Origin: Tubulanus polymorphus
Lineage: Eukaryota; Animalia; Nemertea
Reading direction: 5' to 3'
Assembly (NCBI RefSeq): GCF_964204645.1
Contig: NC_134032.1
Span: 13,442,275-13,506,274, forward strand
Length of the DNA: 64,000 nucleotides
The notes under the pieces: generated by a model
Told to the model about the DNA's origin: nothing
Seen by the model: only the letters and a program-made list of their open reading frames with translations
Database searches by the model: none
Program-made: the position numbers and the translations under genes
Part shown: one piece after another, positions 1-64,000 of the stretch
How positions within the stretch are numbered: the stretch's first letter is position 1
Layout: every line of letters starts with the position of its first letter

Positions 1-685
1 TCTATTGTTTTATATAGCTTACTTTACATCGTTTTCATCAGCAATAACTCATCAAATGAGAACACACATCGACTCCGATGTTTGTTGATATATCTTTCAT
101 AAATCATTGCACTATGTATGAAATACATCATATCTGTTAAACTGGGTCACGGAATTTTATATCCAAATATACTGTCAACCCAGGATATACCCCACCTCAC
201 CTAATGCCATAAAATGGACTGTCTCCGATCTAGGCACAATAATTTGATTAACTCAACATGATGCGTTCACACACGTAGATGGTGGTATATCCTGGGTTTG
301 ATTGTTATACAATCCAAGCTACAAACATTCACTGTTTTATTATACATGTATTTACATGTGATGTATTTTCGTTTATATTATTATAATAATATTTGTAATA
401 TACGCAATAATGATTTATACATATATATATTATACAAATGTAATTTTACGATAAACAGAACAAAATAAAGATAAAAACATCGAGATAAAAAGATTTCAAT
501 TTTCGTTTCATTTTAGGCAGCTGATATTCTGCCAGTGCGGCATTATTCTTATTAACACGTCACTATTATGCTGGCAACTCGTTCCGATTGGCTAGTTTAC
601 ACCGCACTGAGGTGCAATTTCAAGGAAAGTGCGGAGAACAAAATTAGAGAAAATAGGGCAGTATTCGAACCCAGGCAGCAAATTG

Positions 686-1190
686 CTAATCTCTATTTCA
701 ACCTGACTTTAGAGCATTCCTGGTGGCCTAGCTCGCTAAGTTTTGGTAGTACATACCTGACAATGGTCTTAATAGGACCAGAAAGGACTGGCAGTGGACC
801 TAAATCAAAATTTTTTAATCCATTCAAAACTGTATTGAAGGATATCCAAAAAGTCTTCACTGAAAGGGGTTCCTGAGAGAAAAGAGACTCCATGATTTGA
901 AAGTTTAACAATATGTTTCCATGCCTACCAACTGAAGTCTGGTACATAGGCATGGAAACATATTGTTAAACTTTCAAATCATGGAGTCACTTCTCTTCAT
1001 TTAACCCCTTTCAGTGAAGACCTTTTGGATATACTTCAATACAGTTTCTAATGGATTAAAAAGTGATGTTTTAGGTCGACTGCCAGTCCTTTCTGGTCCC
1101 ATTAAGACCTTTATCAGGGGTATGTACTACCAGAAATTAGCGAGCTAGGCCACCCGGAATGCTCTCAAGTCAGGTTGAAATAGACATTAG
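686..1190. mobile_element. ~500-bp foldback/MITE with ~240-bp imperfect inverted arms
   Basis: ctatttcaacctgact..gcctagctcgctaa (~692-739) is the reverse complement of ttagcgagctaggcc..gtcaggttgaaatag (~1137-1183). The symmetry continues to a centre at ~926-947. Confidence 0.8.
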
Positions 1191-1432
1191 TGTAGCATTG
1201 TTCCAATAGACCACTGAGACTTATTGACACCCATTGGATGTGTTTAACTAAAAGCATTTGTCTAACCCTATCCCTAGCTGTGAAACGGACGCTAAACCTA
1301 ACCCTCAAGACCCTATACCTGATGATAAAACTTTGCTATCTCTAATAGACAAAGTATCTTATTATAAATAGATGGCAAAATGGTGTTAACCGGAATTATA
1401 CCACGTTAGCAAAATATCCACTTTCTATAATT

Positions 1433-4400
1433 TTAATCGGCGCTTGTAACGGAACTCGGAAAGAACGCTCGCGTGAAAATTCCCTTCGTTTTTAGTTTGC
1501 GTTGGTTTTCGCCGTCCTCGCCCATTATTTCGTGAGTCAACGTACGCGCGTCGCGCACGTTTATATCTCCGCGCATCGATACCAAACTGATGATCTGTTC
1601 GGCTCGGAGGTCGTCGTTCTCGGCCAGTAATCCCTGTAAAACCCACGCAGAACACACATTTTAATCTGGGTGCCTACAATTCCTCGATTACTTAAAAACT
1701 TCTCCAAAGTAGAAAATGATTTTTAAGGTGCTTGAAACTCTTAATTCTGTAATTTGAGTTAAATACCTAAAACCTCTTTAAAACTCCATCAATCTTGAGA
1801 AATAGGTAATATAATAAGAAATGTTTGTAGTTGTACTGTAGACTACGCCTAAATTGGTACAGTTGGGACCAGGGGCCAGTTGCACAGTCGTGACTTAAGT
1901 CAAAAAGTGGTCTTAAATCTTAAGACCAGTCTTAAGTTGTTAGATTGGCTATAGAACTAAGTTGGTCTTAGACTAGTCTTAAGTCTAAGCCATGACTATG
2001 CAACCGGCCCCTGGATATTATTTTTACCTGATTAGGCAGTTACCGAATTAGAAAACGAGTTTAGTAGTGTCCACAGTGGAACCTCTATACAGCGAACTTC
2101 ATCGGATCAGTAAAAATGTTCAATATAACCGATAGTTAGATCCAGTATGAAACTAATCAAATTTTCTTACTTTGGACGAAATTCTATATTTGTTATATCC
2201 AATGAATCGTATCTGAGTTCGTTATAATGAGGTTCCACTGTAGGATGAAAGTTTGTTCATAAAACCATTGAATTAATGATTTACCTAGATAAACAGTAGT
2301 AACCCAGTCTACTACAACTGGGATATTAAAATGAAGCAGAAGCTTCCAAGAAATTTGAAACCTTTTCCTTGAAAACTCCTTATATTCAGGAATGACTGAT
2401 CTATAGGGAATTCCCGATTTATTTAACCCAGTGAGAATTCGGACTTTTCGTTTGAATTGTTCTTGCTGGTGACAAATGGTACAAGGAACTGCTTGTGAAG
2501 AAACAAGCCCCACTGATAACAATTCATAAGTCAAAGCATATTCTCTTTTCTCCGCATTTTTTATATAATCGCTTACCGAGATTTCTAGAGACAACATTGA
2601 TGTATCCTTGAGACGAATAACTTCAGCCAGTTTCAACAATGCATCCCACACAGCATTGTCTCCCTGTAATAGAATAAACACTTCCAGATACCGATATATA
2701 TTTGTTTTTACCCAATAAGCATTTACCAAACTAGAAACAGAGTTTAGTAGTGTACAAAACCGCTGAATTCATGGTTTACGGAGATAAACAGTACCGATTT
2801 AGGAGGAGTCTACAGTCATTGAGATATTTGTGCAGATGCTTCCTCAAAATACAGTAGTATTAATTTCAGATCATTTTGGATCAACTGAATTCATCGGGTT
2901 TATGGGAAATTTGGATTAAAAGTTGTTTTCTTGAATATTAATGAATGAATACAGTGTTTTCAATAAGAGCCAGGTCCCAGACCCGTCTGTCGTTTGTAAA
3001 GGACCCGCCGGTTTTTTCAAACCAGCTTTCGTTTCAGGGACTGTGACATATTATGGGACCTTGCTTGTTAATTTCTTATCGAAAACACTGTAATAGACTA
3101 CAAATATTGTCCGGATTAGACCAAAAATCGGATTAAGCAGATCCGGATTAAATGGGTTTAGTATAGTATAGTATAGTATAGTTTGGCTGCATGAAATTTT
3201 CAACATGAAAACTGCAAACAGCCAGATGCGAAGTCAGAGATAAATAATATATACAAACCTCAACCGCACGAGTCGTTAAACGATTGAATAAACTCCTCAT
3301 TTGTTCAGCTTCGCGACTGATTTTGTCCGCCGCCTCCAAACGCTCGTCGTAATTCTTAAAAGTGATTTTTCTGTAAAAAGAACGACACACGACTGTAAGC
3401 AAACTTTCAGCGAATACACTAGACTCCAATTCCCGCAGTGGAACTTCGTTACAACAAATAATAATATCTCGACTTTCGTATAGCGCCTGCTTCATTGTAT
3501 TAATGTTCACCAGCGCTGTCATACCATAAGATTATTATTACCCCAGACCGTAACTAACATACACTCTCATCTTACTCTCCCTGGGGAGATTGTAGTTCCT
3601 AAACTGCACTTTAGCGATACAAGGTACTACGTCTGTCCAGTAGCAAATGTGAATTAATGCCTTGCCTAAGGGCACTACAGAACAGCCGGGGTTCGAACAT
3701 GCAACCTCCCAATTGGAAAGCCCACGCCTTAACCATTCAGCCACATTGCTCCACAAACATCAGGGGCCCGTTGCTCAAAAGTTGGTTAAAGATAACCAGC
3801 GGATAAATACCATAGTAACGACGAAGTTTCAATTGTCACTATGTCAACTATCCACTGGTTAACTCTAAACAACCTTTGAGCATCCAGTCCCTGAGGACTA
3901 GAATTGTAATTCCGTTATCTCTGGGTGAAATCGATCAAACTTCTTTTACGGGACATAGTTATTTGTTATATCTGAGCTCGTTAAAACTGGGGTGTTCCAC
4001 TGTAGATGCCGAATATTTTGTGCTGTGGGGGGTAAGAAGTAAATCCAGCAGTACCGTGCGAACATGGCTTTCAGATAGTCGATGAGAACGCGGTCTTGAG
4101 CTTGCACGATCAATTTTTCGTAGTTTTTCGATTTCAGATGGACGAAATCTTGACAGTAATCTTCTATGGTCAGACAGATCGTATCCAAACAAGCCGAATC
4201 TCCTTGTAACCTACAGCAACGACAGCACGGAAATTAAATTTCATGGAAACCGCATTGCTTTATCCCTAAGTTTTCCTCAAGTAGCGCCTCCCGAATGGAG
4301 GATACTCTTACTCACCATTTTCGCGTGAAAAGCTCTTGAATAAATGCATTCATATCTAAGAAAACTTCATCCAATAAAACTCCACAGCTGAAAAAAAATA

Positions 4401-7400
4401 CCAAGTTTTGAATAAAAATTTAGTTACCTACAGTTTGAGTTCAATCTTTTTTGTGATGAAACTGGGCCCAGGGTCGAATTTAGTGATATAGTTTCAGCTT
4501 AAAACTGTTAAAGTCTAAATTGTTATCCACATCAAAAACATGACTTAAACGCAGGAGGCAACTAAACAGGAAATTTGAGTAAAACTGGACCCGGTTTATT
4601 CATTAGATTTTCATAATCAGTATTCATCTTGTCTCTGAGTTTGTACGAGAGGTTGCTACAAACCGTACCAGGTGGTAGCGATCTTATTGTAACACTCGGC
4701 GATCAGGTTAAACTTATCGATGTTGACTGTTTCGTTGTCGTCTCGAGACTGATATTTATCCTTCAAACGACACTGAATGAAATCACCAATCGACTGGCAA
4801 TTGTTTATATTAGCTAACTGAAAATATATGTACACAGAGGCATCAAAACTAAACTGAAAACCAAGTTTCTCTGTGCTAGTTAAATGAAAAGGAACTTGAA
4901 CACCAGGGGCCAGTAACTCAAAAGTTGGTAATAGTTAACCAGTGGATAGTTGACACCAGTTTCTTACAAGCCTTGGCTTTTTACTGTTCCCTCCTCTCTA
5001 TTTCTGTTATAATGTGTTTCTATATAATGTGAAATGAATTACTTATATTTACTTATACTGAAGTGTATTGATGTATATTAGTGTATTACCAGTAATAAGG
5101 ATTTTACATTATATGTAACTGAAATTGTAAAGGAAAATAAAGACGATATGATATGATATAGGGACCATAAAAATGTTCATCATTACTATAGTATTAATCC
5201 GCCGGTTATCTTTAAACAACTTTTGAACAACTGGTCCTAGATATTTTATCAGCACACTTCCTCCAAAACGTGGTCAAATCGAAACGAAAATACCAACCAT
5301 ATAGTGAAGATAAAACTTCGGTATATTTCTGTTCGCCATGTGCTTATCTCTGTACTTCATCAATTCCGCTATAAACCAATGAAAATTTTCGTTGTAATGA
5401 ATTCGCAATTGTTTCAAAAACGGTTTTTCTCCGACTATCGTACTCACTTTTGTACATTTGGGCGAAGAATTCCATTTCGTCGATGCATAAAATGAGTACC
5501 TTCCCAGTCAGACGTTCGCTGATATGAGCAGCAACCATCATCTAAAGAAAAAAAATATCACACATTCGTGAAACATTTTTTCCATCGTTCAAAGTCTCTA
5601 CAGTACAATAATAACAATTTCAGACGATTTTTTATTGAATTGTTTACAGCAACCAATTTCATAATGCCATAGAATATACAGTGAAACTTGTCTAGGTCAT
5701 CTGAGCTGGGACAATCACTATTTTGGCTTATTGACGAAGACTTAAAGTTAATTGAATAGGAAATACAAGATGCGAGGACTTAAACAATGATGACTTCATG
5801 ACTTAACTGAGTTTGACCATATTTATGGGGACTATCATGCTTTTTGGAAGGATCTCTGGAGGTAATTTGATGGACAAGGGTAGCCATCTTTTCTAAAAGG
5901 GTCTATAAGCTGGGACAATCATTATGACGGCAACTTATCCAAATGAAGACTTACACTTAGTTAATTGAATTGGAAATTAGAAGGACTCAAAAATAGAGAC
6001 AACTGACTTCTATGACGACTTATACAATGATGACTTTACTGAGTTTGTCTGTATCTGTGGTGACTGCTATCATTTTGGGAAGGGTCTTGATGCCAAGCAG
6101 GGTAGCCTTCTTTTCTAAAAGGGTCTATAGATACGATCTAACGATGTCATAGGATGTTTGATACGTACGCTTTGTTCGATCATCTCTATAAGAATGATCG
6201 GTAACGATGTATTATAGAAACCCTCGCTGTCGGCGTCCGGTTCCTGGTCCCGGTACCAATCTTCTTTATCCGTTTTCAGCGAGTTCACCATCCATTCTTG
6301 AAAGTTTTCGCGCATCGTTCGCAAATAACTGTTCGAAGAACAAGAAACAATGATGACTAACAGCTGTGGCAAGCGAGGATTCGCCAGGTGGCTACAGTGT
6401 GGATGACAATCGAAATTCTTCTCAGATTCAATTCAAAAATCTATCCATAATTTCTATGATTGGAATGAGGAATCACACCAAATATGAATGCTGAAGGCAA
6501 AATGAAAGTCTTTTTATAACGCCATTCCTGGGACCAATGAAAAAGATAGCTTTATGAAAAAAAAAAGAATTTCCACTGAATTTGAGTTAGATTGAGCATA
6601 TTCGTCCTCATAAGTGTGCACTGGCATTAAAAAGGATGACATTATAACATTGACTGTAAATCTAAACTAGACTGTAACACCAACTTTTTATTGGAGGCTT
6701 AAGATCTAGATGAAAGTTCATTGCAAATAAGCTTAAATTTGATTGAGTCGTCCTATTGATACATCGATACATATGCCATCTGGCAAGATGGCTGGTGCAG
6801 CACGGACAGGGTCCTTGTTGGAAAGATCCCACTGGTTTGCCAAACGAGGAGGCTCAAGATCTAGATGAAAGTTAATTGCAAATGAACTGAAATTTGATTG
6901 AGTGCTTGATTGACGAATAGCCAACTTGTAGGGTAGCTAATGCAGCACGGGTTCTCATTGAAAAGGACACTCTACTAGGGCATACGGTGTGTGCCGGGAC
7001 CTGATGGAGCCCTCCCCCCCGAGCGTTATGAATAAAGTCTTACGATTCACGAAGTTCGTCGATGGTTTCATCCGGTATAAGCGGCCCCAACACGGACACA
7101 TCGATCTTCGACAGTTCACGATTTCCCATCATTTCCTCCGAACTAAAATACAGAGAGAATCGAGAAAACGATTTCATTTGTAATCAATACACGAACAACT
7201 TGTTGGATACCGTGAGAAATCTAGATTAAACTGCATGTTACCTGTATTCATTTACCCATTTCATCAACGATACAGGTTCATTGCCCTCTAAACCCTGAGC
7301 TTTCAAATCCAACAACTAAAGCCAAGAAACAGAACAGAAAACATTTTATCGGTTAAAAGAATTTAATTAATCAATTATGCACCCTAAACCTGCCCACTCA

Positions 7401-10400
7401 AAACTTTTGATACTTCATCAGTTTTTCTAAATTTTGATCATCCACACTTCACGTGTGTTCAGGACTTCAATTAGAGATATTAAACTACAAACACCAGGCG
7501 TAAGACATTTTATCGCTTACAAAACCTGATTGTCCATGTGTTCAGTACAACTTCACCTGAGACATTTCAATTGAAAATGAACTACAATCACCAGACATTA
7601 GACATTTCATCAGCACGCTTTCACGAACTGATCGTCCACACTTCACATGTGTTCAGAACTTCACCTGTGACATTTTTAATTGAAAATGAACTACAAACGC
7701 CAGATATTAGACATTTTATCAGAACACTTTCAAAAACTGATCATCCACACTTCACATGTGTTCAGTGCTTCACCCGAGACATTTTCAATTGAAAATGAAC
7801 TACGAACGCCAGATATTAGACATTTAATCAGCACACTTCCAAACACTGATCAGCCACATTTCACACTTCACTAGTGAAAGGGTGTAGAAGTTCCAGGCTG
7901 GAGATACCTGTAAATGATAGCATATTTAGAATCACAAATTACTTACATGATTTCCGATGGCGTTGTGATACATTCTTCCATATTTCCGTATAATATCATA
8001 ACTCGGCGGGAAACACGGTTCACATAAATTCTGTAACATATAAACATAATTAAACCTGAATGAGGTCATTATTGAGATTGAGAAGGTTTCATTATCAACT
8101 AATCATAATTTTACTGAATCATTGAAGTTACTGAGAATGAGAAAGTCATCGGCAGTGACTAATCACGATTTTACTGAATTGTTAAGAATGTATTTGAAGT
8201 CATGAATTATTATGAATTAAGTCATGAAGTATTTGAGAATGAGAAGGTCGTCATTAATAACTAATCATAATTTCACTGAATCGTTGAAATCATTGAGAAT
8301 GAGAACTTTTCATAATTATCAACTAATCATAATTTTACTGAATCATTGAAACCATATAGAGAATGAGGTTGCTGTTAGTTACAAATCATACAATTTTACT
8401 AAGTACTTAATTATAGGAAAGAAGTTTTATGAATATTATTTCGAATCTAACGTACGACGACGATTTTCAAATCCTCCAGCACGAGTTGTCGTATGATTTC
8501 AAGATGGCGGACGAGCCACATTTTGTCGATGGTTCGATCGTCCGCCTGACAGCCTTCGATTCGCGTGATCACCGATTCCTCGAGAACGCTGAAACATTTG
8601 TTGCGCCAGTTTTTCGGTCGTCCCGACGGCATGAACCCGTACTGTTCGTGTTTCTGTTGCCACATCGCGTCCGTTCTAAAAAAAATTTAAACCGATGAGA
8701 TGAAAACATCCGTAACACGAGACAAAACATTACGTAATAAGCAAAGTTTCTATGCGAAATGTATACAGTGAGACCAGGGTCCAGTTAAACAGTCCTCACA
8801 AGTCCAGTCCAGAAACGACATGATGAATGCTTGCCTCCATATATCCCCCCATGACATCACCTTTGTGATCTATATCCAATCCCGAAAAGATGGCTTCCTC
8901 CATGAATCGCCCTATGACATCATCAAATTGATTTGAAATATGAGCCAGGATTCAGAAAATGGTCGCCTCTATATATCCCACTAAGACATCATCTTTGTGA
9001 TCTTAATCATTTCCAGAAAAGATGGCTGCCTCCATAAACCCCCTATGACATCATCAAATTGATTTGATCTGTAAGCCTAGATTCAGAAGATGGTTGCCTC
9101 TATATATCCTACTAAGACATCATCTTTGTGATCTATATCATTTCCGAAAAGATGGCACCCTCTATGAATCCCCCCATGACACCATCAAATTGATTTAATT
9201 TATAAGCCAGGATTCAGAAAAGATGGTTGCTCCGTAAATCCCCCTGAGACATCATCATTGTGATCAATATACCATTCCATAAAAGATGGCTGCCTCAAAA
9301 AAATCCACCAATGACATCATCAAATTGATGCGCGTGCATGTACCTTTCTTCCCTTTCTATTATTCTGAGCACCGTTACAATTTGACTCGGTTCTGAACGC
9401 ACGGTGACTAGCGCCCTCTGTAATATCAACCACAACTGCTTCGCTAAGTTACCCGACAATTTCTCCACATCGGAGAAATACGTTTTCAAAGTCTGCAAAA
9501 TGAAAACATTTATTTGATTCGTATATATTGAAAAATAGCATCCACCATTAGCAACTAATCATCTTTTATCTGTTGTTTTGATTACACTGCAGTATCCGAT
9601 ATGGACATTTACTATAACCGGTGGAGGGCGCGAATTTGTTTAAATGTTGCAGAAATTTTGGAACGCAGGCGCAGTCAACTCAGCGCCGTTCTCACATTTT
9701 TATCAGTCGGGCTTTGTTTCGGTTGTTTGAATAGTTCCAGAAACAATTCATCCCTCGACATTTCCAAATCTGTGATACTAAAAATAAAGAAACAGACAGC
9801 GCCAATTACATTTTCATAATCCATCAGTAGCAAATCTTCACATAGAACATTCAATATCCAATGTTTCAACCGTAGAGTTATGGAACCGGATCAAGGCCCA
9901 TGGAATAGAACATACTTCGCGTAGGCTCGCAGTAGGTTTCCTTGGTTGATGAATTCTTGAGTTTTTTTCACCATCTCCGGCACGGTGAATATATTTTTCA
10001 GATTTTCCATCGCCGCTGCCAACTACAAGAAGCGTAAGAAATAATCTGCAAGTTCATTCAGAAATATTATGGCTGCCTCGATGAATTCCCCTATGACATC
10101 ATCTTTGATCTATATACACTTCGATAAAAGACGGCCACCACTAATGATTCCCCCTAATGGCTTTCATTCCTTAGATCGGACCCTGTTATGGCTGCCTTGC
10201 TACATTTACTTGCTTCCTCGCTGACCAAAAGATGGCGTACCTGACTGTGGCGATCATTTTCCTCTTTGATTGCCTGCAGTTTTTCGGGTAAACCCTGTAG
10301 ACATTTATAGTTCTCATCGATGCTGTCCAAACTGAAATCAGAGAGTAATTTCATGTGGAACAGTTAAAGTTGGCCTGGTGCAATGATTGTCACCTCAGGT

Positions 10401-11275
10401 AGTATGCGGTAACCAGACCCCAGAATGGGCTGAATGGTAAATTGGCTTCCATTGATCCACCAAATTTTGGTGCAGTAAAATGCTAGTGATATCAAGTTTG
10501 AATCCAGTTCAGAGTTACCAAGAGAATTCGTTCATTTTTTGATATTTTACACCACTTATTAGGGGTCCCTAATTTTTACTCACACAAAGGCAACAACTAT
10601 GGGCTCAAGTCACATATAAGCAGATAGTGCATGTATACATTGTATATAAATATGGGTTACGATTATGGTGAGGTAGGGTGATATATTTCCCACTCAGGGT
10701 AAACTTTGTCCTAGCTTAGCACTATCCATCAAACTATGATCATAAGACAGCGATATATCTCTATTTAAAGAATGGAAGGGATATTCTTGGATTGGATACT
10801 CACCACGATCGAATTTCTTTGACATCGTGAAGCGCAGACTGTAATTGCGTAAGTCCGGTTTTAACCCCGTCTAATTGAGATTGAACTGCTGTTTTCAACA
10901 TCGCTTCAATTGATGCCTGAAAATATATGAACAGATTGTGCAGACTCACCATAATAGGGTTACCTCATTACTACTCACTGCGGCAATTGAGGATTTATTG
11001 ATCACTCAGAAACACACCAGTCATCGGAATCTAAAAAAACTGTTTACCTTTTTGCGTGTGACACGTCGTCGCGTCTGTTCAACTTTTTCTAACTGGTCAG
11101 GACGCTGAAAAAATAATGTGAAAAACAGGATGACGCGAACGCGATAAAAGTCTTATAGTGAATATCGGTTTATTTCGGTAATTGATTCAAATTGTACCTG
11201 TAACAGAGTAGCTACATGACTAGCAGCCTTCCTCCTGGCGTCAGCCTCCATCTGTTCCAATTCGGAAGATGACAT
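1433..11275 (-). CDS. EXOC3: Exocyst complex component 3 (Sec6), multi-exon
   Basis: First exon 11198-11275 encodes [26 protein letters not shown]. Later exons give [129 protein letters not shown] and [10 protein letters not shown]. Last exon is 1433-1633. The GT-AG boundaries I checked are canonical. Not every internal exon edge was resolved. Confidence 0.93.
1873..2010. mobile_element. PIF/Harbinger-like MITE
   Basis: TIRs gggccagttgcacagtcgtgactta / taagccatgactatgcaaccggccc, flanked by CAG/CTG (CWG target). Confidence 0.7.
2074..2240. mobile_element. Tc1/mariner (pogo/Tigger-like) MITE
   Basis: TIRs cagtggaacctc / gaggttccactg followed by TA. Related copies at ~33386-33543 and ~46702-46858. 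Confidence 0.65.
3530..3752 (-). mobile_element. tRNA-derived SINE
   Basis: The minus strand has an A-box (tggctgaatgg), a B-box (gttcgaaccc), a core segment gtgcccttaggcaaggcattaat and a (TAA)n tail. It does not form a complete cloverleaf. Confidence 0.75.
3764..3890. mobile_element. Harbinger-like MITE family (other copies ~4907-5238, 15254-15380, ~18178-18303)
   Basis: Shared ends gggcc(c/a)gttgctcaaaagttggttaaagataacc ... ggttaactct..caacctttgagca. The copy at 15254-15380 has a perfect CAG/CAG target duplication. Confidence 0.75.
7430..7870. repeat. ~110-bp tandem repeat; related copies at ~14050-14165 and ~23400-23545 (reverse)
   Basis: tccacacttcac(a/g)tgtgttcag recurs at ~7441, ~7635 and ~7744. 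Confidence 0.8.
8810..9330. repeat. ~131-bp tandem repeat with two ~66-bp subunits
   Basis: atgacatcatcaaattgat (one variant) recurs at ~8915, 9046, 9176 and 9311. Confidence 0.8.
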
Positions 11276-11549
11276 CACGTTCAGTATTTCCTTAACAATA
11301 TCCTAAACCACTCGAACTCATTCGCATCGCGTGAATACGAGCAAGAAATCAGAAAAATCGCGAAAAAACAAACCCGGAAATAGATCCAGCTGAGAACTGG
11401 GTTTCCCCCACAAGAATCTGGCTCTGGTGATTGTGATTTAGAACCTGGTTAACGATCGTAACTGTCAAAACAGATTTTAATTCGTCTCAATCCGAGCTTT
11501 GGAGATCGCCTGTGGTTCTTAATTCGAGGCTGATTGAATCTTATCGAAG
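11276..11549. promoter_or_regulatory. Putative bidirectional promoter of EXOC3 and SLC22A18, including the SLC22A18 non-coding first exon
   Basis: EXOC3 ATG at 11275 (-). Strong + strand donor AAG|gtaagc at 11549/11550. ETS-like CCGGAA at ~11374. Confidence 0.5.
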
Positions 11550-12909
11550 GTAAGCTTGGAAATAATTCATCTGCAGTTTGATTTCTTAAACAGATCCTCG
11601 AAAAATCAATAGATTATAAACTGTCATTCATTCAAGTCCAATCATGTATGTGTTCAATTTACTTTTATTGCTTTCGGACTTGATGTTGATTATATTAATT
11701 TACGATATTTGATTAATGCAGACCCTCCTACAACCTCGGATCACGAAAATCTACTGTATAATTGTGTTTGCAAAAAAATGTAAGTAAGGCAGAAAATACA
11801 TATATTTTAGCTCTCTGTGTGCTGTCTTGGACATATGGTCATCTGGACTGGTCATGGTTGGTGGGGTGTGGAGTTTTTTACTTATATTGAAAATTCTCTC
11901 TTGCTCTACTGCTTATAGTGCTACTAACAGTAGACTTTGTTTATCCACAGTGGATAATCATGTGCCTGCTACAAAATTTTCTCGAAGACATCATGACACC
12001 GACCTATCCCTGGGGCGTACTCTTTTATGACCTCCGAAGTCTCCGTCCGAAATCTTCGGTTGGCTCCACACAAAATCCGAATCACACCACCTCGACAGAA
12101 AGGAGGATTCAGAGACTTCAAAAAGTCATGTGACCAATAAAAGAGTACAATTGGAGGCAAACGAATTCTCCGATCTGATAAAAGAGTTCGCCCCCCTGCT
12201 CTTACGTCCACGTCCGCGTTTCTGTTATGCAATTGCAACGCGTCTACTTACCAGAAAATGCAAGTCATTTTCAAAGGTTTTGCTTTATGAAGTTAATACA
12301 ATTCCCTATAACGTGTAGGAGTATAAGCTATAAACAGCTGGCACGTTGCACATATGCGTGGTGTGGTTCAGTGTGGTTCAGTGTGGTAGGACGGTTCATT
12401 GTTTTTCTGTTAAAGCTCTGTTGTATATTTCTATGTGTTTGTGTGTGAACCAACATTTTACAGCTATAAGACTTATATTTCTTTATGTAATCCCCATCCC
12501 CCCTACGCTTATTCAGAATTATTTGGTATCAATGATATCATGGTTAACCATTCATATAGGTTACCTGAATAAACTGCTATCTCCACCCAATGCGAGGAGA
12601 AAGCATCTGTATTTGGTCTTGAAATGGGTCAAAATTAACCAACAGACCACTCTATATGGTCAAAATCCAAAATGTCCTAAGTATCAAGATCTTGATGAGG
12701 GATCTTTGATATAAGTCCTAGTATGGGTATTGGTTATTGTACAGTTAAAGTAGTCATCAGACATGCTGTCAGTATTTTCATCCTAATCCTGATCAGTTGA
12801 GACCGATGAAATAAATCCAGTTTATGAGAAATATGGTTCATCATAAACCTTCTGAAACTTTTTATTTTCTTCGCCGCAGGTTGCATTCAGAAAGTCGCGG
12901 AACGAAAAA

Positions 12910-15900
12910 ATGAAGTTGAGGTCGTCGGGTACAGCAAATTCGGAGCAACAGTCAAACGGTGAGATTCGTCTCCGCGAAGCAGACGACAGCGCCGGACCAC
13001 GGCAGATGATGAAAGATCGAGTGGATTTAGAATCGAGCGGGCACACGCCCGATGAAATTAGAACTATACGCATTCTGAAATGGAACGTTAACCCCGTCGT
13101 AGCCGTTACACACTTCAATCTGTTCTTGTATTCGTGTGCGTTTTGGATTCATCTAGGAGTGATGCCGGTAAGTGGATTAGTGGGACAGTGCAGTCCACAG
13201 TGCGTTACTCGGTAGCGTTTGGACTACCGAAATATTTCATGGTGTTAACAGCTGATACTGACCTGAGATGGTTTTACAACTATATGTAATAATGTTGGGC
13301 CAATTAATTGGTTGATAGATACCAGTGGTCACTTATGGCATTTATCCACCAGGATCCAGTTCCACAGTTGTGAGTTCAAGTTTGAGGTAAAATTTGTTCG
13401 TTTTCAATCAGGTTACTTGCAACTGTGGAACTGAATCCAAGTTATCAAGTTAAAACAACTTCGATCAACTATCTGACTCCTGTTTCATGAAAAAGTTTAA
13501 GCTTAGAAATGGTTAATGTTTGAATTTTCAAGTAACTAACATCAATTGAGTTTAACATTTTTGTGAAAATCAGACCCTGGTTTTTATAGCCTTGTTCAAT
13601 GAATTACGTGTGAAATCAATATTATTTTTTCAGTATTTAACTAAACAGTTAGGAGTCGACCCAGTCATGTACGGTTATCTACAGACGGCGTTTGCGATTG
13701 CGCAACTCGCCGGCGGACCGCTGTTCGGGCGATTTGGCGATCTATTCGGAAGTCGTACGGCGTTTGTGATTGGTTTTCTTGCGAGCGCCGCAAGTTTTTT
13801 CATTCTCGGGATTTCCTACTCGATTCCGTTGCTATTCGTTTCCAAGTTGCCGTCACTTTTTATGCACGTTATGCAAGGTATGTATATCGTACATTATAGG
13901 CCTACATTGATTGGCTTCTTAGCAGATCAAGTCAGGGAAAACAGAGTCCATGTCAGTCAAATAAAAGTGGCCACCCTGTAATAGAAGTTTTAAACTGACT
14001 GAAAAATGTTGCTTTCATAGTCAGGACTCATCATTCTGGACCCTCAATGCTTCGGATATTTTATCAGCATACTTCCAATTTACGATTATCCACACTTTAC
14101 ATTGTCTTTACCTGAGACATTCGTAATTTGAAATGAGCTACGAACACCAGATATTAGACATTTCAGACGAGTAATTTCAGTATGTCGTTGATGTAATTAA
14201 AGCCTATTTTAATTTTCTAGGTGGTCAGATGGTCATCACTGATTTGTCCGATCCCAAAGATCGCACTGACGCATTAGCAAAACTGGGATTCTCGTACGGA
14301 ATCGGATTCGCTGTCGGGCCTCTCATCGGTGGATTCATCACTAACCGCTATGGGTGAGTGTTTTTTTGGGAGGGGGCAGTTTCATTAGTTTCCGACTACA
14401 TTTATATTCTAATAGTCATCCTACGAATGCTGCATTAAAAATTCAAAACAGAGCAAACTAAGGGATACAGTGAACAAATGTAACAAAAGATTATTCATTA
14501 GATGTTTTGACTATAACCAAATAGTCATCTTCAGGAAGATGCCTATGACTGTAGGCAAAAATTCATGAAGATTAAAATATACAACTTTCTGGCCGACTTT
14601 TGAGGTCACTTCGAAAGCCTGTAGCTCAAATAAGTGTTCATGAATTTTTGCTGTTGGTTATAGTCAAAACGTGGAATGAATAGAGAATTTTGATTCATAT
14701 AATTTCTCATCTAATTCATGAATATATTTATGATTCCTTAATGATTTTGAATTTTTATACTTCTTATTGCATATTTCACAACACTTAATATTATTTATTC
14801 GATCTGATAGATAATTTATGTTATCCTTTAATTCTGTATATTTAATTTTACAGTTATCATAGAATTCTAACAACTGTTTTATAGTATAAATTGAGAAAGA
14901 AAATAAACCTGAAATCATAATAATTGATTTAATGTTCTGTAGCTTAAATGAAACTTTTCGGACTTCATCTTTCGCATGATGTTAGTGTAGGATTCTTTGT
15001 ATATCATCACATCATGGACACCAATGGTTAATTCGTTAATAATTGAATAAAAACGGGGCCAAATTATGCAGTGAAATTGAATAATATTTTCAGGTCTCAC
15101 ACGGCTGCGTTCGCTGCCGGATTCATCTCGTTACTTGCCGTATTGAATATCTATTTGTTCATTCCGTACGTTCATAAACCACACGAAAAACTACACGAAA
15201 CGCGTAAGTAGAAATCATCAACTCTTGGTCTCATAAACTGTATAACATTTCAGGGGTCAGTTGCTCAAAAGTTGGTTAAAGATAACCGGCTGTTAAATAC
15301 CATAGTTACAATGAAATTTCAATTGTCACCATATCAACTATCCACTGGTTAACTCTAACCAACCTTTGAGCAACCGGCCCCAGATGTTTTGCTGAAAGTT
15401 TAGAATAACGTGAGTCTTAAGTTTTTCAAACGGTCAAGGCCGAGTCTCACAGATGTGAGGGCAGAATAATTCTAGCTGGGAACATTTTGAAATTTGTCAG
15501 TTATAACCATGGTTTCTCATTAATGCTATGATGTTATCACCGTGATCGAGGATTTACCCCTCTGAGACCTGGTCCATGAAACAGGTCCTGGACGATGCTT
15601 GCCCTAGTTTAAGGAATATGCATGAAAAAAAAATCAACGCTAAGCATTATTCTATTTACAGATGCGTCGGGCGGTCAAGTATTCAGCCCTAAGAAACTCA
15701 TGAAATTAGTGTCTTATCCAGGAATAATGCTTCTACTAGCGATCAAGTTCATATCAGGTCAGTGTACATGTAATGTCAGTGATTGAATTCTAACACTTCA
15801 AAATCTCTATTCATTTAGGGAAATATGCTCGTTTTCAAATCTTGCATGAATTCGTAGGATTCTTACAGATATTTCCCTGATTTTCTGGAACCTTTGACCA

Positions 15901-18123
15901 AAAATTCTCTGATTTAATCATAAGATTCACTCGGTTCCGGTTGCAACTCATCACCGGCAAGAACAACAAGACGACACATTACAAGACTTTTCCCAAATTT
16001 TCAAGAAAAATGACAGAATTCCCTGATGATCCTTGTAGGGAAATATGGATCCAGAATTCGCAGATCTGTAAGAACCCCGGAATCAGATCTTACATTAGGG
16101 GCACTTTCGGAGAAGGCCAGGGTCCCGAAAAAAAAGAGAAGGCATTACTAGGATAACGCAGCCATTGCAAAGGCCACAATTGGGATCCCTCATTGGCTGT
16201 TAAGATATTTTGAGTAGAAATACATCATATACAAATTCCTAGGATGAGTGTCAAATTTGTAGGCTTTAACCATTCTGTCTACTAGGGCAACCTCAGTGGA
16301 AAGACGGGGTTCCCAACCCTGAGACCACCCACTGAATCTGCCCCTGCTGACATCCGGCAAATTGTCTAACTATTTCTATGATATGTTCTATTTCAGCCAT
16401 TCCAACTGGTGTATTCCAGGCAACGTTTGCACTCGTTTCTGCTCAAACTTTCAATCTTTCCCCGAAAGAGAACGGCTACGTTTTATCTTACTGTGGAATT
16501 ATAGGCATGGTAATGTATCCCCAGAGATCGAAACCAAAAGTTCACATTTGACTAACAAATGCGTTAATATTTTTTGTCTTTCATTCAGATAAATCAATTG
16601 ATCGGAGTTGGGTATCTGAACAAAAAGCTGAAAGAAACGACGTTATTAAAACTCGGTTCATTCGTACTTATTTGGTCTTATCTTGCATTAGTAAGTATCG
16701 TCGTTATAAGCGCCGCTGATCCCCTTCACATATTCACTATTATTGTTTGAGTTGTGAACAATCAGTTTTTAGAAGTGTGCCGATAAAATGTCTTGTTCGT
16801 AGTTTATTTTTAGCCCACTTGGGACTTCACTTTTCGTTCGTTCATTTGTTCGTGCGTAGACAAAATCCAGTTATTTTGGGAAGTTTTGAAGACCTTCAAG
16901 GGATTGTCTTGATCTTTGGTTTATACATGTATCTACCTTCAGCCCAAAAACTTGTCCTTAGAATAACTTGTTTGTAGTTCATTTTTTGTTAGTTTTGGAT
17001 ACAGGTTAATTGAAAGATTGTTATTCCTCGCATATTTCGGCGCTCTTCTGGAAGATATGCGCACTGGTAGATAAAGGGTTAAGAGATTTGTCTTGCACGC
17101 CGCTCCTCAAATATAATCATTCTGATATAGAATATTTCAATCTTGGCTTCGTTATTGTGGGATTTCTCTCGTTATCATCATACACTGATATTGTGTATCT
17201 TCTCGTCTAGATTTGTCTTGTATTTTTTCAGTCGTTTGTAACGGATGTTTGGCAGTTGTGTTTAGTGTTAGCTCCGCTGGTTTTTGGTATGACGTTAGCG
17301 GTCGTTGTTATTGGTAGCAGTTTGACGAAATCCGTCCCCGAAACAGACACTGGTAAGTGATCTATATTCTTAGCGTGCTATAGACGTCTTGCAGCCATGT
17401 GCTTTTTCGACGTGACCACTGCCATATTGGTTGGCAAACTTAATAGGTGGTTTACGTGTCAAAGTTTGTGAATCCCCAGATCTTCTTTTGTTATGTGCTG
17501 CAAGTGTTGGCAAACAATCTGTGACGTCACATTCATTACTTCTTTTTCAAGGAGCTTTCTGATTACAAGACTCCTCCTAAATCAGTACTGTTTATCTGAG
17601 TAAACCATTGATTCAGTGGTTTTGTAATTGCAAATTCTTATCTTATACACTACCGAACTCAAGTTTCTAATTCTGCAACTGCCTAATTGTGTAAAAACAA
17701 ATCCTGGTCCCAACTTTACCGATTTAGGTGAACTCTATTCTACAACTACGAACATTTCTGATTGTCTATTTCTCAAGATGGAAGAAGTTTTTGGCATTTT
17801 GCTCAAATTAAAGGAGTTTCAAGCACCTTCAAAAGCATTTTCCTTTTAGAAGGAGTTTTTAAGGAATCAAGTTGCAGGGACTGTCTATAGCTGTTGGAAC
17901 TCAACCAGTAACCTGTTGTCAGTCAACTTAAAAACTATGTCGTTTTTATTTTGCAGGTGCAATTTTAGGGATGAATATGGCTGTGAATTCGTTAGTTCGT
18001 ACGTTCGCTCCGACAATGGGTGGATACATGCTACAATTATACGGTTATCCGTCGATCGGATACCTAGGAGCATTCACGAGTAGTTTAGTAACGATATTTC
18101 TATTTTTCAAATTCCGCGATTGA
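12910..18123 (+). CDS. SLC22A18: MFS transporter, SLC22A18-like
   Basis: Exons ~12880-13167, 13634-13877, 14221-14353, 15094-15203, 15662-15757, 16396-16510, 16589-16690, 17232-17352 and 17957-18123. Motifs: YGYLQTAFAIAQLAGGPLFGRFGDLFGSR (MFS motif A), GQMVITDLS..ALAKLGFSYGIG and TDTGAILGMNMAVNSLVRTFAPTMGG. Confidence 0.88.
14502..14670. mobile_element. Nested inverted-repeat element (MITE-like)
   Basis: gttttgactataaccaa / ttggttatagtcaaaac, with inner arms gcaaaaattcatgaa / ttcatgaatttttgc. Confidence 0.6.
14664..14918 (-). pseudogene. Orphan AT-rich ORF fragment with one C2H2 zinc finger
   Basis: CEICNKKYKNSKSLRNHKYIH fits C-x2-C-x12-H-x3-H exactly. It is antisense inside an SLC22A18 intron. 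Confidence 0.5.
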
Positions 18124-20376
18124 ATTTGTCACACGGGAGGTCCATCAGATCAATTGATCATGTAAGCTAGGTCCGCAGGGGCTGCAGTTGCTCAAAAGTT
18201 GGTTAAAGATAAGCTGTAGATAGATACCATAGTAACAATGAACTTTTGATTGTCAACTATTCACCGGTTAACTCGAACCAACTTTTGAACGACTGCCTAC
18301 CCCTCATTTCTTGGTGGGAATACAATATAACTCGTCTAATTTGGACGTTCACTTATTTCAGACAAAAATTCCAGTCCCCTCTGGGTTATTTCTATTCAAA
18401 TGAGAGCACATTATTTGAATTTTGTTTAATTTGGAAAAGTTTTCCAGTCCCAGATGATCCGAATTAAGCGAGTTCTATTGTAGTTTTCAATGTTGACACA
18501 AATGTAATTCGACATCATCAAAAATGGTAGTTTAAGTGAAAATGATTTTGGGAATATTTTGAGATCATAGAGGTATTGAGCCCTAAAGAGTAGTAACTAC
18601 TCAGGTCTAGATATAGAATATATTAGAGTAGGCTCTGCACAAGTCAGATTTGACCGTATCTCGGGATCACAATCCAAATAGACAATCTGCTGTCAGTGCA
18701 GACGAAATCATCTTTACAACGAAAAAATTTTACAACGATCCAACTTGAGTCGCGTCTACTGTATCGAATTTCTCCTATGCAAGCAATGCTTTAAACAGTG
18801 ACATTAGAAATTTCATTTCTCCTTGATACACTGCTGGCTTAGAATCGGGTTTTAAGAAGGAGCTTTCGCATAATAAATGAATGACCTTCTTGAGGAGATA
18901 GTTTAAAAGATTCAGTCTAAAATTTTTCAATGAACCAATTTCATCAGAGATGAAAAGGTTTAAGACTTAATACTGTAATCATTAACGACTGGCTTGTGAC
19001 CTAGTTGCTGGAATTAGGTCACCTCGTTGATATTATTTTAATTTATCGAAACTTTTATTTTTAAGAATTTCACATCGAAGTATTTGTTATTATTATCATT
19101 TTTGTTGCGGTTGTTATTGTACGAAAAACAAGATGAATTTTAATAATAAATCTATCATAATTATACTTAGATATATTAGAAAATTGAAACTGTGGTTTTT
19201 TCGCGTTTATCTTTATGTTTGAAGGCATGAGGTGCCGCCATGTTTCTTCCCTGTTGCTGCCGAGTTCAGGGTCAGATTTAGTGGGTGGTCAGCCTTGTAA
19301 GAAGGCTGTCATTGAGGTTACCCTTGTTGTCACGACAACCTTGAGATTTTACACTCAACCTCTTGGAAATTGCAACCTTTTGCATGTATGTCTTCAAAAA
19401 TATCTAAAACCAAAGGATTTACCCAGAACCCCAATAGAGGCCTTTGACCTGGCTGCTTAATCCGAGAAATGCAGTACGTTTCTTTTCTTCTCGACCCGAC
19501 CTTCCAATTTTCCCAGATCCGCCCTGGAGTTATCTTCTTCAAAATTGACCAATGAGCATTGAGAATGAAGCTGTTTGTTCCCAATGCCAGCAGCCAATCA
19601 AGAACCGTGCCATTCCCTTGATGGTGCGTGCTGATATAAGGTAAACGACTATTGAAGAAGGCATTTTGATGCCTATAAGCATCAGTTGTAGCGCAGGTCT
19701 TCAATCCTGGGCTCCGGAAACAACTGAAGACGTCACAGTTTAATTCATACATTAATTAACAGATTTTTATTTCATTTATCATCCAAGTTTATAATAACAA
19801 ACAAAATGTGTTTTCTAAATATATAATAATAATAATAATAATAAGCCATTTATACAAGTTTTATCGACAATTTCTAAATCCACGTGAATAAGCCATATTA
19901 TCATTATCATATTCAACTAGACATTGAAAACAAATGCATCGAATAGGTTCGAACAGAATGACACTGACAGGCGCGGATCCAGAGGGTGCTTTGGGTGCTA
20001 GACCCTTGGAAAATTTCAATCATACCCTGGTATTTATCTTCAGTTTTCAATGCTACATTTCTCAAATAACAAGGTACATTTCAAACGTGAGAAGATCAAG
20101 TAGCCTAAAAATGTTTCGATTACAAATTTTCCGGGGATGACCCGCAGAGCACCCTTCGAAAACTCTGAATCCGGCCCTGATTGACATGACAAGGTACACT
20201 CAAACTCACTTAAGTTATCATGGCTTGGACAGTCATTACGTTGATGACTTACATTTAGTCAATTAAATGGGAAATATAGAAATGGGGATTCAAAAATTGT
20301 GATAACATATCTGATGATGTTTGAACTGAGTTTGACTGTAAAGCTCTGGGCTGATAATCAGGATCTGATGAGGGCA

Positions 20377-20805
20377 GATCCACCAGGTGTCGCTAGTGTG
20401 CAGTAGTACATCGACTACTGCATTTAATAGAGGATTCCACTTGTAGCAAGTGAGGATCCACCAGATGTCGCTAGTGTGCATTAGAACATCAACTACTGCG
20501 GTAATAGAGAATTCCGCTTATGGCAAGTGATGTTCCACTAGGTGTCGCTAGTGTGCAGTAGGACATCGACTACTGCGACAATAGAGGATTCCACTTGTAG
20601 CAAGTGAGGATCCACCAGATGTCGCTAGTGTGCATTAGAACATCAACTACTGCGGTAATAGAGAATTCCGCTTATGGCAAGTGATGTTCCACTAGGTGTC
20701 GCTAGTGTGCAGTAGGACATCAACTACTGCGACAATAGAGGATTCCACTTGTAGCAAGTGTAGCAAGTGAGGTTCCACCAGATGTCGCTAGTGTGCAGTA
20801 GGACA
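20377..20805. repeat. ~77-bp minisatellite (154-bp dimer) in the sulfotransferase 3' region
   Basis: tccac(c/t)ag(g/a)tgtcgctagtgtgca repeats about 6 times. Confidence 0.85.
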
Positions 20806-20855
20806 ATACCTGTAGAGAATTTCAACTAATCCGGATAAAGCGCAGGTTTCACTCA

Positions 20856-23800
20856 TCATCTGTTCATCAATAACTGTCGCTGACGTTTGAAAATCTGCTG
20901 CGCTTTTTTATAAATCGCGAAATCGGCCTCGAGCGACGATTTCACGTCGAAATCATTCAAAAGATAGTCGCGATCGTCTTCCGGACGCGACGATGAATCG
21001 TCGTTACGATTCGCTCGATTCCCCATTGATTGCGTTACCGGACGGGGGCGCTGCCAGTTACAGTCCGTGAATGGTAGATTAAACGCGTGTTCGAACATTC
21101 GCACCGATTCGTCGAAACGTTCGTAGATTCCGACGACCGCGAACCAGCGTTCGAGATTCTCGACGACGTGGTCGACCGTCTTTCGCAAGTCGACGACCGA
21201 TAACCGGTCGAGCGAGAGTTTCTGACGATACCAACACGGCAGACGATCTTTATTGATAACGTGCTCCGACGAAACGTTCAGCGATGCCCCCTGTCGGCAA
21301 ATATCTGAACTAAAAACCAACTGTCTCAGCAACACGCTGCCCTGTTGCACGATCCATTCACGCAAGGTTACGCGATTCGCGTTCACCGCCGCGCACATCT
21401 CGTCGCCGAGCGCCCCCTGGCAGTAACGGTAGCTACTAACCGCGCGGTCGAACGGGTCGCGAAGCATAGCGAAATACGAGCAGGTCGCGCGTACTTTATC
21501 GTCGTCGCAGATGCCAAACGCGTACGGACCGCGGTGCAGGCGTAAACGCGAGCGGAACGCGGCGTGCGCCTGACCGGTCGCGGCGTCCCAGTCGGCGCGA
21601 CCCACCGCGTCGAATACCCGCGACATCGGCAATGTGCCGTCGGCGCGCGCCATATCCTCTAAACACGAGTAGATGGCGTGACCAGCTGCGCGCGGGTGGT
21701 GTAGGAATACGACCGGTTTGTCGCCGATAGTCGTGATGCGCCCGCCGGATTGGTGTAGGAATACGTTCGGTAACGTATTCTTCGCGACGATGTGCGAGAA
21801 ACGAGTTTTAATGAATTTTAAACGTTCGCGCGACGTCGCTTCATTTTTATCGTTCTTCGTTTTTTGCGCCGTTTCTAAGCGACGTACGATCTTATCGAGG
21901 TTCTTATCCTCGGGGTAATTAGTCGACGAGGATGACCTGGAAAACAAAATAATTCAAGTTATTTTTGCACATCTAGAGAATTGGGAAATGCGCTTACATA
22001 ATATTTCAGGGTTCTATTAATTAGATCAGCGATTGCCTTGTAAGTAGTTTTGAAGGTGAAAATTTCAAGGAAGTGTCAGCATCACTTTCTCAAATTTGAA
22101 GGAGTTTTAGGCGTTTTGCTTAAAACTTTGAAGGAGTTTCAAGCACGTTTGAAAGCAATTTGTGTTCAGCAGTTTTAAAAGAATCAAGGAGTCAAATATA
22201 CCATGTATATAAACGCAGCCTCAGACCTTCACACATTCAACATATTTTGTTGTGTGAAGTGTGGACTGCATTAAGTGTTACTTTGTCCTTGAACGCAAAT
22301 TTAAGCATACAGGCCTCTCTCTCAACAGGGTTCTTACAGATTCCTAAAAAATTCGGATTAATGAATTACAAATATATACCCTAGTTGGGGCTGTTTCTCG
22401 TCACCAGCAAGAACACCAAGATTCAATTCCCATATCAAATAATAAGATATGAGAGCTGTTTCTTATCAAGAGGTTCCTCGTGTCACTCGTCACAAGCAAG
22501 AACAACAAGACACCAAAAATTCAAATTCCCTGATAGAACTTTAAGATACACTCAGTGGGGGTTGTTTCTTATCAAGAGGTTCTTTGTGTCACTCGTTACC
22601 AGCAAAAATAACAAGATACCAAAAATTCAAATTCCCTGATAGAACTTTAAGATACACTCAGTGGGGGTTGTTTCTTATCAAGAGTTTCCTTGTGCCACTC
22701 GTCACCAGCAAAAACAGCAAGACCCCAGAAATTCAAATTCCCTAACTTTTCCCTGATTCAAGTAGTCACAATTCCTTGTTTTCCCAGCAGGCAACAAAAA
22801 ATAAATCCAGAATTCCCTGATTTTCCTGTAAGTACCACGTGTAACTACAGCGGTAGATCAGCATAGATCAGTAGATCAGATTTGAGAACACTTTGATCTG
22901 TATTGAAACAACATCTCTAAACCAAAACGTGTCTTCGTTCTCACGTTTTTTTTTTCCGGCTTTGAAGTTCAGTAAAATTGTATCACGTTGCGGGCACAGA
23001 TTCATTGATACTCGGAGATGATTGCCGGATACGGCTTTGATCGCTCGGTCGATAGAACGGAACACGCAGAAGAAAAACTGATGAGGCATCGATCGAAAAG
23101 CGGAACAAGCTTTTATCTCGTTCGTGTTCAACTGAGTGAATTCTTGCTTTCTGCAGTCGCGAAGAACCAGCTGAACCCACCACCAACCCCATCACCCCAC
23201 TCTCGCAATCTGAATAGTGGATGGTCAAAATTGATTTATTGATCCTGCATATTATATGATTTATATCAGATCATTTATTATTGACAATGTTAAGCGGCAT
23301 ATGCGTTATTTTTCAAGGCATCATTTAACTTTTAAGTTCAGTTTTCGTGTTGAAAGTTAGCTGATAGAATGTCTGATTTCATAAACATTTTCCTTAATTT
23401 TCAACTAAAAATGTCTCGGATGAACACATGTAGTGTGTGGACATTCAGGTTTTGAAAATGTGCCAAAATTCTAATCTCCGGTCTTTGTAGTTCATTTGCA
23501 ATTAAAAATGTCTCAAGTTCTGAACACACATGAAGTGTGGACGAACACTCATATTGTATATCTACCTGACTGCTCCACTCGCGATATTTTTCATCATCAG
23601 CAGGTTGAAATTATGATTATTTTTAATAACCACTGCTACGATCAACTACTCCCACTTTGCGCTTAGGTCTAGGTTACATTTGCATTTTTTTGTACCTAGT
23701 ACTGAGAACTGAATGAGGTTCATGTGTATGCTGATATGTGGCGAGGTAAAATAAGTACACAACTGCTACTAAACTAACTCATATACCACACAGTCTCCCC

Positions 23801-25376
23801 ATACCTCCAGCTTTTAAATTAATGCTTGAAGCTCATTTACTTGTAAACATTAGATATTCTCTGTCGGAGCTGTTTCTTAGGAGGTTGGTTCCCAGTGCCG
23901 CTCGTCCAGCAAGAACAACAAGATCCCAAAATATCGAATTCCCCGACTAAATTATAAGATATCTTCAGTGAGGGCTGTTTTTTATCAAGAGGTTCCTCGT
24001 GTCACTCATCACCAGCAAGAACAAACAAGACACCAAATATTCAAATTGCATGATTGAATTATAGAATATCCGCAGTGAGGGCTGTTTTTTATCTAGAGGG
24101 TCATTATGTCACTCGTAACCAACAAGACACCGAAAATTCAAAAATTCCCTAACTTTTCAAGATAAAAAGAATCAGAATTCCTCGATATTTCCCGATCTGT
24201 AAGACAATGATAGTAAATGGATAAAACCAGCTGTAACCCCTGCGTGGTTGGGTCTCAAGCTACATTTACAGCCCTATTCTCAAACTCTAACGCACTTATT
24301 GCGGTGAATTCAACCCATTTTTAAAAGTATGGAACTAATTTATCAGTTCACGTTTTGACCTCTTGTTCCAGATTTTTGAGAATAGTTTAGAGGAGTCACC
24401 AGATATACGAAGCGAGGTCTAATCAATCATATATAGGGACATAGCTGAATAAATCACAGTATGATATATTGACACAACACAATCTCTTCTTTTCAAACAA
24501 CTTCAAAGATTTTGAAAAAAAAAAAACATTGCGAAATCGTTCTTTTCTAATCACGGATAAGAATTTCTATGCAGGAAGATGGACTACCCGGAAATTAATT
24601 TCCGAAGCCAAAATTGTGAAGCTCGTCAAGGGTGGACGCGTCAAGCAGGCACCCGTCAAGGGTGGACACGTCAAGCAGGCACCCGTCAAGGGTGGACACG
24701 TCAAGCAGGCACTAACTAGAGCTAGTACTAGCATTTTAAAACAGGCCCGCATGCAAACGTCCTTTATTCGTTTTTAATCCACAAACAAAACCACCCTATT
24801 CATCTAGTTATATGTGCCATAAATCATTGAAAATCTTTCGCTGACCCAACCACAATAGTACATTAGATTTATGACCTGTCATTATGAAGTGCCGTGGTAT
24901 ACCTGGTAGTATATCATATCATGTCATATTGTGTGTACACAATATATATTAGTTAATGAATGAGTATCTGGTTTTAGCTTTCCACTGCAGTCCACGAAGC
25001 TTGCTTCAAAAAGGTTTAGGATTCAAGCTTTCGAATGAATATATTTCAGTTTTACAATTGGAATTCCAGATCACAAACTCTCTACCGGTCGCTTCTATCA
25101 GGTTTACAGATTACAAACTCTCTACCGGCCGCTTCTACCAGGTTTACAGATTACAAACTCTATACCGGGGCCGCTTCTATCGGCTTTACAGATTACAAAC
25201 TCTCTACCGGCCGCTTCTATCAGGTTAACAGATTACAAACTCTCTATCGGCCGCTTCTATCAGATTATATCATTTATTGTCGACAATATGATGCAATGTA
25301 CGTGTTATTTTCAAGGCATCGATAAACTTTCAAGTAAGTCTTTTTGTTTGTATCGCAGCGTGCTGAGACCGCCGAG

Positions 25377-25411
<35 letters not shown>

Positions 25412-28400
25412 GGAGGGACTCCTCGGTAAACTGAATGGAGGAAGAACTTTGAAAAGATGCCAACAGCAGGGGAGACGCGTTGGAATTATAAAGGGCTATA
25501 GATCATAGCTGGAGTTCTCGGTAGACAGTCTGTAGAGTCAGGAGATGATTTATATACTCAACAGACAAAAACAACCCCAGCAGACAATTCATCATCGCTA
25601 ACCAAACCAGACAGTGATTAATGGTCGGTTCTCACTATACACCGTACAGTCTTACCGAGTTCTTATTCTTTCACAAAGTTTGTTCAGATCGAGCGCAAAT
25701 ATTTATGTAAAATGACTAGCACAAATATTCGCATAAAACCAACGCATAAGAAATAAGATCGTTCTTTACCAGATTAGACTAAAACTCTGTTGTGTGACTA
25801 GGAGTCCTAAGAGAGTCTAGTGTATTTCATTTTCAGCCTGGTTTAGGGTAGGATTTCACCAGTCTCAACTTCACAGCAGTAAGAGACTGAGTCTACTGTA
25901 CGTCATGAATTCTTGCTCAGTATTTGACACCAACTCTTTACCGCAGTAAGAGATAGAATCTATAGTAATTTCTCAAACTCTTACTTAGTATTTTAACATC
26001 AACTCGGGGTAGAATTTACCTGTCTCACCTCAACCGCGGTAAGAGACAAGAGTCTACTGTATTTCACAAACTCTTACTCAGTATTTGACACCAACCCGCG
26101 GTAGAATTTCCCCAGTCTCAACTTAACCCTGAGTAAGAGACAGAGTCTACTGTATTTCTCAACTCTTTCTCAGTATTTCAACACCAATTCGGGGTAGAAT
26201 TTACCTATCTCACCTTGACCGCAGTAAGAGACAGAGTCTACTATTTCACAAATTCTTACTCAGTATTTGACACCGACTCAGGATAGAATTTCCCACTCTT
26301 TTCCGAGTAAGATGCACAGTCTACTAACTGGCCAAACTCTGGGTTAGAAGTATAAGTCTCGACTTAACCGCAGCTTGAAGTATAAATCATTTGTCAAATG
26401 TTTATTCCAAGGCTGCAGTAAGAGAATGGCGGAGTCTATACTGTACTTTCATTTCCCTCGCTGATGAATTACGTGAACAGTTACTCCTTCAAAATGTCGG
26501 TTCCACCCCCTGTCACAAATTAAACTCGCCGTCAAAACAACCGACAGATCAAGTCAACACAAATCATAGAACTCGCCCTCGTCGCCCCGCGGGAGGGATG
26601 GTGTGGTATATGATATACAGGCCTCTCAATAGCCCCTGACATATTTATAGCCCGTACAGACAGCTATAAATTCACACATACCCAACACCGGCGTTCATAA
26701 ATCCACTTAATAAAGAGTTGGAGAAGATTTACAACTGACACGGAAATCACTTCTCAATCAGCAACGAGAGGCACCTACTCTATACACTGTGATTTATAGC
26801 GAATTTGATTTATCAACATGCCGCCGCTGTTCGTTTGGTCGTCCTAAAAACCCACAAATGATTGTAGTAGTTAAAGTTACAGAAATATCTACAAACAAAA
26901 TTCCTAAGAGTCGTGAGTCCATGATTCAACTGATGATCATCCTAGACCCAGGACGCAGTGGTCCTCTATTTTGGGTAGAATTAATTTTACGGCAACAGCA
27001 ACAGCTGTACGTGCGAATTAACCTGCAGTGGGTTTGGGGGTCCTACATTCAGAAAATTTTGAATATTTAGCGTTTCTTCAAATGTATTTTAGGTCAATGT
27101 TAGCGAATATTTCATATAGGCCTAAAGAACTCAGGATCGTGCAGGGAGGTTTGCTCACCCCTGATCCCCGGTTATGGGCCCGACTTATAATATCTCTGTA
27201 CTTCCGTTTCCGATTTCAAACCCTGTGTTTTGTTCCCGGTAGGTGTCACTGCGCTGGGGTTTGTAGGAGACACCGAATCAAAACATCTACCAATCAAATA
27301 AATAAGGGAAACATCCGTAACAATTTTAGCTAAACCCATTTCTGAAATTTAATTCATTTCATCTAGCAATCCGACCGGGAGTTACCCGGCTGATGGGTGC
27401 AGGGCTACCCATCCTCCCCCGGCAGGGATTCGAACCTGATGGCATCGAGATTGCCACGGCACGAAACCCTGCCATAATCGACTGTGTGCGCAGATACATG
27501 TGCAGTTCAGATGATGTGATTTTTAGCCAATCAGAAATCCCGTTTTATTTTATCCCGGGTTTTCCCATTTATAGTTCTTCCTTGAAATTTGCCTCAACGA
27601 TTATACAACGAGCAATCTGATTGGTGCCGCCAGTTTTCGTTCGGAAAGCTGCGCATGTACTTGCGCACCCGGTCTACTGATGCAGGGGTTCGTGCCGTGG
27701 CTGAGTGTAGAGATGCCATCAGGTTCGAGTCCCTGTAGAGGGAGGATGGGAGCTACCCAACTGATGGGTATATTTTGAAGCTGGGCTTTGCAACAGTCTG
27801 AATTGGAATGGAAGTAAAAACTTAGATTCAGAACTCATTACAGCCAGATTTCAGAGCAGCTTATTTCTCTCCTGCATCATTTCAAAGAACTCTTTTTTTT
27901 TCTAGAGCAATAATTAAGCCATGACATCGCGATTAAATTTAAGAAAAAAAAACAAACCCTTTAAATTTTTTGATTACGTTGTAAACGATTTAAATCCGCT
28001 ACAAATTTTTTGCGGAAGCAATTTCTGTGTCGATAATCAGTTCAAAAACTACTTTTCAGAACTTTCAAAAGAAAGCACTTTTCAGTACACGGAAGAGAGG
28101 TCTATTCTTATTCCTTATCTTATTTCAGCAGCTCGAGAGCCTGTCTGGAGCTGAACTCTTTTGACGTTGATATGTATATAATTTGAAAGCGGTGTACAAG
28201 ACACAAGTACTTGCGCGGCGCGGGTACTTGAAAATATCACTGACTGACTGATCGGACACTCGATCAGCCCCGGGCTTCGAACTAAACAACCACTCGAAAT
28301 ATCATCGTTCCTACGTCAGACCAGTTCCTGTAGGCCTGATATAGGGTGTAATTCTACCCACGGCCAAGATAACACCGATGATTGACACATTCACTTCACT

Positions 28401-30156
28401 ATGTGATGTACTTGAAATTACGAAGAGATATTTTAGAAAGGTTATATTTGACTCTACAAGATTTCATAGGCGTTCCCAAGGAGGGTGCGAGGGAGGGGGG
28501 TTGGGTAGCGGACGCACCCCCATTTCGAGATAGCTAACTTCTCAAGATACTATGTAATCAATGTTCAAGGTTTTTCTTGCCAATTTGACTAGACTTTTAA
28601 CTCTAAATGATTCGTTTAGAGCCTGGAAAACGTCTCTAGCTAAAGTCTCCAATTTTCACACAAAGTTTTTTGGGGGAGGCCCACCAAACACCCTGCATTG
28701 TGGATAGGCCTACTTGATTGATGCTTATTCAAACCCCCTATGGAAATTCCTGGGGACACCTATGGATTTCACTGTTTTTCAGGATCAGAGAACCCAATAG
28801 CCTTAAAGCCTAGCTTACATCGATGGATAAAGTAACTGGAGACAGATGTGAGGCAGTTTTCGGTGGTATTGGTTTGTAGACACACGCTGTGGATCAGGCA
28901 CAAGCCATGCAGTTGCTGGTTTTTCTTTTCAATGTGCATGGGGTACTCACTCACTAGCAACTGGATATGATCAGCTGCTGTTCCGATGTAGGCCTAGACA
29001 CTAGGCTACAAACCCACCACACCTGCCATGGGAGGAAAACAGGGGGTTCTTTCCGCAGATTTTAGGGACAACAATGAATACATTGACTTTTTCACATAAC
29101 TGTACATGGCCTAATGACTGGAAAGACCCGAAGTATAATGGATAAATGATTGAGGAATTTGTGTTGATCTTAGATAAGCACGAACCAAACCCGACAATAT
29201 CAAACCTGTCTTACCACTTATCACTGCATATTATATCATATAAGCTTAATAGGTTTAGACAATTACTAATCTCTAATATGTTTCCTGATGATAAAATAGT
29301 GCAGACTTTTCCCACTAACTGTAAAACGATCTGCCTGAGGCCTATGGACAAAAATATATTTTGCTCGAGTTTATAGAATTCTTACAGGATGACATTAGGT
29401 CTGTATGGGGACCCAGAGAATATAATTCCTTCAAGTTCTCCTGAGCATAGAACTCAAATCAAATTTGATTTGAGTTTTATGTCCTGAGCAAGCTTTGTGT
29501 TTCTAAGGAATTTCTTCAGCAAAATTATGATTAGGCCTATAGGCCTTCTCATTGACATTGTCGATGAATTCAACGATTCAGTTAAAATTATAATTAGTTA
29601 TTTTCAATAACATTTTCATTCTCAATTACTGCAACAGGTGAGAAGATTTATTTACAGGGTTTAGCATGAATAACAATTTACATATTAACTATTTATTTGA
29701 CCATGATTTGATGCATAAGCTTTCCCTACTAATGTAGGCCTATAGAAGCTTCATCAGGTGAATCAACAAGTGAATTAAATGATGACCTGACGACTTCAAG
29801 GATTCAGTTAAAGTTCATTAGTTTACTTTTAAAAACCTTCTCATTCTCGATATGACTTCACTGATTTGGCTAAATTATGATTACAGATAACCTAATGACA
29901 TTTTCATTCGCAATGAATATTTGGATTAGTTGACAAACTTCACAGTTTCGATCACTTCAACGATTTATTATTTAAATTGCAAAATTTGTCGAGCAAGTAG
30001 GCCTACATACCTCACAACTATATTGTTGGCATCATTTTGAAGAAGAGCGGAATTCACCATTATAACATCCAACGACAAAAACACGAACAGTGAAACTACC
30101 AACAAAGTCAAACCGTACAAACCATTATCCCATCTAGTTGCCGTTATAACCATCAT
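20856..30156 (-). CDS. Type II membrane (Golgi) sulfotransferase-family protein, two coding exons (30011-30156 and 20856-21936)
   Basis: Exon 1 encodes a TM anchor (GLTLLVVSLFVFLSL) and ends in phase 2 (AG|gtatgt). Exon 2 starts in phase 2 (ccag|G TCA). It has a 5'-PSB-like FLHHPRAAG, a 3'-PB LRDPFDRAVSSY, FAVVGIYERFDES and ADFAIY. The exon join is inferred from phase. Confidence 0.78.
24624..24712. repeat. 30-bp tandem repeat x3
   Basis: cgtcaagggtggacacgtcaagcaggcacc. Confidence 0.9.
25067..25266. repeat. 40-bp tandem repeat x5
   Basis: cagattacaaactctctaccggccgcttctatcaggttta. Confidence 0.9.
25850..26330. repeat. ~92-bp minisatellite; same family at ~51340-51930
   Basis: Repeating agtaagagacagagtctactgtatttcacaaactcttactcagtatttgacacc. 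Confidence 0.8.
27410..27748. mobile_element. TIR element (second copy ~47464-47790; remnants ~49255-49450)
   Basis: TIRs catcctccc..gggattcgaacctgatggcatc / gatgccatcaggttcgagtccc..gggaggatg. The internal sequence is near-identical between the two copies. Confidence 0.8.
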
Positions 30157-31916
30157 TGCGTTAAATCCATTTTCGGCCGGAATTACGAATCATTTCATCA
30201 GCGAAATTCCTCCTGAGACCGAGAGGAGAGGGACGAAGAGAAAACACGACCAAATTCCTTCCTTATTTTTTATATCGGCGTGTTTCGACCGGGTTTTTCT
30301 ATTGTATTTGCTCTCGGAAAATTGTCGAAATCGAACTATCGGTGAAATGTCATGTTCCTATTCGATATAAATCCCTTTATATATCTCCAAATATCTTAAT
30401 TTCTGATATTTTATCGGAGGCTATACAACCGACCGCCTCAACGACTAATATTATTGACTCTGAGTCTGTGTATATAAATCGAACGTGGGACGGTCTATTC
30501 ACATTCTCAGAGGTAAAGCAGGTAGGTCAGTTGGCAATCAAAACCTCTGGCAAGCGAGGATGTGCGGGTGTCCCGGGCTCGAATCCATTAAATACTGGAT
30601 ACTGCCGGCCGATAGGGCGGATACTGGGTCACGGCACGTGCGACCACTCTAATAAATTGGTTCTATTGTCCTTATAAAAATGAATATATATGCAAAAATA
30701 CCGTCATCCACTGTACACCACCCGAAAAAAGTCTGGATGATGTCTGAAATTCATCTCCGTAGTGTTGTCATAGAATATGACATTTCTGCGCCGTTGACGT
30801 TTGGAAAAAGTCGTTACACTTCAACATAAGCACATCCAGTAGCAAAGTGTATTAAAAAAATCACGCATGACGTAAATGAATTCACCAAATAGATAGAACT
30901 GGTGTTCAGCAATAGCACAAGTATTTCCATTTCTGCTAAAAGAGTTCATAGAATACAAATAATATGCTTGTATGTAGTCGTGGAGTAATAATCAAGTAAT
31001 ATCGAATTTGAATTGCATTAAATTCGACCTTCGAAAAGATGAAATTCCGGCAGCGATGATGTAGAAAGATTCCTCTATTTAAGTGACGTCACTTCTATTT
31101 GTGGCTCACGTCTCTACTGGTGGAATATATACGGTTTTACAAGAAGTTTAATGCAGAAGCGTGTGTTGCGAATAATGGCAATCCAGAATTTTGAACGCGG
31201 GCATTGGCTACTACTAAGCGCAACAGGCAATAACCGCAGGCGCTGATTGGTACGGAATGTTTTACAACCACGAATACTCATGAACAATATTTTGTGAATC
31301 TAGAAGCATCAACAATAATATCGTTGAAATAAAGACACCTGTTGCTTGAATGTCTAATTCCAGTTTATGTATTCTGCTAGCGTATTATAGACAGCTAAGT
31401 GCTGCCCCTATATACATCATTAGCGGTGAAAACGGGAACTAACCAAACTCCGCAATATTCCTTCTGTGGCAATCAAGTTCTCACGGCAACAATATCTTTG
31501 GGGGCAGCACTTGACGGGAGGTTCGCGCAGGTAGAAATTCCTACTGTGGCATCCTCGGTTACCAGGGGTCCGGTATTGCGTGCACCACCAGTTCGGGGAA
31601 ACGGCTTTTGCTAAGTTAGTTCGAATCCCGATGAATATATCGTTAGGACTGCCTTATTCGATTAAAAACAAAGGACTTTGAAGGGACGACAGTGAGTAAT
31701 CATTTGGATAAGCCACAATAATGCCGACCTTATGAAATTTTCGTGTACACGTACGAGTCTCCAGGTCTACTAAAACACGCCAGAAATACGCATACATATG
31801 TATTTTACACCAAAACTAAAACCAAACGACTAGCCTCTCAACAGAAATAACACAAGAACCAGTTATGAATTTACACATTTTTTTTTTATTTTCCGATATC
31901 TTGTATAAGACTATAT

Positions 31917-35708
<3,792 letters not shown>

Positions 35709-35719
35709 ATTGAAAACCC

Positions 35720-35733
35720 GGAAAAGGAAGAGT
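35720..35733 (-). promoter_or_regulatory. TCT initiator / 5'TOP motif of RPL11
   Basis: Minus strand reads CTCTTCCTTTTCC just upstream of the ATG, typical of ribosomal protein genes. Confidence 0.8.
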
Positions 35734-36245
35734 GCGGCCGGGGATTGTGGGAAAGGGGAAACGCTAACTCGCGGATTTGGATTATTTTCAGCTTGACGAT
35801 ATCGCGTTCGAACCCCGAATTTACGTATTTCAGCAAATGTTAACTCAACATTATTCTCAGACTCGAATTTATTCTCAAACCTAACGTTTTTTTGGTTTTC
35901 AAAAGCAAATTTTTGATTGAAGCTCGAACTGAACAAACTCACAACAGTTTCGAAGTCCCTAGTTGAATTATCTCGACAAACGAATGTGATACAGAAGAAC
36001 TATGTAAAATAATGATAAAATCATCAATTATTTTTCTCAATTAGTATTTATTTTATTGTGACGATAGTCTCTCTTTTACAAACTGTTACAAAAGATTATT
36101 TAATCATTAAACGTGAATTATTTCGATGAAGTATCATCTGCAGTTCTGGACGGAGTCAGAGATTCCAGTTAATTGAAAAGTAAGTCGATCAGTCAATTGG
36201 TCGACAGGTCGATCCATCAGTCAGTCAACAGGTGGATACGTCAGT

Positions 36246-39200
36246 CTATAGAATCAGTTGATTAGTGCTGTCCTCTGGTGGTGATCGTTGTTTTAACATG
36301 TTGTCCAACTGATTCTCGTCAGCGAGTTGTTTAAAATGCTGCAAACAAAACCATAAACCAAATTTACGGGAAAACATCTCGACAAATTGATTTCAAGATC
36401 TATGCAGATGTGGTATCAATCCGCTGCCTGAAGGGGCAGGGGAACAGGCAAAAGTCTGTCCGATGAAGGTGGGTGGTTCCAGGTGGAGGTCATAGTTCCA
36501 GGCTGAAGGATGTTTGTGGTGGTTAGTTAACAAATCGTTGGTGGTAAGCTTTTATAATCAGATTGGCTTATACCAGTGGTTTGTGAAAATAATCAATTGT
36601 CATGAAACTAAACCACAGACAGGTTACTGACTAGGTTTATGGCAGAAGGTATGGTCCCAGACTCCAGATGATCTGCTGAAGGTGGTTCAAGGCCGAGAGA
36701 CTGATCAGAATCCCACATAACTGGATGGGCTGTTTGTGAAAATATCGCTTAATTTCCAAACTATTTCCGGAATATAGTTCTAACCAACTGAAATTCGGTT
36801 TCACTTAGTTCGACTATAGTCGACTAACTCAGATAATCGAAGCTGGCCCAGGCTGAGGGAAAGGTTCCAAGCAGAGTGGTTCCAAGCCGGAGCATGGTTC
36901 CACGCTGCAAATCGAATAGGAGAAAGCTACAAACCTGAGAATTCTTGAATTCTGAATACAATGTAAATAGAACGTGCAGAGACTGAATGTTGGATTTATA
37001 AATCGGAATATCCAAAATACCTGCAACAAAAAACACCATAGAAAATAGGTTAATTCTCATGTTAGGGAAGGGACACTGGGGGGAGGTGGCGTGAGAGACT
37101 ACAGTACTTACCACAAATCAGTTCAACGTATGTATTCAGATCACAATCTAGATCAGCAGTAGGTAAACTAACTTCTTTTAGTAGTTCTTCAAACTCGGCC
37201 GGCCACTCCTGCATCAGCGAGTCTATATCGGGCATATTCCTGTGAAATATAGAGAACACAGCTTCAGTGAGGGGAGAACGAAATCACTCGTACAGTAAAC
37301 CTCACCTTATTTGCGACACGACCAACTCGGACTTTTGTTTTTTTTTTTCATTAACTAGGACGAAATCGAAATCATTTTTCTGACTTCCTAATGTATTTTC
37401 CTATCCTTAACTCGGACTTTGCTTACCTTGGAAGTCCCCTAACTCGGACCAATTTTGCCGGTCCCAGTTAGTGAGTATTTTCCTAGTTAGGCAAGGCTTA
37501 CCAGGGTCCGATCTAAGCACTTGTCCAATTGCCCGGGACAAGTATATTCTCATCAGGGCCAGTAGGTTATCATTATCACTTGTCTGCCGGGCTAGTGCAA
37601 TTTTATGTCACAAAGCTTTTTTCCCACTCGATACAACGGATGATAGTGCCACCAATTGGACTGCCCGTGAAGGGCAAGTAGCTTTGGAGGGCAAGCAAAA
37701 TTTCAGATATGCTTGCCCCCCGGGTAAGTGGCTTTCATTCCTTAGATCGGACCCTGCTTACTGTATAACGTACAAAGGGCATAGTCTAGAGCGCGGGTGA
37801 ACTTACTTGGTATAATGTACATTAGGGGGAGGTTTTGAGCGATGTATTTCGCTGATGCTTTCGATCCAGTTTTCAATCGCTTTCGGAGTTTTTTCTGCAT
37901 TTTCGACACTTTTAACTACCTGCATTAATACAATCGGTCAGTGAAGATGAGGACAGTAATGACAGTGAGGATGAGAGTTGATGAGGATTTGATCCGAGAT
38001 ACTCACGACCGCTGAAGTATTCGTTTGTCTAGAAATAGATCGTAGTTTTAAATCTAAAACTGTTGGATCGGATTGTTTCGCGCACGGCTCGTCAAGAACT
38101 GTTAATCCTATAGTATCAGGTTTACTATCCGGTCGAGGCACCTGTAATTACAATAATCGATATATCAGTGATAAGTACAATGATAGAATCGATTAATTAG
38201 TGTTATATCAACGATATAAAGGACTGATAAGTGATATATCAATGATATAACATACTCAAGTGATATATCAATGATATAACAGATTAATTGATAAGTGATA
38301 CATCAATGATATAAAGGATTGATAAGTGATATGACAGATTCACTGAAATGTGAGTGATATATCAATGATATAACATACTCAAGTGATACCAGATTCATTG
38401 ATAAGTGATTTTTATCAATGATATTACAGATTGATAAGTGATATATCAATGATATAACAGATTGATAAGTGATATATCAATGATATAACAGATTCATTGA
38501 TAAGTGATTATCAAAATGATATAACAAATTGATAAATCACTTATCAATGGTTCACCAAGAATCTTAGTGTCTGATGTACACTAGGATCGTAGAGCGACGG
38601 AGATCACTAGTGGAGACAACCACTGCCAGTGCTGGGTGAAATCAATTGATGATATGACAGATTGATAAGTGATATGATACATCAATGCGAGACGATATTC
38701 ACCTTGATAAAAGCATCGATATCTCCGACTGCCGGAATAAAATCAGGTATAAACGGTTTGAGTTTGTGTTCCAATTCAATAGCTTGAGGTGTATACCTAC
38801 AATATATAAACCCGCACACATAGACAGCTTAATCATTGAGCGTCGGAGTGAAGGACGACCGGTGATATGTTAACTACTTACCTCGTAATATATTGAAATA
38901 ATTCTTTAATTTCGGACGAAACTGGAAGATTTTCGTAATCAGCCGGGTCATAAGCGCTATAAGAAACACAACAATACGGAACGTTATTTTTTTAAATTGC
39001 TTAAATTTTAACGGATTTCGTGATAATATGAGAACCACGCGTGACGAATCAGGGAGTTCGTGACCAGAGACTCATGATGATATCTTTCTAATATTTACCC
39101 TTCTAAAGCGACGCCGTGTTCATCCTCGTCATCGTCATCATCATCGTCCTCCTCGCCGCTACTCTCCTCTTCAGTTCCGTCATCATCTTCGTCAGTGAAT

Positions 39201-41894
39201 TGCGATGCCGATTGTTGTTTGTGTTGGCCGCCGGGACGACCGGCTGATTTTTGACGAGGTTCCGGTCCCGGTTGGTGTTGTTGTAATCCGGATTCGATTA
39301 TATCATCGTCATCCGATTGTTCGCTCATCTTCGATTGAGGAGGTGTATCACCGGTGGCGCCCCCTCGTGACCGACCTGCCGCTCCTGCTGCTGGTACTCG
39401 AGGTGTCGGTGTATAAGTACTGGCGACCTCTTCGGCGTCTCCCACCTCTAGTGACTCGTCGTACGGTTGATTTTGATGGATTCGAGCCTGAAAAATATCA
39501 ACAAAACAATCAACAACTATTTTGCTGTGAGCCATTTAGCCTACTATCTACCCTATTGATACTCTCCTGTGAGCTGTCTACCTCCTTATGACAGTCTACC
39601 TCCCTATGAGCTGTCTACCCTGTCTAGTGTAACTCCTTGTGTGCTGCTTGCTACTGTCTACCTTTCTGTGAGCTGTCTACCTCCCTATGAGCTGTCTACC
39701 CTGTCTAGCATACCTACCAGTTGAGCTGTCTTCCCCTCTGTGAGCTGTTTACATTCCCGGAGATGTCTTTCCAAGTGTTTGCTGCAGACAGTGTATACAG
39801 CAGTGTCCACTATCCCATGTTGTCTATTCTAGTGCGAGCTATCTATCCACTACCTTACTGTCTACCCTCCGGTGAGCTGTCTATCCACTACCTTACTGTC
39901 TACCCTCCGGTGAGCTGTCTATTCTGCTAATCGACTGTGCGTTATACTTGCCCAGCTGTCTGCACGATTGGTAAGTTTTTTATGTCCAGTAACGCTAGCA
40001 GTTTCAATACTACAAACGGACATTCTACGAACCATCATCAATTCACGGCGCTACAAATCAACCAATCAAATCATAGCAATCAAACAAATCAACCAATCAA
40101 ATCAGAGGAGACAATCGAATTCAGTCCGGTAAGAATATTCTGTCGTCTTCGTTAAACACAAAAAATTTCAAATTTTCAAATCGCTATTTATCGGTACAAC
40201 TAGCATAGGTGACAGTGATGGTACCTTCTAATATTAGCTAGTGGGGTCTGTGATCCTGAGTGGGTACCCTCTAAATGCTATGTTTCTGCAATCCTGGGTG
40301 TCTATACCCTTTAACAACTAGGGTCTGTGATCCCGAGTACGTAATCGCTAGCCAGGCATCTAGGTCGTGTCTGCGATCCTTGGTCAGTACCCTCTAACTG
40401 CTAAGGTCTATTATCCCGAGTGGACACTCTCTAATTTCTAGGTGTCTGTTATCCTCAGTGAGCACCCTATAACAGCTAGGGTCTGTAGTGATCCTGGGTC
40501 AGTACCCTCTAACTGCTAAGGTCTGTTACCCTGAGTGGGCACTCTCTAATTGCTAGGTGTCTGTTATCCTCAGTGAGCACCCTATAACAGCTAGGGTCTG
40601 TAGTGATCCTGGGTCAGTACCCTCTAACTGCTAGGGTCTGTTATCATGAGTGGGCACTCTCTAATTGCTAGGTGTCTGTTATCCTCAGTGAGCACCCTAT
40701 AACAGCAAGGGTCTGTAATGATCCTGGGTCAGTACCCTCTAACTGCTAAGGTCTATTATCCTGAGTGGGCACTCTCTAATTGCTAGGTGTCTGTTATCCT
40801 CAGTGAGGACCCTATAACAGCTAGGGTCTGTAGTGATCCTTGGTCAGTACCCTCTAACTGCTAGGGTCTGTTATCCTGAGTGGGCACTCTCTAATTGCTA
40901 GGTGTCTGTTATCCTCAGTGAGCACCCTATAACAGCTAGGGTCTGTAGTGATCCTGGGTCAGTACCCTCTAACTGCTAGGGTCTGTTATCCTGAGTGGGC
41001 ACTCTCTAATTGCTAGGTGTCTGTTATCCTCAGTGAGCACCCTATAACAGCTAGGGTCTGTAGTGATCCTGGGTCAGTACCCTCTAACTGCTAGGGTCTG
41101 TTATCCTGGATACCCTTGGGACGGTCTACTGGAAGTGTTTTCACATTCTCAACTACTCTACTACAGGTGAAATCGATCGTTTTTTAGTTCCATCTTACGT
41201 CTACAGGTGGCGCAGCAGCTGCTTGTTTATTTCTCGTGTATAAATTCTCGAACTCTTCGATGATCGGAAGCGGCCCTCGCGCAGCGATATTCAACTGGAA
41301 TTCCGTCTCGTTCACTTCCCAGTCGCTGTCATCGGCGGCTTCCTCCTCCATCTGAGCGATCCATTCACTTGGTAATCCTTCCTCATCTCTTTCATCATCA
41401 TCATCATCATCACCAGCGATTCCTGCATCGGCCTCGGATGAAGCAGCAGCAGTAGCAGCAGCAGCTGATGATGATGATGACGAGGAACGGTTTCTAGGAA
41501 ACCGTTCCCGTGTCTGTTGTTGTCGTTGCATGGACCCGACCTAAAAATTCCATCTAATCTTTTTTCACAACAATGTCAATACAGACCTCGCTTGCCAGGG
41601 TTCAGTTGTCGCCGGCCGAGCTCACGCCAACACTAACTCACATCCATAGAAACTAGACTGCATCAACTCCCCCCCCCCCCCCCCGACTTGTCAGCCAGTT
41701 GACAGAGTCGAGACTCATCACTCAAGTCAGTCAATGTAGATTTAAAAAAAAGTTTAAACAATGATAAGGAGCTTAACCGGGTTACTACTGCAACAATTCT
41801 ATATACAAGGCCTAGCTTATCAGAAACAGTTTTACTCAAACGAAGCGGTTATTACGTTAGTTTGATCTTCTTCACTGTCAGAATTATTGTCCAT
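36246..41894 (-). CDS. IFT46: Intraflagellar transport protein 46
   Basis: Exons: 41856-41894 (MDNNSDSEEDQTN); 41199-41540 (cassette); ~39099-39488 (..EHGVALEG); ~38881-38956 (AYDPADYENLPVSSEIKELFQYITR); ~38704-38796 (YTPQAIELEHKLKPFIPDFIPAVGDIDAFIK); ~38006-38141; ~37807-37919; ~37112-37240; ~36935-37021; 36246-36338. Confidence 0.95.
37502..37756. mobile_element. Short TIR element (hAT-like ends)
   Basis: cagggtccgatctaag / cttagatcggaccctg. A solo right end is also present at ~10158-10185. Confidence 0.65.
38195..38680. repeat. AT-rich ~30-35-bp minisatellite
   Basis: gattgataagtgatatatcaatgatataaca is repeated. Confidence 0.85.
40240..41110. repeat. 115-bp higher-order tandem repeat built from three ~38-bp monomers
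   Basis: ctagggtctgttatcctgagtggg occurs at 40861 and 40976. There are about 6 units, which degenerate toward the left. Confidence 0.9.
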
Positions 41895-44378
41895 TTCATT
41901 CACAACTCGACGAAACTTCGGGAATGTTGTTTACATTCCAGAGTCGGACGATGACACCGTATTCGGATTCCGAGTCCGCCTAGCGGTCGGAGCCGTCCTC
42001 TCGGCACTAACTCGCAGTTCAGTTACTAAAATCTAAGATGTGATTTTTGTTTTAGATCTGCAGCCGGTTTCACAAAGCGCTATCGAGCCTTGTGTACCTT
42101 TTCATTACTTATCTTATCACTGTTTTCATTTACGCGAATTAACTGTTTCTCTCGAGCCGAGGGAGGGGTGAATTCTATTCAGACCTGAGTACGTTATGAT
42201 TAATTTTTACAATATATGAATTTGTTGTCTACCTTTTTGAAGTGTAAAAAACCGACTAGGCCCTCCTGAGTGCCGCAAACTACCTGGGCGGTCGGCTCAA
42301 AAAAATTTGTCTGATTCAATAAAATTTTTCAAATTACATGGTTACGGAGAGTATGCAAATATAAAAGATAAAATGGCAACAAATGACTGATTCACGCGTG
42401 ATTATAACGAGAATCGGCAGTGGCCTGGACCCCGGTGTCCATCCAACCAGGCATCCAACCATGTTATAGGCTAACTCATAGAGCCTTCGGTTAGTCTAAC
42501 CCGATACTGTGAACTTTTGGATCTTGATAATATTTAGAGACTTTATCCAAGTTCCACTGTAAACAACATCATTATAGATATCGTACAGACTTTTCAACAT
42601 TTCGGAACGAAATGGGTTGAATTTCATACATTGCATTACAAAGTTCTTCTGATTTATTACAGAGAAGAATTTCAAGAGGTGCATTTCTCTTCGTATTTCG
42701 ATTATTAGTGGGTGACTGCTGGTTCGTTATTTGATGCCGATTTTGGATTTTCGTGGTAAATTTGGATCTAGTATGATGATCTGCCTGACTCATTTTGCAA
42801 GACCGCAGCCATTCCAATTTTGAAGTTTTGTTGACTTTGAATCCAGTTTGCTAATGCCGACTGAGGTAAAAAAAAAGTACGATACTTAATAATGCCAGAA
42901 GGAAATATGCAGATGAGGCAAACATGAGAATTCATCAACATGAGAATTCATTAACATTGGACATGATGTTCTAATTTACACTAGAATTTACATATTAGAC
43001 AAATCAAATTTCTAAGTGAATCAGTAATTAATTTTACGTAAGAGTCAGCTGGCTATTGAAACATGAGAATATACATGTACGTTTGACATGATATTCTTAT
43101 CTACACAAGATGGCATTTAGATATAACATATTTCTAATTAAAAATAAATGATTAGCATTATTACCTAATATTTTTATCTCTTGTTACCACGTACCGTTAA
43201 TTTTGTTAAGCCCGTAAATTTTGTAACTCTCCTGAAGGACGCGTTTAATTCTTTAAAATGGTATTTTAGACTTTATTTGGTCCTACTAAGCTTGTGGCAA
43301 GTTTGCTAATGTAAGTAAATTTGGAGAGAAAGGAAAATACCACTGTGTTAGCGAGACGCGATGATGGATGCTGCTTCACAAAAACCAAACGCAAATGCCC
43401 GAGAAAATTAAAACTCTTTCAACGAATTTCAACCTATTCAGGGACGGATCAAGAGCGGGGGGTCCGAAGGTTACGAGACTCCGTAAAGCCTGGTCCGCGT
43501 GTCCTTTCTGTTTGCAGTTCCTCCCGCCAACCGCAACTTGTCCGGGAAGTAATTTCGCATTACATGTATTATAACTCTAATGTGAAAGTTACTTAGTGTT
43601 GTATCAGTGAAATATTAAACTTCATCATCCTCACTTGGAAAAAAAGTCCCCGGCTTACTTCTCAGTTCCAGGGTAAGGATTTTGCATGAATGTTTTTCAA
43701 ATCAGCTTTTATGCCTCCGAAACCCAACCTGCAGGCCCCAAAATTGTAATCAATTATAAGAATGTTCCGGCTTCACGCCTGCGGCGCTCGTAGGCCATGA
43801 TGCAGAAGCCCATAATATTGAGAGCCCTCATGCAATTTGGAACACCCTCGACATAGGACCCAGGGTCCAGTTCCATCAAAAATTGAAATCTTTAAAAGAC
43901 ACAACTTTATATTCACCCTCATCCTAGAAACCACTATAGTGGTTTCTAGAGTAAAATTCTCCGAGTAAAATATGTTTCTCTGAGTAAAATATGTTTGAGT
44001 CAATTCTACCTCGAAACACAAACGTATACGTGAATTGTTATTTCCATATACACAAGACTAAAACTTTTGTTTAGAATAATCCTATTGTTAGAACGAATAG
44101 ACCCCCTGGAGCCAGGTTCCACAGTTATGAATTTACTCGACTACGGTCAAATTTAACATCCACAGGGTTCAGTACTGTATACTATAAATTCGGTTTAACT
44201 GTTTAAGATATTCACATCCATAAAACACGACACAGCAAATGAAACAAATATAATTTGTATCAATTTGGTATCCTCGCGTCGTATTCAAAGGTATACAAAG
44301 AAATTTAATGAACTGGAAGCTTAGGCAGACAATGGATTAATAAAACTGGAGTCAGCCAGTCTATAGCAGCGAATAGAA

Positions 44379-45392
44379 ATGTTTCCTGATACTCTTTTTC
44401 ATTACGGCTTCAACAAAACATGCAGACCGTACGCGAGGACATGGGCAGCATTGTACATCCACACCCTAGTCAGCGCGCCTATTGCGTTCGTTGCCGTCAT
44501 CTTTAACATATTCTGCTACTCGGTGCTGAGGAGATTGCCGTTCCAGCCAACTTACTTCTTGTTGAGATGGCTGACAGTTTTCGATGGGCTGTTTTCGTTC
44601 GCCAGTGTCGTAGAGCACAGCATCGGCGCTCTAGTCGGGTACCATCGATACGGAACGCTAGTGATTTACGTCTATCACAGTCATTTGCTGCCGCAATTCG
44701 ACGCGTATATTCCCAGCGTTAAACAGATACTTTATTTCATACGGAATTGGCTCACTGTTACCATCACGTTTGAGCGCATATTAAGCGTGTACTTTCCATT
44801 CAGATCGAAGGTATGGTTGGTGAAGAGGTTTTTGAGATCGGTAGTGATGGGTGTCGTGTTTGTCAATTTACTCGTTGCGATTCCGTTTTTTCTTCGGGAC
44901 ATACGACCAGCGACGTCGAGAACGTGCGCCTATTTCAAAGAGGATTTCTTTTCCTACAAGCAAATTCCACCGTCTGACGTGTTCCCGCTCGGGCAGTACC
45001 GCAGAGTGATATCGGTGTATTTCTGTACCCTGCTCCCGCTTACGCTGCTGGCGGTCGGAAACTCGGCCCTGTGTTACCACGTCGGTCAAACGCATCGAAA
45101 ACGTTTATCGATGATGGCCGCCGGTTCTGGTCAAAAGACGGACGCTAAAAACAACACCGCTCTTATTATGACGATTGCTATAATAACGGCGCATTTGTTG
45201 TGCGAATGTCCTTTCACGTTCTTTTTACTAAACTACGATTTTCGTTGGTTAGATGCATATTTCAACCGCGCTCTGCTGAAATTCGGCTCAGAAGTTGGCA
45301 CACGGATAGATTCGTTGATTAACGTTGTTTTATACATAATAATAAATTCTCGTTTTCGCCAGTGTGCCCTGAAAATGATCGGTATCAAATGA
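44379..45392 (+). CDS. Intronless class A (rhodopsin-type) GPCR, FMRFamide-receptor-like/chemoreceptor-like
   Basis: 337 aa with 7 hydrophobic segments. TM1 N (IFNI), TM2 LTVFD, TM3 WLTVTITFERILSVYFPF, TM5 LLP, TM6 CECP, TM7 INVVLY and helix 8 NSRFR. Confidence 0.85.
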   Translation: MFPDTLFHYGFNKTCRPYARTWAALYIHTLVSAPIAFVAVIFNIFCYSVLRRLPFQPTYFLLRWLTVFDGLFSFASVVEHSIGALVGYHRYGTLVIYVYHSHLLPQFDAYIPSVKQILYFIRNWLTVTITFERILSVYFPFRSKVWLVKRFLRSVVMGVVFVNLLVAIPFFLRDIRPATSRTCAYFKEDFFSYKQIPPSDVFPLGQYRRVISVYFCTLLPLTLLAVGNSALCYHVGQTHRKRLSMMAAGSGQKTDAKNNTALIMTIAIITAHLLCECPFTFFLLNYDFRWLDAYFNRALLKFGSEVGTRIDSLINVVLYIIINSRFRQCALKMIGIK

Positions 45393-48300
45393 ATCCTAAC
45401 GTACAGTACATATATTCCATTCCAAAGTAGTGCTAGGTTCTCCTTGAAGATTTGTTGACGACGCCAGGGTTGAAAACCTCGGAAATTGACTAAATTCTTC
45501 AACTCTGTAGTCATCAAACGCGACCGAGAATCATGAAACTGGCTGCAGACTATAGTTAACTACATATTCATACATTTTGATATTTTGGAAAAGATATGTT
45601 GAACCCTGAAAAAATGATTGATATTGTGCTTGCGTTTGACGGTTGGAAATTTGGAAATGTATCCACGTTTTGTTGTTGTATAGACGATTTTGTTTGATAT
45701 CAAAACGCTTATGATGTCACAGTGAATGCGTGACCACCAGTGGTTTTGCTGCTGGGTTTTATTTCGCATTGCGAAATTGCCTTATACTCGATTTAGATTA
45801 GTTTGGGGTAATAGAAAGAGATTGCGTTTGGAAGTAATTGGGGTTGTACTCACAGTGGGCACTTGATGTCTACACACCGAAAATCATATATATATATATA
45901 TAAGATAGAATATTTAGGAGGGAATCAGACTGTCTCATTCTCACGATAGTGCCAACGTTTAGATATGGTACACTGCCGCTAAGTGGATGCCTTGACTTGT
46001 ATATTATCGGAGCCGCCCTTCCTCCTTATCACCGGTCTCCATGGTAATTGTGTACACAGGTATGGGTTCGAACCCGCCAGATTTAAAATTCTATTCCCTA
46101 AAAAGCTAGAAAACCCAAAGAAAACGAAAACATTTCTATATTCAATAAGGCAAATAATGTAACAATCTTGATCGGTGATGAACAACTTCTTAATCCTTTA
46201 AAGACCAGCAAAATAAAATCACTAAAACATGTCCAGATTATGGCAATGAAGCAGTGTTTATTGTCTGTTGTGAATACAGAGTCGGTATAAAAATTCTTCA
46301 CATAAACCATTGTAAAATTAAAAAACATTGGCAGGCGGGCATGAGGACAGTATACTGACTAACCTTGTAGCACATATCGGTTCTATAACAACTCAAAACA
46401 ATAAACTGTTCATTCTTTAATTGGATTAGAAGAATAATTATCAGCGATTACCGTAACAAATATCTATCAAAATCTCACTATCTACATCTTCATCGTTTTT
46501 AGAAGTTTTTATTTAAAGGCGATAAATCAAATATCACTTATTAAATATCCCTTTCAAATAACAGCCTTAAACAATGGATGGCAACATTGACACCGAGTCA
46601 AAATAACAATATAAATATATATAAGTACCGGTATTTTTGGCCTCGTGTTGAATAAATATACCAAGACTCATCGATGGCTCAATTCACCTGATGAAGCTAC
46701 TACAGTGGAACCTCGTTACAACGAACCTGGATATAACAAATATAGAATTTCATTCCAAGCAAGACAATTGATTCATTTCATACTGGAAGTAACAATTTAT
46801 CGGTTAAAACAAACATATTTTCTGGTCCCGTGAAGTTTGCTGTAACGAGGTTCCACTGTATGCACTTAGCGAAAGCTCGTACGTTTAATAAACTAGTTAA
46901 TCTATAAATTACTAATTGTCTGGGTGTATTTAAACTTATTGAGGGATTTCTTACGCATAAATCTTACACGGAAATCGTGTATCTTTTTGATCTAATGATT
47001 GGATACAATTTGTGATTGTACAGTCATCTAATCAGCACTCTTTCAATAATGACTGTCTGAGACAATTTGCACCACAGCAGCTTGAATGGTGTTGGTTCCA
47101 GGCTGAAGTTTGATCGCTACCTCAGTTCGGACGCACTGTTAGGAAAACCTAATGCTAGGATTACTTTTTGTCTTTACTATTGGTTTTAGCTTTAGATTAT
47201 ATAACGTTGCTCTACGATAAAATGGCAAACGATTAAAGAGAATTAACAAAAAAATTTTTACAAAAATATTTAACTAATAACATGATAAACTTCAATCATA
47301 ATCAATAGAAACTTAAAAACAATCTTGTGTTAAATTAACAGTCTTGTTTAACGGATATGGAGTGTATATATTTATTTGTTCACATAAAAAGCTTCATATT
47401 GAAACATTTCTTATCAAAACTAACACAGCTTTAAATCTGTGGTGGCAAGCATTTGTGTATGATGCATCCTCCCCGTGGCACGGATTTGAACTTGATGGCC
47501 TCGAGGTTGCCATAGTACGAAACCCTGCCACACTAGACCGAGTGCGCAGCTACGTGCGCAGCTTAGATGATGTCATTATCAGCCAATCAGATATCCCGTT
47601 TTATTTTAGCCCGGGTTTTTCCATTTATAGTTCTACCGTGAAATTTACCTCAGCGATTATACAACGAGCAATCTGATTGGTGCCGCAAGTTTTCGTGCGG
47701 TAAACCTGCACACCCGGTCTACTGTAGCAGAGGTTCGTGCCGTGGCTGAGTGTAGCGATGTCATCAGGTTTGAGTCCATGCCGTGGGATGTGTATGATGA
47801 GACCAGTGGAAAATTTCGACGGATGACCGCCTGGCGGCCATATTAACTTAGAAACCAAAACTGCTATCGAATTACAGTAAACCAAGCTTAATCCGGATCA
47901 TTTGGGACCGATTAAAATTAATTCCGTTTTTATATACTTTTATGTATATGATATCTGGATTAAGTTGAAATCTGGATTAAACTGATCCGGATTAAGCGGA
48001 TTGACCGTAAAGTGTGACGTAGCGTTATTGTGAGGTAGTGATAGTTGAAGGGTGATCAACGGGCACATACCAAAAATGAAAATGAAGGCGCGAAGAATAA
48101 TTGGCAGTGGATATAGTGTCCGTCTTCACAAAGCGCGAACACAAAATTCCACGTGGTTTTCACCGATATCTACGCACTTTTATGAATGGCTCATTCTGTC
48201 ATTGCGGTCATCGGATGAAAGCTCAATGGTCCCTGAATATCAAAAAGCCTTATTCTAACACACATCAACAGTGGGAGAAGTCATAATCACAGCTTATACT

Positions 48301-48404
48301 TTGGTTCATATCATCATTAAAAACCATCTCTGAAAATAGACACAATCTACAACTTTATAACTTCTTATCACAGGAGGCTGGGATGGTTCACTGGTTCTTG
48401 CTTA

Positions 48405-48623
48405 GGCTAAACAAAAATGATACCTTGTTTCTCCGCAGTGGCCGGGTCATTTTTGTAAAATATGATAAAATTTATAAACAGTTCATTCCTATAGCGGACG
48501 GGTCTGTTATGGTAAAATTGATCACGATTTAAAAAAGAGTAATGTATAGGGTAGATAGGCGGCCGGCCGGGTCAACATTTAAGCTCAGCAGAGCGGAGAA
48601 ACAAGGTATCAATTTTTTTAGCC
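48405..48623. mobile_element. Kolobok-like MITE (near-identical copy 49847-50066; degenerate copy ~61768-61985)
   Basis: TIRs ggctaaa..tgataccttgtttctccgc / gcggagaaacaaggtatcaa..ttagcc, with TTAA-like flanks. Confidence 0.75.
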
Positions 48624-48968
48624 TTAAAATGACGGTTAAGAATGCCATTTTTCAAGAAGTAAATGGTGTTACAGTAAATGTTAGTAGACTCTGTTTTTTC
48701 CCTTGACTTCATTGTCTAGATTATCGCATGCCCTCTAGACAAATCTGTGATAACAACCCATCCTTGCTCCCACTGCCTACGATTTCCCGATAGAAATTTT
48801 CGGTCCAGCAAAATGCGATGCAAGCGGACTCTTTTATTCATCAATTTATTTCGTTGCTATAAATTTTGAGAGAGCATTTTGAAGTTACTCCTTCCCAGTT
48901 CAGGTACGATAGTCAAACACAGCCATTAAACACTGAACTCAATGTGAATGATTTCTATCACTTACTGA

Positions 48969-51900
48969 TTAATGTTTAAGCACGGCGTCGATAAATTGAG
49001 AAAATACACGAATAAAATAGAACTCCTCCCGAGGAACGATTCCGCCATAACCGTCGACGAATCCAATATGGCCGCCGCGAGTTGTGGCTGCCACGGCGAC
49101 GTATTCAGACGCTTGCACAGCTTCAACATTAATCGCTAGAAAATTCAGAAAAAATTAAAGTTCAATCTTAATTTCACAGGTTGCTCAGACTACAGATGAA
49201 ATAGCTACAATTAGACTATGACTAATTGCAGAGAGGACAGTGGCGGTCTCATGACAATGTCATCAGGTTTGAATCCCTGCCAAGGGAAGATGTGTCTGCT
49301 AGGGTTAGAGTTACATGTCTCATGATATCGCTGTCATGTAGGGAGGATGCATCTACTAACGAGGACAGAAGTTTAGTTAGACAAGAATCTTATGACGCCA
49401 TCAAGTTGAAATGGATCCTCCCAAGACAGAATGTGTCTACAAGGGCAGAGTCTTATGACATCCCTTTCATGGAGGCTGTGTCTGCTAAGGCAGGGAGCTT
49501 TACTGGTGACTTATGATTGATCAACCAAGTTTAAACTGGTTTGATTCACCATTGAGGCAGGTTTCAATACTCACTGGATACAAGGGCGAACGGGTCGTCC
49601 GCTGCATTGAGACAAAGTAGTGGAATTTTGATGAGATCGATTTTATCGTTGAGAATTGCTTCCTTGTAATATTCATTGCACGATGGAAAACCATTCATTT
49701 TCGACGTGAAATACTCATCGAATTCACGCAGGGTCGACGACTTAATAAAAAGAGAAAAAATGATGATTGCATCAGTTTTGTAGACCCCGGTTGTGGGGGT
49801 AGAATTTTCTATCAATAGGCCTATCTATCCAAGAATACTAAATTAAGGCTAAACAAAAATGATACCTTGTTTCTCCGCAGCGGCCGGGTCATTTTTGTAA
49901 AATATGATAAAATTTATGAACAGTTCATTTCTATAGCGGCCGGGTCTGTTATGGTAAAATTGATCACGATTTTAAAAAAAGTAATGTATAGGGTAGATAT
50001 GCAGCCGGCCGGGTCAACATTTAAGCTCAGCAGAGCGGAGAAACAAGGTATCAATTCTTTTTAGCCTAAAGTCTATGCATAACATGAAACACCCACAATA
50101 CTTGTATTGAAAAAAGGAAAATCTACTGCACTGACATTTCAGGTAATATGCTTCTACACTCATCGTAAATAGACTGCTACTGATCTATAGCTTAGCTTAG
50201 CTCACACTAAGATCCAATCCGATCGTCTGCCATTTTGTCTTAAGAACATTCATGTCACATTGCGAGGTCAAGTCGCCAATTCGGCCAAATTGTTTGTCGA
50301 ATCTTAGCTACACTCGGGTGACCTGAGATCCACAATGAGTTAGACTTAGTCTAGTATCTAGCCGTTCTTTCCTGAACAACCTAAGACTATTAAATTCGGC
50401 TTAAATTGATTTCCCAGTGGCGGGCTTTTTGATTTCATCGACGATTTATTACTTCATGATTAGTTCCTCGTAAAATAATAGTTTACTTAAAGCCTACCTG
50501 TAAAACCCGTTTCATTTCATTGTTGGTGAGTTTTTTCGCGAATAAATCAAGATTTCTAAAAAAAAGATAAAGAACTCTATAATGACAGAACAGTCACTTG
50601 AAACGGTACATATGCTATGGGAATTTCAGGTTACCGAAAAAATCCATAGAAGAAATAAGCTGCGTTCACACTAGGATTTCAGCACGGTACTAAGCGTTCA
50701 CACTAGGAAATTATTCGCGGCCTATTCGCAGCTTATTCAGTTCCGTACTGAAATACGCGGCTTATTAAGCGTGGAATGCGAAAACCCGATCTCAGTACGG
50801 CGCTGAGCTGGCCGCATATTTTCTGTAGTTTGAACGCAGATTCGGCGCTTAGCTAGCCTCGTATTTACGTCTTCGTAGTACAATACACTCAACACTTATT
50901 ACACTGCCCTCTATTGGCACACTGGGTGACTACTATACTGGGCTTACGAAGTGCCGAATTGTCAACTCGTAGTGTGAACGTAACTGACTGTGTAAGCGCC
51001 GTATTTTGGTGAATTCGGCACCAGCGAAGTACGGTACTTCGTAAGCGTCGAATCTAGTGTGAACGCGGCTATAAACCTCGATGTTTTTGGTTTAGTGAAG
51101 ACCGTAGACCAGGCGAACACGTGTGCCAATCACTGCAGCAGTAAATGCACTCTAACCAACTCACCTGTGAATGGTATCTACGAGACTTTTTGTCAGGTGA
51201 CTGTTATAAATAAATCGATTTATCGGCTCTTCGATGTTGACCATATTTTTTACCGGGTCGAAGCAGGCAGATATTGCCATCGCTGCTTCGACTGGACAAT
51301 CCTTTCCAACTTCCGATAAGTAGTGCATCAGGATTATTCTGTAAAATATGCAGATTCTTACTCAGCATTTGAATCAATTCTACCAGTTTCAACATTACTG
51401 CAGTAAGAGACAAGAGACAAGAGACAAGAGACAAGAGACAAGAGACAAGAGACAGAGACAGAGACAGAGACAGAGACAGAGACAGAGACAGAGACAGAGA
51501 CAGAGACAGAGACAGACAGAGACAGAGACAGAGACAGAGACAGTATTTCACAAACTCTTAATCCGTATTACACATCAACTCAGGGTAGAATTTTACCAGT
51601 CTCAACTAAACCACAGTAAGAGACAGAGAGTCAACTGTATTTCACAAAATCTTACTTAGTATTTGATAGAATTTTAGTAAGTCAGAGACATAGTCAACTG
51701 TACTTCACAAAATATTACTCATTTGAAAATAAATATTACTTTGGGTACAGTGGCAGCGACGAAGCGCAGCAATATTTTACTGAATGACATTTTTCCTTAG
51801 AATACCATGTTTTTGACGAAGTTTTAGTAAATTCACAGCGATTACATTAGAACCTTTCAAAAATCGACAATTGGCTGCGGCAATCGCGCCTACTGTACTT

Positions 51901-53935
51901 CACTAAATCTTACTCAGTATTGAGTAGACTTTAATTGATTGGGGTTGAATACTTACCCTCCTAAAGAAACACCAGTACACAATAATCTTGACTGAGGATA
52001 TTTGGCTTTTATATGTTTCACAACGGACCCTATGTCATCAGTATCAATCGCGCAATACAACCGTGGTGTCTGAAAAAATTATAATTCATTTTCAAACTGC
52101 AATAAAAATATTAATACTAATCATATAAATATCTTGTTTTCAAAATATATCCTACAAGATAGGATGTATGAAGGCCATTTTTGAGTGTAGATGCTAAACA
52201 AGATGCAGAAATAATTGAAATTTCAGAATAGATTTGACTTACCAATAAATCAGCACCACCACGCCCTCTATTGTTAAACACAACACATCTGAAGGAAAGA
52301 CGTTACAAGATTCAGGTTATTTTTTCTTAACAAACATGTAATACCCTTAACGATACTTTTATTTCAGTAAAGATTAACCCTCTCTTACCTGTAACCGTGT
52401 TCTAAAGCCATTCGCACTAAATGTACCATGTAATTCTGTGCACTACAGCCTGGAAACGGATGATATGTTTTGCCCAGATTTAATCCTTCATTCAATGAAA
52501 ATCACTTAATGTTACAATAGAATAAATGAATTTTCTCATTGAAATCTAAAAGATCTAAGCCAGCATGATTACCAGTACAGCTATGTACAACTGGACCAAT
52601 AGTCTGGTGTCATTTTGGGGTTAAAAAACCTTTGCCAATCTTCAAAAATCAACAGGTAAAGGAAGCCACTATCCCGAAAGGAAAACCAAAGTTTTGTCAT
52701 TTTAAGATGAATTGTAATGATATATATGTAGGCCCTGTCCGGCTTGCAAGTATGGCAATTTAATCATAATCATTTTGAGTAAGAAAATTAATTCTAATTC
52801 TCTACCCGTAGGTAATTTCTTTTCAGGGGTAGCGATAATTCGCTTTCAATTACCTGTTATACCGGGCAACAGAAGAATAGTCGGTCGGGTTTCCGCGTCT
52901 GGAAATATTTGGTTGTTATCATTTTGAATCCAGTCGAGGAATATTTGTCCACCGTCACACATTTTCTTCACTTCCCTGAAAGTGATTTAAAACAAGTTCT
53001 CTGTAATAGCTGAAATACCATAGTGTACTATCATCGTCACCTAACCTTACCAAAATCCAAAGGCCTGAATTTTTTATAACATAGATACAAAATCAACCAA
53101 TAATTACCTGATGGTAGTTTAGGTGAATAGGGCAATGAATAATATAGAAATTCTTAAATATTTGGTGAATAATGACCACAATGAGCGTTAAAACCACAAT
53201 CGAACTCGCTAAAATTTGTCTTAAAATGTTCCTTGAAAAAGGTTGTTAGTGAAAAACTTAAAATTAAGATCTCTTAATACATTTTTAATTTGGTGGATGT
53301 TTTGAAAGCATTTTAGTTGTTTCATTGCAGGTTAGACCTTTGATAAGTTAGATACAAGTGAAAATGGAACACTGGAAGAATAGGGTCAATTGTCCACTTC
53401 TCCCCAATTTTGCACGCTTAACTCCACATCGAGTGGGGCCGAGTTTGAGAATCTGTCATTTGACAATTTCTGCTGGCGAAACCCTTATACCTACCTCTTA
53501 TACGGCATTTTTGGTTGAGATTGTGCCAATGATCGGATGATGGTTTGACCTCGGCTTCCGAAACACCAGATCAATGGCCAAAATCGCTCTCGCAATATCG
53601 GACAACCGTCGTTGATGATCTCCCATATCTTACCATCCCGTTTCGTAATAATTGATGGTTTCTAAAAAAATTCGAGAATTGCAGAATACCATCAGTGACA
53701 GTGACTGAGTGAGTGAACTGGTGTCGGTGAAGAAACTGCTGAACATGGATGGATGACCCCGGTAAAAAGTTTTTAAAGTTTTCATTTTGTTCGTCAGGTT
53801 GCAACGCCTATTAAAAGTTGGACCTACCTTAGCTACATAGAACATGTAATATAATACGAAGACTGTTAGAGATGCGATAATCACGGGAATTAGGGCTATT
53901 TCCCCTAAATAATCCAACCATTCCTCCGCTGACAT
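48969..53935 (-). CDS. Alpha/beta-hydrolase, ABHD1/ABHD3-like phospholipase
   Basis: N-terminal TM ([18 protein letters not shown]), [27 protein letters not shown] and TPRLYCA. Catalytic motifs GVSLGG (Ser), NAADDPF (Asp) and TRGGHIGF (His). About 10 exons. Confidence 0.9.
50659..51069. mobile_element. Harbinger-like MITE
   Basis: TIRs gctgcgttcacactag / ctagtgtgaacgcggc, with internal repeats of cgttcacact. Confidence 0.7.
51407..51543. repeat. (GAGACAA)n(GAGACA)n microsatellite
   Basis: Seen directly in the sequence. Confidence 0.95.
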
Positions 53936-54695
53936 CTCCAAGACCGCCCCCAATCTCTGAAGAGAACTAAAGTCGGATCCTGCGCCGCGATATAACGATA
54001 ACTATCGCCGTCTACTTCCAATGCTGGCTACGTGTATTAGCTAAATCCAATTCAATTCACGACGAAAGAAAAGGCTCTGGCAGTCGAGAGATTCTTCCTC
54101 TGGCAATCGAGGAAATAGAAGTTTAATCATTGTGATTAGACAATATTGATCAAATTATGTTTATTTTGTGATGTTAGATAAATAATTTTTTTTCACGGAC
54201 CAATTATGACAATTGATTCTCAATGGCATTTGTAGTCCGTTGCTCTTGGGGTGTCCCAGGTTCGAACCCACAATATCAAAATACTCTAATTCAGAGACAG
54301 AGAGTCTATACATACGTTTTACACCGTAGTCCATGGTTTGAGCCAACGCCTCAACAGGGTGTCCTAGATTTCATACCGATTCTGTCAGACTGAACAAATG
54401 AAACAAACACGAGGCACTTTTTTCTTAAAATATATTTACAAATCATATTCAAAGAATTTTCACATACAGTATAAATTGAACAAAAAAATAATCATTTTTG
54501 CTATTACAAAATATCATAATTTTTTTCATTGTCAAATCAAACCCTTGCTTTCAACAGTAATGATGCTAGATTTAAAATGGATCGCCTTAAAGCCATCTCT
54601 GAAATTGTTAATATTGATTTTTCAGAGTTATTGAACACTACAAACCTCACCCCAGAGTAACAACTAAATCTAAATACTTTTGAATTTTATCGCTA

Positions 54696-56222
54696 TCATA
54701 ATAAAATTCGCTTGTCCTGTGAATGTATCATTGTTGGTTTCCATGGCGCCCATCGATTCACGTTCTCTGGCGATAGGGTTTCCGCGTTTACAGAAGGCGC
54801 TATCGTGTAGTGTGATGATAGCGAATGATAGGCGGCAAACAGCCCGGTTTTCACAGCCAGATCGAGTTCATGACCTTTCAGTATGGAACTAATAATTCCG
54901 GCATTCAAACTTGAAAAAAATCAATAATCATTTATACTATAAAAAGGTTTCATTTTCGTTTCAAACCATTCCTTTAAAAAAAAGCTTAAAAAGTTGTTTC
55001 AAAAGGTGTCTCTTAAGTCAACAATCGGGCTCAGCAGTTCCTTATCTAACTTATCTAGAGTTAACCATCAAGACCGAGTTCCACAGGCTCAGTTCATTGA
55101 AAATAAACTCTGAATCAATTGTTTACTCACAACTGTGGAACTGGGTCCAGGGGGGTCATCAGTTGCTCAAAAGCCAATGAGCTTCGCTATATCCACAAGT
55201 TAGTTCTAGCCCTATAGAAAATGTACGTCAATTTTAAATGGCTAATTACCTGTCTCCAGCGCCAGATACGCTGACTATATTATCCGGTCTTTGCTCTTCT
55301 GTGCATGGGTTGTAATGTACGATTGTCAAACCGTTTCTTTCCTTAAAAACGAGGAAAAAAAACGAAAATATAAAGATTTTCAACATCAAGTAACATTATC
55401 ACTGCTTTAGATACATCCAGTCAGTTCTAAGCTACTGGCTTAACTCATTATTTCAAGTTGATCATTTTGATAAAATTTTCAGTGAAATCAGATTCAAAAC
55501 CTTGGAACTAGAACTTGAGCCAAAATAAATCGAATTGTCGCTAACTACACCTGATACCACAGTTTTGAGCTATAGGTAACTCGTTGTAAAAACTGCATGA
55601 TATTCAAACCAGTTTGTTTGTTAACTGCACCCAGGGCCCAGTTTCACAAAAAGGTTTAACACTTAAATCGATTTAATTTCTTCATTAATTCAGTTTATCT
55701 TAAATCGATTTAGGCCTTAATCCTTTTTGTGAAACTGCACCCAGGAGTTCAAACCGGCCATTTTGGACACCGGGCTGCTATAATTCTCGTGTCTTTTTTA
55801 CTAACCTGTAGAAGTTTTCCTCTGACAGGAACCGGATGGTCCATCTCAGTTCGTCGACACACCACTAAACCGTTAGAACCGATAGTTACAAATACGAACG
55901 GTACAACATCCAGCACCGGTCCGATCCTCATTAGAATATCTTCAAAATCTTCTTCTTTCGTTTTAACCATACCTTCAAAAAGAAAGTCGAGATGAAAACA
56001 CGACCGAGATCACAAAATTCAAAACAAAATACCAACGTTCATAAACGTATTTATGATACGCACCTCCGGAAAGATCGGGTATTTGCTGGCCGGTGATTGT
56101 AGCATGGATGACTAAAAGCTCTTTTAGATTTGGTGAAACGTAAGTTAAATGTTTCCAAGTCCCGTTCGTCGTCTTTCTAAACGCTTTGCCGGCCTTGTGT
56201 ATATCTGTAGGTTCAAACCAAA
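54696..56222 (-). CDS. 3' exons of a PfkB-family kinase, probably the bifunctional pseudouridine glycosidase/kinase (5' part not found in the window)
   Basis: Exons: 56064-56222 (WFEPTDIHKA..TYVSPNLKEL); 55806-55972 (VFVTIGSNGL); 55250-55341 (IVSVSGAGDS, PfkB signature); 54696-54909 (LNAGII..RWAPW). The first exon begins at an acceptor in phase 1. Confidence 0.82.
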
Positions 56223-56886
56223 CTGAAAATAGAAATCAATCGCGCGACGTTTTTAAATCAGCAGATAATTAATTCTTCTTTCATCGTAACTTTGCACTAG
56301 GGGGAATTGTCTGTGTATTTTCGCACGATTTTAGAAATTTTACGTCCTATCGAGAAAATCGTTGAATCTCTGAAAAGGATTTGGGTTGAGCCCCAGTGAA
56401 ATCGAAAAACACATGGTTGAAATAACAAAACGCTCACCGCGCGAACCCGCCGGAATAAAGTATAATCCCGAGAAATGCGGGACTCGAACCTCGTGGTTTG
56501 TTTGTATTTTACCTATGACCTAGTGAAACGTCATACGTTAGGAATGTAGAACGCTAATTGCAGGGAAAGTGGATTTTACAAGAAATTTACAAAACCATAA
56601 TTTCCATTACATTTCTCTTCCATGATAACAAAATAGTGGAAACTGATATATAAAGAACCCTGTCTTTAATTTAAAGCTTTAAATAATTTAGATTGACAAT
56701 ATTTAAGGATAGTCATTGAGCTATCACTCCTCGCAATGGCGTAACTTCGACTCGCCCAATCAAGCTAGCCTCGTTCTGAGTGTCAATCATAGAGCCTTCG
56801 AGCAGGAAGAAGGAAGGCGTAGTTAGAGAAAAACCGTCAGGAATTATCCGAAAATTGCGGCCACTTAGCTGCAAATCGGCGCAAAA

Positions 56887-59800
56887 ATGGCCCAGGCGAC
56901 GTTCGTAGCGGCGTTCGCTTGTTGTTTCGTGGCGTTAGTTTTAAATATAATCGCGTTCGTTAGCCCGTACTGGTATCAATCCTGGCCCAGAGTTCACAGT
57001 CGATTCGTTAGACTGGGATTATGGGAGGCTTGTTTCGACGGTTATACCCACCCTCAGGATTACAATAGTAAATCGTACGTCGGTTGCTGGTGGGTTTTCT
57101 CGCACGAGTACAGACCCATCTGGGAATGGCTTTGCCCGCGTAAGTATTCGAAGTATTTTCGATGCCGATTCGAACTTGTAAACGGGGTGAATTTGACCTC
57201 GAAAAAGTGGATATTTTTTTCCACTCAGAAAAGTGTAAACAAAATGGCGACGAGTTTGAAATACCAGAATTTAGGTCATGATATAAATAAATGATATCTT
57301 GTAGTAGATTTAGGGGTAGATTTAGTATTTATTCAGTCAAATCATGATAACGATAATTTGAGCGAACAAACCTAGCCTTGAATGTAGGGATTTCAAGTGA
57401 AAATTTTCCAAACACTATAGAAACAATTTAAAGGGCCTAAATGAAAGAAGGGTTTAATATAAGATCATAGCAATTTACAGAACTAAAATCGGTTGAGCCG
57501 TTCAAAAGTTACGAAGGAATTTGTCGGCTGAAAATCGCACTTCTCAGCCATAGAGTCTTCATTAGGAAATGAACTAAAGGTCATAAGGTCAAATGGTGAC
57601 CAAATGATCAATTTCTTAGTTAAGAAACAATTGAAAGTAGAAAAGAAACTAGTATATCTTTGGGAATTGTCATCCGATTTCAATCAAACTTGGGGAAAAA
57701 TCAGAATAATAGTTTCCCTATTGATAATAAAACTTAAACTAATAATTAATTAAGCCAATTAAGGGTAATTAGCTTAATTAATTGGCTCATTGCCAGATCC
57801 AGGTATTCATCAGCTAAAAGCAGAGGATAAATGTTTACTTATTTGTGTTACAACTTTACAGGGATAAATATATGCGACCATAAATTGTCGCAGACCTCGC
57901 AACACATAGAAATTGGTTGCCATGGTAACCACTATAGCAACAATTGATTCTTGGGATCTATATGGTTGCCGGCGCTCGGAAAGTATTTCAAACCCAAAAA
58001 CGCATCATGATTGGTATCAAAATGACCGTATTTATCCCAGCTTCCTCTATTTAATCAGGATTCATGCATTCAGTTGATTGGTAAGAAAATATTAGAGATC
58101 GAATAAGAATTCTTGAATTTCAAATTTAGGCCAAGTTGCGTTAGGCCTATAGGATCTTCATAGCTGAAGAAGATCCAGAAGGAACCTTTATGGTATATAA
58201 AGTACTCGAAGAAGGATTTATTAATTTACACTTTTATCTTTTGCAGGTGACTCCAAGAAATATGGTGAAGTTAAATAAGCCGAACCCATGTTGAAAAAAT
58301 CATTATGCGAAATGTAGAATTGTAGGCTAATAAAGCTTAGGCCTACCACTGGCTGAAGGGAGTAATTTAAACTGCAACCTTCTTATCTGAATAAGCTTCA
58401 ATAGATAAGTTAATGGATTTGTGGATTGAGAATTTGATTGCTTGTAATTAATAAAATACAGCAATTAGAAATTTTGTGGCGGCCCAAGTCCAAAGATGTT
58501 CATAAGAGTTTGGCCATTTCAATTGTAGCTTATAGTTGATTAGTAAAACATAAATAAATTATTATTTGATAAATAAATATTGTATTTTCATTTCAGTTTA
58601 GTTGTTATATGGTCAGTTTTATTGGGGAGAGGCAGGGGGCTCATCTAGCTGCTTTTTCAGTGTGATTGATGAGCCGAGCGAGGTAGGCCTAAAAGGCCTT
58701 CAGAATAACACACGGGATTTCTTTAGCTTCATCGGTTACATCAACCCCAAAGTTGCTCAAAATAAAATTATTATCATAAACTTCATTGATCCTGGGAGAA
58801 AATGACTTAAAACACCTTAAAACTAGCGTAAACAGCTGATTTACACATGTAAACAAACGCTAACGCGAACCCGGAAGTGAATGAAAATGCCCGGATGTAG
58901 CAATTTTTTCGATACTTCCCAACTTTACAGCAATTTCCGGGGAAGACGGCTTAACGAATCAAACTAAAACCTTTTGCTATATACACTAAAACTACTATAT
59001 TTTTACACCTGGGGGAGAACTAATTTCTAAATTTCATAATTTGATGAAATATATTGCATTTAAAACTTTATAGTGTCGCAAAATCGGTCAAATTGCCGGT
59101 ACAAACAAGTACGGCATACCTGGATGTCAATCAAGAACTTTTGAAAACACCTGTGAAGGTTTCGTGATCCCCAGTCCCGCCCCTTTTTTGCGAGATCGCC
59201 TAGAGGTTGGGCATCTCAAAACTGCATTTTTCGAAATCCGCGGTGAAGAGTACACGCGCACCTGTCAATCAACAATCTATAGTTGGCTAGAGTCCAACAG
59301 CTTGTAACTCGCGAACTACGCCGCGCATCAACATCGAATTTTCAACACAGTACAAGATGCTTATTATCTTCCCTCGAAAATTTAGTTCAAGTAAATCGGA
59401 TGACAATTACTGAATTTATCAAGTTCATAACTTTTGAAGTGGGAAAAAACGGCACTATGGCCGGTTTTGATCACGTGATCTGAAAACCCTATTGAATGTA
59501 CTGATAAATGCTGAAACAAATTCAAAATGCATACATGACTCATGACTATAACAAGTCAATAAATGACAATATGTAAAAATCATTGGGACCCACGCCCCTT
59601 TGTTGTATGCATTATTGAGTCAGATGTGATTGCAAAATATTAAAGTGTACAGCCCAAAATCTGGGGGCATTATAAATATTAATGTTATAAGGCTTACCTT
59701 ATTAAATAATTAAATCATAAGTTATACACTAATACTGTGAATCTGTCAGCTTACACAGTGTCAGATATGGACAGGCCTATTGTGTAAGCTCTTGACTCAA

Positions 59801-60262
59801 TAACCAACAAACCACCAAGTCTTAAAAAACTTCATTAATGTGATTAATGTGAGCAATTAAAGGAACAAGGCCCTTCCCCTTCTTGTTTACAGACTGTGCA
59901 CTTATTACAATTAAGGCCAATTCAAGATTGCCCCTGTCATTGGGAAAAATAACTGTCTAGTCAACACCAATGGTTCTCTTGTAGTAGTTCCCTTGAAGAA
60001 GTTGGCAAGTCAAATCTGCAGAACTGCATCCCCTGTCGAAGATGAAAAGGCCCTTACAAAATGTATCATGTATTCAATGTCTAAATCGCATTATTTCAAC
60101 TATTTTCAGCCTGGTTCATCAGCGTTCAAGTGATGATGACGTTGAACGTGTGCATTCATTTAGTTGTCAATTTCATCGTGATGATGGCGTTCCTGAAATG
60201 TTGTCCGCCGAAAAATCTGAAGAAGATTCTGCTGACGATGACGGGCCTGATGTTCTTCTCGG
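56887..60262 (+). CDS. Invertebrate claudin (PMP22/claudin family), shared exons 1 (56887-57139) and 2 (60110-60262)
   Basis: TM1, AFVSPYW, the claudin signature LGLWEACF..GCWW, and WLCP|PWFISVQ joined in phase 1. Exon 2 ends TCG G|gtaagt (phase 1). Confidence 0.9.
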
Positions 60263-61248
60263 GTAAGTTCAGATTTTTTAGATTTGACACAAATACGGAA
60301 GACTCTAAGCGACGTGGAATCTTTTTAGATTGACTCCGGTGAAACAAGTATTTCAGGCTAATCCTCGTAATCAATAGTGGCCGTCAAACTTGGTATCATG
60401 GGTCCAATTTGGCGTCTTCCAGAAGGATTTAAGATTTCATTGACTGTAGGTGGATGCTAAAAATTCAAATGAAACATGACAAATTTCTTGATTTCACCAT
60501 TAGTACATCTGATGTTAGATCTAATTCGCTCCAGCGTTTTCTTATGAGAAGACGGCGAACTAGGCATTGACGCAGAACACTGACAATGTCGAGGATCTCG
60601 CATCTTGAGAATACACTCTCTAGAATTGTGTAAATCGAGCCTTAAGTAGCTCATGAATTCAGTTACTCAAGACCTCTTGAACCTAAAGAATTCTCATAAA
60701 GCAACCAGAGATCATTAAATTTCAGTGGTTTAGATTTCAGAGTTTCGATAATTTTTCCTTCGATCGCGACTTCTCTTCCTGGGAATAAGAAACAACCGAA
60801 AAAAAGAAAACGATATCGAATTCCCACACGTATTTCATTATTAACATGCTCTTCCAAGATTGATTTGAGGAAAGAAAAATATTCGAAATACTTCTAACGG
60901 ATGTGAAACAGGTTGGAAACAAGTTCCCAGGAAGGAAGAGTGTGTGGTAGTAATGCTGTGTGGGAATTTGAGGGGCATTGATGAAATATGTACGCATCGA
61001 ATTACGCAGAGTTTACAAACACTGCTGGTACGGTCAAACTCGCTGAAGTCGTGGACTCTTAATTCAATTAAAATCAAATCATGCATGAATAAAGCAGAGG
61101 TGGGTTTAGATCCCGAGAAGCACTCAAGCTGGAGAATTGACTCTAATAATGTGACGCCTCTGAAAGCGAGTTTGACTCTAGTAGAATGCGTACATATAAT
61201 TCATTCGAGCTCTCGCGTTGACATTTCGGTCGTTTCTTATTTTTTCAG

Positions 61249-61484
61249 CGTTTCTGTTCCTGTTGAACGTGACGATATTCGGCATCCAAGCGAACGACCT
61301 GTCGTGGGATCGCGACTGGATGCCGTGGCCGAAGATAAACTATCTGTCGTGGTCGTACGGTTTCGCTTGCGTCGCCGGCTTTCTTAGTTTCTTCGCCGGC
61401 ATTTTGTTGTACAAAGTCGCGAAGCGTCTGCCCGATAAAAGTCAGCAAGCCGAACGCGAAATGCCAGACGCTCCGCGATTCTAG
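61249..61484 (+). CDS. Claudin alternative last exon A
   Basis: tttttcag|CG, phase 1. Encodes AFLFLLNVTIFG..DRDWMPWPKINYLSWSYGFA..APRF*. Confidence 0.85.
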
Positions 61485-62045
61485 TCTGGCGTCACGTGGC
61501 GTATCATTTTTCAATTTCTTCCCCGAAGGTAAAGAAAAAAGGCTCCGTTTGTTTTTCAGTCGAGGGAGAAATTTGAGCAGACGGCGGGACCTCGTTTAAA
61601 CGACCTCTGAATCAACGATAAACCTATCATTTCATTTCAGTCGGACAATTTGAACAATTTCATACTCGTAACAAACTATCAGTTTATAGCGAGCCAAACA
61701 TATTTACTGGTCCCCTGAAATGTGTGTAACGAGGTTCCGCTGTAGTATCAAGATGAAATAGAGATTTTAGGCAAAACATTGATACCTTGCTTCTCAATCC
61801 TGCTGGGCTGACCCTACCGGCTGCCTTTCTATCCTGTAAATTGCTTTTAAAATTACGATGATGTCAACCATGAAAAGACCCACCCGGCTATTGAAGTGAA
61901 CTGATTACAAATTTATCGCAGTTAACAAAATGATCCAGTCGGTTAGGAGAAACAAGGTATCATTTTCAAGAAAAACCTGGCATTAGACAAGGACGTGGTT
62001 TATCGGGGCTAACTGTGTTTGAATGAAATCGTATTTGTATTTTAG

Positions 62046-62971
62046 GTTTCCTATTCGTTCTGTGCGTACTTATTTTCGGCATCAAATCCGAAGATCGTAT
62101 GTGGATGTATCGTCCCGATCACAACACGCTCTCCTGGTCGTACGCGGTCGCCATATTCGCGACGCTCGCTACAATAATAGCGGCCGTCATTCTACTCGGC
62201 GACGCCCGTAGATTACCCGATTATCGTAAAGAGGCTCCGATCATCGACCCGATGGGCGGTAGTATGCCGCGTATGTTCGTACCGCATTCCCACGGGCCCG
62301 GCTCGTACATCGGACCCGGTCCCGGCGGCCCCGCGTATACGGGTCCCGGCGATAAACCGAGTCCGACCGATTCGAAATCTCACGATTTCCCGACCGGTCC
62401 GCCGTCCGAACACGGCGGTCCGCCGTCGGAGTACGGAGACAAGAGGATGCCTCCGCCGGGTATGGTGCTCAGTCGAGGACCGCCGTCCGAGGCTGGAGAT
62501 TACGGTCCGCCGATGCGAGGACCTCCGTCCGAGTCCGGAGATTTCCGCGGACCACCGACGCGTGGTCCTCCGTCGGAGTCTGGTGAAATGCGGTACCCGC
62601 CTCCCCATATGAGAGGACCTCCGTCCGAGTCCGGTGATATGCGCGGACCACCGATGCGTGGTCCTCCGTCGGAGTCGGGTGAGATGCGTTACCCGCCGCC
62701 TCATATGAGAGGTCCTCCGTCCGAGTCCGGAGAGATGAGGTATCCGCCTCCGATGATGCGCGGACCGCCGCCGCGACACATGATGCGCGGACCGCCGCCG
62801 CAGCACATGCGTCCTCCGTTCGGTCACCCGATGTATCGCGGACCACCTCCGCGTGGTCCGCCCTACGGTCCGCCGGGTCGAATGATGTATCCTCCTCCGC
62901 ACATGAGACAACCACCGCCGCAGCACATGAGACTGGATACACCACGAGGTCCCCAGGAGTCGTCCATGTAG
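62046..62971 (+). CDS. Claudin alternative last exon B with a long Pro/Gly/Arg-rich tail
   Basis: ttttag|GT, phase 1. Encodes GFLFVLCVLIFG..DRMWMYRPDHNTLSWSYAVA, then RGPPSESG repeats, ending ESSM*. Confidence 0.85.
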
Positions 62972-63461
62972 AATTACACGCGTCGTATCTGTATATAAAT
63001 ATTTGTATTTTTATGGCGATTGTGAAAACTGGTGCCGATTGTTGTAAACTACAGTAAACCTCGACTGACGCGAGTTCAAATCAGAAAATACACTTAACTT
63101 AACCTTACTCAGGATTTACTGGGACCGGCAGAATTGTAAAGCGCAATCAAAGAATATGGATTGGAAAAAATAAAGAGGACAAGGAAATCAAAATATTATT
63201 TTGTCCTTGTTAAGTCTTGAGTTCAGTAAAGGCAAGGTTAATTGTATTAGGTTTTTTTCTAGACCTTTCTTCGATTCCTTAAAAACTCCTTTGAAATGGA
63301 TGCTTGTGCTTAGAGTGCCTTATATCCGGGATGACTGATCTGTAGGAACGGACCCGGTTTCAGTAGAGGTTTACTGTAATCGATAATTTCAAGAGCTCGT
63401 TAGTAATTATATTTTCTAATGTTAATTAATGTTAATGAATGAATGATTTGTATCGTTGTAG

Positions 63462-63748
63462 GCGTGTTACTCACATTGTCGATCGTCGTGTTCGGAATAC
63501 GTTCCCTCGATCGTATCTGGCAACCGAGGCCGGACGATAACTTCTTGTCGTGGTCGTACGGGTGCGCGGTCGGCGCCGCCGCGTTCGCGCTCATCACCGC
63601 GTATCTGTTGCTGCAACAATACTGGGTCGAGGTCGGCGATAAGGAAATACCGGCCGGTCCCGGAGCCGAGTCGCTAACGATGACTCGGCAGCCGGAGAAG
63701 ATTCCGCTCGGTAGCATGCGCTCGGAGAAGAGATCGATCGATGTTTGA
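63462..63748 (+). CDS. Claudin alternative last exon C
   Basis: ttgtag|GC, phase 1. Encodes GVLLTLSIVVFG..DRIWQPRPDDNFLSWSYGCA..SIDV*. Confidence 0.8.
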
Positions 63749-64000
63749 ATTGCGAGAGTCGGTACCGCTCAAGTCTGACGATTTAAAACTCTGGGTTCCC
63801 TACGACTCCTTGATTCCTTAAAAACTCCTAATACCTTTAAAGCTGATTGAAACTGCTGAGCTAAATGCCCAAAACTCCTTCAACTTTGAGAAATAGGCAA
63901 TTAGATACTTTAGTTATAAACCAGACTGCGCCTAAATCTCCTTAAAAACTCATCTGTAGGGACCCTGAAGCAGTTTATTTTGTCCGTCTCGGAAGTATTT

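Follow-up and report, generated by a model that had tools for sequence, protein, structure and literature searches.

A nemertean claudin gene with three homologous, probably alternative last exons

Our analysis suggests, with a probability of about 80%, that LOC141909813 of Tubulanus polymorphus is one protostome pickel/sinuous/kune-like claudin-family gene with tandem alternative last exons. The gene comprises a single first exon, a single middle exon and, behind them, three phase-1 terminal exons that are homologous to one another (A, B and C); all lie in the window, i.e. the whole 64,000-nt stretch of DNA analysed. With one front half shared by three old, intact last exons, this gene probably yields three junction proteins that differ in their outer loops and inner tails. 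In the proposed mechanism, a transcript from one promoter would have exon 1 spliced to exon 2, after which the phase-1 donor at 60263 would be joined to one of three acceptors, at 61249, 62046 or 63462. The exon chosen would supply the rest of the four-helix fold, with its own TM3 end, ECL2/β5, TM4 and cytoplasmic tail, giving products of about 213, 443 and 230 aa (A, B and C forms, respectively) with the first extracellular loop (ECL1) in common. The choice would be mutually exclusive by construction, because each terminal exon holds a stop, and would most likely be made by 3' splice site competition coupled to 3' end formation.

The constant front half is encoded by two exons on the + strand. 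The coding part of exon 1 (56887..57139, 253 nt) runs from an ATG start to a GTAAGT donor with a phase-1 end, and encodes TM1 and ECL1. It contains the W-GLW-C-C claudin signature, which is invariant or nearly so across the family alignment, and matches Pfam Claudin_2 with an E-value of 1.6e-6 in an exon-by-exon search. Exon 2 (60110..60262, 153 nt, AG...GTAAGT, phase 1 to 1) encodes TM2, the intracellular loop and the first half of TM3. Its phase-1 end, already proposed in the sequence-only reading, is evident at 60262, where the single donor common to all terminal exons follows; both phase-1 introns are shared by all family loci read. The same reading had seen no extra copy of exon 1 or 2 between the terminal exons, and our searches of the 561-nt A–B gap and the 490-nt B–C gap likewise detected neither copies nor remnants. 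Moreover, no second front half for LOC141909813 was found by whole-genome search. Other PF13903 matches, on contigs C4 and C12, were set aside as distant relatives that fit the subfamily exon profiles poorly.

The claudin gene lies antisense within a host gene encoding a pseudouridine-metabolizing bifunctional protein (Indigoidine_A and PfkB). One host-gene exon occupies 56064..56222 on the − strand (lower boundary approximate) and the next starts at window-equivalent 67407, such that the whole claudin gene sits inside one 11-kb intron, from 56223 to window-equivalent 67406. The array is bounded because it is enclosed in this single intron. The suggestion that more exons may follow beyond position 64000 did not hold: a profile scan of the 40 kb downstream and whole-genome searches give no fourth copy and recover exactly one first, one middle and three last exons.

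The coding parts of the terminal exons lie on the + strand at 61249..61484 (A, 236 nt), 62046..62971 (B, 926 nt) and 63462..63748 (C, 287 nt). As the sequence-only reading described, all three are homologous, begin at a phase-1 AG acceptor after a pyrimidine tract, have a length of 3n+2 and carry their own stop. Each encodes the rest of TM3, the second loop (ECL2), TM4 and its own tail, and each matches Pfam Claudin_2 from position 134 to 190/192, the last third of the domain (E-values of 3e-7, 3.3e-5 and 1.2e-4 for A, B and C in the exon-by-exon search). ECL2 of A bears a 4-residue insertion, and its tail of 22 aa ends in APRF. B carries a proline-rich repeat tail of about 250 aa ending in ESSM, and C a 42-aa tail ending in SIDV.

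The three exons are ancient copies that remain intact and constrained. Their pairwise identity is 43–49% and their synonymous sites are near saturation, while each scores 70–72 bits against the family profile over 55 codons, like working family exons. Neutral evolution, named for B and C in the sequence-only reading as a result that would speak against it, is not seen: pN (0.39–0.41) falls below pS (0.57–0.84) among the terminal exons. In simulated neutral drift at 0.25 changes per site, the AG and the frame survive in only 9–20% of trials per exon, and the 70–72-bit profile score is never reached. The terminal exons also have a GC3 of 0.63–0.77, versus an intron GC of 0.34–0.40.

The only T. 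polymorphus protein that was found is RefSeq XP_074656550.1 (443 aa), which carries PF13903, has no isoform suffix and represents the B form; its model joins exon 2 to B, skipping A. Neither the A nor the C form is present in the protein collection searched. A 'common last exon' model was rejected, there being no GT[AG]AG donor within A or C. B is followed by candidate poly(A) signals at 62994 (TATAAA) and 63169 (AATAAA), in region 62994..63174 on the + strand, the latter inside a predicted fold with a 19-bp stem (63050–63068 : 63360–63378, z −3.4). Downstream of C lies a probable 2-kb 3' UTR with an AATAAA at window-equivalent 65777, in a strong poly(A) context. Canonical hexamers thus follow B and C; none was found after A, and a separate poly(A) site for A is therefore doubtful. 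The A–B gap is mostly old repeat DNA.

It is improbable that only B is used and that A and/or C are leftovers, recently out of use and not yet decayed. The sole RefSeq protein would fit such a history, as would the predicted pairing of acceptor A described below and the pyrimidine tract of C, the weakest of the three (8/14), but copies this old nevertheless all score as working exons, and B-only use therefore needs two very recent silencings. The poly(A) context after C argues against it as well. Less probable still is that B or C has an internal start of its own and yields a half-claudin with two helices, or that it is joined to another transcript by trans-splicing. An in-frame ATG does occur at 63443, but it sits in the intron flank of acceptor C, 19 nt upstream, and B has no in-frame ATG. 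Furthermore, A, B and C all begin at the family's conserved mid-TM3 intron position, and there is no other front half from which to splice; the private upstream exons that the sequence-only reading considered for the distal copies were found neither between the exons nor genome-wide. The reading of tandem alternative last exons behind one promoter, with TM1-ECL1-TM2 constant and ECL2/TM4/tail variable, thus remains the best account, given the intact exons, the single front half, the RefSeq exon 2–B junction and the array in Owenia (see below). Its B form has a RefSeq model, and we infer the use of A and C.

Acceptor A is the nearest to the shared donor and has the best consensus. Upstream of it, intron 2 is predicted to form a multibranch RNA fold (60779..61248, + strand, 470 nt, z −6.4). 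The outer helix, with a probability of 0.92, pairs 60779–60801 with 61224–61248 and takes in both the AG of A and its pyrimidine tract. This predicted fold would weaken the acceptor, leaving B or C usable. Its core is kept when the whole pre-mRNA is folded; the fold is about equally strong on the other strand (z −6.1), and shuffled sequences pair as well as the acceptor-A duplex taken by itself (p 0.41). Searches revealed no other copies of the fold, no match in Rfam, no similar upstream fold at the Owenia acceptors, and no docking-site/selector pairing to the A–B or B–C gaps above shuffles. On this modelling, a regulatory role for the fold in exon choice is possible, at rather less than even odds.

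The closest homologue of the gene (P0001) is 68% identical to it over exon 1. The structure predicted for this homologue is a four-helix claudin fold (pLDDT 94) whose best PDB match is mouse claudin-15 with TARPs close behind; the fold does not tell claudins and TARP-like proteins apart. The model does possess an extracellular β-sheet with its last strand from ECL2, which is the claudin arrangement. Across other invertebrates, the family takes several layouts. Complete tandem genes are the usual one (Lineus, Paralvinella, Lingula and Liolophura), and those of Lineus and Lingula occupy the same host-gene intron. Octopods have three alternative first exons, annotated as RefSeq isoforms (Octopus X2 and X3 differ only in exon 1), and a mite has two; the variable-first-exon layout is present in Argonauta, Owenia and the mite. 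In the annelid Owenia, at 61.23–61.27 Mb of CAIIXF020000001.1, three first exons, one middle exon and three last exons are annotated as a single chimeric model plus three orphan fragments. Against the reading of tandem alternative last exons in Tubulanus count the B-only protein record, the missing hexamer after A, the old repeat DNA in most of the A–B gap, an array that is not conserved in Lineus, and, for the predicted fold, its strength on the other strand, the shuffle result for the duplex and its absence in Owenia.

Least probable of the alternatives is an assembly error that collapsed tandem complete genes with near-identical exons 1 and 2, as might be imagined from the complete tandem genes of relatives at this locus (two in Lineus are about 90% identical), given that the T. 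polymorphus assembly is chromosome-scale (77 contigs) with no gap in the stretch, and that unequal exon counts also occur in Owenia, octopods and the mite, the first-exon cases with transcript or RefSeq support. Trees for the origin of the array, built on 59 alignment columns, lack resolution and do not separate exon duplication from front-half loss in a gene cluster. They are compatible with one Tubulanus clade of A, B and C (p 0.32). Placing C beside the Lineus third-gene type is likewise not rejected (p 0.20), and doing the same with B is borderline (p 0.051). A single clade of all six Tubulanus and Owenia last exons was rejected (p 0.013).

In protocadherin and UGT1 loci, variable first exons are selected by promoter choice and joined to a constant part. 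The sequence-only reading likened the Tubulanus gene to an inverted cassette of this kind. Both combine variable duplicated exons with a constant part, but Tubulanus has one first exon and only three variable last exons behind one promoter, and no sign of stochastic choice; first exons with promoters of their own were not found, exon 1 being single genome-wide. The closer analogue is the group of Drosophila 3' variable regions (pip, PGRP-LC and CG42235), in which the 3' splice site and the formation of the 3' end, and not the promoter, decide the choice. These are tandem, mutually exclusive terminal cassettes whose choice is tied to 3' end formation, with RNA structure implicated (PMC6191721, PMC9013439). 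Like them, the Tubulanus array consists of duplicated terminal cassettes behind a common donor, although its cassettes are single-exon and belong to a four-pass junction protein. Unlike in PGRP-LC, docking-site/selector pairing was not detected in Tubulanus, and the only predicted fold at an acceptor would mask A rather than activate.

Among vertebrate claudins, CLDN10a and CLDN10b are isoforms of a single gene whose extracellular parts differ through duplicated alternative exons; the first exon, with TM1 and ECL1, is exchanged, whereas the tail is common to both. CLDN18.1 and CLDN18.2 are a second pair of this type (PMC9153115). In the Tubulanus gene, by contrast, ECL1 is constant, and it is ECL2, TM4 and the tail that would change; the octopod and mite loci have the CLDN18-like layout, and Owenia has both. 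No paper on claudin last-exon cassettes was found in the literature searched, which was mostly outside subscription journals. The gene resembles the septate-junction claudins (pickel/megatrachea, sinuous and kune-kune; PF13903) in its profile matches named pck/pickel, its W-GLW-C-C signature and its intron positions, but forms an array where others are usually separate complete tandem genes, and its relation to the fly genes is at family level only. We infer a septate-junction role, in which the tails may recruit different scaffolds. Ion selectivity of vertebrate claudins depends mostly on ECL1, whereas contacts between cells are made by ECL2 and scaffold proteins attach to the tail (PMC9647347).

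A broader proposal, which we consider rather unlikely, is that protostome claudin loci repeatedly convert complete-gene clusters to exon cassettes as a combinatorial junction code. Owenia might then make up to nine claudins (3 first × 3 last exons, with ECL1 and ECL2/tail combined freely), and Tubulanus might switch ECL2/tail by tissue via the acceptor-hiding RNA fold. The annotation is corrected in two places: the protein collection lacks two probable isoforms of the Tubulanus gene, and what is a single locus in Owenia has been divided among several models. A fixed ECL1 with a swapped ECL2/tail would provide a natural chimera series for the function of each half in invertebrate junctions. Overall, members of the family occur as complete genes in tandem, with variable first exons, with variable last exons, or with both, and these four layouts within one family allow duplication of genes and duplication of exons to be compared in a compact setting.

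The claudin gene LOC141909813 lies in a 268 Mb assembly of 77 contigs, in which the window is C8:13442275-13506274, and homology searches of its spliced model were run exon by exon. Each of the two upstream exons, exon 1 (56887-57139, +) and exon 2 (60110-60262, +), has a GTAAGT donor and ends in phase 1, the phase that the sequence-only reading had given for exon 2. The three last exons, A (61249-61484, +), B (62046-62971, +) and C (63462-63748, +), share four features: a preceding AG, a length of 3n+2, a stop of their own and a separate match to the final third of Pfam Claudin_2. The proposal of a single claudin gene with three homologous last exons is thus confirmed, and this anatomy is well supported. 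The exon cores share 43-49% pairwise identity, and their tails are unrelated to one another: 22 residues ending in APRF for A; about 250 residues, 28% proline with approximately seven imperfect repeats, ending in ESSM for B; and 42 residues ending in SIDV for C. We take the C-termini of B and C, on our own reading, to be PDZ-ligand-like. The RefSeq protein from Tubulanus polymorphus, XP_074656550.1 (443 aa), matches exon B at 100% and is built from exons 1, 2 and B, skipping A; A-form and C-form proteins were absent from the protein collection searched.

The array is complete within the window. Genome-wide searches, queried with exon A, with exon 1 and with a family profile built from 22 sequences, found one first, one middle and three last exons, all at this locus, and exon-specific profiles returned the same count across the window and 40 kb downstream. 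The gene also lies antisense within a single intron of the host gene, which encodes a pseudouridine-metabolizing bifunctional protein, from 56223 to window-equivalent 67406. The expectation that further last exons might follow beyond 64000 therefore fails, whereas the claim that exons 1 and 2 are not repeated between the last exons holds. The downstream stretch L006 has two long single open frames, at 1767-2873 (+, 369 codons) and 4180-5247 (-, 356 codons), which by eye look like a candidate glycosyltransferase and a candidate methyltransferase.

A single donor faces three acceptors, and because each exon contains a stop, just one last exon can code in any transcript. We place the probability that A, B and C are all used at about 0.8. 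Third-position G+C is 63-77% in the last exons against 34-40% in the flanking introns. Divergence between the copies (pN 0.39-0.41, pS 0.57-0.84) gives a ratio that is indicative only, since synonymous sites are near saturation. The family last-exon profile scores A, B and C at 70-76 bits, compared with 56-107 bits for last exons of complete genes elsewhere. In neutral simulations at 0.25 changes per site, each exon kept its acceptor and frame in 9-20% of runs, and no run reached the observed profile score. These scores and simulations exclude long-dead pseudo-exons; a very recent loss of use stays compatible with them.

RefSeq selects exon B although acceptor A is closest to the donor and has the best pyrimidine tract (12/14, versus 10/14 for B and 8/14 for C). 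The 470 nt 5' of exon A have a predicted fold (z -6.4, 0/100 shuffles as good) that ranks second among 35 windows sampled and whose core persists when the whole region is folded. Its outer helix is predicted to pair A's pyrimidine tract and AG with probability 0.92, and the fold may mask acceptor A. We regard this role as somewhat doubtful, however: the opposite strand, on which the host gene is transcribed, folds nearly equally (z -6.1), the acceptor-A duplex alone is not exceptional, and such a fold was sought before the Owenia acceptors and is absent. The 470-nt stretch had no Rfam match and no other copies in the searches made, and candidate docking/selector pairings reaching B or C scored no better than shuffles. 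Good poly(A) hexamers follow B and C; as none follows A, exons B and C may form part of a long 3' UTR in the A form. The AATAAA after B is enclosed by a 19-bp inverted repeat with TA at each end (63050-63378; z -3.4), which has the look of a mariner-type MITE and of which no second full copy was found. Most of the A-B gap consists of two old dispersed repeats (61586-61744 and 61762-61966; approximately 72% to nearby copies). Elsewhere in the window, a very stable long hairpin (27404-27753; z about -16, 10 shuffles; no Rfam match) is possibly a palindromic element.

The predicted structure of the closest homologue (P0001) is a high-confidence claudin fold in which TM3 spans the junction of exon 2 with the last exon, and both the ECL2 strand and TM4 are encoded by that last exon. 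In vertebrates, claudin selectivity depends on ECL1, contacts in trans on ECL2 and the binding of PDZ scaffolds on the tail (PMC9647347); by analogy, these roles may carry over to the Tubulanus protein. The arrangement resembles the tandem mutually exclusive terminal cassettes of Drosophila PGRP-LC, CG42235 and pip (PMC6191721, PMC9013439). Claudin isoforms through alternative first exons are known from CLDN18 (PMC9153115); our literature searches turned up neither alternative last exons in a claudin nor a 3 x 1 x 3 claudin exon layout.

Every family locus read shares the same two phase-1 introns, except that exon 1 of one mite gene has an additional intron, and this shared layout makes the three last exons exchangeable modules. 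The corresponding host-gene intron holds three complete claudin genes in Lineus longissimus and two in assembly GCA_001039355.2 (Lingula anatina). Paralvinella has three complete genes with host-gene pieces on either side, and a tandem of four or more is present in the chiton Liolophura. An antisense position within the host gene is common to the claudin genes of two nemerteans, one brachiopod, one annelid and, it appears, one mite (window 56223-64000; loci L017, L019, L031 and L032), an old protostome arrangement. CLDN18-like alternative first exons occur in Argonauta (L018:2662-15476; three first, one middle, one last) and in the mite Dermatophagoides (L031:8001-9716; two first exons, with PfkB pieces adjoining). 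In support, the two Octopus RefSeq isoforms X2 and X3 show 32% identity over exon 1 and 100% over the remainder, and for the mite case an assembled contig of a relative joins the first of two first exons to the shared exons.

The sequences closest to Tubulanus exon 1 are P0001 and genes 1 and 2 of Lineus, and last-exon trees give no resolved branching. A single clade of Tubulanus A, B and C is not rejected (p 0.32), one clade of all six Tubulanus and Owenia last exons is rejected (p 0.013), and the trees contain no one-to-one pairing between the two species. Independent origins are likelier. Last-exon duplication and loss of front halves from an older cluster are indistinguishable as sources of the array. 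Given the complete genes of Lineus and the three last exons of Owenia, the array is not a constant feature of ribbon worms, yet is paralleled in this annelid. The Owenia fusiformis locus (L010:10001-31500, CAIIXF020000001.1:61242024-61263523), for which synteny with the host-gene locus could not be shown, is mis-annotated as a single chimeric model plus three orphans. With three first, one middle and three last exons, all splice sites phase-correct, it could yield up to nine products, and is arguably more striking than the Tubulanus locus.
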